Virus record (IMG/VR): IMGVR_UViG_3300034072_002212
Location: 94,417 to 158,416 of that record
Direction: 5' to 3' (one strand)
Length of the DNA: 64,000 bases
Source: a virus
Lineage: Duplodnaviria > Heunggongvirae > Uroviricota > Caudoviricetes
Shown here: positions 1 through 64,000 of the stretch, piece by piece
How positions within the stretch are numbered: position 1 is the first letter of the stretch
How the letters are laid out: every line of letters starts with the position of its first letter
The notes under the pieces: generated by a model
What the model was told of the DNA's origin: nothing
The model's database searches: none
The model's input: the letters and a program-made list of their open reading frames with translations, nothing else
Position numbers and translations under genes: made by a program

Positions 1-1507
1 GGTAGTTGAGAACCTTGCGATGCTTATCGAAGAAGTCATAGCGGTTCTCGACCTGGAAGGCTTCCTCAACGACGCCCTTCAGCTCAAGAAGCTGAGTTGG
101 CACCTTCGCTGGATCACCCTCATCGTATAGGTCCTGAGATTCATATACACCCTCAAGGTGCACCTGGACATTATGATTCATGAGCATCGCGTAGGTAACC
201 ACGTCCCACGTGGAAGTGAACTTGGGGTCCACGTTCACGCAGATGTCACCCATCTTCAACTGCTCACCAATCTTGGTGCGAACAAAGCGCGAGCCCTCGA
301 CATTGTCCAGACGCTCGTGGAACATCTCCTCGAGAACATCGAGGAATGGACGGTCAGCATCTGGGCCCTTGGGTGGCAGCGGGATCTTGTCACCGTTTGC
401 GTCCAAGAGATACTTGATGCGGCCCTTGCCCGTGCCTAGCATTTCATAGCCAATCTGCTCCACACCCTCATCGTCGATGTAGGTATTGGTTGGCAGATAG
501 TTGCGGCCATCCAGCTTCTCACCCTGGATGCTCCAGCTTTCCTTGTTCAGGTTGTAGCCAAGGAACACCTTGCCATAAGCTGCTAGGGTGAACGGAGAGC
601 TCACGTCGTAGCTGATGGTGAAGTTGGGGTTGATGCTCTCACGCACCTTGCGCTGAATCGTTGTGTAGACGCAACCGTGCTGGAACTTGCCAACACCGAG
701 GAAGTGCATCCAGTCTCGGTCCTGTAGGAGACCATCGTCCCTCATGTCCAGGATACGTCCAAGTGCCATCTCAAAGTTTTCCTTGTGATGGCTTGCCAGC
801 GACCAACCCTCGAAAGGATAGTGCTTGACGTTCTCATACCAGTTCTTGGATTCGCTTGGATTACGACCCTGAACGACGTTCAGGAACTTGGTTGCGCCCG
901 GAACGCGATTGGCAACGAAGTAGTCGTTGTTGATGAGAGTCTGAAGCATGCAGGCATAGAACAGGCGAACGTTCTTGTCCTTGGGATCCTTGCCGTTCTT
1001 GATGATCAGATCATCCAATGCCTGCTTGTTGCCCGAATCAACGACATTGGGATCTAGCGGATGCTCAAGACGTGCGAGGTGCTGGTCGATGTTGCCAATC
1101 TGAATACCACCAGTGGGAAAGTCGAGGATCATCGACCAATCGCAGTTGGCTTCCATCCAGCGCATCATGCGCTCGCGGGTCTTGTCACCCTCGAACTTGA
1201 TAGCACCAGTCTGGATCTGGAATCCACCCGAGTCACCCAGAACGGTCGTTGGGCCGCGATCGCGTCCGGTGACCATGTCCTTGCGCTCAGAGAGGCCGGC
1301 ACTCTTTGCTGCCTGACCCGCCGAGTAGAGCGAGCATGGCAGGTAGAACAGGCTGCTGTTCGGGTTAAAGAAGTTCAGCTCTTCCCTAGGAATGGGAGGC
1401 TCACGCTTCGGGTTCTCCGCGTTCACATAGCGGACATACATTTCGGAGATAGCGGGAGTGAATCGCGCATAGTCGCGATACCGCTTGGAGTAGTCAATTC
1501 CGGGCAT
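1..1507 (-). CDS. TGT/DpdA-family guanine transglycosylase-like protein (partial, runs off window start; not in ORF track)
   Basis: Manual translation from ATG at 1507 (MPGIDYSKRY...) is open to base 1 and contains LGDSGGFQ, FLNVVQG and WMHFLGVG, the hallmark motifs of the TGT TIM-barrel family; TAAATA late promoter at 1555-1560. Confidence 0.75.
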   Translation of the reverse strand, partial: MPGIDYSKRYRDYARFTPAISEMYVRYVNAENPKREPPIPREELNFFNPNSSLFYLPCSLYSAGQAAKSAGLSERKDMVTGRDRGPTTVLGDSGGFQIQTGAIKFEGDKTRERMMRWMEANCDWSMILDFPTGGIQIGNIDQHLARLEHPLDPNVVDSGNKQALDDLIIKNGKDPKDKNVRLFYACMLQTLINNDYFVANRVPGATKFLNVVQGRNPSESKNWYENVKHYPFEGWSLASHHKENFEMALGRILDMRDDGLLQDRDWMHFLGVGKFQHGCVYTTIQRKVRESINPNFTISYDVSSPFTLAAYGKVFLGYNLNKESWSIQGEKLDGRNYLPTNTYIDDEGVEQIGYEMLGTGKGRIKYLLDANGDKIPLPPKGPDADRPFLDVLEEMFHERLDNVEGSRFVRTKIGEQLKMGDICVNVDPKFTSTWDVVTYAMLMNHNVQVHLEGVYESQDLYDEGDPAKVPTQLLELKGVVEEAFQVENRYDFFDKHRKVLNY

Positions 1508-1566
1508 TAACGGCCTCTTGTTCTTTTTCGGGTTAACCTCACTTTAGGCTACCCTATTTAGGCACG

Positions 1567-2403
1567 TCAACTTCTGAATGTAATCCTGGTGATTTTACCC
1601 TGGTCGGCGGGGAGAACCAGCTCATCGTCCTCGAGCTGCTCATAGGCGTTATAGACCCAGAACCTCACCCACATCAAGTTTGCTTCGATGGAATAAGCGT
1701 GGATCCCGGTATTGTGATCGAACTCATGAGTCTCGATGTCGAACCAGTCCCACAGACCTGGAGTGCCTGGCTCAACGGAACCCTGAACCGTCAGCTTGCC
1801 GGTGAAGTTGTCATTGTGGAGCACAACGGTGTGAAGACCCGCGGTGTTTCCAGTCTGCATGGAACCCGGCAATGCGCTGGAAAAGCGGAACGAAGTTTCG
1901 CCCCCGTCTTCTTCCTCAGCAAAGGTGTGGAGATCTTCATACAAGACAGTCTGGCTAGGACGTGGATCAAAGACAGGACCCTGTAGAAGCTCTAGGAAGC
2001 CCCTCTGACACTCGTTGGCATCAACGTAGAGCATATGAGTGGATCCGTCAGTGTTGGTCACTGTGACGCTGTAGCTGTAGGTCTGAAGCAGCCAGTCAGC
2101 CATGATGTCTGGCTCGATGTTGAGCTTGCAGATGCCTTTGGCTTCATTGACAATCTTCAGATCCTTTGTCCACATCAATTTGTTGGTGCGGTGATCATAG
2201 ATGTTGATCTTGGCGCTGCGACCCATCATATTAACGGGCTTGCGGTCGGTGTTTCTAACCACGAACTCGATGGTATTCTGCACGTCTTTGAAGACACGGA
2301 AGTCATTGGTGTTCATGGGCAGGTTCCAATTCACGACGCCATGGGGAAACTCCCTGAGGGTCAGTTCAATCTTGCGCTTCTTGTCGATGAGAAAGACTGT
2401 CAT
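1567..2403 (-). CDS. Virion structural protein with BppU-like N-terminal domain
   Basis: 278 aa; IEFVVRNTDRKPVNM...GICKLNI pattern resembles BppU-N Ig-like domains; late promoter upstream. Confidence 0.45.
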   Translation of the reverse strand: MTVFLIDKKRKIELTLREFPHGVVNWNLPMNTNDFRVFKDVQNTIEFVVRNTDRKPVNMMGRSAKINIYDHRTNKLMWTKDLKIVNEAKGICKLNIEPDIMADWLLQTYSYSVTVTNTDGSTHMLYVDANECQRGFLELLQGPVFDPRPSQTVLYEDLHTFAEEEDGGETSFRFSSALPGSMQTGNTAGLHTVVLHNDNFTGKLTVQGSVEPGTPGLWDWFDIETHEFDHNTGIHAYSIEANLMWVRFWVYNAYEQLEDDELVLPADQGKITRITFRS

Positions 2404-2476
2404 ATGGGCCCTCAGGAAACCCAGATCGGCTGGGCTAAATACCCAGTATTTAGTAGAGAGTTCAGGTCAACCTAAC

Positions 2477-2842
2477 GTGCTGCCACAATTGGAAAACTTC
2501 CCATTCCTCACGCTAGGTCGTTACCTAGAGCAGGAATACCTTGGCATCGTAGGAAACTCTGATAATCAGATCACCTCGATGTATATCTACAACTCTCTGC
2601 CCGATGAAGAGCACAAGAAGCTTTTCCTGCAGCTTGGTGATGAGTGGTGGTGGGAAACAAACCGCCAGATGCCAATCAACGTCACCCTCAAGGATCGCTG
2701 GGCTATCTTCCGCCCATACCTCAAGACCTTCATTACCAGCGATTTCGAGATCATCCAGGGACCTTGCGTGTCCCTAGACACTGTGATGGTCAAGCGCGTC
2801 AAGCGCCGTCAGATTCAGCTTGTTCGCAAGACCGACGACTAA
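2477..2842 (+). CDS. Hypothetical protein
   Basis: GTG start 35 nt after + strand TAAATA (2436-2441); protein-like composition (MLPQLENFPFL...WWWETNRQMPIN). Confidence 0.7.
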   Translation: MLPQLENFPFLTLGRYLEQEYLGIVGNSDNQITSMYIYNSLPDEEHKKLFLQLGDEWWWETNRQMPINVTLKDRWAIFRPYLKTFITSDFEIIQGPCVSLDTVMVKRVKRRQIQLVRKTDD

Positions 2843-3237
2843 AAGGTCAGCCTAAACATCAACGCATCGTTGATGTCCTTAAATGTCCAATTGATATAGC
2901 AGCGCGCATCCGCACCTAGGTGTGGAACTTCAAGCGTGAATGCCCAAGAGTCTTTGATGTTAAGATCAATCCAGTTGAGACATTCTTCAAACACCTGAGC
3001 AAAGGTGTTCTCCGTGACGCTCATATCCATGGAGACTTTGTGCTCATGCTCTTCATCCACAAAGTGGAGAAAACGTCCATCCATAAGATGGATTTCATTG
3101 GCTTGAACAGGGCAAAGCGGAATGCTGTAGATGACTTGCTCAGTTGGATAGAGCGTGGATATCACATCCACTTCAAGTCTCGGACCACCGGGAAGGTGGC
3201 AAGCAACTACCTTCTGGTAGCGTCTATTCGGCACCAC
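2839..3237 (-). CDS. Hypothetical protein (C-terminal F..DAL.F.L motif family)
   Basis: 132 aa ORF in a tightly packed operon; ends WTFKDINDALMFRLTF. Confidence 0.7.
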   Translation of the reverse strand: MVPNRRYQKVVACHLPGGPRLEVDVISTLYPTEQVIYSIPLCPVQANEIHLMDGRFLHFVDEEHEHKVSMDMSVTENTFAQVFEECLNWIDLNIKDSWAFTLEVPHLGADARCYINWTFKDINDALMFRLTF

Positions 3238-3832
3238 TTGGAGTATTCTCCAGCATGAGGTTCATCTGAGTCACGACCACGTGAGCGTAGGAGACCGCGT
3301 GGGCCTTCTTGAAGCCGTACAGGCTCTCATCACCTGGTGTCCAGATCTCTTTCTTGATGTCTTCCCACTCTTGACCAATGAGGTGCTTCTTGCGTGGACG
3401 AATCAACGCCAAGAAGATCGCAATGTCCATAATGCTCCTGGGCTTGTAGGCACTCAAGAGATCGCTTGTTGGAATGCCGTCGATGACACCACCAAGCTGG
3501 AACAACTGTTCAGTGATCAGAGGCTCATCCAAGAGTTCCCACATGGGTTCGCGGGAGATCAGCTCTTGGAGATGTGCTTCGTCCCTTACTCCCTTGTAGA
3601 TGTGGAGGTTGAGGAAGTCCAGCTTGAAGTAGCCGCGTTCCTCTGCCTCTTCATAGGGAATGCTCGCAAAGCCTGTAAGGGGGTCTGTGGGAATGGACTG
3701 TAGGTAAACGCCCACATTGTGCTTGCGAAGGTCATCGCGCTCTACGCGGCTCGCAGGGATATGTAGAATCCCTTTGAGAGCCTCGTCACGATTTGCGAAG
3801 TCAATGTCGACGTCTGGAACAAACTTACCCAT
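3224..3832 (-). CDS. dnaE: Minimal DNA polymerase III alpha (DnaE)-like protein
   Basis: PDVDID, GYFKLDFLNL, LALIRP and YGFKKAHAVSY match DnaE palm/finger motifs (PDxDxD, KxDFLGL, YGFNKSHA..Y); only 202 aa. Confidence 0.8.
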   Translation of the reverse strand: MGKFVPDVDIDFANRDEALKGILHIPASRVERDDLRKHNVGVYLQSIPTDPLTGFASIPYEEAEERGYFKLDFLNLHIYKGVRDEAHLQELISREPMWELLDEPLITEQLFQLGGVIDGIPTSDLLSAYKPRSIMDIAIFLALIRPRKKHLIGQEWEDIKKEIWTPGDESLYGFKKAHAVSYAHVVVTQMNLMLENTPSGAE

Positions 3833-3854
3833 ACGACCAGCTTAAAGAAACTGG

Positions 3855-4205
3855 TTAGCGGGCGTCAATTTTGTTAGCCAATTCTCGCTCGATTTCGCGC
3901 AGCTTGTCCATGATGCGGTTGTTGGCTTTGATCAAACGCTGTTGCTTGGTTTCAAGTTCACGGATCTTGTTGCGCGCTTCCTTGAGCTGTGTCTCCATCT
4001 GAGTCACATACTCAGCCTTGGGAAACGTGTGATATTCCCCATCAATCTCAATCGTCTTGGTGTGGCTGTTCTGAGCCTTAAGACCACCAATCACGCGACT
4101 AGCCATCTTGTCCTTGGACACTGGCGCAGTCGCGGGCTTGGCTGTCTTATTGTCGCGGTAAAGCGGACCGCCATACATCGAGTTGTAGAAGTTATCGTCG
4201 TCCAT
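3855..4205 (-). CDS. Hypothetical coiled-coil protein
   Basis: 116 aa with heptad-rich C-terminal half; operon packing. Confidence 0.65.
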   Translation of the reverse strand: MDDDNFYNSMYGGPLYRDNKTAKPATAPVSKDKMASRVIGGLKAQNSHTKTIEIDGEYHTFPKAEYVTQMETQLKEARNKIRELETKQQRLIKANNRIMDKLREIERELANKIDAR

Positions 4206-4213
4206 GCTTCTAC

Positions 4214-4549
4214 TTATCGGTTGTAGGTGAAGTCTTTCTCAACCAGTGAGGTCTGGCCGTAACGATAACGACCCTTACTCATAAGGTGGATCAACTTTTC
4301 GCCGCCGCTCATATCGTCCATGGCATCCCAATCGATACCAAACTTTGCGTAGGCATCAGCGTCACAGAGTTTGACCTGCATGGCAAGTTTCTGGAGTGCG
4401 GCATCACGCTCTTGGACAGCAAGATCCAAGACAGCCATTGCGGTGTCGTAGGCCGCAAGCGCGCTGGCATAGAACTCGTTGCCAGAACTACGAGCAAAGT
4501 CTGCGATATCAGTCTGGTTAGCGTCGAGGTTGCGCTTGGTCAGCTTCAC
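4214..4549 (-). CDS. Hypothetical protein
   Basis: 111 aa ORF with 4-nt overlap to upstream gene. Confidence 0.6.
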   Translation of the reverse strand: MKLTKRNLDANQTDIADFARSSGNEFYASALAAYDTAMAVLDLAVQERDAALQKLAMQVKLCDADAYAKFGIDWDAMDDMSGGEKLIHLMSKGRYRYGQTSLVEKDFTYNR

Positions 4550-5310
4550 TTGCGCTCTCCCATAACCTTGCGGATCAGACGCATGATGAGACCCTCGTCG
4601 ATGACCGCATCCTTGCCAGGATCACCCTTGTCGCCCTTGTCACCCTTGATTCCCTGCATACCCATTGGTCCCACGGGTCCTGGAACTCCGGGAGGACCGA
4701 CTGGACCCACAGTCCCATAAGGATTGGAGATCGTGGTGTTCACACCAATCCCGCCAACATTTGCAGCATAGGTAGTTGGATAGAAGGTGTTCATCTTGCT
4801 GTTCAGGCTTCCATAGGTAGCGTTGAGGTTCAGCTTGGCACTCAGATAGTCCGCATTATCCTTGGCGGCGCGTTCTGTGACAGCATCCATGTCCGTGAGC
4901 TTCACAGCACTTGCGAGCTTGTTCGCGGCCCTGTGGAGGGCTGTCTGGGCGTCCTCGAACTCCTTGAGGACCTGCTCATAGAGTGGATTCAGCTGATCCG
5001 CACGAGCGATATCAACCATGTGATCAAAGTTATCAATTGGTCGGTAGCCTCGAGGGAAGACAGTCTTCAACGCGTCCAGACGTTCGCGATGCTTGGCCTC
5101 ACGAACTTCCTTTTCACGACGATATTCGTCCATCTTCTCAAGCTCTTCCGGCGTGGGCTGGTAAGGAGCCGCGACGGTCCACTGAGTTCCATCATTCACA
5201 TAATACTGGCCGGAGGAGTCGCTAGTGCAGAGATCGCCAGCATGGCCATAAATGCCAGTACCGAGACCGCCACCGAGCGTACCTGGAGAAGTTTTTGGTA
5301 GAATAGACAT
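4546..5310 (-). CDS. Hypothetical protein with collagen-like Gly-X-Y repeat
   Basis: Start at MSILPK (ATG 5310, overlapping upstream stop); 12 G-X-Y triplets encoded at 4609-4716. Confidence 0.7.
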   Translation of the reverse strand: MSILPKTSPGTLGGGLGTGIYGHAGDLCTSDSSGQYYVNDGTQWTVAAPYQPTPEELEKMDEYRREKEVREAKHRERLDALKTVFPRGYRPIDNFDHMVDIARADQLNPLYEQVLKEFEDAQTALHRAANKLASAVKLTDMDAVTERAAKDNADYLSAKLNLNATYGSLNSKMNTFYPTTYAANVGGIGVNTTISNPYGTVGPVGPPGVPGPVGPMGMQGIKGDKGDKGDPGKDAVIDEGLIMRLIRKVMGERK

Positions 5311-6050
5311 CAAACACCTGCCTCTTCGAGGATCATGCGGATCTGCTCGACCTCTTCCTTGTTGTCCCGGATCTTGGGCAACCAGTACATGGGATTGATC
5401 CACTCTTTCACCAGGTGTAACTGCTCGTCACTCAATCTGTCAAATAGTGGTTGACCCACGCCGCTGTAGAGCAACCAAGGAGAGATTCGCCCCTTGCGAA
5501 TCCACGCTGTTGCCTGTGCGGTTGGAACCTTGCGGAAAAAGTCTACCCAATTCTCACCATACTCTCGTCCCCACTGTTCCATGAGCAGAATGTTGCGCTC
5601 AACGGCCTTCATGGGAGGCTCTTTCTTGGCGAGCTCTCGAGTCCAGGACTCATACCAAACGTCGTTGGTCCAGTCGTCCAGCTTGACACCACCCTTGATC
5701 AAGAATTCGCAGAACCCTGCGGGTTCAATAGCCATGATATTCTCAATGTGACGACCAAACTTGGTGAATGCGGTGAAGTATTGGCTCTCCATGAAGTCTT
5801 CATAGGTCTTGGGCTTCTTGGAGCGCAGACTCAGTTCATAGAACTTCTGGAAGGCCATGAAACCAATACGGATATACTTCTCGTCACGCCACAACCAGCG
5901 ACGCTTCTTCTCGCACATATGAGCCACCAGACTCTTCTCGCGTGCGAAGTCCTTTTTACAGAACTCGCATGTGAAAAGAGGCTTCTTAGGTGCTTCCTTG
6001 GTTTCAGCCTTCTTGGTGCTCTTGGGCTTTGCCACCGCCGCGTTAGCCAT
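5310..6050 (-). CDS. Conserved jumbo-phage protein with N-terminal zinc finger
   Basis: FTCEFCKKDFAREKSLVAHMCEKKRR C2H2/C2HC-like finger. Confidence 0.7.
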   Translation of the reverse strand: MANAAVAKPKSTKKAETKEAPKKPLFTCEFCKKDFAREKSLVAHMCEKKRRWLWRDEKYIRIGFMAFQKFYELSLRSKKPKTYEDFMESQYFTAFTKFGRHIENIMAIEPAGFCEFLIKGGVKLDDWTNDVWYESWTRELAKKEPPMKAVERNILLMEQWGREYGENWVDFFRKVPTAQATAWIRKGRISPWLLYSGVGQPLFDRLSDEQLHLVKEWINPMYWLPKIRDNKEEVEQIRMILEEAGV

Positions 6051-6573
6051 TGGTCTTCTTGAACTCATCAACTAGCGATTTGGCTTCCTTGTCGTCCATA
6101 GCCATGTCCCTGAGGAGTTGCTTGAACGACTCAACGTCATACTTGCTCTTCAGCAGCGCAAGCTCTTCGTCGTTGATCTGAGGATGAAGGTTCAGGAACA
6201 CCTGATCCACCTTGGCCATGGTCTTCTTGCGACTGGCTAAGGGAACCCAACCATGTCGCTGCTGAACACCAGTGCCAGCCGCGCACATGAGGCGCCACTG
6301 AAGATCAGGATGCTTGGCCAGATCCCAGAAGCCCTGGTTCACGAACTCGTTGACGTTCAGGATCGCATCACTGACTTCATCGGGATTGTAGCTGAACACC
6401 ACGCTCTGCCACTTCATGGCGACTAGCGGGCTGAAGGTCTTTGCGAGCTCTTCGGGCTGTTCTTCCAGCCACGTGAACCGCTTCTTGTCAGCCCAATACA
6501 TCTCGTCCTTGATATCAAGGCTGGGTTTCTTTGGTGCGGCTTCCTTTTTGGTGGTTGCTTTCTTTGCTGCCAT
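6043..6573 (-). CDS. Putative clamp-loader small subunit (T4 gp62-like)
   Basis: FSPLVAMKWQS...VNQGFWDLAKHPDLQWRLM...HGWV pattern, size and replication-cluster context. Confidence 0.5.
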   Translation of the reverse strand: MAAKKATTKKEAAPKKPSLDIKDEMYWADKKRFTWLEEQPEELAKTFSPLVAMKWQSVVFSYNPDEVSDAILNVNEFVNQGFWDLAKHPDLQWRLMCAAGTGVQQRHGWVPLASRKKTMAKVDQVFLNLHPQINDEELALLKSKYDVESFKQLLRDMAMDDKEAKSLVDEFKKTNG

Positions 6574-6842
6574 TATGTTCCACCCCAGGTGAGTTTGAAT
6601 AGTAGGGCGTCTCGGACGTTCTCAAATAACCAGAGAAACAGTCCACCCTCGATCTTCCAGTGATCGACGCCTTGTTCCATATCTATCACGATCTTCTGAG
6701 AGCCTTGGTTCATCCAAAAGCCCTCATGACGGCCAGTGAGGTTCGCACGCATCCAGAGGATGATATCCTCTTCCTTGCTATCGTCCCAGGACCAGATAAC
6801 AGGATAGGGTTGAGCAATGGTGATTTTAACTTCCATGCCCAA
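6573..6842 (-). CDS. Hypothetical protein (C-terminal F..DAL.F.L motif family)
   Basis: Ends WLFENVRDALLFKLTWGG. Confidence 0.7.
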   Translation of the reverse strand: MGMEVKITIAQPYPVIWSWDDSKEEDIILWMRANLTGRHEGFWMNQGSQKIVIDMEQGVDHWKIEGGLFLWLFENVRDALLFKLTWGGT

Positions 6843-6872
6843 CCCTAACGTGGTGACCCCTAGAGAGTCAAT

Positions 6873-7160
6873 TTATCGGACCCGTTTGCTCTCGATGAAC
6901 TCGAGAGCCTGGTTCCTCCAATGTTGCCGCCAGCGACGTAGATCCTTCTCTCTGAAGTCTCTTTCCTCTAGCTTAATCTCTGTTCTCCAGAAATAATCCC
7001 TGATGTAGTGGTGCCACACACCCAGGGGGCCGGGTTCAAACTGTTGCTCGATGAAGACCGCAGTGACTTCCTTCAACATGAGCTCTGCGGCTTCTTCAAC
7101 CAATTCAGCGCGCGAAGGCGGATCTAAGTCAACGCCGGGAAGAAGAATCAGTTTGCCCAT
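6873..7160 (-). CDS. Hypothetical protein
   Basis: Start MGKLIL overlaps upstream stop. Confidence 0.6.
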   Translation of the reverse strand: MGKLILLPGVDLDPPSRAELVEEAAELMLKEVTAVFIEQQFEPGPLGVWHHYIRDYFWRTEIKLEERDFREKDLRRWRQHWRNQALEFIESKRVR

Positions 7161-7660
7161 TATACCAGTTGCGTGATGTCCAGAGATTCTGGGATCTTGT
7201 TGGTGTCCTTGACGAAGAAGCAGCAAAGCGGATTCTTGTCATCATCCAGTGGAGCAGCCAGGAGATGCCCATACTTCAGCTTGGGAAAATACCACTTCAC
7301 GTCGGGAAAGACGTTCATGATCTCAATGTCATGAAAGTGTGGCATGTAGCCGTTGATGGGGTTGATGCTGAATGCTTCAAAGGGACGATCGTTGATCTGC
7401 TTCAACGAAATGATCTCGAGGTCACCTGAGTTCTTGTCACCAATCACGATGCTCCAGTCCATTGGCATCTGTATCCTATACTTGCCTAGTCGGAGATCAA
7501 CCGCTGGGCTGTTGAAGGACTCTAGGAACAACAATGGGATGAACTGGTAATCAACATTCTGCTGGTCACTATAGTCCAGCACACAATAACGAATATCATC
7601 CACTTCATCAGGAATGTTATTCATCTCAAAGGTGGTATTGTCAGTAGTTAGGATACGCAT
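7160..7660 (-). CDS. Conserved hypothetical protein downstream of uvsW
   Basis: 166 aa, beta-rich; directly coupled to uvsW. Confidence 0.7.
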   Translation of the reverse strand: MRILTTDNTTFEMNNIPDEVDDIRYCVLDYSDQQNVDYQFIPLLFLESFNSPAVDLRLGKYRIQMPMDWSIVIGDKNSGDLEIISLKQINDRPFEAFSINPINGYMPHFHDIEIMNVFPDVKWYFPKLKYGHLLAAPLDDDKNPLCCFFVKDTNKIPESLDITQLV

Positions 7661-7661
7661 G

Positions 7662-9155
7662 TTACGAAAGGTCCTTGAGGTAGTCGACCTTGATCACCTT
7701 GTGAGGATAATTTGCGGCCTTGTAGGTCTTCTTGCGCTCAGTGACGTGCTTGGCACTGAACTTACAGGTAGACGCGATATCGTAGACTTGGACGAAGTCC
7801 TTGTCCTTGGCTTTACGGATGCCACGACCAATTGACTGAATTACTCGCACAAAGCTCTTACCCGGTTCCACGAGGATCAGGTTGAAAATGCGCGGAATGT
7901 TGATGCCAACTGCCGCCACGCCATAGCTGGCGATAACGATTTGGTTCGTGCCCTGGCCAATTTCCTGATAGGATTCCTGCCTGTCCTTGGCCTTGGTGTT
8001 GCCGTAGACGAACGTTGCTTCTGGCATACGCTCAGCAAGTTGCTTACCAGTTTCAACGCGGTTGACGAGGATCAGAGTGTTACCAGTCTGAGCCGTCTTC
8101 TGCGTGAACTCGCTAATCCAGTCCAAGTGGTTGGGATCAGTGACAAGGAAGTTGTTCTCTTCGTGGAAGCTCTCGAACTCCACGCTGTCCATGAGCTGCA
8201 GGATATCAATCTGGAGGTTAGCGAGAACCTCCATGTCCATGAGCTCCTTGGCCGAGAGACGGTTCACGACGGGACCCAGCGAGGCTAGGATTGAGGTAAA
8301 CTCATGCTCTTCCTTGGGAACAGTGCCCGTGAGGCCCCAGCGGATCGGCACATTCTTGAACGGGCCGCAAAGCAGGTTCTTGAGCTCATTGGCCTTGGCC
8401 ATGTGAGTCTCGTCGACCATGATAGCAACGACGTCCTTGGTGAACGTGTCAATGTCCTGCTGGGTGGGCTTTAGCTTGTTCTTCTTGGAATCCTTGTCCA
8501 GGATTGCCAAGCTCTGCCAGGTGCAGATTGTATGCGTCTTACCATAGTCCTTGCGGTCGCCATAATAGACGCCCACATCCAGACCTAGATTTTTGTAGTC
8601 AGCTTCGGTCTGATCGACCAGGCTCTTGTTGGGAACGATGACGATTGTTCGCCCATGAGCCTCACACAAATGGCTTAGAGTCGCAGTGAGCAGCGTCTTA
8701 CCGGCGCCCGTAGCAATCTCTTGAATGCTTTGTGGATTCTCAAGGAACGCCCTAATGATATCTACCTGGTATGAGCGCAGACCAATCTGCTCACCAGCTG
8801 CTGGGTGACCTTCTGGCCACACTGGATTTGGGGCGTTGTTGGCGATGTAATCTTCGTCAACATATGGAAACTCAAAGGTCCTTGGGACGCGATGATCTTC
8901 CAGTTCAATCTCATAACCATTGTTGATAATGATGTCCAGGACTTTGTCCAGGAGATTGACGTGGGTATTCCCATTGAGAGCAAAGAAGCTGACACAGCCG
9001 TCCCACCTGCCCAGCTTGTAGGCTGGCATGTGGCGTGCTGAATGGATGAAAAACTTCAGCGCGGCATTACAGTCGCGCCGGGTCTTGGCATCCAAGTCTT
9101 CAAATGAAGCATTCACCTCGTCACGGATGACGAGCTTGCATTTCTTGATTGTCAT
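7662..9155 (-). CDS. uvsW: SF2 DNA helicase UvsW
   Basis: LRSYQ Q-motif, ATGAGKT, MVDETH, GLTGT, QSIGRGIR motifs. Confidence 0.92.
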   Translation of the reverse strand: MTIKKCKLVIRDEVNASFEDLDAKTRRDCNAALKFFIHSARHMPAYKLGRWDGCVSFFALNGNTHVNLLDKVLDIIINNGYEIELEDHRVPRTFEFPYVDEDYIANNAPNPVWPEGHPAAGEQIGLRSYQVDIIRAFLENPQSIQEIATGAGKTLLTATLSHLCEAHGRTIVIVPNKSLVDQTEADYKNLGLDVGVYYGDRKDYGKTHTICTWQSLAILDKDSKKNKLKPTQQDIDTFTKDVVAIMVDETHMAKANELKNLLCGPFKNVPIRWGLTGTVPKEEHEFTSILASLGPVVNRLSAKELMDMEVLANLQIDILQLMDSVEFESFHEENNFLVTDPNHLDWISEFTQKTAQTGNTLILVNRVETGKQLAERMPEATFVYGNTKAKDRQESYQEIGQGTNQIVIASYGVAAVGINIPRIFNLILVEPGKSFVRVIQSIGRGIRKAKDKDFVQVYDIASTCKFSAKHVTERKKTYKAANYPHKVIKVDYLKDLS

Positions 9156-9291
9156 TGCGACCCTCTTTGTTCTGTTCTTGCGGGTCGTAGGAAAGCCCTA
9201 CTGTTACCTCCTGAATATACGGAGTCCAGTAGGGCTGCGTCTATAAACTGGAGGCTATGCCGCCCCCATATTTATCGAAAAATCCAGCTTT

Positions 9292-10821
9292 TTAGCGGAG
9301 TTGTCGGTGAATTTCTTCCTCAAAGAGATCGGTGATCACGCTGGTTACCAGACGAGTGCCGCTTGCTGCCGCGGCTTCCTTGACAGCTTCCATGTAATCT
9401 GGATCCAAGGGCAGTTCACCTATGAAGAGGAAATTGCTGATTTGAAGGATGTTGGGTTCAGCAATCAGATCATCAATCGTGACGATGAGGTTGCTCAGCG
9501 GGCGTAAACCTCTAAGTTGGAGCGGAGTCAGCATCGTTGGGAGATGTGGATAGAGATAGCGAGCCACAGTGAACTGACGATCCCTAGACTGACTCAAGTC
9601 CTCCATCTGTAGGCCGAACTGAAGCGAGAGAACTCGCTTGAGATCCTTGTGCTCAGTGAGGAACACACAACGGGAAAGCCTATTGGCCAAGTTGGTGTGA
9701 ATATGCTTGAGATGCTGACCCTTGAGGTTGGCCCACTGACTACCCATGAGACCCCCTATAAGGGCCTGTGAGGGTCCGTCGCCGCTCAGCGCATCCGCGA
9801 CAACGCTGGATAGCTTTGACCCTGTTTCAGCCTCAATGGCCCGCTCGCGTTCGATGAGCCGGTGAAGCCCGGACTCCTTGCGCTTGTTCTGATTGAGGAA
9901 CTTAACCGTGTTGTCCTTGAACACGATTGGCGCCTTGTGACCCTGAGCATCGTCGAGCAAATGAGTCGACACACCAAACATTGCGAGTAGCTTGATGTTG
10001 TCTAGACCAGTGTAGCCACGAGCGACGAGATAGTCCTCAGCATCTTTGGCCTGACTATACATCAGAACGCCCATGTTGGTCAGACCTCCCCAGAGAAGAT
10101 CAGTGACCTGCTCGCGGATAAAGGTCAGGGCTTTGCTGCCATTGGACTGGAGGCAGGTTGTGATATCCTTACCGTGATCGTTGGGCAAGCTGTTGATGTT
10201 CTGGATGAACACTGGCTTGGGAATTTCATGGAACATACCCTTGACGGCACCATCCCACTTATAATTGATCGCACCAGCGTGATCCAGCTCTTCCACAATC
10301 GTGGAGTTCACCGTCTTCTGCTTCAAGAAGTCATGCCAGATGAGCCCACCATAGCTGCTGATGAAGACGTCGGCCTCAAAGTCAGGCTTCTCGCTGAACT
10401 CTACACCCTCAGGGAATACCAGCTCTTTCTCATGATAACGTGGGTTGCCAAAGACGCTGATCTTGGCATCCGGATAGACATCACGCACCAGCTGCGCCCA
10501 CTGAGCATAGAACTTGGGCTGGGCCATGATGAGCAGCGGACCGCCCTCGATCCACGAGTTCGCAAGCGCAACTTCACGACCACGTTCTGGCTTGCTACAG
10601 AGAATCATGCCTCGTGAATTCCAGTCTCTGATATACTGGAGAGAGCTCAGCTGGACCTGATCCAGCTTGAACGGCAAACCCTCGAGTTCCTTGGGACCCA
10701 GCAGTCCACTCATGGCCAGTTCCACGAGCTCTTCGTTGAAGATCATGTGGTTCATCTGGCTGAACATCAGCAGGCGGCGTGCCAGCCCTGGGGTTGCCTT
10801 GAAGTGCTTGATGTCGTGCAT
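9292..10821 (-). CDS. Degenerate SNF2/SF2-like protein
   Basis: LDQVQ, LLIMAQPKFYAQW, DVFISSY, TIVEELDH resemble SNF2 motifs Q, Ia, Ib and II, but Walker A is missing; TAATG-coupled start at 10821. Confidence 0.45.
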   Translation of the reverse strand: MHDIKHFKATPGLARRLLMFSQMNHMIFNEELVELAMSGLLGPKELEGLPFKLDQVQLSSLQYIRDWNSRGMILCSKPERGREVALANSWIEGGPLLIMAQPKFYAQWAQLVRDVYPDAKISVFGNPRYHEKELVFPEGVEFSEKPDFEADVFISSYGGLIWHDFLKQKTVNSTIVEELDHAGAINYKWDGAVKGMFHEIPKPVFIQNINSLPNDHGKDITTCLQSNGSKALTFIREQVTDLLWGGLTNMGVLMYSQAKDAEDYLVARGYTGLDNIKLLAMFGVSTHLLDDAQGHKAPIVFKDNTVKFLNQNKRKESGLHRLIERERAIEAETGSKLSSVVADALSGDGPSQALIGGLMGSQWANLKGQHLKHIHTNLANRLSRCVFLTEHKDLKRVLSLQFGLQMEDLSQSRDRQFTVARYLYPHLPTMLTPLQLRGLRPLSNLIVTIDDLIAEPNILQISNFLFIGELPLDPDYMEAVKEAAAASGTRLVTSVITDLFEEEIHRQLR

Positions 10822-11489
10822 TAGGGTTCCAGAGACTGAAGGGTGTTGAGCCACGCATTGAGCAGGTCATCGTTGCGAACTGTGATGGCAATCGTCTCAC
10901 CATCAGTCACTATTTCGCTACGGAGGCCCTTGCTGTTCTCAATGTCTAGGAAGAACTGCGCCACGTCATCATCGAAAGCGAACTTGTGGCGCTTGATGAC
11001 GTCCATGACCTGTTCATAGTTGGCACCGGTGACGTCCACGATCCACAGCTTGTGGTCACGGAGGAAGATCGGATACTGAACCGCCGCAAAGGAGTTCTTG
11101 CCCTTGAGGCGCTTGATGTCCTCGACCACGCCTTGGTTATATTTGCACCTGAAGACCAGCTTGTTATCACCGGCCCAACGAACTTCCCTGGGGAGGTCAA
11201 CCGACTGGTAGGGCTGCTTCTCATACTGTGGCATGATGAGCAGCTGGTCGATGGCGCTGCCCTGTAGGCCATCCGCGACAAGCAGGTCCTTGTAGCGGTC
11301 GATCAGCTTGAGAACAATGACGCTCTGAGCCGTTGAGATCGCGCTGCCGTTGAACACATGAACGGCCACGTCCATGAGGAAGCGACGGTCCCAGGTGTTC
11401 GTAATAGCTAGATCATCACCTGCTGGGGCGTTCGTGGGCACATTACAGATGGCCTCAAGCCGTCTGAGGCACGCCTCCACCGTTAACAT
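10821..11489 (-). CDS. Hypothetical protein
   Basis: 222 aa ORF translationally coupled to next gene. Confidence 0.7.
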   Translation of the reverse strand: MLTVEACLRRLEAICNVPTNAPAGDDLAITNTWDRRFLMDVAVHVFNGSAISTAQSVIVLKLIDRYKDLLVADGLQGSAIDQLLIMPQYEKQPYQSVDLPREVRWAGDNKLVFRCKYNQGVVEDIKRLKGKNSFAAVQYPIFLRDHKLWIVDVTGANYEQVMDVIKRHKFAFDDDVAQFFLDIENSKGLRSEIVTDGETIAITVRNDDLLNAWLNTLQSLEP

Positions 11490-11922
11490 CTTTCACACTC
11501 CTCAAGTCAGCGATCGTCATGCGAACTAGCATGGCGTCATCCCGAGAAGCAAAATTGATGTAGAGGTATTTGACCTGATCCACTGGTACCTGGCCTATTT
11601 CACCATCCTCACCCACCCGCAAGACCGCTTGTGGCTGACTGGACGTGGTCAAGGGCTTGCCGTAAACGGTCTCCTCGCAGGTATGCCACGTCCATACGTC
11701 CTTGCTGATGCGACCCACATCATTGAGTGTCGCACGACAGCGATCAGCAAGCTCACCCTGTAGAGACGCGCTGAAGCCCATCACTGACCCAAGGACAAGT
11801 CGATAGGTCAGCGTGTCGGGTCCATGGATCTTATCCATGTGAGCCCAACGCTCCGGATATGGCATTCGGAGCCGGTCGTCGTCGAGGATGTCTCCCATCA
11901 TGGCCATGAGGTCGTCCATCAC
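11455..11922 (-). CDS. Hypothetical protein
   Basis: 155 aa; ends YINFASRDDAMLVRMT. Confidence 0.6.
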   Translation of the reverse strand: MMDDLMAMMGDILDDDRLRMPYPERWAHMDKIHGPDTLTYRLVLGSVMGFSASLQGELADRCRATLNDVGRISKDVWTWHTCEETVYGKPLTTSSQPQAVLRVGEDGEIGQVPVDQVKYLYINFASRDDAMLVRMTIADLRSVKDVNGGGVPQTA

Positions 11923-13076
11923 CGCTGCCGCAGCAGGGTGACTTCAGCGACCCGCTCCCAGTTGGGGTTACCAGCGCGCAAGCTCGCAAGCTGGCCGACC
12001 TTGCGGAGGGACAGTTCGCGGAACCGCTTGGCATGCTTGTGCGTCCAGCCCAGCACTTCATCGACCTGTGCCGGTTCCAGCTTGAACTGCGTCTCCAGCA
12101 TCCGCAGGTCACGCGCAACATGGTCGATGCGGACCAGCTTCTCGCGCACGGTGTCGATGGTCAGGTCGAGGTAGAGGCACCGCGACATGATTGCCTCGAG
12201 ATGCGGAGCAAGTCGGGCGGTGCCCTTCTCCACGATGCGCTCGAAGTTGATATTGGTGATGAAGATCACGCTGCCCTTGAACTCGAACTGATCCGGAGCA
12301 TCAGTGGAGTTACGGCTGGCGGACTTCCAGGAGATCATGCGCTTACCTGAGGTGTCGAGCGCAGCTTTGAGCAGGTTGAGCGACGTCTCGTCTCCGAGAA
12401 CCGCGTCACAGTCGTCGAAGACCAGCGTCTCACGACTCTCGCTGTATTCGAACAGGGTCATGTAAAGCGCCGGAGCGGTGCTGTAGCCCTTGATGATATT
12501 GTAGCGGGGCTTGAAGCCACCCTGTCGGGAGACACGCCGCTGGTTCTGATCCTGGGCATCAGCGTTGAAGCTGAGCTTGTCCATCAGCGAATCGCGATTC
12601 AGCGCAGCTTCGACCTCATGCGACTTGCCCACCCCTGAGGCGCCGCTGACGACCAGGCCCTTTATATGGCCGCGCGCAATGTCGCTGGTCAGTCCCTGGA
12701 GGATGGTGAAGCGTTCGATGATGCGCTCACGAATCTGATCATCAGTCTCGTGAACGCGATCAGCCGGAGCCGGGGCGATCTGATCCAGGACGTCGCCTGC
12801 CCCGACGAACTTCTGGATTTGCGGGTCGGGGGAACCCACAAACTCGCGACGCGCACGGGGCGCGAAAATGTCTGCGTGGGGGTCGTCGAGCACCATGTCG
12901 GCCGGGTCAGCAATACCCACGCGGAAATTTCGCTGCGGATAGCCGTCTACCCCTGTTCCGTTCACCGTGATGAACGGACCCTTCTGGCCGATGGACAGCC
13001 CACGAAAGAGGTGGAAAGTCTTGTTCACGATGACCTGATTGTTCCAGTCACCGCGCTTGACTGTCACCTTAACCAT
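11919..13076 (-). CDS. P-loop/AAA-type ATPase
   Basis: Walker A GASGVGKS, Walker B TLVFDDCD, IFITN sensor, SRC motif. Confidence 0.85.
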   Translation of the reverse strand: MVKVTVKRGDWNNQVIVNKTFHLFRGLSIGQKGPFITVNGTGVDGYPQRNFRVGIADPADMVLDDPHADIFAPRARREFVGSPDPQIQKFVGAGDVLDQIAPAPADRVHETDDQIRERIIERFTILQGLTSDIARGHIKGLVVSGASGVGKSHEVEAALNRDSLMDKLSFNADAQDQNQRRVSRQGGFKPRYNIIKGYSTAPALYMTLFEYSESRETLVFDDCDAVLGDETSLNLLKAALDTSGKRMISWKSASRNSTDAPDQFEFKGSVIFITNINFERIVEKGTARLAPHLEAIMSRCLYLDLTIDTVREKLVRIDHVARDLRMLETQFKLEPAQVDEVLGWTHKHAKRFRELSLRKVGQLASLRAGNPNWERVAEVTLLRQR

Positions 13077-13122
13077 ACTGCCTCCCGATCGTTAACGAAC
13101 ACTGAACTCTGTAGATGTTCGC

Positions 13123-13150
13123 AGCATACGGCGAGTTATGACAGTGTCAA
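13123..13150 (-). promoter_or_regulatory. Sigma70-like early promoter
   Basis: TTGACA-N16-TATGCT upstream of the ATPase gene. Confidence 0.6.
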
Positions 13151-13241
13151 TGTCAATGTGGAGTTGACAAGGAGAAAGCCAGCATTTCTGCCGGCTTTCA
13201 CCACGATTCTGTGAACCAAGTTGTGGATAGACTGTGGACAA

Positions 13242-13724
13242 TTACGACTTGTGGTCGTCCACCTCATAGTCCTCGAAGCCGGCAGCCTTGAGCTTGGTCA
13301 GATTGCTGATCTGCCAGTTCTTAGCATCCAGGCCCTTCATGATCGCCAGGTACTGGTTACGCACCAGCGCGACCTGATTGATCAATAGCGCGATTTCGAT
13401 GACCTTGTCATCCGCGTCGGCATACTTTTCTGCGTCCCTGGAACTCAGGCTACGGGCGTAACCCTCCAGATACTTCTTGAACGCCGCACCCTTGACCTGA
13501 TCAAAACGGATGTTCAGATACTTCAGGATAGCTTCCACTTCCTGAAGCTGACCAAAACGCTGAGTCGTGATACCTGGGAGACGGCTCGATGCTTTTTCCA
13601 AGCTTCCCTTGAGGTGTGTTTCAAAACGCGCAACTTCCAACTCACTCTCGAAGTAAACAATGGCGTCTACCAAGGGAGAGAAATCGTTGGGGTCAGCGGT
13701 GACCTTGCGATACCAGTAACTCAT
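13242..13724 (-). CDS. uvsY: Recombination mediator UvsY
   Basis: KKYLEGYARSLSSRDAEKYADADD and LDAKNWQISNLTKL match UvsY; adjacent to uvsX. Confidence 0.8.
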   Translation of the reverse strand: MSYWYRKVTADPNDFSPLVDAIVYFESELEVARFETHLKGSLEKASSRLPGITTQRFGQLQEVEAILKYLNIRFDQVKGAAFKKYLEGYARSLSSRDAEKYADADDKVIEIALLINQVALVRNQYLAIMKGLDAKNWQISNLTKLKAAGFEDYEVDDHKS

Positions 13725-13784
13725 CTGTTTTCCTCTAAAATGGTTACACCCAGTCTAACAAACCAGGTGTAACCATTTCAATAA

Positions 13785-14018
13785 TCAGTCTTCGTCTTCG
13801 TCATAGTAGCCATCATCCTCATCCTCGTCTTCGAGGAGGGCTTCAATGGCTTCGTCGAGGTATTCACACTCGCCTTCAATTTCCGACTGTTCGACCTCGA
13901 TGCCGTATTCCTGGAAGAGCCTCAGGAGATGGAGCGCAGCGTCCTGACGCTTACTCGCTCCAATCATATCCCTGAAGTAGTCCCAAAGTTCTACGACCAA
14001 CTTGCTTTCACTGTTCAT
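13785..14018 (-). CDS. Small acidic hypothetical protein
   Basis: MNSESKLVVELWD..., acidic tail; lies between uvsX and uvsY. Confidence 0.65.
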   Translation of the reverse strand: MNSESKLVVELWDYFRDMIGASKRQDAALHLLRLFQEYGIEVEQSEIEGECEYLDEAIEALLEDEDEDDGYYDEDED

Positions 14019-14019
14019 T

Positions 14020-15123
14020 TCACTCGTTCTCTGCGGCGTCCTCGGCGGCAAGTCGTGCAAGCTCTTCCGCCCTAGCAGCCGCTTCCGCTGCCTCGCGACG
14101 CTCAATGTGAGTTGGGAACTCGAGCATCACCAGGTCCAGCAGTTCGTGACCAATTTGCTTGCGGAAATACTTATGCTCGGTGCCGTCCAGCGCCGTGTAC
14201 TTCAGCTTGTTGCCGTCCTTGACAAACAAGCCCTTAGCTTCAAACATATCCAGGAGACCCGAATAGGGGTCCAGACCGCTGTCCCAAGGAATACGGAGCT
14301 CAACAGTCTCAAACGGCTTGTTGTAGCGGGTCTTCATGATCTTGATCTGAGACCTGATACCGTTGACCGTAGTGGTCTTGTTGCCGTCTGCGTCTTCCTT
14401 CAGCTTGAGCTTACGCATTGCCAGCACGATGGACGAAGCGTAGATGAAGCCCTGACCACCAGTGATCTTGTCGTCTGGGTCGAACATATCCTGGCTAGCG
14501 TAGCTGTGGTTGGTCGCAACCAGACCCACGTCCCACTCACCGAACATATTGACGCAGTTACGCACCAGTGCGTTTAGCGCCTTTGGCTTACGACCCATGT
14601 CGCCCTTCATTTCACCAGCTTCGAACTGGTTAACGTCAGTTGGGGTCAGAAGCATACCAAGCGAGTCAACGACGAAGAGGACCTTGGGACGGTCTTCGCG
14701 CGGAGTGCTGGCGTAGGTGCTCTTGAAGTTCTTCATGAAATCGCTGATGATCTTGGCGACGTCATCAATCATCGCAGCGTTGATCTTCAGTAGCTTGTCT
14801 TCGCTGACGTCCACATCAAGCGCGGTCAGCCAGTCCGAGTCAAGTGCGTTCTCAGAGTCGATGAGAACCACAAAGTAGCCAGCATCCTGAGCGTTCTTGA
14901 CGAGGTTGCCGGAAGCGAGATAGGACTTGCCAGAGCCCGACTGGCCGGCAAACATAGTCACCTTGCCTAGTGGAATACCCTTGGTGAAGTCGCCGCTAAC
15001 GGCATAGTTGAGGGCAAAGTTGCCCGTCGAGACCCAATACTTTGGGTCGTTGAAGCCGACGGAAATACCGTCGAGGCCTTTGGTGATATCTTTCCTGAAT
15101 TTGCTGAGATCAACAGGCTTCAT
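14020..15123 (-). CDS. uvsX: RecA-like recombinase UvsX
   Basis: AGQSGSGKS Walker A, IDSENA, VVDSLG, TNH, TGGQG motifs; start MKPVDLSKF. Confidence 0.92.
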   Translation of the reverse strand: MKPVDLSKFRKDITKGLDGISVGFNDPKYWVSTGNFALNYAVSGDFTKGIPLGKVTMFAGQSGSGKSYLASGNLVKNAQDAGYFVVLIDSENALDSDWLTALDVDVSEDKLLKINAAMIDDVAKIISDFMKNFKSTYASTPREDRPKVLFVVDSLGMLLTPTDVNQFEAGEMKGDMGRKPKALNALVRNCVNMFGEWDVGLVATNHSYASQDMFDPDDKITGGQGFIYASSIVLAMRKLKLKEDADGNKTTTVNGIRSQIKIMKTRYNKPFETVELRIPWDSGLDPYSGLLDMFEAKGLFVKDGNKLKYTALDGTEHKYFRKQIGHELLDLVMLEFPTHIERREAAEAAARAEELARLAAEDAAENE

Positions 15124-15254
15124 GGTTATGTTCTCTTTCTTGTCTGGAGCCAAAGTGTCATTGCCCTCTATTTCACGGGCATCCTCCGAACCACGCGGCA
15201 TGACACGCCCGCATAAATGTGGTCACCAGGACGATCTATTTTGTAGAGAAAGGG

Positions 15255-15278
15255 TGTGGGGAGGGAGGTCCCTCCCCA
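15255..15278 (-). terminator. Hairpin after gp32
   Basis: GTGGGGAGGGA-GGT-CCCTCCCCAC inverted repeat just past the stop. Confidence 0.45.
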
Positions 15279-15288
15279 CATTAGCAGA

Positions 15289-16311
15289 TTACTGATTCAG
15301 ACCAGCCTGCTTTGCCTTGATCCTTGCCAGGATGTCAGCTGCGTCAGGAACGCCAGCTGGACGGGCAGGAGCAGCTTCTTCAGCAGCTGGGGCCGGAGCC
15401 GCAGCCTGTGCGCGCTGGAGAGCAGCAAACGGATCAGCAGCAGGAGCCGCCGGAGCAGCAGGTGCCGCTGGAGCAGCAGGTGCCGAGTAACCACCAGCGT
15501 TACCGCCGTTGTTACCGCCGCCGAACGAGCCCTTTGGCTTGTAGAACTGCGACCAACGAGCTGGATCGTAAGCCTCGTCGTTCACCGACGCCTGGAACAT
15601 TTCCTTGATAGCTTCCAGTGCTTCAGCCGAAGGCTTAGCTGGCAGGTAGTCCTTGAGGTTCTTGAGACCATGGGTCTCAACAGCCTGTGCCTCAACATCG
15701 CTCAGAGCGCGTGGCTTCATCGACCACTTGCTGGTGCTGTAGTTGGCGAAGCCGCCCTTTGTGGTCTTGATCAGACGGAAGTCACGACCAGCGACGTAAT
15801 CGGTGGGCAGATCCTCCATCTCAGGATCCATCAGCGAGCCCTTGATGATCTCAAAGATGCTGGTGTTGATCATGAAGCGACGGATTGGGTTCTCAGGAGT
15901 TTCCTTCTCCTCAAAGCCCGACTGGACAACAAAGCCCTGGAACAGGTAGGACTTCTTCTTCCAGTACTTGCGTGCCAGAGCCTGCAGGCTGTCGTCCTTC
16001 CACCATGGGCGGGTCTCAGCCAGAATTGGGCAGGTCTCACCATACATTTCCATGCAGGGGACTTCGACCAGGACCTCGCGGTCATGCTCGCCCTTCACAC
16101 CCTGGAAAGGAAGCTTGATGACCAGGCGCTCGGCCCAGAAAAACGTGTTGTTGGGATCGCCGTCCGGGAGGAAGCGGAGCATCGAGCTGCCGCCTTCAGG
16201 AACATTCCAGAACGGATACATGGAGTTGTCGCCGCCAGTGCGGTTGTTACCGCCTTCAGCACGGGTCTGCTGGGAGAGAAGCTTTGCTCTGATTTCTTCG
16301 AGAGTTGCCAT
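15289..16311 (-). CDS. gp32: Single-stranded DNA-binding protein (gp32)
   Basis: MLRFLPD, VPCMEMYGETCPI, YWKKKSY, GRDFRLIKT, NYSTSKW motifs; low-complexity tail. Confidence 0.9.
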   Translation of the reverse strand: MATLEEIRAKLLSQQTRAEGGNNRTGGDNSMYPFWNVPEGGSSMLRFLPDGDPNNTFFWAERLVIKLPFQGVKGEHDREVLVEVPCMEMYGETCPILAETRPWWKDDSLQALARKYWKKKSYLFQGFVVQSGFEEKETPENPIRRFMINTSIFEIIKGSLMDPEMEDLPTDYVAGRDFRLIKTTKGGFANYSTSKWSMKPRALSDVEAQAVETHGLKNLKDYLPAKPSAEALEAIKEMFQASVNDEAYDPARWSQFYKPKGSFGGGNNGGNAGGYSAPAAPAAPAAPAAPAADPFAALQRAQAAAPAPAAEEAAPARPAGVPDAADILARIKAKQAGLNQ

Positions 16312-16527
16312 TTGGGTGGTCCCTTCTTATCTATTATTGGGCTATCTTTGAGCCATTTGGTTGTGCTAAAAACGCAATGACCTTCCCGGCCCCTTGCGTT
16401 ACTCTTATTTAGCATTCTGAACACCAGAATCGCAAATAAGAATTCACCAGTTTCAACTTTCTGGTGAAGAAAAGAAGAACGTTCCGTCCTCCCTGTAGAC
16501 GCGCTTTCTGCCTTTTGTTGGAGAGAC

Positions 16528-17025
16528 TTATCCCATCCTACGCTCCGACAGAGCCGCTTTCTGTTCCTCCGACCATTGGTAGCCAGTAGCCCGTCCGGGC
16601 TTGCCCTTTAGCGCAGCAGACATCTTAGCCTTTGTGGCTTCTGATTTCGGTTGCGAAGGTAGGGTGCGGTTCTTAGGTTTCCGCATTTTGGATTTGGTTT
16701 CTTCTGTGTGCTTATACCCAGAAGAGCCATCACCTCCTATGGTTAGATTGGTGAGACAACCTGTGCCATCGACCTTTCTACCATACTGAGAGATATACGC
16801 TACCTCTCTTTCCAGGGCAATTTGTTCCTGGAGATTATCCTCCAGGATCTTTACACCTGGTTCCAACCCTTCTGCCCGAATAGCTTTGATGGTAGCCATC
16901 TTTGAGCTGTTCTCATATCGAGCAGAAGGGCGGAGGTGAGATTGTGCTCTATTGCCTACACCCTTACCAATGTAGAAGGGCTCATGGCCCTTGCGTGGAT
17001 CAGTAAGAGCGTAGACATAGAACAT
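16528..17025 (-). CDS. GIY-YIG (LEM-3-like)/NUMOD3 free-standing homing endonuclease
   Basis: FYVYALTDP...PFYIGKG.G.R; LTNLTIGGDG; YKHTEETKSKMR NUMOD3. Confidence 0.85.
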   Translation of the reverse strand: MFYVYALTDPRKGHEPFYIGKGVGNRAQSHLRPSARYENSSKMATIKAIRAEGLEPGVKILEDNLQEQIALEREVAYISQYGRKVDGTGCLTNLTIGGDGSSGYKHTEETKSKMRKPKNRTLPSQPKSEATKAKMSAALKGKPGRATGYQWSEEQKAALSERRMG

Positions 17026-17468
17026 TAAGGCTCAATCCATTCGCCAGTGGAAACCCTGATCTCATCACGCAACTTCAAACCCAGGGCTTCAAGAAGTTCC
17101 CTGACTGTCTTCGTGTAATAATAGGAAGAAGAGGTGAGATTAGCAACACCTTCATTGTTAACCAGATTTCCACTCAGGACAAGATCTTCAGCGACCATGA
17201 CAAGCGGCTGGTGACGAGTAGCTGCCATATAATTGACAACTGTCCGACCCAGGTAAAAAGCCAGCCCAGATTCAAAAGCCTTCTTTTGTGCTGCGGTGTG
17301 ATCCAATCGGTATGTGTCGTTCTTGATCTCAAGATGATCGCGATTAGCAATCAGGATATCCAGAACGTCATTCACAGGCTTTCCAGAAGCACTAGCTAGT
17401 AGTTCGACGGTAGCTGTCTGACCCAACTGGTCCAGACGTTCTAATGTATTAAAAACTTCATTTGCCAT
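17025..17468 (-). CDS. Hypothetical protein (possible winged-helix N-terminus)
   Basis: Start MANEVF; coupled to the endonuclease gene. Confidence 0.5.
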   Translation of the reverse strand: MANEVFNTLERLDQLGQTATVELLASASGKPVNDVLDILIANRDHLEIKNDTYRLDHTAAQKKAFESGLAFYLGRTVVNYMAATRHQPLVMVAEDLVLSGNLVNNEGVANLTSSSYYYTKTVRELLEALGLKLRDEIRVSTGEWIEP

Positions 17469-17551
17469 AAGGCACCTCATTTTGGTTAAGTGAAGCAAGC
17501 AAGCTTGCTCACCAAGTCTAACGTACCCTGTTTCTAGAACTCAAGAAAGAA

Positions 17552-17577
17552 GAGGCGAGGATTGCTCCTCGCCTCTT
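17552..17577 (-). terminator. Rho-independent terminator
   Basis: AGAGGCGAGG-ATTGCT-CCTCGCCTCT hairpin followed by a U-rich run on the minus strand. Confidence 0.7.
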
Positions 17578-17601
17578 GCTTCACTTAACCATCAATACTT
17601 A

Positions 17602-20427
17602 TTACATGCGGAAGCGTGCGTTCTTCAGCAGCGCCTCGAGCTCTGCGCGGAAAGCCTCATCGACTTCCTCGTCACCGTGCTGAACCTTGACGTCGTCGAT
17701 TAGGTCTTCGCCCTGGTCACCACCAAGAACTTCTTCATCACCCTCGAAGTGAGCCTTACGGAGAGAATGTGGGTAATCCTTGCTGAGCTGATCCTCCGCC
17801 TCCGGATCGCTGTTCGCGAACACGTGGTTCAGATCAGAGTCGTCCATCTCTTCTTCGCGCATCTTGTTGAATGCGGTCGAGAGACCTGCGTCGCGCTTCT
17901 TGAGACGCAGAGCTGCCTTTTCATCACCCCTAGCGGCCTTTTTCTCCTGACGGGCACGATCGCTCGCAGCCTTCGAGAAGTAGTCACCATACTTGGCTGG
18001 GCTCAGCTCGTCCAGCTGCTCTTCCTCAGTGGTCTTGCGGATGCTGACCTTCTCTGGCTTGCGATAAGCGCCAGCCTTGGTCAGAACGCCCTTGCTCATC
18101 GTCACAGTCTTGTGATCTGGTAGACGAACGTGCGCGTTGTCAAACGCAACCTTTGCCATCTTGTCATCAAGCGCAACGACTTCGCCCGAACCATAGACCT
18201 TGTGAGTCACGCGGTCACCAACTGCGAGGTCCTTGGAGAACTCTGGGTTGGTTGGCTCTGCCTTGGCCTGAGCTGGCATACCATGCGCCCAGTTGACGTA
18301 TGGCTCTTCGCTCAGCAGGTTCTCAGGATCAAAGCTTTCAAACCACTGTGCCAGTTCAGCTTCCTCACCAAACTTGTTGAACGCAGGGATCTTCTCCATG
18401 TCGTCAACATGCATGGTCTTTGCGCCACCATGAAGGAACTCGACCGAAGCAAGGTCACCCTCAATGGAAATCACGGTTGCTGGACCCATGTCGGTCGCAA
18501 CGTGATCACCGGCCGCAATACCGTGATGCTCTGGCTTCTCTTCGTATTCAGCGAACTCCTGAACCTCTTCAGAGATCTTCCAGCCGTTCTGCTCCAGCAC
18601 AGGCTTAACATCCTTGATAAACAGATCCTTTGCGGTATTAACGATGAAATCTTCAGTGCCATGATAGCCGTAGATGTCGTCGTTCTCCAGGGCCTTCACA
18701 ATATCGTGACAAATACCCTTGATAAAATAGTCCGCATCCATAGGATCAGTTTTGTCTTCGGGGCTAATAGTGTCGTCGAGGAATTCCTCGTAACCACCGT
18801 CCTTGAGGAATTCCTCGGCCGAGAAGTTATCTTCAAAATATTCTAGTGAACGCTCGATATCAGCTTCATTATCCTGATCGTATGGATTTGGAGCATAGTA
18901 GGACTCGTCCATTTCACCGCCATTGAGATCGTCCTCGAGGGTCTTGATCAGCTTGTTTGCGATAGTCGACTCTGCGCCGTCCAGCTTCTTGCCCTCAGCC
19001 ATCTTGTCGATGATGGTCGAAACATAGTTGAGCGTTGCGACGTTCGAGAGCGCGTGCTGGCTTACATAGAGGTCCAGATAAAAACGTGCCTTTGCGCCGG
19101 CATCTGCGAAGCCAGGGACGTGCTCTGGGAACTCAGGAGTTTGGAAGTGGCCGCCCAGGATAGCACGGAGACCATCAGCAAGCTCGTCAATACCCTTCTC
19201 GAATTCCTTACGGTCCTTGGGATCCTGGAAGTCAGTGTTGCCGGTTGCTGCGAAGCGGTGCTTGGTCCACTGAGTTGCGTAGTCCATAACAGCGTCAGCT
19301 TCGTTGATCTGGTAAGCCGCCTCGAGCAGATCCAGAACTTCCTGTGCGTCTTCGAAGATCTGTGCTTCATTGAACGCAACGTGGGAACCAAAGCGTGCGA
19401 AAGTTTCAGTGTCGTAGCCATACTCATCCAGGAGAGCTTCGACGAGTGCGTCAGCAGCGTCCTCCTCGAGAGTGAGGACACCGTGGAACATGGAGTTCTT
19501 GTCGGTCATGTTTTCACCCATTGTTAGCAGAGCGACTGGCATCAAAGACTCTGCCAGAGCATGGTTGGAATCAATCTGTAGAAGGGTCTGCAGGTAACCC
19601 AGACGGTCACTGGTTGCTTCACAGAGGTTAGTGGAGACTGATGGAAGACCAGCTTCCTTGATCGCAGCGTAACCACGGGGGCGAGACATGCTCAAAAATG
19701 CCCTACGAAGCTCAACGATGCGGGTCTTGATTGGGCTACGGAGTGCGATAGCCTCCTCGCCCAAGATGTTACGAGAGTGGTGGATATAGCGATTCACGCG
19801 GCCCAGCGCCAAGCTCTCTTGAGCCAAAATGGTCAGCTGGGTTCCCAGTTCATCATGTGGCTTACCGCCTTGATTGATGTGCTGGGCGAAGGCGCGGCCA
19901 GCCGAGAGATGATTCTCAGCAAACTTGAAACGCTCACCTTCCTTGGTCTCGACAAACATGGAAAGAATGTTGCGACCACGAGCGCCAATGACACCCTCGC
20001 GAACTGGCTGATAATGACGGATGATCAGCTTAGTGGGACCAAACTTCTGATAGGAAGTCTTAGTTGTTCCCCACATGCTGGCTTCCATCATAGATGCCTG
20101 ATACGCGAAGTCCTTGGGCTGAAGCTCACGTCCATACTTGCGGACGTTGAACAGAACATTGTAGCGAGTGGTGATCTGTCGGAGGGTATTGATCAGCTTG
20201 CTGATGCCACGAACATCGGTGCTCTGGCTCAAGTAGAGCTTGACCTCAGAGTCCGAGCCCGCCTCGATCACGCTTACCATGATATTATCTGGTGTTGCGA
20301 AAACTCGACGGGCCTTCTTGGGCTCATAAGTCTTGTTGCCATCCTCACCATAAAGAGTCAGAGTCTTACCTGATCCCTTGAGGACCTGGAACAGCTCTTC
20401 ACTCAGGCTATCAAACAACGAGCTCAT
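17602..20427 (-). CDS. Large acidic virion (probably internal head) protein with two SH3/Tudor-like modules
   Basis: 941 aa; late promoter 20452-20457; many (L/I/M)xE sites; GDHVAT..GPATV and GDRVTHKVYGSGEVV modules. Confidence 0.6.
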   Translation of the reverse strand: MSSLFDSLSEELFQVLKGSGKTLTLYGEDGNKTYEPKKARRVFATPDNIMVSVIEAGSDSEVKLYLSQSTDVRGISKLINTLRQITTRYNVLFNVRKYGRELQPKDFAYQASMMEASMWGTTKTSYQKFGPTKLIIRHYQPVREGVIGARGRNILSMFVETKEGERFKFAENHLSAGRAFAQHINQGGKPHDELGTQLTILAQESLALGRVNRYIHHSRNILGEEAIALRSPIKTRIVELRRAFLSMSRPRGYAAIKEAGLPSVSTNLCEATSDRLGYLQTLLQIDSNHALAESLMPVALLTMGENMTDKNSMFHGVLTLEEDAADALVEALLDEYGYDTETFARFGSHVAFNEAQIFEDAQEVLDLLEAAYQINEADAVMDYATQWTKHRFAATGNTDFQDPKDRKEFEKGIDELADGLRAILGGHFQTPEFPEHVPGFADAGAKARFYLDLYVSQHALSNVATLNYVSTIIDKMAEGKKLDGAESTIANKLIKTLEDDLNGGEMDESYYAPNPYDQDNEADIERSLEYFEDNFSAEEFLKDGGYEEFLDDTISPEDKTDPMDADYFIKGICHDIVKALENDDIYGYHGTEDFIVNTAKDLFIKDVKPVLEQNGWKISEEVQEFAEYEEKPEHHGIAAGDHVATDMGPATVISIEGDLASVEFLHGGAKTMHVDDMEKIPAFNKFGEEAELAQWFESFDPENLLSEEPYVNWAHGMPAQAKAEPTNPEFSKDLAVGDRVTHKVYGSGEVVALDDKMAKVAFDNAHVRLPDHKTVTMSKGVLTKAGAYRKPEKVSIRKTTEEEQLDELSPAKYGDYFSKAASDRARQEKKAARGDEKAALRLKKRDAGLSTAFNKMREEEMDDSDLNHVFANSDPEAEDQLSKDYPHSLRKAHFEGDEEVLGGDQGEDLIDDVKVQHGDEEVDEAFRAELEALLKNARFRM

Positions 20428-20471
20428 GCGTTTCCCTCCACTAAGTGCTGATATTTAGCGGAAAAGGAACC

Positions 20472-22058
20472 TTAGACTACGATAGGCATTGGCGCGGTGC
20501 CGCCATCGTCATCCTCGGAGCCAACAGACTTGAGGTTCTCCTCAATCTCCTCTTCCCAGTCAGCGCAAATCTGGAGCAAGCGAACAATCTGAAGCGCACC
20601 CATGACCAAGTCATCATTGACGCCAATCTTGCCCTTGTAGCTACCACCACCGCGCACAAAGTTCTTGAGCTCGCTGAGTAGCGCACGCGACTTCAAAGTC
20701 ATGCGGCGGGTCTCAATGAGAGTCTTGAAGCGAGCGCACGCGGTCATCTTAGTGCGGGTGTTGGTGTTCAGACCCTTACGACCGCGACCACCACCACTCT
20801 TGCGAGGCTCGTGGGTGAAGATGCCGGGGAAGTTTTCTTCACCAATGTTGTCGATTTGAACCAGCGCAGCTTCGCCCAGACTGTTGTTCTCCACTGTCCA
20901 GTAGATCTCTGGATCACCATCTTGTTCAGGGTGATTCGAGAGCATGTGGTGGATGTAGAGCAGACACTTGCGAAGGATCTCGACCTGATCCTGCGTGATC
21001 GTCTTGTTGTGACGCCACTCAGCAACCTGCGTCATAGTGCTCAGATCGAATACCTGAATAGCCGCATAGTCGGAACCAGTGCCCATCGAAGGATCGAGGG
21101 TTGCGCCGTAGATGTGGTTTGGCTTTGGCTCTTCAAACCAACGAACCTGTCCAATCTTAAAGATCGGATCCTGTGGGCTCAGGTTGGCGAGAACCATTGG
21201 GTTGATGAGGGTTTCGTCTTCAGAAACAAACTTACATTCAAACTCGCGCTGGAACTTTTCTTCGCCCAGCTGACCACGCTGAATCCTTGCCCATTCATCG
21301 TCACGCTCTGGGTTCTTGTCCCAAGTGACTCGCAGAGGCTTGTAGCCGTTGCTGCCCAGACCACCAGGAATCTCGTTACCGTGCTCGTCGATGTTGTTGA
21401 TTGCCGAGAACCAGATCTTTGCGAACTGATCTTCGTCGTTGTTTGGCGTCGAGGTGATGATGCAGCTACCACCCGTGGACAGCGTTGGCTGAATAGCCGA
21501 CCAGAACTCTTCTGCCTTGTTGGGCTGAACGAACGCGAACTCGTCCAGGTAGAGCAGGGAGATCGAAAGACCACGACCTGCGTCCTTGGACGTCGCGCGG
21601 CTGATGATCCTGGAGCCATTGTCGAAGGCGATCGTGCCCTTGTTGTATTCCACGACACCACTGCGGAGCCAGTTATACTGCTCGAGGTTTTCGTAAGCGA
21701 AACGGATACGATCCATGATCTCGAGAGCGGCCACGAACTTGTTAGCTGCGATGAGGATTGTGGTGTCGGGCTCAAACATGGCCTTCCAAAGCAGGAAGCC
21801 TGCAGCGCACGTGGTCTTGCCCATCTGACGGGCAGTCAGCGCAATACAATACCTGTTCTTATGGAACGCATCGATCATTTCTTCCTGGTATGGCCAGAGC
21901 TCAAATGGAACTCGACCATGCTTGGGGTGCTGGATCTTGACGTAGTTCTTACAGAAGTAGAGCGGGTCGCTCATGCACTTCTTAAGTTCCTCAATCTGGT
22001 TGAGGTTGAAGCGGTCCTTACTGTACCCCTTCTTAATGATTTCAACTTCTTTAGCCAT
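20472..22058 (-). CDS. gp17: Terminase large subunit (gp17)
   Basis: LWPYQ, ARQMGKTT, LYLDEFAF, ITSTPN, FQREFEC, NDDLVM. Confidence 0.95.
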   Translation of the reverse strand: MAKEVEIIKKGYSKDRFNLNQIEELKKCMSDPLYFCKNYVKIQHPKHGRVPFELWPYQEEMIDAFHKNRYCIALTARQMGKTTCAAGFLLWKAMFEPDTTILIAANKFVAALEIMDRIRFAYENLEQYNWLRSGVVEYNKGTIAFDNGSRIISRATSKDAGRGLSISLLYLDEFAFVQPNKAEEFWSAIQPTLSTGGSCIITSTPNNDEDQFAKIWFSAINNIDEHGNEIPGGLGSNGYKPLRVTWDKNPERDDEWARIQRGQLGEEKFQREFECKFVSEDETLINPMVLANLSPQDPIFKIGQVRWFEEPKPNHIYGATLDPSMGTGSDYAAIQVFDLSTMTQVAEWRHNKTITQDQVEILRKCLLYIHHMLSNHPEQDGDPEIYWTVENNSLGEAALVQIDNIGEENFPGIFTHEPRKSGGGRGRKGLNTNTRTKMTACARFKTLIETRRMTLKSRALLSELKNFVRGGGSYKGKIGVNDDLVMGALQIVRLLQICADWEEEIEENLKSVGSEDDDGGTAPMPIVV

Positions 22059-22105
22059 AGATAGAGGGACCCTGGATAGAAACTACCCAGGGTCTGAGTC
22101 CTTTC

Positions 22106-23344
22106 TTACTTGTTCTTGAACTCACTCATAAGCGACTCCATGGTGACCTTCTTTTCGGCCTTTGGAGCAACCGGTGCGTTCTTCGTATTGGCTTCCTCGA
22201 CATACTCGCGGAAGCTCTTTGGTTTGATAGTCTCATCAATATCTTCAAAGTCCATATCGTTCAGGTAAACAATGGACTTACCATTCTTGTGACTAACAAG
22301 CCATACTCCGTCCACTACTGGATCTGGACGAGCAGTAGCACCGTCCATGTTGTGGCTGCTCATGAACTTCATGAACTCGATTGCGCCTTGCTCGGTATCA
22401 GGAAACTGACCACGCTTGTCGTCAAATGGACCTTCAGCAAGAGGATTGTCACCCGAGCGAGCCGGAACTGACTTTGTGGCAGGCTGAACGATTTCCTTGG
22501 AAGCCTTGCCAGCAAACTCTTCTGGGCCAACTTCGTGCGTGCGGTAATCGTATTCGGCCGACTCTTCCATTTCTTCGCTGATCCAAGCAACGAAGTAGAG
22601 AGCTGGCTTGGTAAGATCCATGCCACCCTCGACGTCATAGTCGTTTGGCATGAACTGCGCCATGTGGTCTTCAAAGCCAGTTGTATCACCGCCGAGCGCC
22701 ATGCAGCGATCGTGGGCTTCTTCACCAGCACCGTCTTCACCAAACTGCGCGAACTCTTCTGGGGTTACAGTGGTCCAAGCAATGCGTGCGGTCTCGCCGT
22801 AGCCATTCTCTTCCTCTTCGCAACCCTGAGAACCAACCAGCTTTTCCTCCATGAACTCATAGACGAAATCTTCAGCATTCTCGTTGAGAGCCTGCTCTTC
22901 AACTGGCCCCTCGAGGTCCATACCCATATCTACGTCGGCGGCACAATCAACACATGGCTCTTCAGCTGGAACCATTTCTGGTTCAGTAACTGGCTCTTCA
23001 ACTGGGGCTGGGTCAACGATGTGATCATCGTCCATCTCTGCGCCCATGTCGGCAACCTGTGCTTCCATATCACCAACCGCCTGGAACTCTGGCTCCAGCA
23101 TGTTCATGATCGCACGCAGATTTGGTGCGTTGATCGTGGTCGACATGCTATTCAGATCGTCAATGTTCTCGCTGGCAGTCAGGGTTGCTGGACCATTAAA
23201 CATTGCGCTCTTGATACCTGCGTTCTTGAGCAGGGTCACGAGGTCCATCGTAGATGCGGCGTTAATAGTGGTGCTGGAGTTCAGCTCACCATCGGTGCTC
23301 GACACGTTGAGGCTCACGGCCTCATCAAGCTTCTTCTCGGTCAT
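22106..23344 (-). CDS. Acidic putative head/virion protein
   Basis: 412 aa, very D/E-rich, internal NS(M)STTINA repeat; late operon. Confidence 0.6.
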   Translation of the reverse strand: MTEKKLDEAVSLNVSSTDGELNSSTTINAASTMDLVTLLKNAGIKSAMFNGPATLTASENIDDLNSMSTTINAPNLRAIMNMLEPEFQAVGDMEAQVADMGAEMDDDHIVDPAPVEEPVTEPEMVPAEEPCVDCAADVDMGMDLEGPVEEQALNENAEDFVYEFMEEKLVGSQGCEEEENGYGETARIAWTTVTPEEFAQFGEDGAGEEAHDRCMALGGDTTGFEDHMAQFMPNDYDVEGGMDLTKPALYFVAWISEEMEESAEYDYRTHEVGPEEFAGKASKEIVQPATKSVPARSGDNPLAEGPFDDKRGQFPDTEQGAIEFMKFMSSHNMDGATARPDPVVDGVWLVSHKNGKSIVYLNDMDFEDIDETIKPKSFREYVEEANTKNAPVAPKAEKKVTMESLMSEFKNK

Positions 23345-23346
23345 GA

Positions 23347-24054
23347 TTAGCCCTTCCTCTTGACGTTCTCGTCATAGTTACCGTGGTTGCCGGCGAGGTT
23401 TGGCTTCTCAGCCTTGGTGCCTGCCTTCTTGGTGTTGCTGTGAACTGGCTTCACAGTGTCGTGATCCTTGTTGAAGTCATCAGCAACGGTCTTGTCCTTG
23501 GGATTGAGCCAGGAGAACTTGTTGGTCTTCTTGACTTCCTCGATTGCTGGAACAGTCTTGGCTTCAGCATCGGCCTTGATCTGGGCAAGATAGTTCAGGA
23601 ACTTCTTGTTGTAGGCATCACCGTAGGCGACTTCCTTGGGCTGGTCTTCAGCCTCATAGAAAGGATCCTCAAGCTTGGCCTTGGCCTCGTCGTCCTTGTG
23701 GATCTCTTCAATCTTCTCTGCCTCGATCTCAACGGGCTCATTCTCACCGCGAACGACAAGCATCTTATCGGCGATTTGGAACGCAGAACGGAGTTCAGTA
23801 GCGAGAACATAGGAAGATGCTGGAACACCAGTCTTGATGTCCAGGACCCAAATCTCTGCCATAGGGAAGTCCTTGAAATCCAGCGGAGCCTTCTGAGCCA
23901 TCAGCTTCTTGGCCTTGCTGACATCCTGGATATCATACTTGAACAGAGCCTTCTTTAGGGTCTCAACGAAGTGGTCATCCATAGGGAGAACCGACTTGAT
24001 GCGATACCCGTAGCTCTTGGCCGACTCGGCCAGATAGTGGTAAAAAGATTTCAT
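23347..24054 (-). CDS. Putative head protein
   Basis: MKSFYHYLAES N-terminus typical of protease-processed T4-like head proteins; late promoter 24082-24087. Confidence 0.6.
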   Translation of the reverse strand: MKSFYHYLAESAKSYGYRIKSVLPMDDHFVETLKKALFKYDIQDVSKAKKLMAQKAPLDFKDFPMAEIWVLDIKTGVPASSYVLATELRSAFQIADKMLVVRGENEPVEIEAEKIEEIHKDDEAKAKLEDPFYEAEDQPKEVAYGDAYNKKFLNYLAQIKADAEAKTVPAIEEVKKTNKFSWLNPKDKTVADDFNKDHDTVKPVHSNTKKAGTKAEKPNLAGNHGNYDENVKRKG

Positions 24055-24098
24055 GGCGCTCCTCACTCTTGGAGTTTCGCCTATTTATTGGATTTGCT

Positions 24099-24611
24099 TT
24101 AGATCTCGCCCTTGCGGATCTTTTCCATCAGATCGTTGCGGTTCGCCGTGATTGTTGAACCACCATTGTCGATGATTTCACCATCTTCAACGCCCTGATT
24201 CATCTCTCGATCATGCTTTTCTTGTTCCATGATCAGCTTGATACGCTCCATCTTCTTGGTGGCCTTAGACTGAGATGCCTTGAGTGCGATCTCGAGGGCC
24301 TTGAGAGCGGGCTGGAATGCGTTGGGACCAGCGTTCTTGGGTTCGATGTTGAAGCCAAGGTCCATGAGATCCTTGTGAGCCCTCATAGCCTGTTCATAGA
24401 TGTCATCGGCCTCAATCTGATGTTCTTGAACGCCCGCCTTGTCTCCCTGCTTCTGGATAGCTATGGGAGAAGTGTTTGCGAGGGCATTAGCCATCTTCTC
24501 GACCTCGGGATTAGCAGGCGCCGGTGCTTCTTCACCCTGAGCCTCTGCGAGCTCTCTGAGGGCATCCTCGAGGCGTGGCAGGTTCAGTTCGTCTTCTAGT
24601 GATTTGGTCAT
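24099..24611 (-). CDS. Possible terminase small subunit
   Basis: Helical 170 aa protein ending NRNDLMEKIRKG, near gp4 and gp17; inference from size and context. Confidence 0.4.
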   Translation of the reverse strand: MTKSLEDELNLPRLEDALRELAEAQGEEAPAPANPEVEKMANALANTSPIAIQKQGDKAGVQEHQIEADDIYEQAMRAHKDLMDLGFNIEPKNAGPNAFQPALKALEIALKASQSKATKKMERIKLIMEQEKHDREMNQGVEDGEIIDNGGSTITANRNDLMEKIRKGEI

Positions 24612-24618
24612 ACTCTAC

Positions 24619-25056
24619 TTACCTGCCTCCACCGGCCTGGCGGTAGAGCTGCTTTTCGGTCATGATGCGGAACTTGATGCCGTTAGCCTTGCACCAATCA
24701 TAAGCAGCTTGCCACTTGGCCTCATTGAGCGTGATAGCGTCCAGGTCCTTTTGGGTCCTTGCAGCTTCTGGAATGCTCTGGCTGAGTGGCTTGATCTCAA
24801 TAATCTCACCGTGGCGAGATCCATTTTTGTCAGTGTAGATGATGAAGAAGTCGGGAATATAGTTGCGGACCTTACCAGTGAAGGGATCCTGATACTGAAT
24901 CTTGATCGACTCTGATGCCCACTGCTCAACATAAGGATGCTGATCGCATAGGTTCATGAACGTCAATTCCCACGCGCTGCGGTATGTGATGGGATAGGTG
25001 CCCACATACTTCTCGGGATTCTTGGGTTCAAAGGCGCCCTGATTGTAATGTGCCAT
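24619..25056 (-). CDS. gp4: Head completion nuclease (gp4, TnsA-like)
   Basis: PKNPEKYVG, YRSAWE, WASE, YIPDF, IEIKP. Confidence 0.9.
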   Translation of the reverse strand: MAHYNQGAFEPKNPEKYVGTYPITYRSAWELTFMNLCDQHPYVEQWASESIKIQYQDPFTGKVRNYIPDFFIIYTDKNGSRHGEIIEIKPLSQSIPEAARTQKDLDAITLNEAKWQAAYDWCKANGIKFRIMTEKQLYRQAGGGR

Positions 25057-26117
25057 TAGAAAAGCTTTCCGGGCTTACCAAAGAGAGCTCCCTTGAGGAG
25101 TCCCTGGACACCCTGCGTTGCCGCGCCGGTATTGCCGGACACGAGGTTCTTGAGGCTATTGGCTGCGGTCTTACCAATGGCGAGACCGCGATTTGCGTCA
25201 TAGGCACCGGCGACTTCGCTGATGATGCCACCCACACTACCAAATCCTTGTCCAGTGATGCCGCTCATCAGATTGCGCTGGAGAACATTGCCCACAACAT
25301 CACCAAAATCGCTGGTAATTGCGTTGGGTCCATTAGCCATACCGGGCTGGAAATCCAGTGGTGTTTCTACTTCCACGTCCCAGAACAAGCCCATATCAAG
25401 ACCCGCTTCCTGGACCACCTGTGGTGTGATTGGCTCTGGTTCAGCATAAACGATGCCCTCGAAAGCGATGGACATCTGAATCTCGTTGGTAACGGCTGCG
25501 GCAGCGTAGTCGAAGTCGTCTGGATTATAGCTGGTGATCTTGGGATTGATCAGATCGAAGCGTTCCATATACCCGTTGTAGAACTGGTAAACGGAAATGT
25601 GGCTAAAGAAGTAGCCATAGTTCTGATCTTCCAAAGGAGGCAAGAAGCCCCACTTACCAGTCTCAAAACCTTCACCGGTCACAATGTCATAGACAGTGGC
25701 ACCCGATGAGCCAGCACCATAGATCTTGGAGTCACCATAGTAATACTGGTAATACTCGATGAACATGCGGCGCAGGGCAGGATCCATGGTGTCGTGGAAC
25801 TTGACCTGTAGGGGTTCAAAGGTATGATTGGTCTGGACGATGCGCTTGCGGTTATACTGGTTCAGGACCTGAGTCTCGAACTCTACGCGAGGGCGGTCGA
25901 TGTTCTTAACTTCAAAGCCGACCTTGCGAAGCCAGTCGCTTCCACCCGCATTGTCGGGGCGGAGAAACTTCATCCAAAAGAGGAATTTAGACTTCGGGGC
26001 ATTGGCAAAGACCCGCCCCGTAAGTCCATAGTTCGTCGCGGCGGTATGGCTATCAGCCAACATGAGCTGATTGCCATTTGCGTCACTACGACGCCCGCCG
26101 CGAGAAGTGTCAGCCAT
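25056..26117 (-). CDS. Tail-tube-like baseplate/tube initiator protein
   Basis: VKNIDRPRVEFETQVLNQYNRKR, VKFHD; gp19-like fold motifs; follows the tube gene. Confidence 0.6.
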   Translation of the reverse strand: MADTSRGGRRSDANGNQLMLADSHTAATNYGLTGRVFANAPKSKFLFWMKFLRPDNAGGSDWLRKVGFEVKNIDRPRVEFETQVLNQYNRKRIVQTNHTFEPLQVKFHDTMDPALRRMFIEYYQYYYGDSKIYGAGSSGATVYDIVTGEGFETGKWGFLPPLEDQNYGYFFSHISVYQFYNGYMERFDLINPKITSYNPDDFDYAAAAVTNEIQMSIAFEGIVYAEPEPITPQVVQEAGLDMGLFWDVEVETPLDFQPGMANGPNAITSDFGDVVGNVLQRNLMSGITGQGFGSVGGIISEVAGAYDANRGLAIGKTAANSLKNLVSGNTGAATQGVQGLLKGALFGKPGKLF

Positions 26118-26128
26118 AAACTACGACC

Positions 26129-26713
26129 TTACAGGCGGTTACCTGGGATCATCTCAGGCAGAGTGGTCATCAGACCATTTGCTAGAGTTGCGTTGTCGTA
26201 GCGAACGGTCAGCGTGATGGTCTGGAAGCCAGACTCACTGTAGTCGAGTTCGCTGTAGGTAACGTCCTGCAGGAAGCAACCTTCGAGGGTCCAGGTCTCA
26301 ACAACAGTGTCGTTGCCGCCGTCCATGGTCTCGATGATGGTCACAAACTTGTAGTTGATACCAGCTGCGAAAGCAGTCTGCTCAAAGTGGTTGAGCTGCT
26401 TCTGAAGCTGATGGCCAACGAGCTTGCTGACGTTGTTGGTCAGGTCGTCCTTGAGCTCGATCTCGATGGTGTTCCACGAGTGCTTACCGGCATAGTAAGC
26501 GACCGAGTTGTAGGAATCGACCTTGACCTCTTCGTGCGAGATCTTTGGCTTCGAAGCGCGCTGGACCTGCTGGGTGAAGTCGAGACCACCAGCGATTGGG
26601 CCGAAGTTGACCACGCGGACGCGGAAGCGATACTTATACTTGAGCTGGAGCAGACCACCACGGCCTTGGCCGCCGCCTAGTGGAACGCCGAATTTGGAGA
26701 GTGTCTCTGCCAT
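26129..26713 (-). CDS. gp19: Tail tube protein (gp19)
   Basis: YRFRV, WNTIEIELKDD, WTLEGCF, ELDYS, LTVRYD. Confidence 0.88.
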   Translation of the reverse strand: MAETLSKFGVPLGGGQGRGGLLQLKYKYRFRVRVVNFGPIAGGLDFTQQVQRASKPKISHEEVKVDSYNSVAYYAGKHSWNTIEIELKDDLTNNVSKLVGHQLQKQLNHFEQTAFAAGINYKFVTIIETMDGGNDTVVETWTLEGCFLQDVTYSELDYSESGFQTITLTVRYDNATLANGLMTTLPEMIPGNRL

Positions 26714-26806
26714 GGTAATCCTCCGATCGAAGTGGGGGTTTCTCTTATTTACCTGGCTCTTGACGAATAGGTTGAGATATGGCTGAAACTCTTTATAAGT
26801 AGGAGA

Positions 26807-27511
26807 ATGAATCGCTTCTTTGTTTACGCGCTAGTGGATCCAAGAAACCAGCAGCCCTTCTACATCGGTAAGGGGTGCGGAGAGCGCCCAAAGAAGCATC
26901 TCACAGAGACGCTAGAGCAGACCGACAACGTGAGGAAATTCTACAAGATCCAAGCTTTGCGAGAAGCCGGAGTTGAGCCGACAATCTTGAAGCTCAAGGA
27001 GGATCTCAGTGAAGTTGAAGCATTCCAGTTTGAGGAAGAGCAAATCCGTTACTATGGACGGAAAGGTCTAGAACCAGACGGTATCCTCACGAACCTTGTG
27101 TTCGACAATCAGCCACCAAGCCGTATCGGACGAAAGCATTCTGAGGCCACAAAGCTGAAGATCAGCCAGTCCATGACTGGTAAGCCGAAGTCGTCAGAAC
27201 ACCGCGCTAACATCGGTGCAGCCAAAGCTGGAGAGAATAGCCCACATTGGGGCCAGCCGGTTCCGGAGGAACGCAAAGCAAAGATCCGTCAGGGAAACTT
27301 AGGGAAAAAGCGTTCAGAGGATGTTCGTCGGAACATGGCCCAAGCCCACGCGGTCAAATATGAGGTGATCAGTCCGGAGGGGAAGAGAAGGATCTTAGAC
27401 AGCCTCATGCTACAGAAGCTCTGTGATAGCATGGGGCTGAATAAGACGTCCTTCACAAACTCTTGTAGGGCAGGACGCACCTACAAGGGGTGGGGTATCA
27501 AGCGGCTTTAG
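26807..27511 (+). CDS. GIY-YIG/NUMOD3 free-standing homing endonuclease
   Basis: FFVYALVDP...PFYIGKG; LTN; RKHSEATKLKIS; YKGW C-terminus; TATAAGTA promoter 26794-26801. Confidence 0.85.
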   Translation: MNRFFVYALVDPRNQQPFYIGKGCGERPKKHLTETLEQTDNVRKFYKIQALREAGVEPTILKLKEDLSEVEAFQFEEEQIRYYGRKGLEPDGILTNLVFDNQPPSRIGRKHSEATKLKISQSMTGKPKSSEHRANIGAAKAGENSPHWGQPVPEERKAKIRQGNLGKKRSEDVRRNMAQAHAVKYEVISPEGKRRILDSLMLQKLCDSMGLNKTSFTNSCRAGRTYKGWGIKRL

Positions 27512-27846
27512 CCGCGGCCACGAGGCCCTTCAATATGCTTCGTAGCAATACCGACACCCTTGCGAAGCTTGGCAAAGCACTCGTGGAGACAGTGACCTGC
27601 TGGAAGGCTCTTCTCACTAAGGCTCTCATGCTTCAGGCTTTTGTGGATCATGGCCTCTAGCGACTCGCACATATTGCGAAAGTCGTCGTGGGAAACCTCT
27701 GAACCCCAGCCATCACGGATGGATGCTTTCAGGTGATCATGAAGAGCATCGTAGACGATGTCTACGTTGTCGCAGATCACACTATCCATGATCCAGACCT
27801 GCATGGTCTCAAGCGAGTCTGGAAATGGTCCGGTGTATTCAGGCAC
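27508..27846 (-). CDS. Hypothetical protein
   Basis: 112 aa ORF. Confidence 0.5.
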   Translation of the reverse strand: MPEYTGPFPDSLETMQVWIMDSVICDNVDIVYDALHDHLKASIRDGWGSEVSHDDFRNMCESLEAMIHKSLKHESLSEKSLPAGHCLHECFAKLRKGVGIATKHIEGPRGRG

Positions 27847-27858
27847 AGGTGGGTTCCT

Positions 27859-28029
27859 TTACTGGCGGCCTGCGAACTTCTTCATTGCTTCATAAGCAAT
27901 GCGAGCACTCTCCATGAGCTCCTGGAAGTCGGCATTGTCAGCATTCTGCGCCTTCCAAGCCTCAAGGCGGGCGCGCTGATCAGCGTTAATGGACATAAAA
28001 ATCTTCTCCTGAGAAGTGGGCTTCTGCAT
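27859..28029 (-). CDS. Small hypothetical protein
   Basis: AAGGAG RBS before MQKPTSQ; late promoter 28140-28145. Confidence 0.6.
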   Translation of the reverse strand: MQKPTSQEKIFMSINADQRARLEAWKAQNADNADFQELMESARIAYEAMKKFAGRQ

Positions 28030-28139
28030 GGTATAACTCCTTTTCACCAGGACCTTCAATATCTTCCTGGTTGGCTAAGTAGGCAGTAACCTTGAAACCG
28101 GCGGGTTCTCAAGTCGACCACCTGCGACTGAACTACCCA
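28030..28139 (-). ncRNA. Small structured RNA / structured leader just downstream of ro60
   Basis: GGUAGU/ACUGCC closing stem encloses AGUCG/CGACU and GAACC/GGUUU hairpins; starts right after TAAATA. Confidence 0.35.
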
Positions 28140-28198
28140 TATTTATGTATGCAGAAAACTCGGTTGGGACGGAGATAAATTGATTTTCAGTCATGGAA

Positions 28199-28224
28199 AT
28201 GGGGAGGATGTTTCCATCCTCCCC
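28199..28224 (-). terminator. Terminator after ro60
   Basis: GGGGAGGATG-GAAA-CATCCTCCCC followed by AUUU. Confidence 0.7.
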
Positions 28225-28235
28225 ACACCGTGGCC

Positions 28236-29975
28236 TTACTTCGCGAAGAAGTCCGACATGATCTGCGGAGCAGCCGTGTCGAAACCAACAACGTCCATCA
28301 TACCGCTGTCCTTGGGATCAGCGATGGTCACGTTCGTTGCGGTCATACCAACCACAGCCGACTTCGCGGGGATGCCGGTCTTCTGGCGGTATGCCTTCAG
28401 CGCCTGCGAGGGTGCCTGACGACCCGCATAAGTCTCATTGTCGGTGTAAACCGCAAAGGACTCGACGGGCAGCTTGCGCTCCAGGGCCCACTCGAAGGGC
28501 AGCGAACAATCGGTCGAACCGAAGGGCAGACCGCTGATCGTCTTGATCACGTCGTCCAGCCGCTGACGCGGGCTGATCTTCAGGATCGAAACAGGACCAG
28601 CGTCCACGACGTTGGAGTTCTTCGTGCCGCTCGAACCCCAACCGTAGCCGCCGGAGCGACCACCGGTGAAGCCGATGAATTCGTAAGAGCTCTCAACGTT
28701 CGCCGTGATCAGAGCCATCGCAGCCGAAGCAACGCGAGGGTTCAGACCAGGGATGCCTGCGATGTCGCCCGAGCCCATGGAGCCCGAAACGTCCAGCGCC
28801 AGCAGCGTGTTCTTGCCCGTGGGCGTCACGTTGCCGAACGAACCGTAGAACGCCTGATCCAGTGCGTCGGTAACGCGACCGGTAGGAGTCCAGGTCAGGC
28901 TACCCTTGACACCGCGGCCCTGACCATAGGTCCGGAGCGCAGCGAGGATCGCGATCGGGTGAACGCGAGCCCGGCGGATAGCGTCGGAGTCCGACAGCTT
29001 GCTGATGACTAGCTTCTCGGCCGCCGACATGGAAGTCAGCAGACCAACGCTGGACATCTTGCCCAGGTTGCGGATCATCGCCGTCAGAGGCATGTTGGTC
29101 AGCAGAGCCTCCCAGACCTTGGCATCATTCAGGAACTGAGTGGGGATCGCCTCACGGGGGAGGTTGTGATCCTGGATCAGCTTGATGATGTCCTTGGCCG
29201 AAGTTGCCTGCTTCGCCGCCTCGAAAGCGAGGATCTGCGGGTGGAGGATCGTCGAAGCGTCCTGGCGTGCCAGGCGAACCTCGTCCTCGAGAACTGCAGA
29301 GCCACGGACATAGTCCGAAGCGCCGACCGCGCTCATACCGCCGACCATCCAGCGCAGAACTGCGTCACGTGCCGCGTCGTCCGACTTGGGGTGACCCAGA
29401 CGGAGCATGTCGCGGTGCGACCAGCCATCGCGCTGCTGATATTTGATTGCCTGGTTGGCCAGACGATCCAGCGGCATCTCGAGATACCAGTTGCCCACCG
29501 CGCGACGGAGCGCACGACCCCAACCGCGAACACCATCGACGAACGCAGCGAAGTGGAACAGGTGGGTGCCGATACGCGCGACCTTGGGCAGCGCAGCCAG
29601 AGCAGCCTTGCGGGTTGCCTCACTGTCAGCCGCCGAAGCGAGTGCCAGCACGAACAGCGCAGGGTCGTTCTTGGGAGCGCGACCAGCATCGCTGATCTCG
29701 ACCACACGGTTGACCACACGGACACCGTCCTCGGCGATCAGACGCAGAACGTTCTGAGCCGCAGCCTTGGTCAGTTCCTTCTCACCCACATAGTAGGTGC
29801 CGCCCTCGGTGCCGAGGATCAGGAACCGGTCCAGCTGGTCCCACGGGGAGACGACGAAGCTGAAGCCGCCGGCGTTGTTCTTGGTCATCTCCGCCTCGCG
29901 GCCGGGGATTGCCTGGGTTTGTGGGGTCTGGTTGGGCAGAATTGCGCCCATGAGAGTCTTGGTCGACTTCGACAT
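28236..29975 (-). CDS. rsr: Ro60/TROVE-domain RNA-binding protein (Rsr)
   Basis: NNAGGF, RFLILGTEGGTYY, GWGRALRRA, KYQQRDGWSHRDMLRLGHP, MPLTAMIRNL, vWA LALDVSGSM and YTDNET; GGAGG RBS before MSKSTK. Confidence 0.95.
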   Translation of the reverse strand: MSKSTKTLMGAILPNQTPQTQAIPGREAEMTKNNAGGFSFVVSPWDQLDRFLILGTEGGTYYVGEKELTKAAAQNVLRLIAEDGVRVVNRVVEISDAGRAPKNDPALFVLALASAADSEATRKAALAALPKVARIGTHLFHFAAFVDGVRGWGRALRRAVGNWYLEMPLDRLANQAIKYQQRDGWSHRDMLRLGHPKSDDAARDAVLRWMVGGMSAVGASDYVRGSAVLEDEVRLARQDASTILHPQILAFEAAKQATSAKDIIKLIQDHNLPREAIPTQFLNDAKVWEALLTNMPLTAMIRNLGKMSSVGLLTSMSAAEKLVISKLSDSDAIRRARVHPIAILAALRTYGQGRGVKGSLTWTPTGRVTDALDQAFYGSFGNVTPTGKNTLLALDVSGSMGSGDIAGIPGLNPRVASAAMALITANVESSYEFIGFTGGRSGGYGWGSSGTKNSNVVDAGPVSILKISPRQRLDDVIKTISGLPFGSTDCSLPFEWALERKLPVESFAVYTDNETYAGRQAPSQALKAYRQKTGIPAKSAVVGMTATNVTIADPKDSGMMDVVGFDTAAPQIMSDFFAK

Positions 29976-30064
29976 ATTGACTTCCTCCATTTTCGGCTCG
30001 TGAAACCCACGAGCAAGGTTGGTCCCTGACATTAGGACCGGATCAGTCTCGATCTGAAGCTCTG

Positions 30065-30361
30065 TTAGAGCGGCAAACGACTTTCGTCAAGTGCCTTTTT
30101 CAGAGCTGACAAGGTTTCTTCCGGAGAAGAAAAAGTCTTGTTCATATGAACCGGCTTGCTGATCATCACGTGGATCATGTTCTCTCCGAAGAATCGAATG
30201 AGACCAAAACCCTCGAAGCGACCGTTGCCGGGCTTGCGGTTGTTCCAACGAGTGCGCCACGCCTTGTTGACGTTGTGCTCGTAATTGCTTTCGACGCCCA
30301 GCAGATCTGCGACGTCCTGGTAGAACTTCTCTTCTACCGACACAGTTTCGTTTTCCATCAT
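30065..30361 (-). CDS. Hypothetical protein
   Basis: 98 aa; late promoter 30365-30370. Confidence 0.65.
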   Translation of the reverse strand: MMENETVSVEEKFYQDVADLLGVESNYEHNVNKAWRTRWNNRKPGNGRFEGFGLIRFFGENMIHVMISKPVHMNKTFSSPEETLSALKKALDESRLPL

Positions 30362-30399
30362 TCCTATTTAAGCACAGGAATGGGAAAACGTCAACCCAA

Positions 30400-31241
30400 A
30401 AAGAATGGGGTGGAGGGCTGGGCGAACCATACCCTCCGGGTTATTCCCATATAGGGAATTGGTTGAGATTGGTCTGGACCGAGATCCAGCGCCCTACTTT
30501 GCGTCATCAACAACGTAGCACTTTGAGCTCAAGGCTCGAGAGCAAGTGTGAAGGTGGACCGGGCTAGACTATCATGATAGAGATCATGATACCTATATCT
30601 CCCTAGGCAGGCCGAAGCCTGTTTCCACGTTGTTGAGTCAGCGTTTTCGGGTCTTCTCTATTTGTCATAGATAACCCACCAACATCGGCTCTTCGATCTG
30701 TTGACACTTGCCCCTGAAGTGTCAGTAAGTCTCCGGAGACCGGAGTCTCCGGAGGGGCGAGTAGGCTAGGTCTGTCCAGCACCAACCCGCGGGGCTCAAT
30801 TGAGTGGTTCGACTTGGCCCACTCGACCTAGGGAGACTATGCCTTTCATCTCCCGGCGCAGCAAGGGGTGAATTTCCGCTAGGCCCCCATTGTTTCCGAT
30901 CCAGGTAGCTAAGGAGGGACCAAAACCTGGGACTTATGACCGAAGCCAGCCCACCCTCTTTATTCGTTCCTTCCGGTTTTGGCTAGCCGGCGGAACTACT
31001 TACCCGACCCACAAATGCCTAGGGCGGGGCGAGGGGTGATCCTTCCCTCGACAAAGCTACCTTGGAGGGTTTCCCCTCAGATCACTAGAGACCCTGTTAA
31101 GGACCTCGTTGCACTTCATCCGGTCAATTCCGGATCTCTTGTCCTCCCCCGGCGCCACCCGGGCGATACCTTTATGTGTCAGCACACATCCCAGTCACCA
31201 AGAACAAGATATATGGGTTCAAGGGCCGAAGCCCCTCAGTG
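30400..31241 (-). ncRNA. Large (~800 nt) highly structured non-coding RNA candidate
   Basis: No credible ORF; TAAATA at 31246-31251; three cUUCGg, one cUCCGg and a GAAA tetraloop, all reading correctly on the minus strand; several 7-10 bp long-range helices; 5'/3' ends pair. Confidence 0.8.
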
Positions 31242-31245
31242 CCTG

Positions 31246-31251
31246 TATTTA
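31246..31251 (-). promoter_or_regulatory. T4-type late promoter core TAAATA driving the large ncRNA
   Basis: Same hexamer sits upstream of most late operons (e.g. 1555, 2447, 9269, 16405, 20452, 24082, 26746, 28140, 30365, 33798, 39502, 60756, 61616 on minus; 2436, 44307, 49642 on plus). Confidence 0.7.
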
Positions 31252-31356
31252 AGGAAATACACAAAAAATGGGCTCAAAGCAACCTTTTTCTGCAGATTTT
31301 CTCACCAGTCATGGAAATGGGCCGACATTTCTGCCGACCCACTCCCTTTGTGTGCC

Positions 31357-33759
31357 TTACTGGAACAGCGCGCCGAGGTCGTCGCCGGTTGCCACAATAC
31401 GGACTGGAATGTAGATGAACTCAATCGCCTGAACTGGCTGGATCGCAATGTCCACCCACAGTTCGTGACGGTCGATACGCTCTGGAGTGTTGTTGGACTC
31501 GTCGCAGACCACGATGAAGTCGTAGAGACCGCGCAGACCAACAAGGTCAGCCAGGAAGCGTTCGAAGGTCGTCTTGACCGAGTCACGAGTCTGGAAGTCG
31601 TTTGGCTCGAAGAGGAATGGCTTCGAGATGTTATCCAGATTGTAACGCAGGTAGTTGACCAGACGCGCCACGTTGATACGATCCAGCGAGGTATCGAGGT
31701 TGTGACGGGTCTTCTGACCATACACGACCAGACCGCGGTTTGGAATGTATGCGATTGGGTTGATCTTGTTGCTGTAGAGGAGGTCACGCTGACCGTTGTT
31801 CAGCATTGCTGCCTTGAACTCACCCTGGTCATCCAGGTAACCCACGCTAGAAGCGTTGGTGACCAGACCACGAGTGAAACCAGCTGGAGCCATCCACTGA
31901 TAGCTAACAGAGTCGTTGTAAGCGAGGGTGCGGAGTGCGATGGTCGATGGTGGGACCATGATCTCGTTACCGTCGACGTTGGTGCTCAGACCCCATGGGT
32001 AATACATACCCACGTATGGGTTGAAAGTGCTGACGCCTGCCTCACTGTTGCCGTTCGAAGAGTTGGTTGCGAACTTCTGGATTTCAGCACCAGTTGGCTT
32101 CAGACGGGCTGGGGTGTCGCCGACGATGAAAGCAACTTCCTTCATGTCGGTGTTCAGGGTCACCATCTCGTCGATGAGCTCGATGTAACCAGGAGCAGCC
32201 AGCAGGTTGAAGTAAACGGTCTCTGCGCGAATGTCTTCGTTGCTCGAGATCGTGCCAGCGAGTGCCTTGACGATCATCTGACGCTGCGCCTTGCGGCCGA
32301 AGAATGGAACGCCGCTGAGCTGGTAGCCCGAAACGTTCACCCACGAACCGTTGGTGTACTGCTTGACGTCGTTGGTCGAAGCAGCGAGGTCGAACAGCTT
32401 CATACCTTCTGCGTAGTTGACTGCCGAGGTAGAAACTGCCTCACCAAAGGCAATGCCGTCGATTGGGTCGATGTTGTTCTCGACGTTGATCGCCTTCCAA
32501 GCATTGTTGGTGCGACGATACATCTTTGGATAGTTCTCGAGATCCGAAGTGTCCACCCAGAGGTCATTCTCAACCAGCGGAGCGCCAGTGCTCTGAGTGG
32601 TTGGAGCCGAACCAAGTAGGATCACGCCGTTTGCGTCAGTTGCTGGGTAAACCGAACGGTATGCAACCCACTGACCACCCTGGCTGATCTTGACGTTCAC
32701 CGAGAGGTTCTGGTTGTTATACCACAGGGTGCCTTCCTCTGGATCGCTGGTTGGCTCTGCGGAACCAGCCTGCTCACCGAGGTTAACCCAGTTGCTGCCG
32801 TCGAACTTGCGGAAGTTGAAGACCGCACGAGTGTCCTCATGACGCAGGTAAACCGAACCGGTGACCTGTGCCAGAGTGGTTTCACGCTGCTGGCTGTAGA
32901 TTGGAACCAGAGTCTGATCCCAAGCGCCAGTTGCGACGTTGAAGGTCTTCAGCAGCCAAGTTGCTGCCGCAGAGATCGAGGTCACAACGTCTGGAGTGTG
33001 GAGGATCAGAACGCTACCAACTGCGCCGTTCGCTGGGCGGTAGGTGTTGTAGGTCAGGTTCAGGTCAGCCGAAGCACCTGCCGCAACCTTTGCGTTCTTC
33101 CATTCGGAAGTGCCGACAACCTGCCAAGTGCCGTCAACCATCTGGTAGAGGACCTTGGTCTGAGTCAGAACCACCATAGCGAAGTCGCCCTCGACCGCAC
33201 CAGCAATCAGAGGAACTGGAACGCCAGAGATGATCTCAGCAGCTTCAGTGTCAATGGAGTCTTCGTCTTCAACGACCCAGAGATCGCGCTCAGCCCACTC
33301 GCTGCCAGTGTACTCGTAGATGCCCCAGGTGTTGTTCTGAGTGTCGAGCCAGTTGGTGCCGTGAGCAGCTTCAGCACGTGGCGCAGTTGCGCGTGGCATC
33401 AGCTGAGCATAGTCGATCGCTGCGCGAATGACGAACGCGCGGTTAGCAATACCAAGATACTGGTATGCCGCATGGAGACCGAACTCGTTGAGTTCGTAAC
33501 CGTGAACAGCAGAGCCGTTCTTGGTGTAGAAAATTGGGTTGCCGAACGTCTGGAGGAGCTCGCGCTGGCTCGTGATTGGGTAGAGCTTGTTCGCGTTCTC
33601 AGGAAGGGTGCCCTCAGCAACACCGCTACCACTTGGCAGCGACTTGTATTCGTGCGTGCCGATGATGATCAGCGGAACAGTGCCTTCACCAGCCGTTGCG
33701 TAGTTGGATTCGTCGGTTACGGTAACAGAAGTACCGGGCGACACTAGAGGATAAACCAT
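31357..33759 (-). CDS. gp18: Tail sheath protein (gp18)
   Basis: LVSPGTSVTVTDES, ELNEFGL, YYPWG, PAGFTRG, INPI, YGQKT, LDRINVARL, FEPND. Confidence 0.95.
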   Translation of the reverse strand: MVYPLVSPGTSVTVTDESNYATAGEGTVPLIIIGTHEYKSLPSGSGVAEGTLPENANKLYPITSQRELLQTFGNPIFYTKNGSAVHGYELNEFGLHAAYQYLGIANRAFVIRAAIDYAQLMPRATAPRAEAAHGTNWLDTQNNTWGIYEYTGSEWAERDLWVVEDEDSIDTEAAEIISGVPVPLIAGAVEGDFAMVVLTQTKVLYQMVDGTWQVVGTSEWKNAKVAAGASADLNLTYNTYRPANGAVGSVLILHTPDVVTSISAAATWLLKTFNVATGAWDQTLVPIYSQQRETTLAQVTGSVYLRHEDTRAVFNFRKFDGSNWVNLGEQAGSAEPTSDPEEGTLWYNNQNLSVNVKISQGGQWVAYRSVYPATDANGVILLGSAPTTQSTGAPLVENDLWVDTSDLENYPKMYRRTNNAWKAINVENNIDPIDGIAFGEAVSTSAVNYAEGMKLFDLAASTNDVKQYTNGSWVNVSGYQLSGVPFFGRKAQRQMIVKALAGTISSNEDIRAETVYFNLLAAPGYIELIDEMVTLNTDMKEVAFIVGDTPARLKPTGAEIQKFATNSSNGNSEAGVSTFNPYVGMYYPWGLSTNVDGNEIMVPPSTIALRTLAYNDSVSYQWMAPAGFTRGLVTNASSVGYLDDQGEFKAAMLNNGQRDLLYSNKINPIAYIPNRGLVVYGQKTRHNLDTSLDRINVARLVNYLRYNLDNISKPFLFEPNDFQTRDSVKTTFERFLADLVGLRGLYDFIVVCDESNNTPERIDRHELWVDIAIQPVQAIEFIYIPVRIVATGDDLGALFQ

Positions 33760-33870
33760 AAACCAGCCCCTTTGCAATCGGTGGATTTCGTTACCAGTAT
33801 TTATCCAGCGGTTGAAAAGGTGGGTGGATTATGTGCTAGGAGAACCTCTACTCTTTTTCAGCTATACAGA

Positions 33871-34473
33871 TTAGTCTTGAAACCAACCAAACAGGTTGCG
33901 AATGGCCCACTTGCCAGCACTGTTGAGCTCTCGAGTGCCAATGCCCGCCCAGACGCCTTGAGGTTTGGGAGGACTTTCGATGGGCTTCCAACCACCCACA
34001 TACTGGAACCACTGCTCATTGTCCTGATCGAACACATAGAGAGGCAGGGGTTCGAACTGAGCCAGCTGCTCATGACGATCCAAGAACATCTGAACCGCCC
34101 AGCCAGTGCCACCGTTCACAACACCATCATGTCGGAACGATGCCACGGCATAGACAGCTTCAGCCCATTGGACCTGATACCAATTGCGTCTCAGAAGCGA
34201 TTTAACGTTCTGTGAACGCTTACCGGGCCAGGGACGCTTCAGGGGCTTGCTGGCCTTCTTCAGGGCTTCGTCGGCCCTTACAAGCTGCTCTTCGGTGAGC
34301 ACCACGAGCTCCTGAGCCGGGGCTTGGCTTCTGTGCCCATCAAAGGACCAGTGAATCACGCTCTGACCATCCCGGCCAGCATTCATCCCCCACTGAAGGT
34401 CAGCACCGTCAGCACCGCCACTCAGGCAGATGTTGCCCTTTAGAGCTTCAAAAAGTGGTTCTTCAGCAGACAT
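33871..34473 (-). CDS. SLOG-superfamily (YspA/DprA-like) nucleotide-binding protein
   Basis: CLSGGADGAD and GGTGWAV glycine-rich motifs. Confidence 0.6.
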   Translation of the reverse strand: MSAEEPLFEALKGNICLSGGADGADLQWGMNAGRDGQSVIHWSFDGHRSQAPAQELVVLTEEQLVRADEALKKASKPLKRPWPGKRSQNVKSLLRRNWYQVQWAEAVYAVASFRHDGVVNGGTGWAVQMFLDRHEQLAQFEPLPLYVFDQDNEQWFQYVGGWKPIESPPKPQGVWAGIGTRELNSAGKWAIRNLFGWFQD

Positions 34474-35102
34474 TCTGTCTTGTCATACAGGTCTTGGATA
34501 GTGCCGTCATTCTCTACCAGATCGGCTTCTTCACCAAGCCATGCCCATTCTGAGACGTGAACCGTTGGGTAGGCAAATGCCATTTCAGGACGATAGTCAT
34601 CATCGCTCTTGGCAGTCTTGAGAGCCAGATCAAACCACTCGGGCTCTGGGCCCCGCTTCACACGGAACAGGAGACCATTATATTGGCGAACCAGCTTGCA
34701 CTCGTTTGGGAAACGGCAATCAGTGATGACCACGCGCTCCTTGTCACGCAAGCGAGCTTCAAGGCTCTTGATCCAGAGATTATTGTCGAAGTGCTGGCGC
34801 ATCACGTCAGTGCCAATGACCTGCATGGCAGCGCGTGGGGTGAATCGACCCAGATACTTGAACGGGGTCTCATTCCAATTGAGCTTGGCTTCCCACCACT
34901 CGTCAGGCGTTTCGCGCCAAGTGCGGCTGTCAGTTGTGTTGCCCTCGAGAAGCGCACGGTCCCAGCCAAAGACCGCTGCGAGCAGATCCTTGAGAGGGTT
35001 CGCGAAGCTTTCGACAACGAAGCCATGTTCACGGACGAGATATTCGCCCGCGGTGTCCTTACCTGAACCCTTGAATCCAAGGATCCCTACTACCTGAGTC
35101 AT
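34440..35102 (-). CDS. Deoxynucleoside monophosphate kinase
   Basis: GFKGSGKDT, SFANPLK, TPR..MQ.IGTD, VITDCRFPNE, HVSE. Confidence 0.92.
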   Translation of the reverse strand: MTQVVGILGFKGSGKDTAGEYLVREHGFVVESFANPLKDLLAAVFGWDRALLEGNTTDSRTWRETPDEWWEAKLNWNETPFKYLGRFTPRAAMQVIGTDVMRQHFDNNLWIKSLEARLRDKERVVITDCRFPNECKLVRQYNGLLFRVKRGPEPEWFDLALKTAKSDDDYRPEMAFAYPTVHVSEWAWLGEEADLVENDGTIQDLYDKTECLLKNHFLKL

Positions 35103-35159
35103 AGAGCCTCACCATTATTTTTGGTGAGACTAACAAACCAGAGTTCAGAAAGTCAGTAT

Positions 35160-35492
35160 TCAGGAGTCTTTGGGTTCCATGGCCAACCGCAACGTGTAGA
35201 TGTGCTGCGAGGCTTCCTGGAGGATGGGCACCACGTAGAGCTTGCCAGTGCCCAGAGGGTCCATGGGCTGGATCAGCGCCATACAGAGGTTATTGACCTC
35301 CAGCCACTCGGGCTTGCCGCCAGCTTCGAGCCGCTCAATCATATTGGCAGCTTCGTTGTGGAGAGGCGTGAGAGGCTTGAACTCTCGGGTGAAGATCATC
35401 GAGCCGTCGAGTGGCCCCGCACCATCATTCACTGGCATGTGATAGATGCCGCGGAGCCTGTCGACTAGCCGAAGCGGCTGCGGATCAGTCAT
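35160..35492 (-). CDS. Hypothetical protein
   Basis: 110 aa ORF in operon. Confidence 0.55.
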   Translation of the reverse strand: MTDPQPLRLVDRLRGIYHMPVNDGAGPLDGSMIFTREFKPLTPLHNEAANMIERLEAGGKPEWLEVNNLCMALIQPMDPLGTGKLYVVPILQEASQHIYTLRLAMEPKDS

Positions 35493-35973
35493 TCGGATAG
35501 AGGCCGAACGACCGCAACAGAACCTTCAGCTGGTCCTTGTCGCCCAGCACATAGGCCGTGGTGATCTCCTCGCGGAAGCACACCTTGAAGCCCGGAGGGC
35601 CACTGACCGGGTCCATCGTGTGGACCTTGGGGTCGATCAGCTTGACCAGCTCATAATCGACCAGGTAGGGGTAGGTCGGATCGACCACCACGTCCGCGAC
35701 GAAGCCCAGCTTCTTCGCTGCCGCGACCACTGCCTGAACCGTTGCGAGATCCAGCTGGCTCTTGTCACCCAGCGCGATGGTCGTACCGAAGCCCTTGGCC
35801 ATCATGTGCCAGTCGACGACTTCCTGAGCCGGCGTCTTGCCCTTCTTCAGAGGCTCGACGACCTCACGCCACGTCAGCTGGTTGCCGGCATGCATCGCAT
35901 GGGCAATGGCCTTACCGGCGCCCAGGCTCGGGAGGTCCGTGCGAACCAAGCAATATGCGTAGATGTCTGCCAA
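35485..35973 (-). CDS. pth2: Peptidyl-tRNA hydrolase II-like protein
   Basis: LVRTDL...GKAIAHAMHA N-terminal motif; EITTAYVLG C-terminal motif. Confidence 0.65.
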   Translation of the reverse strand: MADIYAYCLVRTDLPSLGAGKAIAHAMHAGNQLTWREVVEPLKKGKTPAQEVVDWHMMAKGFGTTIALGDKSQLDLATVQAVVAAAKKLGFVADVVVDPTYPYLVDYELVKLIDPKVHTMDPVSGPPGFKVCFREEITTAYVLGDKDQLKVLLRSFGLYPND

Positions 35974-36024
35974 ATGGGCCTCCTGTTGTTTCTTAGACCC
36001 GCTTTAGCAGAAAGAACGCACCTG

Positions 36025-36483
36025 TCAACCAGTTTGGCTAAGGTAGTGAGCCTGTCGCTTCTGCTGGTATTTGATCGCGTCCTTCTGGCTGGTGAAGTAG
36101 ACGTGATTGTAGAAGGTGTTGTTGGAATGTCCCTTGCCCACCGCAATACGATGAAGAGCACCACCTTCGTGATTTTCATACTCGTATTCGCGGATCTTCT
36201 CCACGGTATCCAGGATTTCTCCATTGGCTCCCTTGGGCAGAAAGCTGCGGAGAGCATTGATCTGACTGGAGACCGTGTTGCCCGTGCGAGTCACAATGAC
36301 CTGATAGATCTTGGACTGGTTGAGACCAATGAGTTGCTCGGGGAAGATGATCGCGCTCTTATAGCCGCGGAGCATCTTCTCACGGTCGCGGTAGGTCTGG
36401 GCCCACTCACCGGTTGCGCTCAGGATACGCCAGGCCTTGTAGCCCTTTGCTCCGATCTTCTTGAAGTCAGTTGCCTCAGCCAT
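36025..36483 (-). CDS. Hypothetical protein
   Basis: 152 aa ORF. Confidence 0.6.
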   Translation of the reverse strand: MAEATDFKKIGAKGYKAWRILSATGEWAQTYRDREKMLRGYKSAIIFPEQLIGLNQSKIYQVIVTRTGNTVSSQINALRSFLPKGANGEILDTVEKIREYEYENHEGGALHRIAVGKGHSNNTFYNHVYFTSQKDAIKYQQKRQAHYLSQTG

Positions 36484-36817
36484 AGGGATCTTTCATATGG
36501 TTTCTGACATAGGCGTCAACCACTTCCTTGGGCTGACTAGCAACAAACATGAGGAACACCTCATGGATAGCATAGCGGGAGCCGCGCGTCGTGATAAAGC
36601 ACTGATCCTCGAGAGCCTGGAGTTGGTGCTTGAGCTTCTCGGCCAGGGTATATTTGGAATACTTGCTGCGGTTGAACTCCTCGGGGTCAACGTGGCGGAC
36701 CACATCCGTGATGTTCATCCAGATCATGCCATCATCGGGAAGGGTTCCAGCGAGCTTGGCAAACACCGTCTGCCGAATAAAGGCATCTAGGACTGCTCGC
36801 GCAGAGTGATCAGTCAT
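36476..36817 (-). CDS. Hypothetical protein
   Basis: Start MTDHSAR overlapping upstream stop. Confidence 0.55.
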   Translation of the reverse strand: MTDHSARAVLDAFIRQTVFAKLAGTLPDDGMIWMNITDVVRHVDPEEFNRSKYSKYTLAEKLKHQLQALEDQCFITTRGSRYAIHEVFLMFVASQPKEVVDAYVRNHMKDPYG

Positions 36818-37457
36818 CCGACGACCAGCCCGTGATGTAGATGCGCTTGTTTTCCCAGTCCATGTTGGCGTAGGTGCCACAATCATGTCCGTAGCCATCC
36901 GGCCGGCTGGTCAGGATCCAACCGGAAGGCCGGAAGTTCTCGAAGCTCACGCCGGCCGGGATCTCCCAGCCCTTGCTCACGAAATAGTCCTTGGCGGTTT
37001 CGTCCGTGAGGGCCAGCACTTCCTGGTATTCAGGCATCACGCCCTTGAGTTCTTGTTCGAAGCGGGTGTTGACGGCATCGCGAATTGCGGCCGTGCGACA
37101 ATTCTGCCACTCCTCGACCTGAGCACGCCACTCGATGTATTCGGGCATCTTCTTGATGTCGCCAGGCTTGGGCAGCGCCACATAAACCCGAGGCTTCTTG
37201 CCCGATCCCTTGCTGATGGTGAAATTCTTGTGCGACTTGGAGTAGTCGAAATCGCGCAGGGTGAAGATGTTGTAGAACACCTTGCTGGTGTCAACACAGA
37301 CCCTGATGTCGTTGGCCGCACTGTCGATGACTTCGAGCCAAAGCTCAGGATAGCTTGCCTGGAACTCGTTGATGACCTTGGTGCGGGTTTCACCTTCGAT
37401 CTTGCTACGCACAGGGTAGCCAAACATCGCAGTTACCAGGTCACCAATGTCTACCAT
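36810..37457 (-). CDS. Hypothetical protein
   Basis: 215 aa; AAGGAG RBS and sigma70-like promoter. Confidence 0.7.
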   Translation of the reverse strand: MVDIGDLVTAMFGYPVRSKIEGETRTKVINEFQASYPELWLEVIDSAANDIRVCVDTSKVFYNIFTLRDFDYSKSHKNFTISKGSGKKPRVYVALPKPGDIKKMPEYIEWRAQVEEWQNCRTAAIRDAVNTRFEQELKGVMPEYQEVLALTDETAKDYFVSKGWEIPAGVSFENFRPSGWILTSRPDGYGHDCGTYANMDWENKRIYITGWSSDD

Positions 37458-37481
37458 TTCCGATCTCCTTTTCTTGAGATC

Positions 37482-37509
37482 ACAATAGCAGGTCTGGTGT
37501 TCCTGTCAA
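37482..37509 (-). promoter_or_regulatory. Sigma70-like early promoter
   Basis: TTGACA-N16-TATTGT with TG extension. Confidence 0.65.
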
Positions 37510-37569
37510 GCCAAGAACACCAGAAAGATCACCAGAAAAGTGAGATACCAGCGAATAAAGTAGAACTTG

Positions 37570-38160
37570 TCAGGCTCGGGGGAGTCGACGAAGTTCTCGG
37601 TTGATATTCTCGTCACGGTATAGGGGACGGGCGGCCTTGTAAGCAGCACGGGTGACTTGCTTGAGGAAAGTTTCCGCTGCGTCGACAGCTTCGCCGAGTG
37701 TCGCATAAGTGCCGATCTGCTCCTTTCCGTTGAGGACCTGGGCGAACTCGCTGTAGAGGCGATATTCGTCTTTAGCGTTCTCGAGCATGTTGATGCCGTT
37801 GAACATCACCGGGCCACGATGTTTGTCGTTCTGAATATAGTAGGCCGAAAGACCGTTCTCACCCTCGCGCGACCACACGCCGGGGTTCTTGGCCGATACC
37901 AGTGGATGCTGGGGCTGGGCCGCGAGCTGCTTCTGCCGTTCGGCTTGGTCCGCAGCACGGATTTCCGGAAGCCAGGAATAAGCCTCGCTCTCACTGGGCT
38001 CGTATCCGGTCTCGGCGACCAGATCTCGAAACTCCTTCATGAGCCGGCGGTGCTTGCGCTCCACTTGGCTGCGCGACAGTTCACCATCGCAGGTCAGGTT
38101 CTCGGGGCTCAGTGCGCTGTAGATGTCCAGAAACTTGCGCTTGTGGTCCAACGTGAGCAT
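37570..38160 (-). CDS. Hypothetical protein
   Basis: 196 aa; LSPENLTCDGELSR motif; RBS and promoter. Confidence 0.7.
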   Translation of the reverse strand: MLTLDHKRKFLDIYSALSPENLTCDGELSRSQVERKHRRLMKEFRDLVAETGYEPSESEAYSWLPEIRAADQAERQKQLAAQPQHPLVSAKNPGVWSREGENGLSAYYIQNDKHRGPVMFNGINMLENAKDEYRLYSEFAQVLNGKEQIGTYATLGEAVDAAETFLKQVTRAAYKAARPLYRDENINRELRRLPRA

Positions 38161-38188
38161 TTCCGATCTCCTTATTGCCTATGTTCTG

Positions 38189-38216
38189 GTGATAGCACCA
38201 GAACAGGGCGAGTCAA
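38189..38216 (-). promoter_or_regulatory. Sigma70-like early promoter
   Basis: TTGACT-N16-TATCAC with TG extension. Confidence 0.55.
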
Positions 38217-38692
38217 CCAGAATATCGAAGATATCTATCCACTGCGCCACGACGGCCAATATAGATGCCCCACGTATCATCCAGAGAGCTTCGGGTGCTC
38301 TCGAGCATCGAGGAACGGCGCCAGCCGGCGATATTGAAGACGTTGGATCTCGCACGATAGCGATTCTGACCATCGTAAGCGATGTCTATGAGGGAACCAA
38401 AGCGATCTCTGATGTCTCGCTTGATCTTCTCTTCCTCGGCAAAACAGGAATTCTTGAGACAACGTAGCGGGCAGTCCAGCTTGAGCGACAGAACTCGTTC
38501 GCGATCTTGCGGCCGCAGGTCATCAAAGTTGGTGTAGAGAACCCGAGCAATATCCTCGGGTGAATAGAACGTGTGATCCTCACCCAAAGCTAGTTCTCTG
38601 AGTCGGAGAGCATAGAGGACACGCCAGACGTCGTAGGGATGCTGACGAAGCATCTTCCTATTGGGATCGATCTTGCGGTTTATAACGCCCAT
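38213..38692 (-). CDS. Hypothetical protein
   Basis: 159 aa ORF after the neck gene. Confidence 0.45.
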   Translation of the reverse strand: MGVINRKIDPNRKMLRQHPYDVWRVLYALRLRELALGEDHTFYSPEDIARVLYTNFDDLRPQDRERVLSLKLDCPLRCLKNSCFAEEEKIKRDIRDRFGSLIDIAYDGQNRYRARSNVFNIAGWRRSSMLESTRSSLDDTWGIYIGRRGAVDRYLRYSG

Positions 38693-38722
38693 ACCAACTG
38701 GATAGCATGGGCGCTAAGAAGA

Positions 38723-39475
38723 TCAACCGAAAAGGAAGCCGTAGCCTAGGTTCTGTTCAACCTGATTGCTGAGTTCGAGGAGCAGATTGTCCATTTCCTG
38801 CTGGCCTTCTGCCTTGAGGGCATCGCCGTTCAACGTGGTGCCACCCTGTGGACCAATGAAGCTACCAAAGCGCGAACGTGCTTCACCTAGCATGACCTTG
38901 CACTGCGCGGTGGTGAAACGAACCAGCCAAGGGCGGGCATAGGTATCTCCGAGGATCAGCTCATCGGGACGACGCACATACAGCCAAAGCATCACCGTTT
39001 CTGGAGCTCGAGGCTTGCGCTGAATGTCCAAGCGATGGCGAGTTGGGTGCCAGTTGAACATGATATGGAAACCAAACATTCTGCCTACAAGTTCCTGGAA
39101 ACCAGTGAACAGTTCATAGGTCACAAGGCTAGGCATGCCAGCACTCTGTCCCTGACCTAGCAAAAGGTTGTTGTTCACTGCGGCCGCAAATGGCTCAAAG
39201 TCAGCGCCAACTCCGGAAAAAGCACCACCGGTGCCTGCTCGGAAGATCTGACGGACTTCCTGAACTTCCTCAGGCAGGTAATATTCACTTTGTTCAGGCT
39301 GTAGTTCGAGGAAGCCAAAACGCTCTTCCACCGAGTTTGCCGAACGCTGGCGGTAAGTCGCAAGAGCAAAGTCCAGAGCATCTTCATAATGCTCAGGAGT
39401 TAGTTCCACGTTGACCATACCACCACCAAGGCGGCGCCACACTTCCTTGATCAAGATTTCGCGCTGAGTCTTCAT
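38723..39475 (-). CDS. gp13: Neck protein (gp13-like)
   Basis: RRLGGGMVNVEL, WLVRFTTAQCKVMLGEARSRF, GPQGGTTLNGDALK. Confidence 0.85.
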   Translation of the reverse strand: MKTQREILIKEVWRRLGGGMVNVELTPEHYEDALDFALATYRQRSANSVEERFGFLELQPEQSEYYLPEEVQEVRQIFRAGTGGAFSGVGADFEPFAAAVNNNLLLGQGQSAGMPSLVTYELFTGFQELVGRMFGFHIMFNWHPTRHRLDIQRKPRAPETVMLWLYVRRPDELILGDTYARPWLVRFTTAQCKVMLGEARSRFGSFIGPQGGTTLNGDALKAEGQQEMDNLLLELSNQVEQNLGYGFLFG

Positions 39476-39540
39476 GTCCGATCCTCCCTCTGGGCTACCC
39501 ATATTTAGTGATAAGTAGTTGACTGGCTAGGAGGATCGGT

Positions 39541-40665
39541 ATGTCAAAGATGTCGTTGTGGAATCGCAACAAGAATGACGACTACTATTTCATCGACAAT
39601 CAGGTTCGCCAACAGTTTAACATTGGCGGCGTCGAAGTTCTGCTTCACAAATACCTAGGTGTTCATGATCAGGGTGAGCAAGATGATGCCACCCAGCCAA
39701 GCGCAGCCAAGAGCAAGAAGAAGGGCATCAAGCAGATCCAAGATCTGTTCTTCCTCGAGAATCGTGACCGCGCTTACGATGCGAATGTCTACGAGATGCG
39801 TGCGTCCTACAACGTTCAGGACACTGAGTTCGATATTCGTCAGTTCGGTCTCTTCCTGGAGGCTGACACACTCTACTTGGAGTTCCACATCAACGACACA
39901 CTGGAGAAGATCGGCCGTAAGCTGATGTCCGGTGACGTGTTGGAATTTCCTCACCTGCGTGATGATGCGCTTCTTGAAGAAGATGCTCCGGCGGTGAACA
40001 AATTCTATGTGGTTCAGGACGTGAGCCGTTCTGCCGGTGGTTGGTCTCAGGTCTGGCGCCCACACATTTTCCGCGTGAAGTGCAAGCCACTCACTGACAG
40101 CCAGGAATACAAGGACATTCTCGAGAAAGCAGCAACCGACGCCAATGGCGACGACACTGGTTTCAACATTCGCGACCTGATCAGCGACTTCAGGGATCAG
40201 ATTGAAATCAGTGATGCTCTGGTCGAACAGGCCAACAAGGATGTTCACCTACGCAACTTCGAGACTGCTCACTTCTATGTTGTTCCCGGTGACGAAATGG
40301 GCAAGCAATATCCATGGATCTTCGCTGGCGACGGTAAGCCACCAAATGGAGCAAAGCTCGCAGGTTCAGGCATCAGCTTCCCAGAAGAAGCCAAGGATGG
40401 TGATTGGTTCCTACACCTTGGTATGGATCCCAATGTTCTCTACCAGTTCGTAGGCAACAAAGAGTTGGATCAATTTGGTCAGCCAGTTGGCGCAGGCGGC
40501 GGAGTTTGGGAACGCCGTGAAGTTGACCTTCGCAAGAAGTGGCAGGCTGCTCACAGGATCCTGGAGAGTTTCATCAACAACGACAATGTGAATGAAATCG
40601 GCGGCGAGCAGGTCAAGGAGAAGGTCGCTCTCTCCAAGGCCATCAAGCCGCGCGCAGATTTTTAA
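39541..40665 (+). CDS. Neck/head-closure protein (gp14-like)
   Basis: IQDLFFLENRDRAYD, QFGLFL..D.L, GRKLMSGDVLEFPHL. Confidence 0.7.
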   Translation: MSKMSLWNRNKNDDYYFIDNQVRQQFNIGGVEVLLHKYLGVHDQGEQDDATQPSAAKSKKKGIKQIQDLFFLENRDRAYDANVYEMRASYNVQDTEFDIRQFGLFLEADTLYLEFHINDTLEKIGRKLMSGDVLEFPHLRDDALLEEDAPAVNKFYVVQDVSRSAGGWSQVWRPHIFRVKCKPLTDSQEYKDILEKAATDANGDDTGFNIRDLISDFRDQIEISDALVEQANKDVHLRNFETAHFYVVPGDEMGKQYPWIFAGDGKPPNGAKLAGSGISFPEEAKDGDWFLHLGMDPNVLYQFVGNKELDQFGQPVGAGGGVWERREVDLRKKWQAAHRILESFINNDNVNEIGGEQVKEKVALSKAIKPRADF

Positions 40666-40676
40666 GGAGAGATCGC

Positions 40677-41117
40677 ATGAAGATTAGTCCTAAGGGCATC
40701 CACCTCATCAAGCACTTTGAGGGCTTCAAGGCCAAGGCTTATATCTGCCCAGCAGGTGTTCTGACCATTGGCTACGGCACCACCTCTGGTGTTAAAAAGG
40801 GCATGGTGGTAACGGAAAGTCAGGCAGAGCAAATGCTTATTGCCGACTGCACCAAGTTTGAAAAGGTCGTCAATGATTCTGTCAAGGTCAAGCTGACCCA
40901 GGATCAGTTCGACGCTTTGGTTGCTTTTGTCTACAACGTAGGCCCAGGCAACTTTAAGACCTCGACCCTATTGAAGAAGCTCAATCTGGGCGACTACACT
41001 AGCGTACCAACTCAGATGGCTCGCTGGAACAAGGGCAACGGTAGGACTCTTGAGGGCCTAGTCCGTCGTCGCAGGTCTGAGGGTATTTTGTTCTCGACTG
41101 GCAAGCTGGCCTACTAA
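40677..41117 (+). CDS. GH24 lysozyme (endolysin/muramidase)
   Basis: LIKHFEG, YICPAGVLTIGYGT, LTQDQFDALVAFVYNVG, GLVRRRRSE. Confidence 0.92.
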   Translation: MKISPKGIHLIKHFEGFKAKAYICPAGVLTIGYGTTSGVKKGMVVTESQAEQMLIADCTKFEKVVNDSVKVKLTQDQFDALVAFVYNVGPGNFKTSTLLKKLNLGDYTSVPTQMARWNKGNGRTLEGLVRRRRSEGILFSTGKLAY

Positions 41118-41126
41118 GAGGTTCTC

Positions 41127-42515
41127 ATGGCTCTAGATTTTTGGTATGATGGACAGTTGCGCCGTTATTGGTTGCAGTTTGGTCGCATCTTTGAAGGATT
41201 TCAATACGAGAGCGGTGTTGGTGCGAATGGCACCAAGACTCTCCGCACCTTCCCTGTGAGCCTTGGAACCAAGAATCGACAGGTGGGTCATATCCTGAGG
41301 AACAACAGTGAGAACACCGTTCTCAGCACCCCTAGGATTACCTTTGAAATGATTGATGTCCAGCTGTCTCCAGATAGGCGTCAGACTCCAAATCACGTCT
41401 CAACCGTGAACATCTTTGAACGCGCCATTGATCCAGCGACCAATCGCTACACTGGTGAACTAGGCAAGACCTACACGGTCGAACGCTACATGGCTGTCCC
41501 ATATGACATGACCATGAGGGTGAACATCTGGACTTCCAATGAACAGCAGAAGCATCAGTTCATGGAACAGGTCATGGTGCTCTTCAACCCCAGCATTGAT
41601 CTTCAGACTGGCGACAATCCTATTGATTGGACCAGTCTGACCATCGTGGAACTGGACACTATACAGTGGACCAATCGTGAACTGCCAATTGGCACTGACG
41701 ATGACATTGAGATCAGCACTCTCACATTTAAGATGCCGATCTGGATGTCGCCACCTGCTAAGATCAAGCGTCAGAACATCATCCATCAGATCATCACCAA
41801 CATCGGTGAAATGAACAAGACCTATGTGGATGAACAAGCCGGTGGTTACAACTTCTCCAGCAAGGATATGCACACTAGGGTCATCGTCACACCTGGCAAT
41901 CATCAGGCTCGTGCCGAGGTTCTCTTGGATGCTGATGGTCGTCCATACTGTGAAGTCACTCTGCTGAGTGAAGAAGGTCTAGACACTGATCCACAGGGAG
42001 CCAAGTGGGATTGGCGTTCACTGCTGAACCGCTATGGGCAATATCGCAAGGGTGTCAGCCAGTTCCGTCTCAAGACCACCAATGACATGGATGACCATGA
42101 CAGCGATATTATTGGTATCTTTGACTTTCATCCAACTGAATCCAACAAGCTGCTCTGGACTCCTGACCAAGAGACTCTACCAATGAACACGCTTCAGACG
42201 ATCAATGGTATGATCTCTCCCAACGCAGGACATGCTCCGGGACGTGGTTTGCCTGAAGCTGCCGAGGGCCAGCGTTATCTACTGGCCGACGACCTACATG
42301 CGGTTGCTGAGTGGGACAATCTCGTCGCTCATGAGAACGACATTGTGGAATACAAAGATGGCTCTTGGAAGCTGGTCTTTGACGCTTCCATGGTCACTGA
42401 CCCCAAGGTGGTCCTAAACGGTCGCTCTGGTAAGCAGCTACGTTGGACCGGTGAAATGTGGGTTGATGCTATTTCGGCAGATTACAACCCCGGCTATTGG
42501 AGGGTCTTCCTCTAA
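41127..42515 (+). CDS. gp15: Tail terminator / sheath stabilizer (gp15-like)
   Basis: FWYDGQLRRY, VPYDMTMRVNIW, QVMVLFNPS, ISTLTFKMPIW. Confidence 0.8.
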   Translation: MALDFWYDGQLRRYWLQFGRIFEGFQYESGVGANGTKTLRTFPVSLGTKNRQVGHILRNNSENTVLSTPRITFEMIDVQLSPDRRQTPNHVSTVNIFERAIDPATNRYTGELGKTYTVERYMAVPYDMTMRVNIWTSNEQQKHQFMEQVMVLFNPSIDLQTGDNPIDWTSLTIVELDTIQWTNRELPIGTDDDIEISTLTFKMPIWMSPPAKIKRQNIIHQIITNIGEMNKTYVDEQAGGYNFSSKDMHTRVIVTPGNHQARAEVLLDADGRPYCEVTLLSEEGLDTDPQGAKWDWRSLLNRYGQYRKGVSQFRLKTTNDMDDHDSDIIGIFDFHPTESNKLLWTPDQETLPMNTLQTINGMISPNAGHAPGRGLPEAAEGQRYLLADDLHAVAEWDNLVAHENDIVEYKDGSWKLVFDASMVTDPKVVLNGRSGKQLRWTGEMWVDAISADYNPGYWRVFL

Positions 42516-42570
42516 CACTTGGAGGCTCGTGCGAAACTTTGAACACCTAGCAGGATGAAACGGCAGTCCG

Positions 42571-42786
42571 TTAAGGTTCCTGTGTAACGTTCTTGCGAGC
42601 CTCCAATTGCTTTTGATACCACTCCACCGAGTGGATCGGCCCACAGAAATCCAGCTTTACGTCCGTGAACTCCGAGAGTTTGGGGTTGGCCCAATAGAGA
42701 CCATATCCACGCTCATCCTTGCGATAGTTGGAATTCTCCAGCGCCATACCGCAGACATGGCACTTGGTTCCGCTCAAACCAAACAT
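42571..42786 (-). CDS. Small zinc-binding (TRASH/MYM-like) protein
   Basis: CHVC...FCGPIH. Confidence 0.45.
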   Translation of the reverse strand: MFGLSGTKCHVCGMALENSNYRKDERGYGLYWANPKLSEFTDVKLDFCGPIHSVEWYQKQLEARKNVTQEP

Positions 42787-42837
42787 ATTGACTCCTTTGA
42801 TCACCGCTCACTACAGGTTAGGTGAAGGAAGGTCAAG

Positions 42838-43224
42838 ATGCCACAGGTTCAAAGCAAGGTCGTTATCCGCTATCTCGATTGCGATGGTACCTACACCTAT
42901 ATGGGTGCGCCTTGGGAGGACTCATATGGTGATCAAAGGTTTGGCTCTGAATATACATTCGAGGATGCCTTTGATCTCAGTGAATCATCGAACGGGGAAG
43001 TCATGGACTTTCTGGAGAAATACCAGGACGAGAACGAGGGCTTTGACTGCGAACTTGTGAAGATCACGATCTCCACTGAGATTGAAGATCTGATGGAGGA
43101 TGACCCCGAGTTCAAGGAATTGCGTCAGAGGGCTGCGCTCAAGAAGCTCACTGAGGCTGAGATCAAAGCTCTGGGTATCACCAATATCGCTGTCTATATC
43201 AAGACAAAGTATCACAACGTATGA
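42838..43224 (+). CDS. Hypothetical protein (ALKKL.E.E motif family)
   Basis: C-terminus RAALKKLTEAEIKALG. Confidence 0.7.
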   Translation: MPQVQSKVVIRYLDCDGTYTYMGAPWEDSYGDQRFGSEYTFEDAFDLSESSNGEVMDFLEKYQDENEGFDCELVKITISTEIEDLMEDDPEFKELRQRAALKKLTEAEIKALGITNIAVYIKTKYHNV

Positions 43225-43649
43225 GCAAGGTAGTAGAAGAGCGCAGGGTTATCCGCGTGACCACCACGTGGGGTTATGATCGTGATATGGCTCTGAAATA
43301 CATCTACATTCCCACCAAAGACAATGACCACAAGGGCGCAACCCTTCGCGCCCATGAGGGTTACCGTGGGGTAGATGATCTGCGCGATGCCACGGACATG
43401 AACACCTTTCCCGAAGACCGAGTGATGAGGATGTTCTTCAGCATCAAGGAAAGGCTGTGTGCTAAGAGCTCAATTGATCTTGTGAATCTGAAGCTCACCA
43501 TGGAAGCGACTCCTGTGACCTTCGATGAAGATGAGATGAGGGAATATCTGCGCGCCACGGCTTTGAAGAAGCTGTCAGAGGATGAGATCATCGCTCTCGG
43601 CGTGGGCAACCTTGCCATCTACGACAAGCTGAAGAACCACAACGCTTGA
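43221..43649 (+). CDS. Hypothetical protein (ALKKL.E.E motif family)
   Basis: C-terminus TALKKLSEDEIIALG. Confidence 0.7.
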   Translation: MSKVVEERRVIRVTTTWGYDRDMALKYIYIPTKDNDHKGATLRAHEGYRGVDDLRDATDMNTFPEDRVMRMFFSIKERLCAKSSIDLVNLKLTMEATPVTFDEDEMREYLRATALKKLSEDEIIALGVGNLAIYDKLKNHNA

Positions 43650-43673
43650 CTCCTGAACACAACCTGTTACGGT
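43646..43673 (+). promoter_or_regulatory. Sigma70-like early promoter
   Basis: TTGACT-N16-TACGGT with TG extension, then AAGGAG RBS. Confidence 0.55.
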
Positions 43674-43690
43674 GACACAAAGGAGAACGT

Positions 43691-44323
43691 ATGGGCGTTG
43701 TTACAGTCTATAAGGTCAAGGACCTGGAGACCGGCCTCTTTCTGAACAAGAGTTGCGGCTGGGACAAAAAGGGCAAGACCTGGGAGAGTCTCGGTAAGCT
43801 CAAGCTGACGCTGGGTAACAACGGCTACTTCTCCGATCGCCACAACGGCGAGAGGCTCTTTGGTGACGACGTAAAGATCATCTCAATCAAGATAGTCGAA
43901 ACCGAGGACAACACCAGCGACATCGACGACTTCATCGAAAAGCATCGGCGCTATCAGGCGCTGGGCAAGAAGTTCGGCCGGTCGTTTCAGGACCTAGTCG
44001 AGCGCATCGAAGCCCAGGGACAGAACGAACAGTTCCAGTGGGTCCTAGCCGCCGAGGGAAGCTGGGACTGGACCAACAAGGTTCCCACGGGCGACTTCGC
44101 AGAGCTGCTTCAAATCTGCAAGGACCTCAAGCTCAAGCAGAACAAGGATTTCAAGCGCGCCAGCAATTATGGTGAAGGCGGCTGTGTGGCCTTCGCAAGC
44201 AAGCAGGTGGCGATGACGGTGCGCCTTTCGATGCGCGGTCGGTGTAAGGGTATCGACATCAAAGAATTTGTGGAAACAAATCTTGACGAGACCGAAACGG
44301 ACGCGCTAAATAGTAGCACATAA
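43691..44323 (+). CDS. Hypothetical protein
   Basis: 210 aa; YKVKDLETGLFL N-terminus; likely paralog of 53631-54215. Confidence 0.7.
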   Translation: MGVVTVYKVKDLETGLFLNKSCGWDKKGKTWESLGKLKLTLGNNGYFSDRHNGERLFGDDVKIISIKIVETEDNTSDIDDFIEKHRRYQALGKKFGRSFQDLVERIEAQGQNEQFQWVLAAEGSWDWTNKVPTGDFAELLQICKDLKLKQNKDFKRASNYGEGGCVAFASKQVAMTVRLSMRGRCKGIDIKEFVETNLDETETDALNSST

Positions 44324-44389
44324 CAAGCGTGGATCCCAGGGTCGCACCTTGTTATAGACAACAACCTATCAAACGGTAAGGTGAGTAAA

Positions 44390-45373
44390 ATGAATCTCAA
44401 GAACCAAATCCTCGATCTTTCGCGTCAGAACAACATCGGCGCACTCTCCCCATTCATCGACAAGATGTTCGACGAACAGCTCGCTGCAGGCGTCTTCCCG
44501 ACCACTGCCAAGCTGGAACAGGTTCGCGACGACATCATCGCTTTCCTCGTCGGCTATCGCGAGCAGACGGGACGTGACACGGTGGTCCTCGGAATGTCGG
44601 GCGGTGTTGACTCGGCTCTGACCGCAGCACTGTTCAAGAGCGCCGGCTGGCGCGTGGTCGGCTTCACGCTGCCCATCAACCAGAACCCAGACGAGACGGC
44701 GCGCGGCATCGAGGCTTGCGAAGCCCTCGATATCGAGCATTTCCAGAAGGACCTGACCAAGGCCTACAATGCTCTGCTCGATGAAGTCGCCGAGCATGAT
44801 CCCCTGCTGCTCGATCTCGACAGCAAGGACACGGCAGTTCTCATCCGTCGCGGCAACATCCGCGCCCGTGCTCGCATGATCACGCTCTACAACATGGCCA
44901 ATTTCCACAACGGCATCGTGGCCTCGACCGACAACTTCAGCGAACTGGCGGCCGGCTTCTGGACCCTCCACGGCGACGTAGGCGACGTTTCGCCCATCCA
45001 GGCTCTGCTGAAGAGCTGGGAGGTCCCCTACATTTCGAGCATCGCCGGCGTGCCCGAGAGCACCTATCGCGCCACGCCGACCGATGGTCTCGGCATCAGC
45101 AATGGTGACGAAGCGCAGCTGGGCGCCAGCTACCTCGAATGGGACATCATGGTCAACGCCATGATCCAGTATGATCTGGCCTCGCTGGAGGCAATGATCG
45201 CAGAGAGCGGCGACATCCGCGCTGCGGAGGTGTTCGAGGCAGTCACGCGCCGCCTAGGCGGCAGCTGGTTCAAGCGCATGAATCCGGTCAACACCAAGCA
45301 CCCGCTCTTCCCCGAGCGGTATGAGCAGCTGGCCGGCGTCGACCAGGAGTTCCATCCCGCGGTCGTCCGCTAA
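44390..45373 (+). CDS. nadE: NH3-dependent NAD+ synthetase
   Basis: LGMSGGVDSAL, GNIRARARM, STDNFSE..AGFWTLHGD, PTDGL, DEAQLG..Y. Confidence 0.92.
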   Translation: MNLKNQILDLSRQNNIGALSPFIDKMFDEQLAAGVFPTTAKLEQVRDDIIAFLVGYREQTGRDTVVLGMSGGVDSALTAALFKSAGWRVVGFTLPINQNPDETARGIEACEALDIEHFQKDLTKAYNALLDEVAEHDPLLLDLDSKDTAVLIRRGNIRARARMITLYNMANFHNGIVASTDNFSELAAGFWTLHGDVGDVSPIQALLKSWEVPYISSIAGVPESTYRATPTDGLGISNGDEAQLGASYLEWDIMVNAMIQYDLASLEAMIAESGDIRAAEVFEAVTRRLGGSWFKRMNPVNTKHPLFPERYEQLAGVDQEFHPAVVR

Positions 45374-45441
45374 CCACCTTTCGGTTGCGATAGCATGGAA
45401 ACATGCTATCGCACCAATTGTAACCAGAAAGGAGGCCAGCA

Positions 45442-46755
45442 ATGACCGATCTCGCGCTACGCGCCCATAACAAGAACTGGCGCATCGACCCGATCGTCCG
45501 ATCGCTCCTCGATACAGACTTCTACAAGCTCATGATGGGGCAGTTCATCTGGGAACGCTACCCCATGCACGTCGTCACCTTCGGCCTGAAGAACCGGACC
45601 AAATCCGTGAATCTCGGCCGAATCATCGACGAAGCAGAACTCCGCGCACAACTCGACTACGTGAAGTCGCTGCGCTTTACCAAGAACGAGCTCATCTGGC
45701 TCCAGGGTGCGACCTTCTATGGCCAGGAGCAAATCTTCAAGCCCGGCTATATCGACTTCCTCCGCCGGCTTCATCTGCCCGACTATGACCTGTCGCGCAA
45801 TGATGACGGCGACTATGTGCTGACCTTCACGGGAACCTGGCCACACGTCACGTTCTGGGAGATCTACGCACTCTCGATCATCAGCGAGCTCAAGAGCCGG
45901 GCGGCAATGCGTTCGCTCAGCAAGTTTGAGCTGGACGTTCTCTACTCCTGCGCCAAGTCCAAACTGTGGGGCAACCTTCAGAAGATCAAGGTCGCAGGCG
46001 TTCGGGGTCTCTCGGACATGGGCACCCGCCGGCGCCACTCGTTCCTCTGGCAGGAATGGGCTGTTGGTGCGGCGCGCGAGGTGCTGGGCGAGGGTTTCAT
46101 CGGAACCTCGAACGCATACATGGCGATGACCATGGATCTCGAGGCAATCGGCACCAATGCCCATGAACTGCCCATGGCCCTCACGGCTATCAGGGCTGGC
46201 CAGGGCGCCACGGACGATGAGCTCAAGCAAGTCCAGTATGAGGTCCTCAAGGGCTGGCAGAACCAATACTCGGGCAATGTGCTCGTGGCCCTGCCAGACA
46301 CCTTCGGAACCACGCAGTTCCTCAAGGACGCCCCACAGTGGGTCAGCCAGTGGCGTGGTTTCCGCCCCGACAGCAAGGCTCCCGATGCGGCGACCGAAGA
46401 GCTCATCGGCTGGTGGAAGCGCATGGGTATGGACCCAGCTAAGAAGCTGGTTCTCTACAGCGACGGTCTGGATGCGGACGAGATTGTCCGCATCTGGAAC
46501 AAGTGGAATGGCGTCGTTCAGGTCGGCTTCGGTTGGGGCACCAACCTTACCAACGACTTCAAGGGATGCCATCCGCGCGGTGAGCACACCCTGGACCCGC
46601 TCTCGCTGGTCTGTAAGGTCACGGCGGCCGACGGTCACCCGGCGGTCAAGCTCTCGGACAACTATACCAAGGGCACCGGCCCCGAAGATGAGGTAGCTCG
46701 CTATCGTAAGATCTTCGGCAGCGAGGGCATGAAGGATGCCCCGGTCTTCGTCTAA
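45442..46755 (+). CDS. pncB: Nicotinate phosphoribosyltransferase
   Basis: LLDTDFYK, DMGTRRRHS, GTSN, GTNAHE, RPDS, YSDGL, FGWGTNLTND, VKLSDN. Confidence 0.93.
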   Translation: MTDLALRAHNKNWRIDPIVRSLLDTDFYKLMMGQFIWERYPMHVVTFGLKNRTKSVNLGRIIDEAELRAQLDYVKSLRFTKNELIWLQGATFYGQEQIFKPGYIDFLRRLHLPDYDLSRNDDGDYVLTFTGTWPHVTFWEIYALSIISELKSRAAMRSLSKFELDVLYSCAKSKLWGNLQKIKVAGVRGLSDMGTRRRHSFLWQEWAVGAAREVLGEGFIGTSNAYMAMTMDLEAIGTNAHELPMALTAIRAGQGATDDELKQVQYEVLKGWQNQYSGNVLVALPDTFGTTQFLKDAPQWVSQWRGFRPDSKAPDAATEELIGWWKRMGMDPAKKLVLYSDGLDADEIVRIWNKWNGVVQVGFGWGTNLTNDFKGCHPRGEHTLDPLSLVCKVTAADGHPAVKLSDNYTKGTGPEDEVARYRKIFGSEGMKDAPVFV

Positions 46756-47093
46756 TGGCTAAGAGCAATCCTCGATACGAGTGTTCTGGTTGTAAGATGC
46801 GGAACACTCGTAACCAGCTCAAGGGCACCAACGGCCATTGTCTTCACTGTAAGACACCGATGCCCAATGCGGCTTGGATGGGAGGCCAACAAGCTTCCCT
46901 GTGTCAGCTGCTCATGGTCCCCAGGGCTGATGAGGATGAGCTCAAGAATATCAGTCAGCAGTCCGGCCTTTCTGAGGCTGAAATCATGAGCGCCGCAATT
47001 CAGATTCAACTACAAAAGTGGTTGCTCGAACCAGAAAATGTTGTAAAGCAGGTGAAGCAAGATCTAATGCTGGCCAAGCTTTACAGGAGATAA
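46755..47093 (+). CDS. Zinc-ribbon plus possible ribbon-helix-helix protein
   Basis: CSGC...HCLHC; LKNISQQSGLSEAEIMSAAI. Confidence 0.5.
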   Translation: MAKSNPRYECSGCKMRNTRNQLKGTNGHCLHCKTPMPNAAWMGGQQASLCQLLMVPRADEDELKNISQQSGLSEAEIMSAAIQIQLQKWLLEPENVVKQVKQDLMLAKLYRR

Positions 47094-47096
47094 CAA

Positions 47097-47921
47097 GTGG
47101 CATACCTTTATCCTTTCCGCATGGCCAGTGGCACCGCAACCATGCTCCCCATCGACGCAAAGCGCCAGCGGGTCCTTCTCGGTGTCCGTTCCAAGAATGC
47201 GTGGGTCTATCCCGGCAAGCTGAGTCTGGCCGGTGGCTTCATGGAAGCCCGCTTCACCGAAGAGCAGAACACCGACCTTATGTCGCAGGCGCGGCAGGCT
47301 GTTCTGAACCTGCTAGGTTGGAAGCTGGTCGCTGACGAGTTCTCCGAAGGTGAGAATCTCGAGGAGTGCGCGGTTCGCGAACTCGGCGAAGAGATGCTCA
47401 TCAATGTCGCAATCGATCAGCTCAAGATGTTCAGCGTTCGGTCCAACGCGCGCACGGACACTCGTGCTCACGTGATCAACGCCTGCTACTATTTCGAGAT
47501 GACCGACGAGCAGATTGAAGCGGCAACTGCCGGCGACGATCTTGAGGAACTGGTCTGGCATGACATGGCGGACTTCGACATCGAGATCCCCTATGCTGCC
47601 CTGGAAGCCAAATATGACATGGCGTTCAACCACTTCGAGGTCATGCTCCAGGGCATCGCCGCGTGGCGCAAGGAACAACGGTTCAAGATCCTAGAGGCCC
47701 AGGTCGCCTCTATGGAGAATGTCCGCGGGTGGCAATACTTTCCGATCATGATGCCCCTGACCGCTAAGGGCGATGGACCTGCAACGATTGGCCATGATGC
47801 CACGCAAATCAAGTTCGAGGTCTGGGACCAGGCTCTGGAGACCTACGGATCGTTTGAATTCCTTCCGGACGCGATCAATGAAGCAATGCGTCTCAATCGC
47901 AAGGCAATGCTCGATGACTAA
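47097..47921 (+). CDS. Nudix hydrolase (probable ADP-ribose pyrophosphatase)
   Basis: LAGGFME...GENLEECAVRELGEEM Nudix box; RTDTRAHVI (R-D-R motif); NHFE. Confidence 0.85.
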   Translation: MAYLYPFRMASGTATMLPIDAKRQRVLLGVRSKNAWVYPGKLSLAGGFMEARFTEEQNTDLMSQARQAVLNLLGWKLVADEFSEGENLEECAVRELGEEMLINVAIDQLKMFSVRSNARTDTRAHVINACYYFEMTDEQIEAATAGDDLEELVWHDMADFDIEIPYAALEAKYDMAFNHFEVMLQGIAAWRKEQRFKILEAQVASMENVRGWQYFPIMMPLTAKGDGPATIGHDATQIKFEVWDQALETYGSFEFLPDAINEAMRLNRKAMLDD

Positions 47922-48519
47922 GAGGACAGCTCTCGCAATCATGCGGACCATGCCTCTCCACAAGGGGCATACCACTATCGCCCAGCAGATGATTGACAAC
48001 TATGATACAGTCATCATCGGCAATGGTTCTGCGGACAAGCCGATCAGCATCCAGAATCCCTTCCCCGTGGAAGTGCGGATGGAGATGTGGAAGCGCGTCT
48101 ATGGCGATCGCATCAAGCTGGTCCCTCTGACTGACCTCGGCGCGACCAAGGACACCAACGAATGGTGCGACTATGTGCTGAAGAAGATCAGGGGTCTCGG
48201 CCTGCCTGATCCCACAGACTATTGGACGGGTTCGCCCGCCGACGCCGTGTGGTATCGCGGTCGCTTCTTCAACAAGGAGTGCGGTTCACCGGCTGACGAC
48301 AATCCTGAGGATTTCATCGCCCGCTACATGCCCAACGGTGTGTTCCGGCAGCTTCACATGGTCGAGCGCACGGGCAACTATATCCCAAGCGCCACTGAAC
48401 TGCGTCAGTTCATGGTGACGCGAGACGACGGTTGGAAGCGTTGGGTTCCTGCTGTAATCCATGATCTCGTCGAGGAGCATTTCCCCGAAGAGTTCAAGGT
48501 AGCGCACGAGGACAAGTAA
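47914..48519 (+). CDS. nadM: NadM/NadR-type (N)MN adenylyltransferase
   Basis: MRTMPLHKGH (HxGH), IGNGSA, NPF...R, PSATELR. Confidence 0.85.
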   Translation: MTKRTALAIMRTMPLHKGHTTIAQQMIDNYDTVIIGNGSADKPISIQNPFPVEVRMEMWKRVYGDRIKLVPLTDLGATKDTNEWCDYVLKKIRGLGLPDPTDYWTGSPADAVWYRGRFFNKECGSPADDNPEDFIARYMPNGVFRQLHMVERTGNYIPSATELRQFMVTRDDGWKRWVPAVIHDLVEEHFPEEFKVAHEDK

Positions 48520-48851
48520 TGGGCGATATGGGAGATCTGTTCAACGATCTCAAAGACATGCGGAAGACTCGAGCCGAGGAACGCACCGCTGAGTTCATGG
48601 CGCGCAAAGCTGATCTTGCGGACAAAATTCGCGAGATTGCGGAAGGTCGCCGTCACGAACTCTACACGGATATCGACGCCAGTGGAACCTGGAATATCAG
48701 GATTTACGGTCGACAAGCCGGACGAAAGGGCGCTACGATCCAATACTATCCCACCAAGGGCACTTGGCAGGTCAAGGGTAGGATGTGGCACGGTGGTCTT
48801 GACTCGTTTGAGAACTGGATCACCAAGAAGCTCGAGAAGCTTTTGTTTTAA
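48519..48851 (+). CDS. Hypothetical protein
   Basis: 110 aa; MGDMGDLFN, YYPTKGTW. Confidence 0.65.
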   Translation: MGDMGDLFNDLKDMRKTRAEERTAEFMARKADLADKIREIAEGRRHELYTDIDASGTWNIRIYGRQAGRKGATIQYYPTKGTWQVKGRMWHGGLDSFENWITKKLEKLLF

Positions 48852-48860
48852 GGGAAGACA

Positions 48861-49319
48861 ATGTCCGCAGTAGTTCAGAGCATCGTATCGGTTGAGCCCC
48901 ACGGGGAGAACCTGAGCATCGTGACCACCAGCGAAGGCCACAAGGTCATCGCCAACAAGCGGGAGGATGGCTCGTTCCGCTGGACTGTGGGCGAACCGGT
49001 GGTCTATGTCAGCGAAGGTTCAATCCTTCCTGAGGACGTGCTCAAGGAGCGCGGCTACTGGGACACCGAGAAGGATCGTGGTCTGCTGGACGGTGGCCCT
49101 CGCAATCGCGTCAAGATGAAGAAGCTCGCGGGCTTCGAGTCGCGCGGCCTTCTGTTCAAGGTCGGCCATCCCGGCGAGGACTGGACCGACGACAACAAGG
49201 ATCCTGAGGTCATCGGCTGGGTTCTGCGTGAGGGACTTCAGCCCGAGGAAGACACCTTGTATGTCAAGATGGGCCAGGACGTCTCTGAGTTCTTCGGCAT
49301 CACTGAGTTCCAGGGATGA
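48861..49319 (+). CDS. OB-fold tRNA-binding-like protein (resembles the N-terminal domain of DRB0094-family RNA ligases)
   Basis: VEPHGENL, VGEPVVYVSEGSILP, RVKMKKLAGFESRGLL, GQDVSEFFGI. Confidence 0.65.
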   Translation: MSAVVQSIVSVEPHGENLSIVTTSEGHKVIANKREDGSFRWTVGEPVVYVSEGSILPEDVLKERGYWDTEKDRGLLDGGPRNRVKMKKLAGFESRGLLFKVGHPGEDWTDDNKDPEVIGWVLREGLQPEEDTLYVKMGQDVSEFFGITEFQG

Positions 49320-49618
49320 TCCGCGAGACTGAGTTCAAGCTCTGGTGTGAGGACATTCGTACGCGCTTCGAAGAGGCGTTCAGTGAGCGTCCTAACCCCA
49401 CACCCAACTTGGTCAATCTGACCTCCCCGGTTCAGGAGCGCATCATGCGGTGCGCCGTCGAAGCACGATATTTCGGGATGGACGACAACCGAGATCACCT
49501 CGCTATCCTCGCGCATCACACGCTTTTGAAAGACGATCTCCGCTTCAAAGGATATCGTCGCTTGAACTTTCTGGAGCACCTGTATGGTATCCAGGAAAAG
49601 CAGGGGCTCTTGACATAG
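49316..49618 (+). CDS. Hypothetical protein
   Basis: 100 aa coupled ORF. Confidence 0.5.
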   Translation: MIRETEFKLWCEDIRTRFEEAFSERPNPTPNLVNLTSPVQERIMRCAVEARYFGMDDNRDHLAILAHHTLLKDDLRFKGYRRLNFLEHLYGIQEKQGLLT

Positions 49619-49647
49619 AGCTAATCCTGTGTTATCGTAGGTAAATA
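49610..49647 (+). promoter_or_regulatory. Tandem early (TTGACA-N17-TATCGT) and late (TAAATA) promoters for pncA
   Basis: TTGACA 49610-49615, TATCGT 49633-49638, TAAATA 49642-49647. Confidence 0.6.
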
Positions 49648-49714
49648 GGGATGGAAGCTAATCGCAAGGTTGAGCAACCATCCCTTGAAACCTCAATGTA
49701 AGTTGGAGGTCATT

Positions 49715-50341
49715 ATGACGATTCAAATCGTGGGCACGGACGCCCATATCATCATCGACATGCAGAACGGCTTCGTGCCCGGTGGCGGTCTTCCCGTCGC
49801 AGGCGGCATGGATATCCTACCCGTCATCAATCGCGTGAACAAGAAGTTCGAGCGCGCGTTCATGAGCCAGGACTGGCACCCCGCAAATCATGGTTCCTTC
49901 GCATCGCAGCACGGCGTGGCTCCCTTCACGATGGTCGAGCTCGACGGTCTGCCGCAGGTCGCATGGCCGGACCACTGTATCCAAGGCACCCACGATGCGG
50001 CCTTTGTCGAGGGGCTCGATGACAGCAACGTGGCCGCGATCATCCGCAAGGGCATGGATCCGCTGGTCGACTCCTACAGCGCATTCTACGACAATGCGCG
50101 TCGCAACACTACCGGTCTGACCGACCTGCTCAAGGCACACGGCATCTGGCGCGTGTTCCTCTCGGGGCTGGCTCGCAACTATTGCGTGGCGTTCAGCGCG
50201 CTCGACGCGGTCACCGATGGCTTCACGGCCTATATCATCGAAGATGCCACCAAGGCAATCGACGATGGAACCAACGACGCAATGACGGAGCGACTGAAGG
50301 CGGCGGGTGTGAGCCTGATCACCTCGGCTGATCTTGCGTAA
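49715..50341 (+). CDS. pncA: Nicotinamidase
   Basis: IIDMQNGF, SQDWHP..H.SF, WPDHC, RKG...DSYSAF, GLA.NYCV. Confidence 0.93.
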   Translation: MTIQIVGTDAHIIIDMQNGFVPGGGLPVAGGMDILPVINRVNKKFERAFMSQDWHPANHGSFASQHGVAPFTMVELDGLPQVAWPDHCIQGTHDAAFVEGLDDSNVAAIIRKGMDPLVDSYSAFYDNARRNTTGLTDLLKAHGIWRVFLSGLARNYCVAFSALDAVTDGFTAYIIEDATKAIDDGTNDAMTERLKAAGVSLITSADLA

Positions 50342-50814
50342 TGGGCACGATCTTCAAGAGCCCTGCGCCGCTCCAGCCGCAATGTAATCGCACCATCTTC
50401 CTCGCCGGCGGCATTTCCAATTGTGCCGACTGGCAGGAAGGGGTTGCGGTGCGAATCGCCGCCGAAGTCCCCGATTGCGTGATCTACAATCCGCGCAGGG
50501 ACGACTTCGATATGTCGGCCTATGAAGAGGTTTCGCGTCAGCAGATCATTTGGGAGTTTCATGCTCTCCGAATGTCCACTGTGAACCTCTTTTGGTTCCC
50601 GGCCGAAACCCTCTGCCCCATCACGCTCTTTGAGTATGGAAGCGCCATCGAGCGTCTCCATGCTGGGGCTGTGATGTGTGGCACTCATCCCGACTATCAG
50701 CGTCGCTTCGACCTCATTGAGCAGACCCGTTTGCGTAACGGCATGCCGATCTTCGATGATCTGGATCATCTGGTCAGCGAGACGATCATCCTGCTCAAAA
50801 GCATTCCTGCTTGA
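50341..50814 (+). CDS. Nucleoside 2-deoxyribosyltransferase-like protein
   Basis: IFLAGGI...DWQ, YNPRR, QIIWE, CPITLFEYG. Confidence 0.8.
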   Translation: MGTIFKSPAPLQPQCNRTIFLAGGISNCADWQEGVAVRIAAEVPDCVIYNPRRDDFDMSAYEEVSRQQIIWEFHALRMSTVNLFWFPAETLCPITLFEYGSAIERLHAGAVMCGTHPDYQRRFDLIEQTRLRNGMPIFDDLDHLVSETIILLKSIPA

Positions 50815-50838
50815 CAGTTCTCCTTTCCTTGCTAGATA
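50811..50838 (+). promoter_or_regulatory. Sigma70-like early promoter
   Basis: TTGACA-N16-TAGATA. Confidence 0.55.
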
Positions 50839-50858
50839 GGTGAGGAAAGGAGACATCA

Positions 50859-51518
50859 ATGGCACCGCCCAAATATCCGCGCACGTTCCATTGGCCGTGG
50901 TCCCAACAGGTCCACAGCGATGACTCCTACCATCAGGATCCCAGCTTCTTCGTCGGCAAGGACGTCTACATCAGCGAAAAGCTAGACGGTGGCAACACCG
51001 CGCTGAACGCAGGCGAAGTCTACGCGCGCTCCACTGGTCAGGCAGCAACGCAGGGCTGGTTTGCCCATGTGAAGAAGTATCACGCCTGGAAGACCGCAAC
51101 GCTGGATCCCAGCATCACGATCTATGGTGAGGACCTCGCGGCACTTCACTCCATTCCCTACCAGCTTCCCATGGACGAGACCTACAAGGTCTTTGCCGTG
51201 CGCGAAGGGGATGAGTTTCTGCCCCTCTATAGTGTCCTCGCTATCGCGGCACAGCTGAACCTCGACGTGGCACCTCGGGTCCACTATGGGACGTTCAATT
51301 CGGTCGAAGAGATCACCAAGTTCTTTGAGACTGAGATTCAGAAGCCTAGCGTCTACGGCACCCAGCGCGAGGGGTTCGTGATGATGACGCCCTATGGCTT
51401 CATGGCCGATGAGTTCAGCCAGAACGTCTGCAAGTATGTTCGCAAGAACCACGTTCAGACGGATGAGCACTGGACCAAGAACTGGCAGTGGAATGATCTG
51501 ACTCCACCCAGCTACTGA
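50859..51518 (+). CDS. RNA ligase (Rnl2-like adenylyltransferase domain)
   Basis: KYPRTFHWPWS, SEKLDGGN (KxDG), IYGE, EGFV, KYVRKNHVQ. Confidence 0.85.
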   Translation: MAPPKYPRTFHWPWSQQVHSDDSYHQDPSFFVGKDVYISEKLDGGNTALNAGEVYARSTGQAATQGWFAHVKKYHAWKTATLDPSITIYGEDLAALHSIPYQLPMDETYKVFAVREGDEFLPLYSVLAIAAQLNLDVAPRVHYGTFNSVEEITKFFETEIQKPSVYGTQREGFVMMTPYGFMADEFSQNVCKYVRKNHVQTDEHWTKNWQWNDLTPPSY

Positions 51519-51577
51519 ATAATGACTCCGAGGGTGGACTGATAGCAAAGTCCACCCGAAGAGTTATGAGGTGACTG

Positions 51578-52099
51578 GTGTCTTTCAAACAGGGTAAGTT
51601 CTACGCTATTCAGTGCGTTGACCGGGACGGCGAAGTCCTGTTCGTTGAGGCCTCAGGTCGCTCTGGAGATCATGCGGAGCGGTTGAAAGCCATTGCGCGC
51701 AAAGCCGGTCGCTTCAATGCCAAGACCTACAACCTCATGGATGATGAGGACGATGACGACTTTGATTACAAACCCGTCCGCGTCAATCAGAACCCATTTG
51801 CTCTTCGCACCTTCTCCATTGATAGTGAACCCAAGCTGATCATCGATCACATGCGGCAGATCCGCAAGAACTGCGGAAATCAGGGTATTGATCCCAACAG
51901 CCTCAAGATTGTGATCGTAGAGACCAGCGTGTCCACGTATGTGCCTGAGAGCCCCAGCGATGAGGAGACAGAACTTCGTCGCTATGTTCTCGAAAAGCTG
52001 AGCCCGGAAGAGCAGAAGCTTCTGAGGGTGGAGCATTGGGCTGTCTACAATAAGCTGGCTGATCGCTCAATGCTGCCAGACGATGAAGAACAGGGTTGA
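51578..52099 (+). CDS. Hypothetical protein (ALKKL.E.E motif family)
   Basis: LRRYVLEKLSPEEQKLL. Confidence 0.65.
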   Translation: MSFKQGKFYAIQCVDRDGEVLFVEASGRSGDHAERLKAIARKAGRFNAKTYNLMDDEDDDDFDYKPVRVNQNPFALRTFSIDSEPKLIIDHMRQIRKNCGNQGIDPNSLKIVIVETSVSTYVPESPSDEETELRRYVLEKLSPEEQKLLRVEHWAVYNKLADRSMLPDDEEQG

Positions 52100-52106
52100 C
52101 ACCAAG

Positions 52107-53204
52107 ATGTCTGGCATTATTCGCAAGCTGGTGAGCAAAGGTAAGAGTTCCTCTGTGGTTCTCCCTAAGGGTGTGCCTCTTTCGGGGCAGACCAACGCCA
52201 CCAATCCTACTTCTCTCGGAAGCCTGATGCAAGCTTATCAGGATTTGGAGAAGGCAGAATCTGTTCCCCACAAGGGTAAGCCAGCAAAGCCTCAAGAGCT
52301 CAAGCTGACCATTGATCAAAAGTATGTCACCATGGGTGACATACTTGGTATCTGCCCCTATGAACTCCGTGAGATCATGGGAGCAGAGTTCAAGGAAGAT
52401 CAGACGCTGATCATCACTCTTCTCAAGAAGTTTGTAAGTGCGGCCAAGCTGGCTAACGCGGTTGATCTCAAGCCGGTTCATGATCGGCTTAAGGATGTGG
52501 CCAAGAAGAATCGCGATAAGGAACATGACTGGCGGCAATCCTGTGACAAGGTGGACAAGGACAATACCGCGATTGACAATCAGGTAAAAGCCAAACGAGC
52601 TGCCTTCAGCAAAGCCTGGGGTGATATCCTGATTGATCTGACGCAGAAGCTTTCCCGCAATCCCAAGGTTTCAAGCCTCGGTGAATGGGACAAGCTCATG
52701 GTTATGGCCATCAGCTTGACCGGTGACAAATACTGCGTCATCGACAAGGTTACCAACGAAGCTCAGCTCAACTTTGCTGAGTGCAAGAACATGCCGCCTG
52801 TGACGGTCTCGAAGTTACCCACAAAGGCTCGAGCCATTCAGCAGGAGTTTGAAGAAGCCAAGTGGCAGAGCTGGTTGTCTTCTGCTTCTGTAGAAGAGCT
52901 CATGAAAGAGCTTTGGAACTTTGATCTCAGGGATGATGACGATTGGAGGCGTGAGCAGCTGGAATGGGCAATCACTGCCAAGACTGGCCGGGTTCCTGTT
53001 CGCGATAAGTGGGGCAATCTCAATTGGCATACCACGTATCAGCAGGCTCCCGATTTCGGCTTTGATGACTTCCTCTATCAGGATGAAGAGGAAGAATATC
53101 GGATTCAGTGTATGAAGGACCTGATCAACTCTAGGGTCGCCCTGGGCGTGAATCCCAAGAGCAAAGGCAAGGTCAAGAGTGGGTCGGGCAAACCTACCAG
53201 GTGA
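52107..53204 (+). CDS. Hypothetical protein
   Basis: 365 aa ORF, helical. Confidence 0.7.
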   Translation: MSGIIRKLVSKGKSSSVVLPKGVPLSGQTNATNPTSLGSLMQAYQDLEKAESVPHKGKPAKPQELKLTIDQKYVTMGDILGICPYELREIMGAEFKEDQTLIITLLKKFVSAAKLANAVDLKPVHDRLKDVAKKNRDKEHDWRQSCDKVDKDNTAIDNQVKAKRAAFSKAWGDILIDLTQKLSRNPKVSSLGEWDKLMVMAISLTGDKYCVIDKVTNEAQLNFAECKNMPPVTVSKLPTKARAIQQEFEEAKWQSWLSSASVEELMKELWNFDLRDDDDWRREQLEWAITAKTGRVPVRDKWGNLNWHTTYQQAPDFGFDDFLYQDEEEEYRIQCMKDLINSRVALGVNPKSKGKVKSGSGKPTR

Positions 53205-53256
53205 ATATAGACAGGTGACGTAACACCTGTTTAACCAACTCTAAAGGCAAAGCCTC

Positions 53257-53631
53257 TTGGAGTTGAATGTGTCCGACGAAGTCAATGAAGACCTTGAAGT
53301 TCTCAAGGAAGAACTCAGCAATAAGACCTACGCCGCAGTGGCTCAGATCCTGCGTCTCTATGCCACATCCTATGTTGGCCGGTTCAACAATACACTCGAA
53401 CTGAACAACACTCTACTCCGGGTCATGGCTCAGATGGTTGGCGAGATGATCGCTTGCTATCCCGAGGATGAGCGAGAAGATGTTTCCATGTGGGTTATTG
53501 ATGAGATGTCTGACGCCGAGGCCGTAATGGCCGCTAGTTTGGATGCGCGCAGGGCAGAGGCCAAGGAACCAGAAGCCAAAGCCGACGACAAGTATGATCT
53601 GGCTCGCATGAAGCCACAGGGGCGGTGCTAA
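53257..53631 (+). CDS. Hypothetical protein
   Basis: 124 aa helical ORF. Confidence 0.55.
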   Translation: MELNVSDEVNEDLEVLKEELSNKTYAAVAQILRLYATSYVGRFNNTLELNNTLLRVMAQMVGEMIACYPEDEREDVSMWVIDEMSDAEAVMAASLDARRAEAKEPEAKADDKYDLARMKPQGRC

Positions 53632-54215
53632 TGGGCCAGAAGCTTTTCAAGATCCGAGACAAGGTCACCGGCAAGTATTGGAATGGTGATGTCCGTCGAT
53701 CCACATTCAACGATGCCGGCAAGTCCTGGAAGAAGCGTGATCAAGCCGAGAACGCGGTAGGCTATTTCCTGCGGTATCGCAGCCGCTACAGTTTTCAGAC
53801 CACACATAGTCTTCCGGATAGCTGGGAGATTGTTGAGGTCGAACTTGTGGAAAAGGAAGTCAGCAAGTCTGACATGACCGAGTTCCTTAAGTTCCAGCTA
53901 CTTCGCAACGAACTCGAGAAGATTGATAGCTCTTTCGTGTATTTCGTTGAGAAGATGCGCGCAAAGAAAGTGCTTGATAAGATTGAATTCCTCTTGGCTC
54001 TCAAGCCGGCTGAGGATGCCTACTATGTGGACATGAGCCGCATCGTAGAAGCACGGTCGCAAATTCGTGGTCTAGGCATTAAGACTCGCACGTTCCGCGA
54101 GGGCAATGGCGTGTTCGGCATGATGGACCGTCAGCAGGCTTTGAGGGCTAGACTGACACTTGATGTCAAGCATGTGGTGGACCTGGCTGCTTTGAGGACT
54201 AAGCTGGGCATCTAA
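53631..54215 (+). CDS. Hypothetical protein
   Basis: FKIRDKVTGKYW N-terminus; likely paralog of 43691-44323. Confidence 0.7.
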   Translation: MGQKLFKIRDKVTGKYWNGDVRRSTFNDAGKSWKKRDQAENAVGYFLRYRSRYSFQTTHSLPDSWEIVEVELVEKEVSKSDMTEFLKFQLLRNELEKIDSSFVYFVEKMRAKKVLDKIEFLLALKPAEDAYYVDMSRIVEARSQIRGLGIKTRTFREGNGVFGMMDRQQALRARLTLDVKHVVDLAALRTKLGI

Positions 54216-54297
54216 CCTAACCTTTGCCTTTCTGGTTGACAAACTATCTCCTGGTTGTACAAACAGGACATAGGCAGCAAGGCAAAGGAGATCGAAA

Positions 54298-54666
54298 TTG
54301 GGCACCACGACGCTTAAGGACTACGGTCGCCATTCCGAACGTCACGGCGACATTCCCTTCTACTATGGCTTCCCGTTCCGCTTCTGGTTCGGTGAACACC
54401 AGCTGGCTCCCGACGATGTCGAGACGTGGTGCCGCGAGAACTGCAACGGCTATTACAAGACCGTTTCCTACACCCACAAGTCGAGCACCCGCATCAAGGG
54501 CCAGCCCAGCAAGTTCGACACCAAGGTGGTCTTCATCGACAAGATCTATCTCCAGGACGAGACGGACGTGATGCGCCTCAAGCTGGCGTTCGACGTCAAG
54601 GACGAGGTCGTCAAGCGGCCGGAGCGCATGAAGGCGCGTCGGAAGAAGCGCGCGAAGAAGGCCTAA
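54298..54666 (+). CDS. Hypothetical protein
   Basis: TTG start after AAGGAG and TTGACA-N16-TACAAA promoter (54236-54263). Confidence 0.7.
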   Translation: MGTTTLKDYGRHSERHGDIPFYYGFPFRFWFGEHQLAPDDVETWCRENCNGYYKTVSYTHKSSTRIKGQPSKFDTKVVFIDKIYLQDETDVMRLKLAFDVKDEVVKRPERMKARRKKRAKKA

Positions 54667-54801
54667 AACCTCTTCAAAACCAATAGGTTTGAGATAGGGT
54701 CCCCTGGACCCTATCTTTTTCTCACCTAAGAATATTGATCCTTCGGTTCGTCGCCCTTATGTAACGTTCTATCCAATGAACATTCAGAAAGGATATCGTT
54801 C

Positions 54802-55305
54802 ATGAAGGCTTTTGTTATCGCGGCTGTTGCCGCTCTGGCCGCCGTTGCCACCCCTGCCGCCGCTCAGGATTTCACCGGCGCTCGCGTCGGCGTCGTCGGT
54901 GGCTATGACAACATCCAGGCTCGCGAAGGCGTGACCTACGGTGTGGTCGCTGGTGTGGATGCTCCGGTTGCTAAGGGCGTGACCCTGGGCGTGGAAGCCA
55001 CCCTGGAAGATTCGACCACCGACGCTGCTGGCGTTGATGCGTCGCGTGAACTTGGCGTTGCCGTTCGCGCCGGCGTTGTGGTCCTGCCTCGCACCCTCGC
55101 TTTCGCGAAGGTTGGCTACACCAATGCTCGTTTCGACCTGGGCCGCACTGGCTCGGTGACCCTCGAGGGTCTGCGTTACGGCGCTGGTGTCGAATATGCT
55201 CTGACCAAGAACACCTACGTGACTGCTGAATACCGTCGCTCGGAACTCGAGAACGGTGCCGGCGGCCGTGATGGCGCTCTGGTTGGCGTTGGCTTCCGCT
55301 TCTAA
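54802..55305 (+). CDS. Outer-membrane beta-barrel protein (OmpA-like transmembrane/Omp25-RopB type)
   Basis: Sec signal peptide (MKAFVIAAVAALAAVATPAAA), eight alternating beta-strands, C-terminal VGVGFRF BAM signature. Confidence 0.88.
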   Translation: MKAFVIAAVAALAAVATPAAAQDFTGARVGVVGGYDNIQAREGVTYGVVAGVDAPVAKGVTLGVEATLEDSTTDAAGVDASRELGVAVRAGVVVLPRTLAFAKVGYTNARFDLGRTGSVTLEGLRYGAGVEYALTKNTYVTAEYRRSELENGAGGRDGALVGVGFRF

Positions 55306-55397
55306 TACAAGCGAAGTCTACAGAAGGGGCGGCCGGAAACGGTCGCCCTTTCCTATGAATATAGCACTCTGAGTGATCGGCATGTTAACCAGATCGG

Positions 55398-55952
55398 ATG
55401 CTGACACTCTTTCTCCTTGCCGCTGCCCTTTCGGCTGACGGCTTCGCGGTTTCAATCTGCCGCGGGGCAGGCACCAGCCATAAGTGGCGCAATGCGATCG
55501 GCACGGGCATCGTGTTCGGCTTTGCTCATGCGGTAATGATCAGCTTGGGCTGGATCGTAGGTGACATTGTGGATGCGTGGAAAGACTTCGCACCATGGAT
55601 TGCTTGCGCGATTCTGTGTCTGCTGGGCGGCAAAATGCTCTATGAGAGCATGGAGGATGAGGACGAAGCACAAGACGTTGTTCGCCCATCTAGCCCTCTC
55701 TTGGCCCTTGTAGGGCTTGTGAGTGCGAGTATCGCGACCAGTCTCGATGCTGCGGCTGCGGGCATCACTTTGCCACTGATGGGTCTTCCCCTCTGGTTAG
55801 ACGCCCTAGTGATAGCCGGCGTCACAGGAGCGTTCAGTGTAGTGGGCTACCGCGCAGGTGCCCTCATTGGGGCTCGCTGGGGCAAATATGCGGAGTTCTT
55901 GGGCGGTGCCGCACTCATCGGCATTGGCGTCAAGATGGTCCTTTTCCCTTGA
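55398..55952 (+). CDS. mntP: Manganese efflux pump MntP family
   Basis: ALSADGFAVSICRG and ATSLDAAAAG duplicated motifs; about six TM helices. Confidence 0.88.
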   Translation: MLTLFLLAAALSADGFAVSICRGAGTSHKWRNAIGTGIVFGFAHAVMISLGWIVGDIVDAWKDFAPWIACAILCLLGGKMLYESMEDEDEAQDVVRPSSPLLALVGLVSASIATSLDAAAAGITLPLMGLPLWLDALVIAGVTGAFSVVGYRAGALIGARWGKYAEFLGGAALIGIGVKMVLFP

Positions 55953-56000
55953 CATTGGAATCCTATCCGCTACATTCGTGACTCCCAAGAGGAGGAATGA

Positions 56001-56342
56001 ATGTTCGAGAAGACCCAGGAGGCCGCAAACAAGCTTGGAGCGGCGGTTACGGAAGACGCAACCCAGGCTCTAGCGGTGGCCAAGGCTGTGGTCATCCCGG
56101 CGGTGAGCGGCTTCTTCAGCAAGATCGCAAATGCTGCCCAGACGGTGGCTGAGGGCGTCGAGGACGGTTCGCTGTTCAAGCCTGCGGCGGCTCCGGAGCC
56201 CAAGGCAGATCCGCTTCCCACCCCGGAGCAGAATGCGGCAATCGCGTCGCTTCGTGCGCTCGGCAAGACCGACGAAGAGATCGCTCAGACGGTCGGCGTG
56301 TCGGTTCTGACGGTCAAGATGGCAACGCCCGTCGAAGGCTAA
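56001..56342 (+). CDS. Hypothetical protein with C-terminal HTH-like segment
   Basis: GAGGAG RBS; TTGACA-N16-TACATT promoter 55949-55976; LRALGKTDEEIAQTVGVS. Confidence 0.65.
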   Translation: MFEKTQEAANKLGAAVTEDATQALAVAKAVVIPAVSGFFSKIANAAQTVAEGVEDGSLFKPAAAPEPKADPLPTPEQNAAIASLRALGKTDEEIAQTVGVSVLTVKMATPVEG

Positions 56343-56355
56343 TCCAGACACAAAA

Positions 56356-56385
56356 ACGGCCGCCCCGTTAAGGAGCGGCCGTCTT
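56356..56385. terminator. Bidirectional terminator between convergent genes
   Basis: ACGGCCGC-CCCGTTAAGGA-GCGGCCGT, A-run on the left and T-rich on the right. Confidence 0.6.
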
Positions 56386-56432
56386 CTTTACCTTTGTGCC
56401 TCGTTGGTGGGGGCCGAAGCCCCCAACCAATC

Positions 56433-57650
56433 TTAGAGGAACTTCAGGTTGTTGGTGTTGATCGCAACCAGACCCAGGTAGTCTGCAGCGTTACCCAGCG
56501 ACGATGCGCTGTTGGTGAGCTCCAGGTAGCCGTAACGGGTCATGAACGAAACCACTGGCTCGAAGGTCTGTGGGTCGATAACGACGCCCGACGAGGTCAG
56601 AGGAACGTATGGGCAGTAGTATGCCGCTGCGTCAATCTCGCCCTGGCCCTTGTAGCCGACCAGAACAGGAGTGTCGTCCTGTGCGTACTGGTCAACGTAG
56701 ACGCGGAGCGAGTTGTTCAGAGTACCAACATACTTGGTGTTGGTTGGAGCCTCGAACACACCCTCAGTGGTGCGAGCGAAAGCCGAGGTGGTTGCCGACT
56801 GGAGGATGGTCAGCGCGGTTGGCGAGACAACAATCCAGTTAGCTGCGCCACGACGGGTGCGCTGTGCGATGAGGTTTGCCTGACGGTTGATCAGAACCGA
56901 CAGAGCAGCGTGCTCGTCACCGACGAAAGTTGCGGTGCCGGAGACAGCGCCCTGGTCGTAGGTCGAGGTAGCAGCGCCTGGGAGCATACGCAGCGAGTTC
57001 AGGATTTCCTGGTCGATTTCTGCGGTGATTTCCTGAGCGAGAGCTGCCATGATCTCAGCCTCGATGTCGATGCCCTGCTGAGCCTGTGCGTCCTGCTGAG
57101 CCTCGAAGGTCCAACGTGCCGACAGCCTGCGGGTCTTGGCTTCGACGGTTTCCTTCAGGATCTGGATCGACAGGCGGTTACCTGGGCGACCTTCCAGAGC
57201 TGCGGTCGAAGCAGCGCGTGGCAGCTGAGCGTTGCCGTTGCCCGAGTATGCCTTAGCAATCTCGAATGGGCTCAGAGCTTCCGCACCAGCGGTAACACCA
57301 GCAGCGTTGTCAGCATAGCGGACGCGCAGGGTGTGGATCTGTGCCACTGGACCGGTCATTGGCTGGACGCCGATGATCTCGTTCGCAATGACGGTTGGCA
57401 TAACGCGACGCAGAACAGGAAGGATAACCTTGTTCATGGTAGCGACGTTACCCGAAGCGGTAGCACCTGCCGAAGCAGTTTCCATCAGTGGGTTACGACG
57501 CATCAGGTCGTTGCGGGTGTTCTCCAGAACGGTCTCCATGACCTTCTGCTTGTTTGGGTTTGGCGAGCCATCCATGTTGACCTGCAGGTCGCGACCCTCG
57601 CAGAGAGCCTCCTTGGTGGCCTTCCAATTGCTTTCAAAGAGCTTAGTCAT
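56433..57650 (-). CDS. gp23: Major capsid protein (gp23)
   Basis: ILPVLRRVMP, GVQPMTGPV, AKTRRLSARWTFE, EIDQE, TRRGAAN, YCPYVPL, TRYG. Confidence 0.96.
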   Translation of the reverse strand: MTKLFESNWKATKEALCEGRDLQVNMDGSPNPNKQKVMETVLENTRNDLMRRNPLMETASAGATASGNVATMNKVILPVLRRVMPTVIANEIIGVQPMTGPVAQIHTLRVRYADNAAGVTAGAEALSPFEIAKAYSGNGNAQLPRAASTAALEGRPGNRLSIQILKETVEAKTRRLSARWTFEAQQDAQAQQGIDIEAEIMAALAQEITAEIDQEILNSLRMLPGAATSTYDQGAVSGTATFVGDEHAALSVLINRQANLIAQRTRRGAANWIVVSPTALTILQSATTSAFARTTEGVFEAPTNTKYVGTLNNSLRVYVDQYAQDDTPVLVGYKGQGEIDAAAYYCPYVPLTSSGVVIDPQTFEPVVSFMTRYGYLELTNSASSLGNAADYLGLVAINTNNLKFL

Positions 57651-57664
57651 TGTAAAGAATCTCC

Positions 57665-59071
57665 TTATTCTTCAATTCCAGCCAGTCGGCGTAGCTCTGC
57701 GATTTCATTCGACTTCGCAGGGACTTCCTCCGCGCGGGCAGATTCGGCAAGTGGGTTGACGCGGTTGCCAGTTACGGCTACCGTCTTCTTAGGTTCGGCG
57801 GCAGTCTCAGACAGCACGCGACGACCCTGGTTTGCGGTCCTCGTGCCCTCGTTGAGGACAGTTGGAAGGTACTTCTGGAATGCTTCCTTGAGCTTGTCAG
57901 TCTTGACAGTATCAAGGAGTTCTTCCATCACGTTCCTCTTCTCCTTACTTAGTGGAGCAAGAAGTTCGTTCTTAATCTGGACGCGAGCAGCACGCTCTTC
58001 TGCCAGCTTCACCTTGCGGGCGGACTGGACAATCTGATCGTTCTTCTCTGCCAGAATCTTGTTGGCAGCTTCCAGCTGAGCAGCCGATTCGTTGAGCTGC
58101 GCCTGCAGCTTACGAACCTCGGAGCCTTCGCTGAGGTAGCTGGTCATGAACTCGGCCTGGAAGGCTTCAAACAGTCGACGACCGAAGAGGTTCTCACGAG
58201 CTGCCTTGATGTCTTCCTTCAGCTGGGTCAGTTCGCCGCGGATCTGAGCTTCGATGGTCGATTCAACGAGCTTGCTTGCGCGAGCGATGAATGCCTTCTT
58301 GGTCTCATCCAGCTTTGCCTTGGACTCAGCAATCAGTCGAACCTTGGCATCAACAAGCGCCTGCTTGTCTTCTTCCAGTTCGCCGATTTCCTTGTTCAGC
58401 TGCTCAAGGACAAAGCCCTCAAGCTTGTTGATGCGAGCAGCAGTCTGCTCGTTCATCTGAATGCGGTGTTCGCGAAGCTTCTTGGCGTCTGCGACGCGCT
58501 GCTCTGCGAGCGCCTTCTCCTGCGACTTAACCGAAGCAATCTCTTCCGAGAGCTTGGCCATCACAAACTGCTCAATACGAGCGGTGTGCTCAGCAAGCTT
58601 GGCATCGTAGTTGCTCTGGGCTTCTGCGATTTCCTTAGCCAGCTTAACACGCTGAGCCTGCATCTCACGGTGGTCTTCAGCGACCTCCTTGAGTTCCTCT
58701 GCCAGCTGCGACATGACAAACTGCTCGAGCATCTTGGTGTGCTCTGCGGTCTTTGCCTTGTAGGAAGCGCGAGCCTCCTTGATAGCAACAGTGAGGTTTG
58801 CGCGCTCTTCGTTGAGTGCCTTGGTTGCGGCAACCGACTCAACTGCGTACTGCTTGACAGCATCAGTGAGCATGTTGTCCATTGCTTCGACTAGATTGTT
58901 CTTATCTGCTTCGAAACGAACCGAGAACTCTTCACGGACCTGTGCTTCAACTTCCTCGCGGAGGTTAGCACGGACCTCGTCCAGCTTTGCATTCCATGCT
59001 TCTTCAAGTGCGGTCTTAGTTTCCTCGTTGAGGAGACCGGACTCCAGAAGCGTATTCAGTCCATTATCCAT
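57665..59071 (-). CDS. gp22: Prohead scaffolding protein (gp22-like)
   Basis: Long coiled coil, LEEAWNAKL; lies between protease and MCP. Confidence 0.82.
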   Translation of the reverse strand: MDNGLNTLLESGLLNEETKTALEEAWNAKLDEVRANLREEVEAQVREEFSVRFEADKNNLVEAMDNMLTDAVKQYAVESVAATKALNEERANLTVAIKEARASYKAKTAEHTKMLEQFVMSQLAEELKEVAEDHREMQAQRVKLAKEIAEAQSNYDAKLAEHTARIEQFVMAKLSEEIASVKSQEKALAEQRVADAKKLREHRIQMNEQTAARINKLEGFVLEQLNKEIGELEEDKQALVDAKVRLIAESKAKLDETKKAFIARASKLVESTIEAQIRGELTQLKEDIKAARENLFGRRLFEAFQAEFMTSYLSEGSEVRKLQAQLNESAAQLEAANKILAEKNDQIVQSARKVKLAEERAARVQIKNELLAPLSKEKRNVMEELLDTVKTDKLKEAFQKYLPTVLNEGTRTANQGRRVLSETAAEPKKTVAVTGNRVNPLAESARAEEVPAKSNEIAELRRLAGIEE

Positions 59072-59082
59072 TAGACCACTCC

Positions 59083-59721
59083 TTAGGCTTTTAGGTTATG
59101 GATCCAGTTCAGAAGCTCTTTTGCAAGATGCGTCTGTGCCTTCGGATCATGCTTCACGGCATGTGCCAGGTCTTCAATGACTGCGCCACGACGCCTCATG
59201 TTGAGTGCTTCGTAGACTGCCTTTGGATAAGCTTCGGGAGCCGATGGACGGGCGACAATGTCGACAGTCACAATCTCGAAATCCGAAACTTCACCACGCT
59301 CGTTCACGTTACCGGAACCGCGCGACGAAACACCAAGCTTCACACCATTCTCAAGAAGGGTGCGAACGATGTTACCCATTGGAGTTGGGAGGATCTTGAG
59401 CTTACCCATACCATTTGGGCCGTCCATATACATCTCGGTGATCATGTGAGAAACACGGTCAATGTTGATGTTCAGCTCTTCTGGATGGTCAGCTTCACCA
59501 AGAACGCTCTCGCCCCTGCGAAGGGTGTCATTGATGCTATCCACTGCCATACGAATTTCGTTGACGGGATAGACTCGCTGGTTATGGTTCTTGACTCCAC
59601 CCTGAACAAAGATGCCGCGCATGAAAAGGTCCTTGGCCTTTCCATCGACACCCAGTTCGCCGGCCTCAACGATGCACTTAGCCTCGTCGAAGTTCATCCT
59701 TTCGGTAAGAACCAATGCCAT
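59083..59721 (-). CDS. gp21: Prohead protease (gp21)
   Basis: GIFVQGGVKNHNQRVYP, GEADHP, RVSHMI, LGVSSRGSG, VDIVARPSAP. Confidence 0.95.
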   Translation of the reverse strand: MALVLTERMNFDEAKCIVEAGELGVDGKAKDLFMRGIFVQGGVKNHNQRVYPVNEIRMAVDSINDTLRRGESVLGEADHPEELNINIDRVSHMITEMYMDGPNGMGKLKILPTPMGNIVRTLLENGVKLGVSSRGSGNVNERGEVSDFEIVTVDIVARPSAPEAYPKAVYEALNMRRRGAVIEDLAHAVKHDPKAQTHLAKELLNWIHNLKA

Positions 59722-59726
59722 GTTGC

Positions 59727-60707
59727 TTACTTCCTCTTGAAGTCCGAACCGCGCAGGTCAGTTGCCTGACCAATTGGGCTCTTTGGCGAATCCGAACCGA
59801 AACCTGCCTTGGAGTTCAGCATAGCGGACTTGTCGCCTTCCTTGCTGACCTTGGTGCGGCCGTCGGTGCTCTTCTTGACCTGGTTCTTCAGGAGTGGCTT
59901 GCTCTTGACTTCTGGAGCAGGCTCACGGTCATAACCGTGATGCTCTTCAGCGTGGATCTCAACTGCGGCACCACCAACGCGAGCGTCAGCGTCGTGCTCT
60001 GGCAGAGGGGACTTGTCGTTCAGAGCGACCTTTGCGCCGTCTGCACCGATTTCCTTACCGCCGTTCAGATTTGGATCCTTAACTGGCTCGAGAGTCCAGC
60101 TCTCTTCGAGGTCTGCGAAGTCGTCCTCAGACTCGGTGACTTCTTCTGCTTCCTCTTCAACTTCCTCAGACTCGAAAGTCAGGGACTCGTCAGCAACGAC
60201 TTCTTCGTCGCCGCCAAAGTCGACAGGCTCAGCTGCGTCAACTTCCATCTCGCCGTCCATCTCAGGACCCTCGACTTCGTCGCCAGCAACTTCTGCGCCA
60301 GTGATTTCTGCAAACTCAGCCTTGAGGCGAGCCATCACAGCTTCGAGGTCCTCAATGGTGTCTGCCACGGTTTCTTCAGCTGGAAGCTCTTCGCCACCAA
60401 CCATGTCTGCGTCAACGTCAGCAACTGGCTCTTCACCAGCAACTTCTGCGTCGGCATCAGCCTCGAGGTCTTCTTCACCAGCTTCTGCGTCGGCGTCATC
60501 GCCTTCTGCTTCGCTGTAGAACTCCTCAGACTGGATTGCTTCCTGGTCATCCTCGATGTCCTGGGAAAGCGTATTGTCCTCTGCCATCAGTTCTTCGTGG
60601 ATCTGCTTGCTGCGCTCCACGAACCACTCATGAAGAAGACCAGCTGCCTCGGTGTGCTCCTCATTGACGAGCATCTCGAGAACCTTGTTCAGGTCAACAG
60701 TCTTCAT
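59727..60707 (-). CDS. Acidic prohead core protein (gp67-like)
   Basis: N-terminal helix ...AAGLLHEWFV, long D/E-rich region; late promoter 60756-60761. Confidence 0.6.
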   Translation of the reverse strand: MKTVDLNKVLEMLVNEEHTEAAGLLHEWFVERSKQIHEELMAEDNTLSQDIEDDQEAIQSEEFYSEAEGDDADAEAGEEDLEADADAEVAGEEPVADVDADMVGGEELPAEETVADTIEDLEAVMARLKAEFAEITGAEVAGDEVEGPEMDGEMEVDAAEPVDFGGDEEVVADESLTFESEEVEEEAEEVTESEDDFADLEESWTLEPVKDPNLNGGKEIGADGAKVALNDKSPLPEHDADARVGGAAVEIHAEEHHGYDREPAPEVKSKPLLKNQVKKSTDGRTKVSKEGDKSAMLNSKAGFGSDSPKSPIGQATDLRGSDFKRK

Positions 60708-60873
60708 TGTTGCTCTCCTTAATCCATTGAACATCGCGTGGCTCTGTTCACGAGGTATTTAACCAGAATGTTTCTCAGCTAAGAGAAAAGGGTCAAAAAC
60801 CGCGTTTTTGGAGTCTTGATGTTCAGATAGTGGAAAGTGGGAGATCACTTAGATCTCCCACCAGTTTAGTCTC

Positions 60874-61563
60874 TTACTTCTTGAGACCCTTCGCACCCTT
60901 GCCGCTAATTGGGCTCTGGGTATTCACCGAACCATCCATCTTGTTCAGCAGGGCCGACTTTTCAGCCGAGACCTTCTTTGGATCGTCCTTGGAATTCTGC
61001 ACGTGATGCTTCACAGGAGCATCCTTGACCTTTGGCGCCTTCTCAAGTGCGTGGCCCTTGTGGCCGTTGCTCTTGATTTCAACGGCTTCACCGCCGACGC
61101 GCTTGTCACCCTTCTTGGAAGGCAAGGTGGACTTGGTGTTCACAGGGACCTTGCCCTCTTCACCAACCTGTGCACCCTCGACGTTCTGAAGCTTGTCCGA
61201 AACGGTTTCCAGACCAGCGAAGGATTCAGAGAGTTCTGCGATCAGGTCGTCAATCGACTCCTCAACAGTCTCTTCCTCTTCGACTTCCTCAGCCTCTTCC
61301 TCGACAGCTTCGTCAATCTGCTCTTCGGTCTCTTCGACTTCCTCAGCTTCTTCGACGACTTCGTCGGTTTCCTCGACGGCCTCTTCGACCTTCTCCTCTT
61401 CGCACTCGTCGGTTTCTTCCGACTCAGCGACAGGCTCTGCGGTCAGGTTGGTGTGAACCTGCTTGGCGGCATCAACAAACCACTCATGTAGAGCGGCCTG
61501 AGCGTCTTCCATGTTGTCGCTGTTCAGCGATTCCATGATGTCCATAAGAGTGATCTTGTTCAT
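60874..61563 (-). CDS. Acidic prohead core protein (gp67-like), paralog
   Basis: ...AQAALHEWFV, EE-rich; shares C-terminal motifs with 59727-60707; late promoter 61616-61621. Confidence 0.6.
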   Translation of the reverse strand: MNKITLMDIMESLNSDNMEDAQAALHEWFVDAAKQVHTNLTAEPVAESEETDECEEEKVEEAVEETDEVVEEAEEVEETEEQIDEAVEEEAEEVEEEETVEESIDDLIAELSESFAGLETVSDKLQNVEGAQVGEEGKVPVNTKSTLPSKKGDKRVGGEAVEIKSNGHKGHALEKAPKVKDAPVKHHVQNSKDDPKKVSAEKSALLNKMDGSVNTQSPISGKGAKGLKK

Positions 61564-61696
61564 TGTTTCTCCTTCGCGAAAGGATATGGGACTCCTGGCC
61601 CCAGATATTCTTTTGTATTTACCCCAATAGGGTTAACCGCTTTGGCGTTTGACAAAGCTGGAGGAGTAGGCTAGTTTGTGGCACAAGGAGAACAGC

Positions 61697-62149
61697 ATGG
61701 TGCAGATTCAAAGTGCGCTGGCTGAGGGCGTGAAAGCGTTCCTCGAAAGCGGAGATCGTTCGTTTCTAGAGACCATGCGTGGCCTGGATCGTCAGGATAT
61801 CGAGGGTCAGGCAACCGTTCGGTATCTGATGCAGCTCAAACACTGGCCCTTTACCCCGGACAGTGATTTCGCAGGTCTTCTGGACCATTTCTTCGGGGCT
61901 TTTCCCGACCGGAAGAGTCTGTCGCCTGAGGAGTATCAGGCCAAGACCTTCGACCTCATCAAGTCCACGTGGGGCTATGAATGTGTGGTCGTCGTTCCCG
62001 AACCTCGTCCTGAGCCGGAAGCCAAGAAGCCGGCTGTGAAATCAAAGGCTTCCAAGAAGCCTTTGACCGTCAAGGAAGACAGCGAGGAAGAAGGTGAAAG
62101 CGGCTCGCGCACCTTCAAGAGCATCCGACAGCAAGAGGCTGAGTCTTGA
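61697..62149 (+). CDS. Hypothetical protein
   Basis: AAGGAG RBS before MVQIQ; TTGACA-N17-TAGTTT promoter 61649-61677. Confidence 0.65.
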   Translation: MVQIQSALAEGVKAFLESGDRSFLETMRGLDRQDIEGQATVRYLMQLKHWPFTPDSDFAGLLDHFFGAFPDRKSLSPEEYQAKTFDLIKSTWGYECVVVVPEPRPEPEAKKPAVKSKASKKPLTVKEDSEEEGESGSRTFKSIRQQEAES

Positions 62150-62198
62150 TCTAACGCCCCAGAGGCGTTAGGTCAGGTGTGCTCGAGGAGTTCGGCGT

Positions 62199-62492
62199 AT
62201 GGGCATGGAAAGCGATAAGATCAAAGCCATCGTGGCTAAAGTCAAAGCATTAACTCGTGGCGAGGAAGAACCAGAATCGGTTATGAGCGCCATGGTCAAA
62301 GACATGGGAAGATCACCCACGTTCGCGGTGGCAATCATTCAGCGGCTGCGGGACGAGGGGATCGATCTCTTTGAAAAGGATGGGGAAGAGGCGGAAGCCT
62401 TCAAGGCCAAGTTCCGTCCTCAGGTAGAAAAACTGGGTGAGCGTGAACTCACCCAGTCTCAAAAGATTTTATCTAAGCTATTTCAGGCTTAG
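62199..62492 (+). CDS. Hypothetical protein
   Basis: 97 aa with GAGGAG RBS. Confidence 0.55.
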   Translation: MGMESDKIKAIVAKVKALTRGEEEPESVMSAMVKDMGRSPTFAVAIIQRLRDEGIDLFEKDGEEAEAFKAKFRPQVEKLGERELTQSQKILSKLFQA

Positions 62493-62752
62493 ACTTCTTC
62501 GTCTGATCCGGCTCCGCCAAGACCATACATGATACCTAGAAGCTCTTGCTTCTTGGTCATCTCAAGGTTCTTGGTGGAACGGATCTTCTTGAGACGATTG
62601 ATCATCTTCAACGTAAGCTTGGGCTTGCGCTCATCTTCAATGTCGATGCCAGTCATCTTGTCATCTTCTGGAGAGTAGCGAGTAGCTTCGTCCCTAGGGT
62701 TTTCTACCCTCTGGGCGTCTTCGTTGAGCTTGGCAAATTCACGATACCTCAT
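62489..62752 (-). CDS. Small head-module protein
   Basis: MRYREFAKLNED; coupled to portal stop. Confidence 0.65.
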   Translation of the reverse strand: MRYREFAKLNEDAQRVENPRDEATRYSPEDDKMTGIDIEDERKPKLTLKMINRLKKIRSTKNLEMTKKQELLGIMYGLGGAGSDEEV

Positions 62753-64000
62753 GCTGCTTCCTCCCCGTCATCTGCTGAATCATCACCGCTGATTGGGCTC
62801 ATCGAGCCATCATCAGCGCCATCTTCTGCTGGTGCTTCTTCATCACCCATGTCATCACCCATGTCCAGTTCGTCAGTGGGACGAATACCCACTGAGTCTA
62901 GACCAGCTGGGGCGGCGCCGGCAAAGCCATCATCAGCACCAGTGCCCTTGGTAGCATCACGATTCTCTTCACGCCACATGCGCTCGTTTTCGTTGATGTC
63001 CTCTTCGGTCATACCCATGATGTTGATCATCAGCCAACGCTTACTGAAGTGTTTCATCTCTGCCAACTGGGTGTAGACACTAATAGCAGCACCATCCTTT
63101 TCCAGCTTCGCAAACGTGCTGAAGTTCTCAGGCGTGTTGAAGTTCAGTTCGTAGAGGCTGGCGTCGATGTTGTAACCGCGACGGCGAACGAACAGCTTGA
63201 ACTCATCATCAAAGATTGGAGCCAGGAGGTTCTGTAGACGCGAGCAATACTGCGCGAAGTTGAACTCCTGAATGTAAGCAGTACCAACGCGACCGTCAGT
63301 AAAGCTCTGAGTGCCATCTTCTGGGCCACTTGGGAGGTAGCTAGAAGGAACGCGGAGACCGCGTTTCAGCTTGTTATCCCAGTAGCGAAGATCGTCAATC
63401 TGACCTAGGTTCTCACCGGCGGGCAGAGTCTCAACGCGCGAACCACGACCTTCAGCCGACTGAGCAAAGAAGAAGTCTTCCATCATGCTCATTGGATTGT
63501 AGGTTGCGTCACCAATGTTAGCACCACCGCCGGTGCGGCTTGGATACCTGCGCTGATGAATCTCGTTCTTGACCTTCTCGAGGTAGCCACCCACCTTGTG
63601 AAGAGGCATACCACCCACGTCCACGTAGAAAACTCGGCGTTCAGGGGCCCTCTGAATACGGTAGATAATGATTGCTTCCTCGAGCAATCCCTTCTCGCGC
63701 CATACCTTGTAGACGCTCTCAAGGATGCTCGTGCCGAATGGCCAGTTAGCATCAAGACCTTCCGAGAGGCTCAAGTGAACGATATGGGTTGCCTCGATAG
63801 CAGTCTGAGTGGAATCACCATCGAAGCGACCATTGTTTGGGCTACCATGACCCCAACGCTTGAGGTCCTTGGTTGGCCTCTGAATGCTCATCTGACTGCT
63901 ACCACCGGTGAGGTTCTGACCATACTTGTCAGGAGCCGTTGCGGTGAAGCTGGAGAGATTCACATCAAGATCACTGATGATGTAAGCTTCAGGCATCTTG
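62749..64000 (-). CDS. gp20: Portal protein (gp20), partial
   Basis: SILESVYKVW, IYRIQRAPERRVFYVDVG, EDFFF, GRGSRVETLPAGENLG, LRVPSSYL; frame open past the window end. Confidence 0.95.
   Translation of the reverse strand, partial: KMPEAYIISDLDVNLSSFTATAPDKYGQNLTGGSSQMSIQRPTKDLKRWGHGSPNNGRFDGDSTQTAIEATHIVHLSLSEGLDANWPFGTSILESVYKVWREKGLLEEAIIIYRIQRAPERRVFYVDVGGMPLHKVGGYLEKVKNEIHQRRYPSRTGGGANIGDATYNPMSMMEDFFFAQSAEGRGSRVETLPAGENLGQIDDLRYWDNKLKRGLRVPSSYLPSGPEDGTQSFTDGRVGTAYIQEFNFAQYCSRLQNLLAPIFDDEFKLFVRRRGYNIDASLYELNFNTPENFSTFAKLEKDGAAISVYTQLAEMKHFSKRWLMINIMGMTEEDINENERMWREENRDATKGTGADDGFAGAAPAGLDSVGIRPTDELDMGDDMGDEEAPAEDGADDGSMSPISGDDSADDGEEAA

What the first reader, a model, noticed from the sequence alone, without database searches (positions are those of the whole stretch)
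28236..29975. Full-length Ro60 (TROVE+vWA) carried by a jumbo phage inside the tail gene region
Seen: a 579-aa Ro60 with intact RNA-binding HEAT-ring motifs and vWA MIDAS (DVSGS...TDNE), inserted between sheath and tube genes and flanked on both sides by structured non-coding segments. Established: bacterial Rsr binds Y RNAs and works with PNPase and RtcB RNA repair; phage Ro homologues have been reported only sporadically. Inference: it chaperones the giant RNA, or protects/repairs RNA cut by host anti-phage ribonucleases together with the phage RNA ligase.
Basis: partly seen in the sequence, partly recalled or inferred. Interest (0 to 1): 0.72.

Follow-up and report, generated by a model that had tools for sequence, protein, structure and literature searches.

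The report
Jumbo-phage Ro60 with its Y RNA
A giant phage carries a genuine Ro60 RNA-binding ring protein together with its partner Y RNA; this protein-RNA pairing is already known from many phages and bacteria, so the find is mostly ordinary, with two unusual RNA details worth a bench test.

Summary
Window 28236-29975 (minus strand) encodes a 579-aa Ro60/Rsr orthologue (TROVE plus Ro60-type vWA, all MIDAS residues kept) between the tail sheath and tail tube genes.

It is not a rarity or a recent insertion:
- 362 GenBank phage records encode a homologue.
- The same gene sits at the same place in the published relatives Agrobacterium phage Atu_ph07 and Sinorhizobium phage Phosso, and in about 20 metagenomic 0.4-0.57 Mb phages.
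- This scan has noted phage Ro60/Y-RNA pairs many times on other DNA.
- The phage copies form one clade, apart from rhizobial Rsr, under purifying selection.

New here:
- Part of the upstream "giant RNA" (30536-30696) is a Y RNA. A covariance model built from it finds 89 elements beside bacterial Ro60 genes, all on the gene's strand and 88 upstream. Rfam labels several of these as Y RNAs.
- The Ro60 5' leader carries a covarying hairpin whose base mimics the Y-RNA Ro-binding helix (bulged C), 3-7 nt before the ribosome site. This suggests autoregulation, which is inferred only.

No RtcB or PNPase is phage-encoded. The RNA-repair reading is weakly supported.

The parts
28236..29975 (-). Ro60/Rsr orthologue, 579 aa plus stop
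   Evidence: The start codon was chosen.
28938..29885 (-). TROVE (HEAT-repeat ring) domain
   Evidence: Pfam PF05731, E 2.6e-43. K178, R182 and H195 are invariant.
28248..28808 (-). Ro60-type vWA domain with MIDAS (D395, S397, S399, T488, D512)
   Evidence: Pfam PF25045, E 8.7e-52. Invariance is shown.
29976..30055 (-). Conserved Ro60 5' leader. It runs AGAUCGA, hairpin 1 (30021-30039), hairpin 2 with a bulged C (29993-30016), then the Shine-Dalgarno GGAGG (29984-29988).
   Evidence: Alignments. Model R1 and pair counts. MFE fold.
30065..30361 (-). orf98, a small basic protein of unknown family, always linked to Ro60 in this phage group
   Evidence: tblastn. No Pfam, PHROG, PDB or Atlas family.
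30365..30370 (-). TAAATA late-type promoter core in front of orf98-Ro60
   Evidence: The same core precedes the sheath, tube and other structural genes.
30397..30437 (-). Hairpin plus U-run that ends the upstream RNA unit
   Evidence: Read from the sequence. The simple terminator scan did not call it.
30536..30696 (-). Y RNA module. It has a terminal stem AGAGC/GCUCU, a bulged C, GA over UU, an upper stem, GGGUUAUC and inner hairpins.
30930..31242 (-). Conserved 5' core of the large non-coding RNA, of unknown kind. It lies upstream of the Y RNA in most relatives.
   Evidence: blastn and nhmmer. No Rfam match.
31246..31251 (-). TAAATA late-type promoter core in front of the RNA unit
28201..28224 (-). 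Terminator hairpin after Ro60, followed by the CCATTTCCATGA motif
   Evidence: Fold z-score -4.7. Motif copies.
31357..33777 (-). Tail sheath gene (context)
   Evidence: Pfam Phage_sheath_1C.
26129..26713 (-). Tail tube gene (context)
   Evidence: Weak Pfam gp19 hit. It is 74% identical to the Phosso tail tube.
26807..27511 (+). GIY-YIG/NUMOD3 homing endonuclease in the variable spacer between Ro60 and the tube gene (context)
   Evidence: Pfam. It is present or absent among relatives.

Best explanation
This is a genuine Ro60 (Rsr) orthologue that belongs to the stable gene set of the Atu_ph07/Phosso-like jumbo phages of alphaproteobacteria. It was acquired once and has been kept at a fixed site between the sheath and tube genes. 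It is predicted to be transcribed with orf98 from a T4-type late promoter core (TAAATA). It comes with its own Y RNA, a roughly 160-nt module (30536-30696) inside the upstream promoter-to-terminator RNA unit. The closing stem of that module has the Ro-binding architecture: a GC-ended stem, a bulged C, then G.U and A-U. It also has the GGGUUAUC motif of bacterial Y RNAs, but no tRNA-like domain. The likely mechanism, which is inferred, is that late in infection Ro60 binds this Y RNA. The resulting particle then acts on structured or damaged RNAs, or modulates a host 3'-5' exoribonuclease (PNPase), as shown for D. radiodurans Rsr and for Thermus phage phiLo Ro60. The phage encodes no PNPase or RtcB of its own. 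A second copy of the same helix forms a hairpin in the Ro60 mRNA leader, 3-7 nt before the ribosome-binding site. Free Ro60 probably binds there and represses its own translation, matching protein level to Y RNA level. Shown: gene identity, conservation, Y-RNA family membership by model search and position, and hairpin covariation. Inferred: binding, timing, autoregulation and the PNPase link.
For: Identity.

One clade at a fixed site:
- The sheath-RNA-orf98-Ro60-tube order is found in Phosso, Atu_ph07 and about 20 metagenomic phages.
- The tree gives one clade with support 99, apart from rhizobial Rsr.
- The best bacterial identity is only 56%, and rhizobial copies are 41-43% identical.
- dN/dS is 0.09-0.28.

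Y RNA:
- The two strands GAGCCGA and UUGCUC lie 133-154 nt apart in 12 phages.
- In the structure, 96% of cells are paired and 12 of 17 pairs show compensatory changes, with 0 of 500 shuffles reaching this.
- Model R2 gives 89 hits at E<=0.1 in 82 bacterial Ro60 loci. All are on the Ro60 strand, 88 are upstream, and 51 loci are hit.
- R2 also gives 25 further hits upstream of Ro60 in other phages and three bacterial loci.
- All 19 long hits checked carry a T-loop.
- Rfam labels the same coordinates Deinococcus Y RNA, YrlA or nematode sbRNA.

Leader hairpin:
- It is conserved in 19 phages.
- Helix 2 is 97.7% paired and 6 of 9 pairs are compensatory.
- Non-training hits fall just before Ro60 in L153, L014 and L016.
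- L208 has GCCGU in both its Y RNAs and its leader.

Late promoter cores.

Literature: bulged C as the Ro60 determinant (PMC4030889), the GNCGAA motif (PMC4201824), and phiLo Ro60-Yrl-PNPase (PMC12135203).
Against:
- Rfam's own Y RNA models do not hit the window module, even at E<=1.
- In the window the Y module has no convincing promoter of its own, so it may exist only as part of an approximately 830-nt transcript.
- Relatives L009-L011 and L153 keep Ro60 and the leader hairpin but lack the Y module.
- Atu_ph07 shows neither RNA element with my models.
- The leader hairpin has the reverse strand order of a Y RNA stem. It could be a stabiliser or a processing site instead.
- The pair counts were made on model-fitted alignments, which lean towards the structure.
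Confidence: 0.7

Rival explanations
1. One reading: Ro60 works with phage RNA ligase(s) to protect or mend tRNAs and other RNAs cut by host anti-phage ribonucleases, as in rsr-rtcBA operons.
For: An RNA_ligase (PF09414) domain gene lies at window 50961-51440. Earlier notes report another ligase-like gene just outside the window. PMC7824862 places TROVE proteins of jumbo phages among RNA-repair systems. Relatives L205-L207 carry a DSPc-like phosphatase gene between the RNA and orf98.
Against: No RtcB is found in this record or in five relatives, four of them estimated 90-100% complete plus the Phosso genome. The ligase gene is about 21 kb away, and nothing links it to Ro60 in synteny. There is no tRNA gene in the window. 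The Y RNA here has lost the tRNA-like domain typical of repair-operon YrlA.
Confidence: 0.2
2. The leader hairpin is not an operator. It is a minimal Y-like RNA (like phiLo Yrl2), an mRNA stabiliser, or a processing signal, with no feedback on Ro60 synthesis.
For: phiLo Yrl1 and Yrl2 lie directly upstream of the Ro60 gene and one is a single hairpin with CGAA. The AGAUCGA word precedes both the Y module and the leader, as a shared processing or start signal would.
Against: The distance from the helix to the Shine-Dalgarno sequence is held at 3-7 nt in all 18 phages examined. There is no terminator between the hairpin and the start codon.
Confidence: 0.3
3. Ro60 is a recently captured host gene (a moron) with no phage-specific role.
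For: Its G+C is 62.4% against 53.9% for the genome record. A homing endonuclease and variable small ORFs lie next to it.
Against: The phage copies are monophyletic with fixed synteny across phages whose Ro60 copies are only 52-88% identical. They are under purifying selection. Rhizobial Rsr is only 41-43% identical. The variable DNA lies downstream of Ro60, not around it.
Confidence: 0.03
4. Ro60 is a virion or tail-assembly component, because it sits in the tail module and has a protein-binding vWA/MIDAS domain.
For: It lies between the sheath and tube genes and has a late-type promoter core.
Against: All RNA-binding residues are kept, and partner RNAs lie beside it. No structural role is known for any Ro60.
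Confidence: 0.05

Closest known systems
Bacterial Rsr (Ro60) with Y RNAs: D. radiodurans Rsr-Yrn1-PNPase (RYPER), Salmonella and M. smegmatis Rsr with YrlA/YrlB
   Same: The domain order is the same and the protein aligns end to end with solved Rsr (E 2.9e-127). A Y RNA lies upstream on the same strand. The stem-GC-bulged C-GA motif and GGGUUAUC are shared.
   Different: The Y RNA has no tRNA-like T and D arms. It is about 160 nt long and sits inside a roughly 830-nt promoter-to-terminator unit, behind a conserved RNA core of unknown kind. No rtcBA genes are present. The stem has AGAGC/GCUCU instead of GGGC/GCCC.
Thermus phage phiLo Ro60 with Yrl1/Yrl2 (PMC12135203)
   Same: It is a phage Ro60 with CGAA-bearing Y-like RNAs directly upstream of the gene. 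The phage has no PNPase of its own, so any PNPase partner must be the host's.
   Different: It is an unrelated phage type with a different host phylum. phiLo does not have a large RNA joined to the Y module. No hairpin of reversed strand order at the ribosome site has been described there.
Agrobacterium phage Atu_ph07 gp128 'RNA-binding protein' and Sinorhizobium phage Phosso 'Ro-like RNA binding protein'
   Same: They belong to the same phage group. The tube protein is 68-74% identical, and the sheath - small ORFs incl. orf98 homologue - Ro - tube order is the same.
   Different: Phosso Ro60 is only 52% identical to the window's; Atu_ph07's identity was not measured. Phosso keeps a divergent Y module and leader hairpin. 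In Atu_ph07 my models find neither.
Metazoan Y RNAs and nematode sbRNAs
   Same: They have a closing stem with a bulged cytosine followed by GA paired to UU, which is the Ro60 determinant (PMC4030889). Small Y RNAs hit by my model also score with the Rfam sbRNA model.
   Different: The RNA polymerase, size and loop functions differ. The likeness is confined to the Ro-binding stem.

Membership tests
Ro60/Rsr (TROVE + vWA_Ro60) | TROVE HEAT-repeat domain over the Pfam threshold | tested here: met
   PF05731 scores 149 bits against a cut-off of 23.
Ro60/Rsr (TROVE + vWA_Ro60) | C-terminal Ro60-type vWA domain with a complete MIDAS (DxSxS, T, D) | tested here: met
   PF25045 scores 176 bits. D395, S397, S399, T488 and D512 are invariant.
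Ro60/Rsr (TROVE + vWA_Ro60) | Full-length colinearity with a solved Ro60 | tested here: met
   It aligns to 2nvo residues 4-529 of 535, E 2.9e-127.
Ro60/Rsr (TROVE + vWA_Ro60) | Residues used for RNA contact (human K170, R174, H187) | tested here: met
   K178, R182 and H195 align to them. The role of H187 is from PMC4030889. The role of K170 and R174 is from my own recollection.
Ro60/Rsr (TROVE + vWA_Ro60) | Ring-shaped fold | not tested
   No structure was predicted, because the sequence match to solved structures was judged sufficient.
Ro60/Rsr (TROVE + vWA_Ro60) | Binds Y RNA or misfolded RNA | not testable with these tools
   This needs EMSA or RIP.
Y RNA (bacterial and phage Ro60 partner RNAs) | Encoded within a few kb of Ro60 on the same strand | tested here: met
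   The module is 30536-30696 on the minus strand, 561 nt upstream of the Ro60 start. It is the only copy in the 181.8-kb record.
Y RNA (bacterial and phage Ro60 partner RNAs) | The 5' and 3' ends pair in a stem carrying the Ro site (GNCGAA-type motif, bulged C) | tested here: met
   The stem is AGAGC-[C]-GA over UU-GCUCU. Helix 1 is 96.9% paired and 5 of 7 pairs are compensatory. The motif reads GCCGAU here and GCCGAA in most other loci. The true RNA ends are unknown.
Y RNA (bacterial and phage Ro60 partner RNAs) | Recognised by or recognising known Y RNA models | tested here: inconclusive
   Rfam YrlA, Deinococcus Y RNA and sbRNA models do not hit the window. In the reverse direction, model R2 built from it hits elements that Rfam labels with these families.
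YrlA subfamily (tRNA-like Y RNA) | tRNA-like T arm and D arm | tested here: not met
   No GGTTCGAATCC-like word occurs within 2 mismatches in 27000-32000 outside the sheath gene. ARAGORN finds nothing. So it is a Y RNA but not a YrlA.
Autogenous translational operator | Mimic of the protein's RNA site overlapping or abutting its own ribosome-binding site | tested here: met
   The leader hairpin UU-GCUC...GAGC-[C]-GA lies 3-7 nt before GGAG in 18 phages.
Autogenous translational operator | The protein represses its own translation through that site | not testable with these tools
   This needs a reporter assay.

The most novel reading that the evidence does not exclude
In this phage group Ro60 is wired in two ways not described for any Ro60. 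First, its Y RNA is physically joined to a large conserved structured RNA, so Ro60 would be tethered to, or would chaperone, an RNA of about 830 nt of unknown function. Second, Ro60 controls its own synthesis through a reversed copy of the Y-RNA binding helix placed at its ribosome-binding site. That design is also seen before Ro60 in an unrelated phage (L016) and perhaps in a myxobacterium (L079).
Probability: 0.3. Interest if true: 0.55.

Novelty: new member of a known kind. Interest (0 to 1): 0.35.

Why it matters
Ro60-Y RNA particles are conserved from bacteria to humans, yet their job in phage infection is unknown. This phage group has two cultured members: Phosso on Sinorhizobium meliloti and Atu_ph07 on Agrobacterium tumefaciens. 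The Ro60 gene is fixed in the late structural module of these phages. Phosso also keeps a divergent Y RNA module and a candidate feedback hairpin; my models found neither in Atu_ph07. That gives a tractable system to ask what a viral Ro particle does, whether it recruits host PNPase, and whether Ro60 levels are set by an RNA mimic of its own ligand. As a gene find it is ordinary.

Tried and rejected
- Rfam at gathering score on the whole window, and at E<=10 on 26500-31600, gave nothing relevant. A first control on phage Catera at gathering score also gave no YrlA. I wrongly suspected that Rfam lacked the family.
- The raw GNCGAA word occurs 190 times in the window and has no discriminating power on its own.
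- A scan of viral contigs with a 16-base gapped pattern returned mostly chance hits and only one new relative.
- The sigma-70 promoter and simple terminator scans were uninformative for this phage.
- I tried to name orf98 with Pfam, PHROGs, a PDB profile search and the ESM Atlas. None gave a family.
- Complex prediction of Ro60 with orf98 gave no verdict (score 0.00, controls not run). It counts neither for nor against binding.
- Models R1 and R2 on the Atu_ph07 locus gave no significant hit. A hand-found candidate stem downstream of its Ro gene is too weak to use.
- I considered the 598-aa form starting at ATG 30032 and rejected it.
- I considered a recent host origin and rejected it.

Full report
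OBSERVATION

The minus strand carries an ORF at 28236-30032. Its product has a TROVE domain (E 2.6e-43) and a Ro60-type vWA domain (E 8.7e-52). It matches PHROG 850 'RNA-binding protein' (E 2e-84). It aligns over its whole length with solved D. radiodurans Rsr (2nvo, E 2.9e-127) and with human and Xenopus Ro60.

- ATG 29975 is preceded by GGAGG.
- The farther ATG at 30032 lies in the loop of a conserved hairpin and is absent or frame-shifted in relatives.
- Database homologues are 554-581 aa.

The MIDAS residues D395, S397, S399, T488 and D512, and the counterparts of human K170, R174 and H187, are invariant in 112 homologues. The flanking genes are the tail sheath (31357-33777) and tail tube (26129-26713).

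WHAT GENOME THIS IS

The window is part of a 181.8-kb IMG/VR record estimated at 39% complete. By tube protein, the nearest named phages are Sinorhizobium phage Phosso (74%, 469 kb) and Agrobacterium phage Atu_ph07 (68%, 490 kb), followed by PA5oct and Rak2-like phages.

HOW COMMON AND HOW OLD

- Ro60 homologues occur in 362 GenBank phage records.
- Published work reports YrlA RNAs beside Ro60 in 22 phages (PMC4201824), a Thermus phage Ro60 structure with two Y-like RNAs (PMC12135203), and TROVE proteins in a subset of jumbo phages (PMC7824862).
- This scan has itself noted phage Ro60/Y-RNA pairs many times on other DNA.
- In Phosso, Atu_ph07 and about 20 metagenomic contigs of up to 572 kb, the order is always the same: sheath, non-coding stretch and/or small ORFs, orf98 homologue, Ro60, tube.
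- The phage copies form one clade (support 99), separate from rhizobial Rsr.
- The best bacterial matches are 56% identical and come from unrelated phyla. Rhizobium and Bosea copies are 41-43% identical.
- Pairwise dN/dS is 0.09-0.28.

The gene is therefore an old, vertically kept member of this phage group, not an insertion. What varies is the spacer downstream of Ro60. It ranges from 130 nt to 3.4 kb and holds a GIY-YIG homing endonuclease in some genomes, including this one.

THE PARTNER RNA

About 1 kb between the sheath gene and orf98 has no conserved ORF but is 68-74% identical in relatives.

Within it, the words GAGCCGA and UUGCUC lie 133-154 nt apart in 12 phages. These include distant ones whose spacer is otherwise not alignable. 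They form a closing stem: AGAGC, a bulged C, GA on one side and UU, GCUCU on the other. An upper stem, the word GGGUUAUC and inner hairpins follow.

I built covariance model R2 from 11 of these and searched with it:
- Across 82 bacterial Ro60 loci (485 kb, both strands) it gave 89 hits at E<=0.1. All 89 are on the Ro60 strand, 88 are upstream of the gene, and 51 loci are hit.
- Across other phage loci and three bacterial loci it gave 25 further hits, again all upstream and on the same strand.
- All 19 long hits checked contain a tRNA T-loop word, the mark of YrlA.
- Rfam, at E<=1, labels the same coordinates Deinococcus Y RNA, YrlA or nematode stem-bulge RNA.
- On the pooled alignment the structure is 96% paired, with compensatory changes at 12 of 17 pairs. 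None of 500 shuffles reached this, and slid controls gave at most 46%.

The window module is thus a Y RNA. It is not a YrlA, because it has no T arm. Rfam's own models do not reach it. It is the only copy in the record.

The bulged cytosine is the main Ro60 determinant in animal Y RNAs and is kept in bacterial ones (PMC4030889). The bacterial motif is GNCGAA (PMC4201824).

RELATION TO THE 'GIANT RNA'

The upstream unit has one TAAATA core (31246-31251) and one hairpin-plus-U-run (30397-30437). It contains a conserved 5' core (30930-31242) followed by the Y module.
- Core and Y module are adjacent in this order in most relatives.
- The core stands alone in L009-L011 and L153.
- The Y module stands alone in L205 and L012.

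They are separable modules. Whether the window makes one RNA of about 830 nt or two RNAs cannot be told from sequence. In L004 and L207 a TAAATA core lies directly before the Y module; in the window it does not (read).

THE LEADER

Between orf98 and the Ro60 start, 19 phages keep two hairpins.

The second hairpin has a covarying upper part and a sequence-fixed base: UU-GCUC ... GAGC-[C]-GA. This is the same helix as the Y RNA stem, but capped by a loop so that the strand order is reversed. It ends 3-7 nt before the Shine-Dalgarno sequence in every case. Helix 2 is 97.7% paired and 6 of 9 pairs are compensatory.

Model R1 found non-training copies just before Ro60 in L153, L014 and the unrelated phage L016. 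It gave a weak hit before the rsr gene of a myxobacterial MAG. L208 has GCCGU instead of GCCGA in both its Y RNAs and its leader.

I read this as a likely autoregulatory operator, at odds of about one in three. A stabiliser, a processing signal or a minimal Y-like RNA are the alternatives.

TIMING AND PARTNERS

TAAATA cores precede the sheath, tube and other structural genes on this strand, as well as the RNA unit and orf98-Ro60. By analogy with T4 late promoters (established knowledge), this predicts late expression.

No RtcB or RNase PH/PNPase domain is encoded in this record or in five relatives, four of them estimated 90-100% complete plus the Phosso genome. Any nuclease partner would therefore be the host's, as in phiLo. 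An RNA-ligase domain gene lies about 21 kb away, but nothing ties it to Ro60.

orf98 is a small basic protein with an invariant RW..R..GNGR motif. It is linked to Ro60 throughout the group, including Atu_ph07. Its role is unknown.

VERDICT

This is a real and intact Ro60, already known in kind and even at this genomic position. The added value is twofold: its Y RNA has been identified inside the neighbouring large RNA, and there is a conserved Ro-site mimic at its own ribosome-binding site.

Noticed in passing
window 30930-31242 (-): A conserved, apparently non-coding core of about 310 nt with long invariant runs, such as UGGUGACUGGG.UGUGUGCUGACACAUAAAGG. It is found behind the sheath gene in at least 14 related phages and has no Rfam match. 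Its kind and function are unknown.
   Followed up: partly
window 30049-30055 and 30693-30699 (-): The word AGAUCGA precedes both the Y RNA module and the Ro60 leader and is conserved in relatives. In the 181.8-kb record, AGATCGA followed within 120 nt by GAGCCGA occurs only at these two places. It may be a shared start or processing signal. In the Y module, its UCG pairs with CGA at the 3' end.
   Followed up: partly
window 28191-28202 and 31309-31320 (-), plus two more copies in the genome record: The motif CCATTTCCATGA lies directly after the terminator hairpins of the sheath and Ro60 genes. There are four copies in 181.8 kb. Its role is unknown.
   Followed up: no
window 26807-27511 (+): A GIY-YIG/NUMOD3 homing endonuclease on the opposite strand, in the variable spacer between Ro60 and the tube gene. 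It is present in some relatives (L003, L005, L006, L202) and absent in others.
   Followed up: partly
window 27508-28059 (-): Two small ORFs (66 and 112 aa) downstream of Ro60 have no homologue in any related locus and no family match. They may be strain-specific cargo or not genes at all.
   Followed up: partly
L205 3973-4545, L206 3642-4259, L207 3537-4100: More distant relatives carry a dual-specificity-phosphatase-like (DSPc) gene and a roughly 220-aa ORF between the RNA region and orf98. This may be an RNA-end phosphatase linked to the Ro60 module.
   Followed up: no
L015 4298-4413: A wcaG RNA motif (Rfam RF01761, 56 bits, over the gathering score) lies beside small Y-like RNAs upstream of the Ro60 gene of a 296-kb phage contig.
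   Followed up: no
window 24619-25056 (-): A protein with a TnsA-like endonuclease N-terminal domain (E 1.4e-20). It corresponds to the gene annotated as head completion or head closure protein in Phosso and Atu_ph07.
   Followed up: no
window, minus strand: 33803, 31251, 30370, 28145, 26751, 24087, 20457, 16411, 9274 and others: TAAATA occurs 14 times on the minus strand against 3 on the plus strand. Nearly every copy lies 20-40 nt before a structural gene start. This is a T4-late-like promoter core for this phage group.
   Followed up: partly
L076 and L073 (Verrucomicrobia-type loci): Bacterial rsr genes there are preceded by arrays of up to five tandem Y RNAs and flanked by long tRNA gene arrays.
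   Followed up: no

What the first reader, a model, noticed from the sequence alone, without database searches (positions are those of the whole stretch)
30400..31241. Giant (~800 nt) end-paired structured RNA with its own late promoter, next to a phage Ro60 gene
Seen in sequence: an ~890-bp gap between the sheath gene and the next ORF, in an otherwise tightly packed genome. A TAAATA late core (31246-31251) points into it on the minus strand. Stable tetraloops all read correctly on that strand: cUUCGg at 31221-31236, 30937-30948 and 30608-30621; cUCCGg capping a perfect 10-bp stem at 30731-30754; GAAA at 31065-31078. There are perfect hairpins at 30570-30591 (9 bp) and 30702-30724 (8 bp). Long-range helices are 30507-30516/30627-30636 (10 bp), 30901-30910/31055-31065 (10 bp plus one bulge) and 30766-30772/30825-30831. 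The two ends pair (31210-31217 with 30446-30453; 31191-31201 with 30469-30477), closing one ~770-nt domain. Established: phage giant RNAs of this size exist (GOLLD, ROOL; some form RNA-only cages), and bacterial Ro60 genes normally sit next to their partner non-coding (Y) RNAs. Inference: this may be a new giant-RNA/Ro60 ribonucleoprotein system, or a divergent GOLLD-class RNA partnered with Ro60, expressed late in infection.
Basis: partly seen in the sequence, partly recalled or inferred. Interest (0 to 1): 0.92.

Follow-up and report, generated by a model that had tools for sequence, protein, structure and literature searches.

The report
New pseudoknotted giant phage RNA
The gene-free kilobase between the tail-sheath gene and the Ro60 gene of this huge phage encodes a real, roughly 845-base folded RNA whose first 135 bases belong to a pseudoknotted RNA family, absent from Rfam and the literature searched, that sits once per genome in dozens of mostly uncultivated phages, with or without Ro60.

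Summary
The structured RNA is real. The 995-nt gap (30362-31356) has no conserved ORF and is homologous in 9 related IMG/VR phages. Compensatory changes support 44 of 84 core pairs and 29 of 74 pairs in the 3' half. G-U pairs far outnumber A-C pairs only on the minus strand.

Rfam 15 gives no match, although the same search detects a YrlA-like RNA in a mycobacteriophage control.

The first ~135 nt (31246-31111) are the main find: a four-helix pseudoknotted core. I found it in 65 model-confirmed loci, including cultured Sinorhizobium phage Phosso, always as one copy per genome. One pseudoknot pair covaries without exception in 57 distinct sequences (C-G 28, U-A 25, A-U 4).

Most members lie between the sheath and tube genes with no Ro60 nearby. 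Four near-complete genomes carrying the core have no TROVE gene, and Atu_ph07 has Ro60 but no core. Ro60 is therefore not an obligate partner. However, every member linked to orf98/Ro60 has at least 370 nt of extra RNA.

The conserved promoter is sigma70-like. Function is unknown.

The scan noted a shorter relative in another genome (e1-5388040).

The parts
31357..33777 (-). Tail sheath gene (context). The true start is probably an internal ATG about 40 nt downstream of a GATAAATAC late-type element.
   Evidence: Pfam Phage_sheath_1C and Phage_sheath_1. tblastn 53% identity to the Phosso tail sheath. Upstream sequence.
31309..31340 (-). Hairpin after the sheath stop (GGGUCGGC/GUCGGCCC, 31319-31340), followed by the conserved motif CAUUUCCAUGA (31309-31319).
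   Evidence: The hairpin covaries among 9 relatives and the motif is invariant. The same hairpin-plus-motif module recurs after Ro60 at 28191-28201 and in relatives.
31254..31282 (-). Conserved sigma70-like promoter: -35 TTGCTT (31277-31282), 17-nt spacer, -10 TATTTC (31254-31259). Predicted start is near 31246.
   Evidence: TTGC-N17-TAnAAn is aligned in all 9 relatives. Sigma70-like promoters lie upstream of 16 of 67 family members, against 26 of 335 control windows, and are visible. The window's own -10 is weak and fails the strict consensus scan.
31246..31251 (-).
   Evidence: Present here and in L008 only. TAAATA cores do precede the sheath and tube genes by about 40 nt. It may be a second, late promoter, but it is not conserved.
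31111..31246 (-). Domain 1, the universal pseudoknotted core. P1 31238-31242/31111-31115. P2 hairpin 31221-31236. J2/3 CCUGAACCCAUA around 31210-31222. P3 31201-31209/31137-31145. P4 hairpin 31174-31189, flanked by GGUGACUGGG and UAAAGGUA. P5 hairpin 31148-31163. P6 hairpin 31119-31134.
   Evidence: RNAalifold and covariation. 65 CM-confirmed loci with 92.7% of cells paired, against 60% in shuffles and about 40% in slid controls.
31190..31217 (-). Pseudoknot: CCCA (31214-31217) pairs with UGGG (31190-31193).
   Evidence: The third pair covaries as C-G 28, U-A 25 and A-U 4 in 57 distinct members with no mismatch. The search pattern left both positions free.
30892..31110 (-). Domain 2. Hairpins 31088-31107, 31065-31078, 31029-31052, 31003-31028, 30966-30996 and 30928-30953. 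Long-range helix GGUAGCU/AGCUACC at about 31055-31061 with 30904-30910. Invariant UAAGUAGUU, ACGAAUAAAG and GAUCGG.
   Evidence: Conserved in all 9 clade members, including the short forms. Recognisable in Phosso-type and L092 RNAs by CM and by eye.
30406..30891 (-). Domain 3, the variable 3' extension. Long-range helix 30625-30635/30508-30518. Hairpins 30731-30754, 30608-30621, 30570-30591, 30831-30854 and 30802-30824. Conserved AGAUCGAAGAGCCGAUGUUGGUGGGUUAUCU (about 30660-30692). Terminal hairpin 30412-30437.
   Evidence: 29 of 74 pairs have double changes in 5-6 relatives. Whole sub-domains are deleted in L009, L010, L011 and L036.
30398..30405 (-). U-run (UUCUUUUU), 6 nt after the terminal hairpin. 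This is the likely 3' end region.
   Evidence: Read from the sequence. It is not a canonical intrinsic terminator by the consensus scan. The 3' end is inferred, not shown.
30365..30394 (-). TTGACG (30389-30394)-N18-TAAATA (30365-30370) promoter-like element, ending 3 nt before the orf98 ATG (30359-30361).
   Evidence: Conserved in the window, L005, L006, L010 and L011. It suggests that orf98-Ro60 have their own promoter, possibly giving a leaderless mRNA.
30065..30361 (-). orf98, a small conserved protein that always lies directly upstream of Ro60 in this phage group.
   Evidence: tblastn synteny in 20 or more loci, including Phosso and Atu_ph07. No Pfam or PHROG family. AF2 pLDDT 79 with no significant fold match.
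28236..30032 (-). Ro60 homologue (TROVE plus vWA).
   Evidence: Pfam PF05731 at 2.6e-43 and PF25045 at 8.7e-52.

Best explanation
Shown: window ~31246 to ~30400 (minus strand) is the gene for a non-coding RNA of about 845 nt with a conserved, covarying architecture of three parts.
- Domain 1 (~135 nt) is a compact four-helix junction locked by a pseudoknot. It belongs to an RNA family absent from Rfam 15. The family occurs once per genome in at least 60 distinct phage sequences, mostly huge uncultivated myoviruses, plus Sinorhizobium phage Phosso. Its usual place is the gap between the sheath and tube genes.
- Domain 2 (~220 nt) is shared by this clade and is recognisable in a few other lineages.
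- Domain 3 (~490 nt) is modular and varies in length within the clade.

Inferred: the RNA is a separate transcription unit. It has a conserved sigma70-like promoter after the sheath terminator, and short-form members end in intrinsic terminators before the late promoter of the tube gene. It therefore most likely acts in trans.

Most likely mechanism (inference, about 45%): the invariant unpaired nucleotides around the pseudoknot (CCUGAACCNAUA, GACUNGG, UAAAGGUA and the P5/P6 loops) form a binding platform for one conserved partner, either a host or phage protein or a small ligand. The RNA would sequester or scaffold that partner during infection. In lineages where orf98-Ro60 were inserted just downstream, the RNA grew by added domains, and Ro60 and orf98 are the prime candidates to bind them.
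For: There is no conserved ORF. Homologues at 68-74% nucleotide identity lie in the same position in 9 relatives. Covariation supports 44 of 84 pairs, 23 of 27 and 29 of 74. In the 65-sequence alignment, 75 of 84 pairs have double changes and 92.7% of cells are paired, against 60% and ~40% in controls. The pseudoknot pair gives 57 of 57 Watson-Crick pairs in three types. For strand, G-U 105 versus A-C 8 on the minus strand, and the reverse complement folds worse. The family is found once per genome. Promoters are conserved or enriched upstream, and terminators plus a late promoter separate short forms from the tube gene. No Rfam family matches the window or 13 other members. Neither of two pattern hits in 185,579 bacterial and archaeal species genomes was CM-confirmed. 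The non-coding stretch after the motif is at least 370 nt in all orf98/Ro60-linked members, and at most 320 nt in 12 of 18 sheath-RNA-tube members.
Against: There is no direct transcript evidence. No RNA run was listed. Contigs from one small library labelled metatranscriptomic cover only parts of the RNA, but the library may be DNA. In the window the -10 hexamer is weak and no canonical terminator is found, so read-through into orf98-Ro60 is possible. The binding partner is unknown, and no protein gene is consistently adjacent across the family. In some small high-GC phages the core directly abuts the DNA polymerase start codon, which looks cis-regulatory. The alignment used for one search was fitted to the model, which inflates pairing.
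Confidence: 0.55

Rival explanations
1. Ro60 partner RNA, a giant functional analogue of Y RNA. The long form binds the phage Ro60, perhaps with orf98, through domain 2 or 3. The universal core binds a second factor such as a host exoribonuclease, as Y RNA tethers Ro60 to PNPase.
For: The RNA is on the same strand as Ro60 and 0.5-3.5 kb upstream of it in the window clade, the Phosso type, L092, L016, L121 and L050. This fits the rule for bacterial Y RNAs of lying within 4 kb on the same strand (PMC4201824). Thermus phage phiLo has Y-like RNAs upstream of its Ro60 (PMC12135203). Only 134-141 nt separate Ro60 from the tube gene in L008, L009 and L011, so no other conserved non-coding RNA candidate sits near Ro60 in this clade. 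All orf98/Ro60-linked members have long extensions. Ro60 occurs in only 362 of 50,697 phage records. An invariant CGAA lies in domain 2.
Against: The core occurs without any TROVE gene in 4 near-complete genomes; a fifth has only a TROVE-like gene about 160 kb from the core. The same sheath-tube slot holds the core without Ro60 in 18 or more loci. Atu_ph07 has orf98-Ro60 but no core RNA. There is no YrlA match, although the positive control works. The full GNCGAAN0-1G motif and the tRNA-like T and D arms are absent. The co-location may reflect one ancestral insertion of Ro60 next to a pre-existing RNA gene, and the G+C content of Ro60 (60-65%) differs from its neighbours (~52%).
Confidence: 0.3
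2. Cis-acting leader, riboswitch or attenuator. The core senses a ligand or protein and controls the downstream genes (orf98-Ro60 here, the tube gene or DNA polymerase elsewhere).
For: A compact pseudoknotted junction with about 25 invariant unpaired nucleotides is typical of aptamers. In L054, L057, L058 and L060 the 3' strand of P1, followed by a U-run in L054 and L058, ends 10-35 nt before the DNA polymerase start codon. No canonical terminator is found in the window.
Against: Downstream genes are heterogeneous: tube, DNA polymerase, small ORFs and tRNAs. In most sheath-tube members a strong terminator and a separate late promoter lie between the RNA and the tube gene. In the window clade 250-700 nt of further structured RNA and a conserved promoter-like element separate the core from orf98.
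Confidence: 0.1
3. A new self-cleaving or self-processing ribozyme that defines RNA ends within phage transcripts.
For: Small pseudoknotted motifs with many invariant nucleotides, scattered through phage intergenic regions and tRNA clusters (L088, L113, L128), resemble the distribution of hammerhead and twister ribozymes (my own knowledge, not tested).
Against: The motif is single-copy per genome. It matches no ribozyme family in Rfam. Nothing in the sequence data points to a cleavage site.
Confidence: 0.07
4. A divergent member of a known giant RNA class (GOLLD, ROOL, OLE, raiA), or a group I or II intron.
For: Only its size (~845 nt) and its phage origin. A GIY-YIG homing endonuclease gene lies 3 kb away.
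Against: No match at E<=10 with permissive filters on 1.3 kb, nor at gathering score on the whole window, nor on 13 other members. The element lies between complete genes, not inside one.
Confidence: 0.03
5. A decayed protein-coding gene, or non-functional spacer that only looks structured.
For: Both strands fold better than shuffles. Phosso and Atu_ph07 annotate small hypothetical ORFs in the same interval.
Against: There are extensive compensatory changes and a strand-specific excess of G-U pairs. ORFs are not conserved. tblastx finds no similarity.
Confidence: 0.02

Closest known systems
GOLLD and ROOL RNAs (Rfam RF01998, RF03087): large ornate phage-associated RNAs of unknown function
   Same: Size class (about 600-850 nt), many covarying helices, phage-encoded, some family members lie next to tRNA genes (L088, L113, L128), and function is unknown.
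   Different: No sequence or structure match. This RNA is built on a ~135-nt pseudoknotted core that also exists alone as a small RNA. Its length varies from about 130 to about 845 nt between relatives. Whether it multimerises is untested.
Bacterial and phage Y RNAs (YrlA, RF02553; Thermus phage phiLo Yrl1/Yrl2)
   Same: A non-coding RNA gene on the same strand as Ro60 and within 4 kb upstream. Modular build, with one conserved module plus variable modules. A CGAA tetranucleotide is invariant in domain 2.
   Different: It is 6-8 times larger. It has no tRNA-like T or D arms, no GNCGAAN0-1G motif, no Ro-binding stem formed by the two ends, and no RF02553 match, while the Catera control matches. 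The conserved core is widespread in phages without Ro60.
T4 stable RNAs C and D (species 1 and 2), encoded beside the tRNA genes, function unknown (recalled from memory, not tested here)
   Same: Phage-encoded stable small RNAs of unknown function in T4-like myoviruses, some in tRNA clusters.
   Different: No comparison was run. Cultured T4-like phages gave no blastn match to family members.
Pseudoknotted riboswitch aptamers and small ribozymes
   Same: A compact multi-helix junction closed by P1, a pseudoknot between a joining strand and an internal loop, and many invariant unpaired nucleotides.
   Different: No consistent downstream gene, its own promoter and terminator, and no match to any curated class.

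Membership tests
GOLLD (RF01998), ROOL (RF03087), OLE (RF01071), raiA, HEARO | Match to the family covariance model | tested here: not met
   cmscan of the whole window at gathering score gave 0 hits. The region 30200-31500 at E<=10 gave only three chance-level hits, two miRNA families and one lncRNA family. 13 other family members gave none.
YrlA / bacterial Y RNA (RF02553) | Match to the YrlA covariance model (tRNA-like T and D arms) | tested here: not met
   No hit at E<=10 in 30200-31500 or 26650-28300. Positive control: mycobacteriophage Catera gives YrlA at 36 bits, E 1.3e-4, just upstream of its Ro60. The T-loop pattern GGTTCRANTCC occurs no more often than chance and not near Ro60.
YrlA / bacterial Y RNA | GNCGAAN0-1G motif near the 5' end (PMC4201824) | tested here: not met
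   Only an invariant (A/G/U)CGAAU in domain 2, about 280 nt from the 5' end. The G at -2 and the G at +1/+2 are absent.
YrlA / bacterial Y RNA | Encoded within about 4 kb of Ro60 on the same strand | tested here: met
   The end of the RNA is 370 nt upstream of the Ro60 start codon, on the same strand. The same holds in 6 or so lineages.
YrlA / bacterial Y RNA | Binds Ro60 | not testable with these tools
   Needs EMSA or co-IP.
Group I / group II introns | Interrupts a gene, and matches an intron covariance model | tested here: not met
   The sheath C-terminus and orf98 are complete on either side. No Rfam intron hit.
New family proposed here (CCUGAACC pseudoknot core RNA) | P1-P2-J2/3-P3(P4,P5)-P6 architecture, with CCUGAACCNAUA, GACUN'GG and UAAAGGUA, and the pseudoknot pair N:N' | tested here: met
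   The window scores 361 bits against R1 (by construction). Independent members score 20-97 bits. All helices covary, and so does the pseudoknot pair.
Ro60 (the neighbouring gene) | TROVE HEAT-repeat ring plus C-terminal vWA domain | tested here: met
   PF05731 at 149 bits and PF25045 at 176 bits.

The most novel reading that the evidence does not exclude
The RNA is a modular, giant functional analogue of Y RNA. A universal pseudoknotted core would capture a conserved host RNA-metabolism factor, and it works alone in most phages. In Ro60-carrying phages it would have been extended by domains that dock the phage Ro60 and orf98. The result would be a previously unknown kind of large ribonucleoprotein that redirects host RNA decay or repair during infection. 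Alternatively, the ornate long form self-assembles as GOLLD and ROOL do.
Probability: 0.25. Interest if true: 0.92.

Novelty: new variant of a known kind. Interest (0 to 1): 0.8.

Why it matters
Large, ornate non-coding RNAs with strong covariation and no known function are rare: GOLLD, ROOL, OLE, raiA and HEARO are the main examples. Each new class has opened new RNA biology.

This one has four useful properties.
- It has an unusually clean evolutionary signature, including a pseudoknot pair that covaries without exception.
- It exists in a natural size series from about 130 to about 845 nt, which shows how an ornate RNA is built up by adding domains to a small core.
- It lies beside a phage Ro60 gene in several lineages, which offers a direct test of whether viral Ro60 proteins use partners other than Y RNAs.
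- One member sits in an unannotated 510-bp gap of a cultured phage, Sinorhizobium phage Phosso, so experiments are possible now.

It also shows that the sheath-tube junction of many huge phages holds a conserved RNA gene that current annotation misses.

Tried and rejected
- Rfam at gathering and permissive thresholds, on the window, the Ro60-downstream region, Atu_ph07 and 13 other members, gave nothing relevant.
- blastn (distant mode) against 50,697 phage records found no match with the window RNA or with two other members as queries.
- Single-sequence blastn, nhmmer and tblastx against Phosso and Atu_ph07 found nothing. Only the profile and the covariance model found the Phosso copy.
- tRNA and tmRNA scan: none.
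- An HMM of domain 2 alone did not reach beyond the window clade.
- The genome contigs pattern scan gave 2 hits, and the metagenome scan gave one further hit with a non-Watson-Crick pseudoknot pair (L109). None is confirmed by the CM, so all three are chance matches.
- RNA-seq: no RNA run was listed. Contigs from two wastewater libraries with RNA labels cover only parts of the RNA and not the flanking genes, and one contig ends 9 nt from the predicted 5' end. The tool marks both libraries as probably DNA, and contigs cannot show ends, so I do not count this as expression evidence.
- I looked for a protein gene always adjacent to the RNA. Three unrelated small-ORF families lie upstream in different phage groups and none is universal.
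- orf98: no Pfam or PHROG family and no significant fold match. There is only a weak resemblance to the class-II aaRS anticodon-binding domain (TM about 0.4-0.6, E>1).
- The strict sigma70 and terminator scan of the window region found no sites.
- The self-complementary CUCCGGAG in the 30731-30754 hairpin is not palindromic in L011, so it is not a conserved dimerisation signal.
- Literature searches found no description of this RNA.
Full report
**Setting**

The window is part of a 181.8-kb IMG/VR virus record. On the minus strand the gene order is:
- tail sheath (31357-33777)
- a 995-nt gap
- orf98 (30065-30361)
- Ro60 with TROVE and vWA domains (28236-30032)
- small ORFs, and a plus-strand GIY-YIG endonuclease gene
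- tail tube (26129-26713)

The nearest deposited phages are Sinorhizobium phage Phosso and Agrobacterium phage Atu_ph07. Both have the order sheath, orf98, Ro60, tube.

The gap holds no ORF longer than 60 codons. The longest ORFs in nine homologous regions differ in place, strand and frame.

A single-sequence fold is 3.4 sd more stable than shuffles on the minus strand. The plus strand is also 3.0 sd more stable, so energy alone is not informative.

The decisive evidence is comparative.
- A search of IMG/VR with Ro60 returned 31 loci. In eight of them (L005-L012), with Ro60 72-84% identical, the interval between sheath and orf98 is homologous to the window gap at 68-74% nucleotide identity. 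A DNA pattern search added one more, L036.
- RNAalifold on the shared 356-nt core finds 84 pairs, 44 of them with changes on both sides.
- The 3' half gives 74 pairs, 29 of them with double changes.
- On the minus strand the predicted pairs include 105 G-U and 8 A-C cells. The reverse complement gives a worse consensus fold, with A-C above G-U.

This is therefore an RNA read from the minus strand, the strand of the neighbouring genes.

For the helix 31055-31061/30904-30910, the compensations GGUAGCU/AGCUACC, GGUAGUU/AACUACC, GGUAAC/GUUACC and GGUGGU/ACCACC can be read directly in alignment A2.

**What is not right in the observation**

The two helices said to join the ends use 31210-31217 (CCCAUAUA) and 31191-31201 (UUGGUGACUGG). 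These are the most conserved single-stranded segments of the whole family, and they take part in a pseudoknot proven by covariation (see below). Their proposed 3' partners are missing in L008-L011. The 5' domain closes on itself instead, through P1 at 31238-31242/31111-31115.

The TAAATA at 31246-31251 is shared only with L008. All nine relatives instead share TTGC-N17-TAnAAn directly after the sheath terminator hairpin. TAAATA cores do precede the sheath and tube genes by about 40 nt. A late start is therefore possible in this phage, but it would remove the 5' strand of P1.

**A wider family**

A profile and a covariance model of the core (R1) found divergent copies in two places. One is in Phosso (L001:5279-5479, E 5e-14), inside a 510-bp unannotated gap. 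The other is in L016.

I then scanned IMG/VR and JGI metagenomes with two patterns drawn from the invariant segments. These gave 43, 36 and 45 loci. Of the loci searched, 65 are confirmed by the model.

The shared part is the first ~135 nt:
- P1
- hairpin P2
- the joining strand CCUGAACCNAUA
- a 9-bp P3 that encloses GACUN'GG, hairpin P4, UAAAGGUA and hairpin P5
- hairpin P6

On the 65-sequence alignment, 92.7% of cells are paired, against 60% in shuffles and about 40% when partners are slid. 75 of 84 pairs show double changes. This alignment is fitted to the model, but the MAFFT-based alignments agree with it.

The joining strand pairs with the P3 interior (CCNA with UN'GG). The search pattern left N and N' free. 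Among 57 distinct true members the pair is C-G 28 times, U-A 25 times and A-U 4 times, and never a mismatch. The three non-Watson-Crick pattern hits are chance matches that the model rejects.

The RNA is present once per genome in the five genomes with a copy that were searched whole (four, plus the window's own record), and Atu_ph07 has none. The scan of 185,579 bacterial and archaeal species genomes gave two pattern hits, and neither was confirmed by the model. Rfam matches neither the window nor 13 other members. Literature searches found no description.

**Context and transcription**

In at least 18 loci the core sits between sheath and tube with no Ro60. In others it lies before a DNA polymerase gene, after a dCTP deaminase gene, or in tRNA clusters.

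Sigma70-like promoters are visible upstream of many members. Under a strict definition they occur upstream of 16 of 67 members, against 26 of 335 control windows. Short forms are followed by intrinsic terminators and then by the ATAAATA-type late promoter of the tube gene.

The simplest reading is a stand-alone small RNA gene of about 150-200 nt. In the window clade it has been extended to 390-850 nt.

**Relation to Ro60**

For a link:
- The RNA is co-oriented with Ro60 and 0.5-3.5 kb upstream of it in the window clade, the Phosso type (L001, L093, L127), L092, L016, L121 and L050. This matches the positional rule for bacterial Y RNAs (PMC4201824) and the arrangement in Thermus phage phiLo (PMC12135203).
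- In this clade there is no room for another RNA gene next to Ro60.
- Every orf98/Ro60-linked member has at least 370 nt of non-coding sequence after the core. By contrast, 12 of 18 sheath-RNA-tube members have 320 nt or less.

Against an obligate link:
- Four near-complete genomes with the core have no TROVE gene. A fifth has only a TROVE-like gene about 160 kb away. Five further records that carry the core are all incomplete (2-68% by CheckV). Four have no TROVE match, and one has a weak sub-threshold one.
- Atu_ph07 has orf98-Ro60 and no core.
- Rfam's YrlA model detects a Y-like RNA upstream of Ro60 in mycobacteriophage Catera, but nothing in the window or in Atu_ph07.
- The published GNCGAAN0-1G motif is absent.
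- The Ro60 gene has 60-65% G+C against about 52% around it. This fits a later insertion next to an older RNA gene.

I put the Ro60-partner reading at about 0.3, and it applies only to the added domains.

**Mechanism**

Shown: a conserved, pseudoknotted, single-copy RNA with many invariant unpaired nucleotides, with modular 3' growth.

Inferred: it is transcribed on its own and acts in trans as a folded binding platform.

A cis-regulatory role is less likely because the downstream genes are heterogeneous and are insulated by terminators and promoters. However, the small high-GC phages in which P1 abuts the DNA polymerase start codon keep that option open. A ribozyme role cannot be tested here.

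**Expression**

No RNA run was listed. In one very small wastewater library labelled metatranscriptomic, the only contigs that match the 1.7-kb stretch lie inside the RNA (depths 12 and 45). One of them ends 9 nt from the predicted 5' end, and the flanking sheath gene and orf98 are not covered. The tool flags the library as probably DNA, and contigs cannot show ends. This is a hint only.

**Earlier notes of this scan**

A first-reader note on another genome (e1-5388040) describes a ~340-nt RNA from TTGCGC-N17-TATAAG right after the sheath hairpin. That matches the short forms seen here (L009, L010 type) and the promoter I found to be conserved.

**Verdict**

This is a real, large, structured non-coding RNA that belongs to a new and fairly widespread phage RNA family. 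The giant size is lineage-specific, the Ro60 link is possible but not required, and the function is unknown.

Noticed in passing
window 28236-30032: The Ro60 gene has 60-65% G+C, while the flanking genes and the RNA have about 50-56%. This suggests that Ro60 was acquired horizontally, later than its surroundings.
   Followed up: no
window 30065-30361 (orf98); L001:6835-7158; L002:10833-11153: A small protein with the invariant motif RWNNRxPGNGRFEGxG always sits directly upstream of Ro60 in this phage group, and in L084 it occurs without Ro60. It has no Pfam or PHROG family. The AF2 model (pLDDT 79) has only weak, non-significant likeness to the class-II aaRS anticodon-binding domain. It may be a partner of Ro60 or of RNA.
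   Followed up: partly
window 31309-31340 and 28191-28225; also L001:8994, L004:1774, L006:7813, L013:7742: A GC-rich hairpin followed by the conserved motif CCAUUYCCAUGA occurs after the sheath gene and again after Ro60. In the window 16 nt are identical (CCCATTTCCATGACTG), so the module brackets the RNA-orf98-Ro60 block. It could be a terminator or processing module, or a recombination footprint.
   Followed up: partly
window 30365-30394: TTGACG-N18-TAAATA ends 3 nt before the orf98 ATG and is conserved in relatives. This suggests a leaderless or nearly leaderless orf98-Ro60 mRNA.
   Followed up: no
window 28030-28146 (minus strand): After the Ro60 terminator comes CATAAATA and then about 110 nt of leader before a small ORF with a good RBS. 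The leader contains GGGUAGUUCAGUCG, which resembles a tRNA D-arm. ARAGORN and Rfam find nothing there, and the segment is absent from relatives in which Ro60 abuts the tube gene.
   Followed up: partly
window 26807-27511 (+): A GIY-YIG/NUMOD3 homing endonuclease gene lies on the opposite strand, between the Ro60 block and the tail tube gene. This is another sign that the sheath-tube junction is an insertion hot spot.
   Followed up: no
L001 (Phosso PV764938.1) 288,250-288,760: The 510-bp unannotated gap after CDS 394 is filled by the Phosso member of the RNA family. It contains an internal U-run plus TTGACG-N18-TAAATA, followed by a piece homologous to the window's GAAGCCGAUG...GGGUUAUCU motif. 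The modules are therefore arranged differently from the window.
   Followed up: partly
L050:4819-5658 and 9175-10731: In an unrelated high-GC phage the core RNA lies between a ligase-like gene (KLDG nucleotidyltransferase motif) and, 3.4 kb downstream, a Ro60 gene. This is an RNA-repair-like neighbourhood.
   Followed up: no
L088:3440-3470, L113, L128: Family members sit directly after or before tRNA genes. In L088 the core starts 4 nt after a tRNA 3' end.
   Followed up: no
L046, L071, L056, L079 (ORFs between sheath and RNA): Small basic proteins of 109-119 aa with the N-terminal motif RNF/YKVRIxN lie between the sheath gene and the RNA in several huge phages. They are absent in the window clade.
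   Followed up: no

Follow-up and report, generated by a model that had tools for sequence, protein, structure and literature searches.

A putative deamidating nicotinamide salvage module with a common structured leader in a soil jumbo phage

Depletion of NAD+ is a widespread anti-phage strategy of bacteria, and three phage routes for rebuilding this cofactor have been shown experimentally. NARP2 comprises Nampt and a bifunctional NMNAT-Nudix protein, as in NadV/NatV of Vibrio phage KVP40 (bioRxiv 10.1101/2024.02.11.579819), and NARP3 combines PnuC with NadR (Sci Adv 2026, PMC13464706). The sequence-only reading of the locus described here had presented it as a possible third NAD reconstitution route, a place which NARP3 had already taken by name. 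Complete Preiss-Handler clusters have also been described, from sequence only, in 'NAD-jumbo phages', such as pncB-nadD-nadE of Kuafu_71 (Microbiome 2024, PMC11662467). That report, in which pncA was noted as well, removes part of the novelty of the gene set. In cellular organisms, archaeal NadM is reported to be bifunctional, accepting both NMN and NaMN, and in Acinetobacter NadM is paired with a conventional NAD synthetase (PMC3376133).

The window, which is the whole 64-kb stretch of DNA analysed, belongs to a jumbo phage of about 470 kb, a soil phage akin to Agrobacterium phage Atu_ph07 and Sinorhizobium phage Phosso, both of them cultured members of the clade. An identical copy of its NadE is found on a 468-kb contig, a size which places the phage among the jumbo phages. 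As in the Preiss-Handler clusters of other jumbo phages, the genes of the pathway lie close together, here with a NadM-type enzyme replacing NadD. The five-gene cluster recognised earlier on one strand within 6 kb was recovered in full among the plus-strand open reading frames, and the catalytic motifs described as intact are indeed retained in all five proteins. The features are the following:

44283..44389, plus strand: promoter and structured 5' leader of nadE (-35 TTGACG, 18 nt, TAAATA at 44307)
44390..45373, plus strand: nadE, single-domain, ammonia-type NAD synthetase, 327 aa
45442..46755, plus strand: pncB, nicotinate phosphoribosyltransferase, 437 aa
46755..47093, plus strand: small protein of 112 aa with a weak DUF7129 match
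47097..47921, plus strand: Nudix hydrolase of the ADP-ribose pyrophosphatase / NrtR / NadM-Nudix type
47914..48519, plus strand: NadM-type (archaeal-type) nicotinate/nicotinamide mononucleotide adenylyltransferase, 201 aa
48519..49618, plus strand: three conserved small ORFs of 110, 152 and 100 aa
49610..49714, plus strand: promoter and structured 5' leader of pncA (TTGACA-17-TATCGT, TAAATA at 49642)
49715..50341, plus strand: pncA, canonical nicotinamidase, 208 aa
50341..50814, plus strand: nucleoside 2-deoxyribosyltransferase-like protein (PF15891)

What the sequence shows is gene identities, motifs, conservation and RNA structure; substrate specificities, the direction of flux, regulation and the selective reason, be it supply or counter-defence, are inferred. 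The module is likely to be a phage copy of an alphaproteobacterial-type nicotinamide salvage pathway, which would maintain or rebuild the host's NAD+ pool during infection. PncA would convert nicotinamide to nicotinate, PncB would join nicotinate to host PRPP to give NaMN, the NadM-type enzyme would adenylate NaMN to NaAD, and the single-domain NadE would amidate NaAD to NAD+. The adjacent Nudix enzyme would split ADP-ribose into AMP and ribose-5-phosphate, which the host may turn into PRPP, and the NadM-type enzyme probably also re-adenylates NMN freed by the NAD-dependent DNA ligase of the phage. This four-enzyme deamidated route with its ADP-ribose Nudix, as proposed in the sequence-only reading, draws support from the protein families, their motifs and their conservation throughout the clade. 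Scores above the curated cut-offs for NadE, PncB and PncA, together with five intact sets of motifs, support the same salvage reading. Counting against it are the absence of a PRPP synthetase match in the phage fragment, the sub-threshold score of the NadM-type protein, the best structural match of NadE, 3FIU, and the Nudix substrate assignment, which draws on fold and profile similarity.

The NadE protein matches Pfam NAD_synthase (5.6e-40) and TIGR00552 (133 bits, cut-off 63.65), retains the SGGVDS P-loop and shares 52-57% identity with alphaproteobacterial NadE proteins; the genomic neighbourhoods of its bacterial homologues in Tropicibacter and Azospirillum contain no NAD genes. PncA, for which ATG 49715 is the most likely start, scores 198 bits against NF008623 (cut-off 174), has nicotinamidase 2WT9 as its best PDB match (3e-53) and possesses both the D15, K112, C157 triad and the D53, H55, H87 metal site expected of a nicotinamidase. 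The NadM-type protein remains under its NCBIfam cut-off (52 vs 127 bits), but its H16-x-G18-H19 and S159-A-T-E-x-R164 motifs are invariant and the best 11 matches of a PDB profile search are all NMN adenylyltransferases; it would use NaMN in this route. Its start is most likely at 47914, instead of the ORF start at 47773, so that it overlaps the Nudix stop by 8 nt. The fused arrangement of the bifunctional NadM-ADPRases, an N-terminal NMNAT followed by Nudix, is replaced here by two genes, Nudix then NadM, and both domains are nearest to that family.

PncB scores 435 bits against NF003704 (cut-off 379) and slightly under the cut-off of TIGR01514 (254 vs 270), and its nearest solved structure is the A. 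tumefaciens NAPRTase 1YBE (E 5.7e-159, residues 2-436). By these family scores it would be a nicotinate, rather than a nicotinamide, phosphoribosyltransferase. The NAPRTase family is represented by one gene, of the PncB type, in the 181-kb genome fragment searched, which is about 39% of the genome, and by one gene in each of four relatives. Nampt, the hallmark of NARP2, was found in neither the fragment nor the four relatives. The Prs-like ADP-ribose pyrophosphokinase Adps, the hallmark of NARP1, gave no PF13793 match in the same fragment and relatives in a search which matched 14/14 control genomes. For PnuC, the hallmark of NARP3, neither the fragment nor two complete IMG/VR relatives gave a PF04973 match; Atu_ph07 and Phosso do encode PnuC, and Atu_ph07 also encodes NadR (PMC6102473). 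Since Nampt, Prs/Adps and PnuC are all missing from the fragment, nicotinamide would enter solely through PncA and PncB.

The gene set is retained across the clade. The order nadE-pncB-Nudix-nadM-nicotinamidase is kept in Phosso and in nine IMG/VR relatives, namely those with contigs reaching far enough, and in Atu_ph07 all five genes are present but dispersed. When the cassette was compared by megablast with 50,697 phage records, no match was obtained, and its relatives are detectable at the protein level only. The NadE slot exists in three forms (the window type, a two-domain glutamine-dependent type and the Phosso type) and the nicotinamidase slot in two, with relatives holding a divergent nicotinamidase-like gene. 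Since both slots have been refilled by non-orthologous versions, the pattern argues for selection acting on the pathway. The 112-aa protein also follows pncB in close relatives, and two Cys pairs in its homologues suggest a zinc ribbon. The product of the 152-aa ORF is similar to the N-terminal domain of DRB0094-type RNA ligases. The deoxyribosyltransferase-like gene, whose start overlaps the pncA stop, is tied to the nicotinamidase slot in most relatives and is a possible sixth member of the module; its sole close solved relative is the uncharacterised 4MCJ, and fold and profile searches gave no function.

The element which appears to be new here is a sigma70-like promoter followed by a two-hairpin leader, placed before both nadE and pncA. 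In the nadE leader, hairpin 1 has an apical GAUC-loop-GGUC with a bulged G, and hairpin 2 (CCUAUC-loop-GGUAAGG) is predicted to sequester the Shine-Dalgarno sequence. In the alignment of this leader 95.6% of cells are paired, compared with 29-43% in slid controls, and 11/17 pairs show compensatory change. The pncA leader (structure z-score -3.5) has an apical UAAUC-GCAA-GGUUG in hairpin 1 and CCUCAAU-loop-GUUGGAGG in hairpin 2, again with predicted sequestration of the Shine-Dalgarno sequence. Both have in common a core of AAUC-loop-GGUU with a bulged G, and their covariance models detect each other. A covariance-model scan of 181 kb revealed nothing convincing beyond these two leaders, and an Rfam scan of 43500-51500 returned no family at E up to 1, including the known NAD+ riboswitch classes. 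The weak match at L023:252-316, from which the core motif is absent, was rejected; a regular expression for the core (AAUC-N4-GGUU) was too degenerate to inform, and of 16 exact IMG/VR matches to the 17-mer of nadE hairpin 2, four are chance occurrences with neither hairpin 1 nor nadE. The leaders stay conserved while the NadE and nicotinamidase genes behind them are swapped among relatives. The two genes appear to be co-regulated through the common leader, with the second hairpin hiding the ribosome-binding site.

TAAATA occurs 17 times in the window (5.4 expected; 0/100 shuffles reach 17), with 16/17 copies intergenic. The copies at 44307 and 49642, earlier taken for late promoters, are present, but these promoters are not simply late. 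Upstream of nadE, the relatives have a conserved -35 TTGAC(G/A) at fixed spacing, with TATAAG, TATAAATA or TAAATA as the -10; upstream of pncA they have a TTGACA-17-TATAAT-like promoter with TAAATA directly after it. Given these conserved sigma70-like elements, early or dual expression would fit. A more ambitious reading, to which we give little credence, is that the common leader is a new cis-regulatory RNA, either a metabolite sensor or an operator for a phage or host protein, which would free the hidden ribosome-binding sites upon a drop in NAD+ or a rise in its breakdown products, so that the phage would start NAD+ rebuilding in response to NADase-type immunity.

An anti-defence role of the cassette is plausible. 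TIR, SIR2, DSR or SEFIR NADases of the host split NAD+ into nicotinamide and ADP-ribose, both of which the cassette could recycle, and it may have been selected for NARP-like reconstitution; this claim about purpose is compatible with the salvage biochemistry, and we hold it as a serious possibility, somewhat less probable than its opposite. NAD glycohydrolase or ADP-ribosyl-transfer reactions release nicotinamide, whereas the ligase reaction yields NMN; therefore PncA and PncB would pay only where NAD+ is cleaved or niacin is imported. Moreover, the ADP-ribose-type Nudix would handle the second cleavage product, the sigma70-like promoters are compatible with early expression, function has been retained in two refilled slots, and NARP1-3 are precedents. 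However, the route would cost more ATP than NARP2 and rely on host PRPP. Nicotinamide inhibits sirtuin-type NADases, and its removal could accelerate their cleavage of NAD+. Plain supply would also suffice as a reason, as a gene for an NAD-dependent ligase is present in each of the four complete relatives, and the literature searched links no nicotinamidase to phage NAD+ reconstitution.

The order of the last two steps might also be reversed, with NadE acting as an NMN synthetase (NaMN to NMN) and an NMN-preferring NadM then making NAD+. The best solved relative of NadE is 3FIU (1.4e-21), which we take to be the Francisella NMN synthetase, and the window-type NadE is divergent in its family (138 bits vs 210-227 for the versions in relatives). 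The NadM family uses NMN efficiently, and Francisella pairs NadM with NMN synthetase (PMC3376133). However, the ordinary archaeal NadE 2E18 follows 3FIU by a small margin (2e-19), and relatives place a two-domain glutamine-dependent NAD synthetase in the NadE slot behind the identical leader type. Azospirillum has a member of the window NadE subfamily fused with a CinA/PncC domain (NMN deamidase), beside which an NMN synthetase role would be futile. On the IMG/VR contig L016, a fused NadM-Nudix gene is followed by pncB, pncA and a two-domain nadE in one tight row, an example of NadM sharing a gene set with a conventional NAD synthetase. The reversed order is improbable, and NaAD amidation by NadE is the likelier reading.

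The Nudix protein (PF00293, 3.4e-10) has an insert of about 30 aa in the Nudix box loop and a C-terminal extension peculiar to the window. Its best fold matches are 2FML, the Nudix domains of Francisella and Synechocystis NadM-ADPRase and the ADP-ribose-bound NrtR Nudix domain; sequence similarity to NadM-Nudix reaches E 1e-3 and is weak to characterised ADPRases. Fold and profile similarity support the ADP-ribose hydrolase type. That it instead senses ADP-ribose as an NrtR-like regulator, or hydrolyses some other nucleotide, with the small ORFs and the deoxyribosyltransferase-like gene in an unrelated nucleotide pathway, draws on the weak similarity to ADPRases, the top matches to NrtR (3GZ5, 3GZ8) and 2FML and the long C-terminal helix with its extension, but is very unlikely, and its regulator version carries low weight, given that E86, R94, E95, E98 and E99 are invariant among 9 homologues clade-wide, that a winged-helix domain was not detected (relatives have one long helix as the C-terminal part, which is of low confidence in the window) and that the adjacency to NadM echoes the fused NadM-ADPRase.

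The deamidated route via nicotinate would be a fourth phage rebuilding route and, as it would use ordinary host-type enzymes only, one that sequence screens for anti-defence genes would miss. The cultured Atu_ph07 and Phosso make the module deletable in its clade, which also displays natural NadE and nicotinamidase gene swaps behind fixed leaders. As a candidate regulatory RNA specific to two NAD genes, the leader makes the timing of the phage switch-on testable.

Like NARP2, the module starts from nicotinamide and combines a NadM-family adenylyltransferase with a Nudix ADP-ribose hydrolase. It differs in lacking Nampt and deamidating first, hence requiring two more enzymes (PncA and NadE) and more ATP, and in having the adenylyltransferase and Nudix as separate genes in reversed order, and its role in counter-defence is putative. 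NARP3 is likewise a phage-encoded route to NAD+, but precursor and enzymes are different. Bacterial NadM-based salvage, as in Acinetobacter (PMC3376133) and the L016 row, has the same five functions, with NadM in place of NadD and an NAD synthetase, and PncB of the phage very closely resembles its Agrobacterium counterpart (1YBE). The present module, in contrast, is viral and interleaved with phage-only small ORFs, its NadM-Nudix fusion is split, and NadE and PncA are swapped among phage relatives. The NAD-jumbo phages (PMC11662467) likewise have a jumbo genome in which pncB and nadE are clustered and the deamidated route is encoded in full. They are, however, gut Bacteroidota phages, whereas the present one belongs to a Rhizobiales-type soil lineage, has a NadM-type enzyme and a separate ADP-ribose-type Nudix instead of NadD, and comes from a clade with nicotinamidase as a fixed member; a structured leader common to nadE and pncA also sets it apart. 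The NAD+ riboswitches of class I (nadA motif) and class II (pnuC motif) are likewise structured leaders before NAD-pathway genes with an occluded ribosome-binding site, but the phage leader is a simple pair of hairpins in which the apical stem with its bulged G is conserved and the loops vary, an arrangement more reminiscent of a protein operator.

An NAD gene set is indeed present in the window, intact and conserved. A tight row of open reading frames occupies the plus strand from 44.3 to 50.9 kb, and five of them were assigned to NAD metabolism by family scans, their gene starts being set by start-codon inspection:

44390-45373, plus strand: nadE (Pfam NAD_synthase, 5.6e-40; TIGR00552 above cut-off)
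45442-46755, plus strand: pncB (NF003704, 435 bits, cut-off 379), with a GGAGG ribosome-binding site ahead
47097-47921, plus strand: Nudix hydrolase (PF00293, 3.4e-10)
47914-48519, plus strand: nadM, cytidylyltransferase-like (best families archaeal NMN adenylyltransferase and bifunctional NadM-Nudix)
49715-50341, plus strand: pncA (NF008623, 198 bits, cut-off 174)

With this start, nadM shares 8 nt with the end of the Nudix gene; a longer alternative frame, beginning at 47773, would extend the overlap to 149 nt. In the comparison with solved structures, PncB was closest to the Agrobacterium tumefaciens NAPRTase 1YBE (5.7e-159) and PncA matched the Acinetobacter nicotinamidase 2WT9 (3e-53). 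The top 11 profile matches of the adenylyltransferase were all NMN adenylyltransferases, phosphopantetheine adenylyltransferase appearing only at E > 0.1, and the structural matches of NadE were single-domain NAD synthetases; these results thus agree with the names given by the family scans. The catalytic residues are also present: the SGGVDS P-loop in NadE, H16-x-G18-H19 and S159-A-T-E-x-R164 in NadM, E86, R94, E95, E98 and E99 in the Nudix protein, and D15, K112 and C157 with the metal site D53, H55 and H87 in PncA. Open reading frames, family scans, structures and residues therefore bear out the sequence-only reading of five clustered NAD genes with intact catalytic motifs, and the proposed pathway from nicotinamide through nicotinate, NaMN and NaAD to NAD+ appears sound. 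Each genome examined, the fragment and four relatives, carries one NAPRTase-family gene, which is of the PncB type, and hence no Nampt.

The IMG/VR fragment from which the window is taken measures 181.8 kb and has an estimated completeness of 39%; an identical NadE was found on a separate 468-kb contig. The DNA runs containing the stretch are only subsurface and soil metagenomes of one study. Among named phages, Sinorhizobium phage Phosso (469 kb) and Agrobacterium phage Atu_ph07 (490 kb) come nearest, with PncB identities of 56-57%, and close PncB homologues occur at 13 IMG/VR loci, four of them on contigs of 416-480 kb. The module is flanked by a T4 gp15-like tail sheath stabiliser upstream and an RNA ligase downstream. 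The order nadE, pncB, (small Cys-pair protein), Nudix, nadM, (small ORFs), isochorismatase-family gene is shared by Phosso and nine IMG/VR loci, the count covering the nine loci whose contigs extend far enough, and there the row usually ends with a nucleoside-deoxyribosyltransferase-like gene. In Atu_ph07 all five functions are present but dispersed: the Nudix, nadM and isochorismatase-like genes lie 3-5 kb from pncB on the opposite strand, and nadE is about 90 kb from pncB. The NAD-related genes named in the paper on this phage are Nudix, NadR and PnuC only (PMC6102473). The complete relative that carries locus L004 encodes a further NadE-like protein, with a weaker score (108 bits), at a site distant from its NAD module (G002:C1:113844-114521).

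Two positions of the row have been exchanged among relatives. The NadE position holds the window type at nine loci (58-78% identity), a 606-aa two-domain glutamine-dependent type at the relatives' loci L004 and L013 and, by frame length, at L010 and in Atu_ph07, and a third, single-domain type in Phosso. The isochorismatase-like gene in the nicotinamidase position of the relatives has no detectable BLAST similarity to the window PncA. However, it retains the triad of Asp, Lys and Cys as well as the Asp-x-His...His metal site, PncA is its best NCBIfam family although under the cut-off, and its product aligns with the window PncA residue for residue at the triad and metal positions (hhalign E 1.4e-4). 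By these three lines a nicotinamidase-type gene fills the position in every member, the window's version being the canonical one. The preservation of five functions while two genes were exchanged is good evidence that selection acts on the pathway, not on any one gene.

Several neighbouring genes were also recorded. A nucleoside 2-deoxyribosyltransferase-like gene (PF15891, 50341-50814) begins at the stop codon of pncA and in most relatives lies behind the nicotinamidase position; its model (pLDDT 88) has one close solved relative, the uncharacterised 4MCJ, and more distant NDT, DNPH1 and TIR folds, and the protein could act on an NAD-derived nucleotide. Upstream of this gene pair, a 152-aa frame (48861-49319) is similar to DRB0094-type RNA ligases in their N-terminal domain only, and downstream a 219-aa frame (50859-51518) has an RNA ligase catalytic domain; these may be the two parts of a ligase, separated by the nicotinamidase cassette and the promoter it carries. 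In one relative a ribosome recycling factor gene (L005:14835-15338; Pfam RRF, 7e-50) lies between the nicotinamidase-like and deoxyribosyltransferase-like genes. Outside the window, a second small HxGH-type nucleotidyltransferase of 193 aa (G000:C1:173031-173612, equal to L018:732-1313; motif PTKGH), weakly similar to NMN/NaMN adenylyltransferases and with counterparts in relatives, could be a second adenylyltransferase.

The most original element of the module is a structured leader specific to NAD genes. Both nadE and the nicotinamidase gene carry, 3' of the promoter, a conserved two-hairpin leader, with a free energy of -25.0 kcal/mol (z-score -3.5) before pncA and -20.8 kcal/mol (z-score -2.3) before nadE in the window. 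The outer pairs of hairpin 1 vary with compensatory changes, and its apical stem, A-A-U-C / G-G-U-U, is nearly invariant, with a conserved U-G wobble, a bulged G and a variable loop; in hairpin 2 a CCU-rich arm is predicted to pair with the Shine-Dalgarno sequence. Across 16 model-aligned leaders 95.6% of cells were paired, against 29-43% with partners slid, both-sided changes were seen in 11 of the 17 base pairs, and the covariation score was 0.50 against 0.05-0.12 in slid controls, figures that are somewhat favoured by an alignment fitted to the model. A model built from nadE leaders only detected the nicotinamidase leaders of the window (E 1.4e-4 to 1.6e-4) and of the relatives' loci L006 (1.1e-4 to 1.3e-4) and L011 (about 1e-3), and the nicotinamidase-leader model detected one nadE leader, at L005 (E 0.006). 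Neither model found a further convincing site in the whole 181-kb fragment and the relatives' loci, and no Rfam family matched. The 17-mer of nadE hairpin 2 led to 12 true leaders in IMG/VR, with a nadE of either type behind each; exchange of the reading frame behind the leader leaves the leader in place. The conserved U-G wobble argues for an RNA element rather than a DNA operator, and because a conserved bulged stem is combined with variable loops, the leader resembles an operator for a protein more than an aptamer for a metabolite.

The promoters ahead of these leaders had been read as late ones of the TAAATA type. The hexamer does behave as a real promoter-like signal, with 17 copies in the window against 5.4 expected, 16 of them intergenic and most lying 15-113 nt ahead of a frame start. 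The purely late assignment stands less well. The nadE promoter has a -35 element TTGAC(G), a fixed 18-nt spacing and then TAAATA, TATAAA or TATAAG depending on the phage; the nicotinamidase promoter is TTGACA-17-TATAAT-like in all seven leaders compared, with TAAATA a few bases later in six. Because of these conserved -35/-10 elements, host-sigma70 (early) or dual transcription of both genes fits better. The 17 TAAATA sites (for example those from 39507, 28145, 9274 and 1560) often have (U)GGGUAG or GGGAUGG behind them, with a hairpin next, and late-type transcripts of the phage seem to share a conserved first stretch and a stem-loop at the 5' end.

Profile searches related the Nudix protein to 2FML, 2YYH, 3I9X, the NrtR Nudix domain and NadM-Nudix. 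The best fold matches of its AlphaFold model (core pLDDT > 90) were 2FML, the Nudix domains of the Francisella and Synechocystis NadM-ADP-ribose pyrophosphatases, and NrtR bound to ADP-ribose. These matches, together with the invariant catalytic glutamates, make a putative ADP-ribose pyrophosphatase the best reading, and the neighbouring Nudix and NadM genes resemble a NadM-ADPRase that has been split and reordered. The window protein (274 aa against 164-238 aa in relatives) has a C-terminal extension (47646-47921) predicted with low confidence (pLDDT < 50 at residues 212-240).

As to purpose, supply and counter-defence both fit and are mutually compatible. With an NAD-dependent ligase and other consumers at work, a jumbo phage would profit from added salvage capacity during a long infection, and the host pncA-pncB1-nadE operon is up-regulated by jumbo phage PA5oct (PMC7318152). 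An NAD-dependent DNA ligase is encoded by all four complete relatives and was not seen in the window's fragment, which is incomplete (~39%). Rebuilding of NAD+ against NAD-depleting immunity is a tentative reading, somewhat short of an even chance. TIR, SIR2 and related NADases yield exactly nicotinamide and ADP-ribose, whereas the ligase reaction yields NMN, not nicotinamide, and the module would handle both NADase products. Against this stand the higher ATP cost of the deamidated route, its dependence on host PRPP, and the removal of nicotinamide, which may free sirtuin-type NADases from product inhibition. The 181.8-kb fragment and four relatives yielded no Prs-like gene, and PnuC was present only in Atu_ph07 and Phosso among the genomes compared.

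For the last two steps, the order NaMN to NaAD to NAD+ is favoured by comparison of gene contexts. The best solved relative of the window NadE is 3FIU, which we take to be the Francisella NMN synthetase, with a small margin over Pyrococcus NadE. NadM-family enzymes use NMN well. Francisella combines its NadM with a NadE homologue acting as an NMN synthetase; the bifunctional NadM of Acinetobacter is partnered with a conventional NAD synthetase (PMC3376133). A reversed order through NMN is nevertheless improbable, because the window NadE subfamily, 52-57% identical to alphaproteobacterial NadE proteins, is fused in Azospirillum to a CinA/PncC domain (NMN deamidase), which would create a futile cycle with an NMN synthetase, because the same position in relatives holds a two-domain glutamine-dependent NAD synthetase, and because on a separate contig of IMG/VR, L016, pncB, pncA and a two-domain nadE come after a gene in which NadM and Nudix are fused. 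This row (L016:7965-18045, on a 56-kb contig) includes a GatB/YqeY-domain gene before nadE, lies between a Ros/MucR regulator and a methionyl-tRNA synthetase, and may be bacterial DNA or belong to another large phage; its PncA is the closest to the window's (48%).

The module had been proposed as a possible third route of NAD reconstitution. The reading as a deamidated pathway holds; the new category does not, since NARP3 is already named as PnuC plus NadR (PMC13464706) and Preiss-Handler phage clusters are published. Li et al. (2024) described complete salvage or Preiss-Handler pathways in 174 'NAD-jumbo phages', among them a cluster of pncB-nadD-nadE, and also mentioned phage pncA (PMC11662467). 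Iyer et al. (2021) described only an amidated jumbo-phage system, and the source text of NARP1 and NARP2 does not mention nicotinate, PncA or NadE (bioRxiv 10.1101/2024.02.11.579819). Neither a NARP4 nor a paper tying phage NAD+ reconstitution to a nicotinamidase came up in the literature search. Among 50,697 deposited phage records PncB was found in 13 and PncA in 12, several being very short or doubtful. The 735-kb uncultured phage LR756501 (L017, LR756501.1 419000-436000) holds isochorismatase/PncA-like, NadR-like, PnuC, TonB-dependent receptor, NadE and PncB genes within ~8.5 kb; this NAD module is independent of the window's, larger, and includes a gene for an outer-membrane receptor. NARP2 likewise processes both NADase products, but through Nampt and NMNAT-Nudix. 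Compared with the pncB-nadD-nadE clusters (PMC11662467), the window has NadM and a split ADPRase in the place of NadD, and it differs from the phage clusters already reported from sequence in its fixed nicotinamidase.
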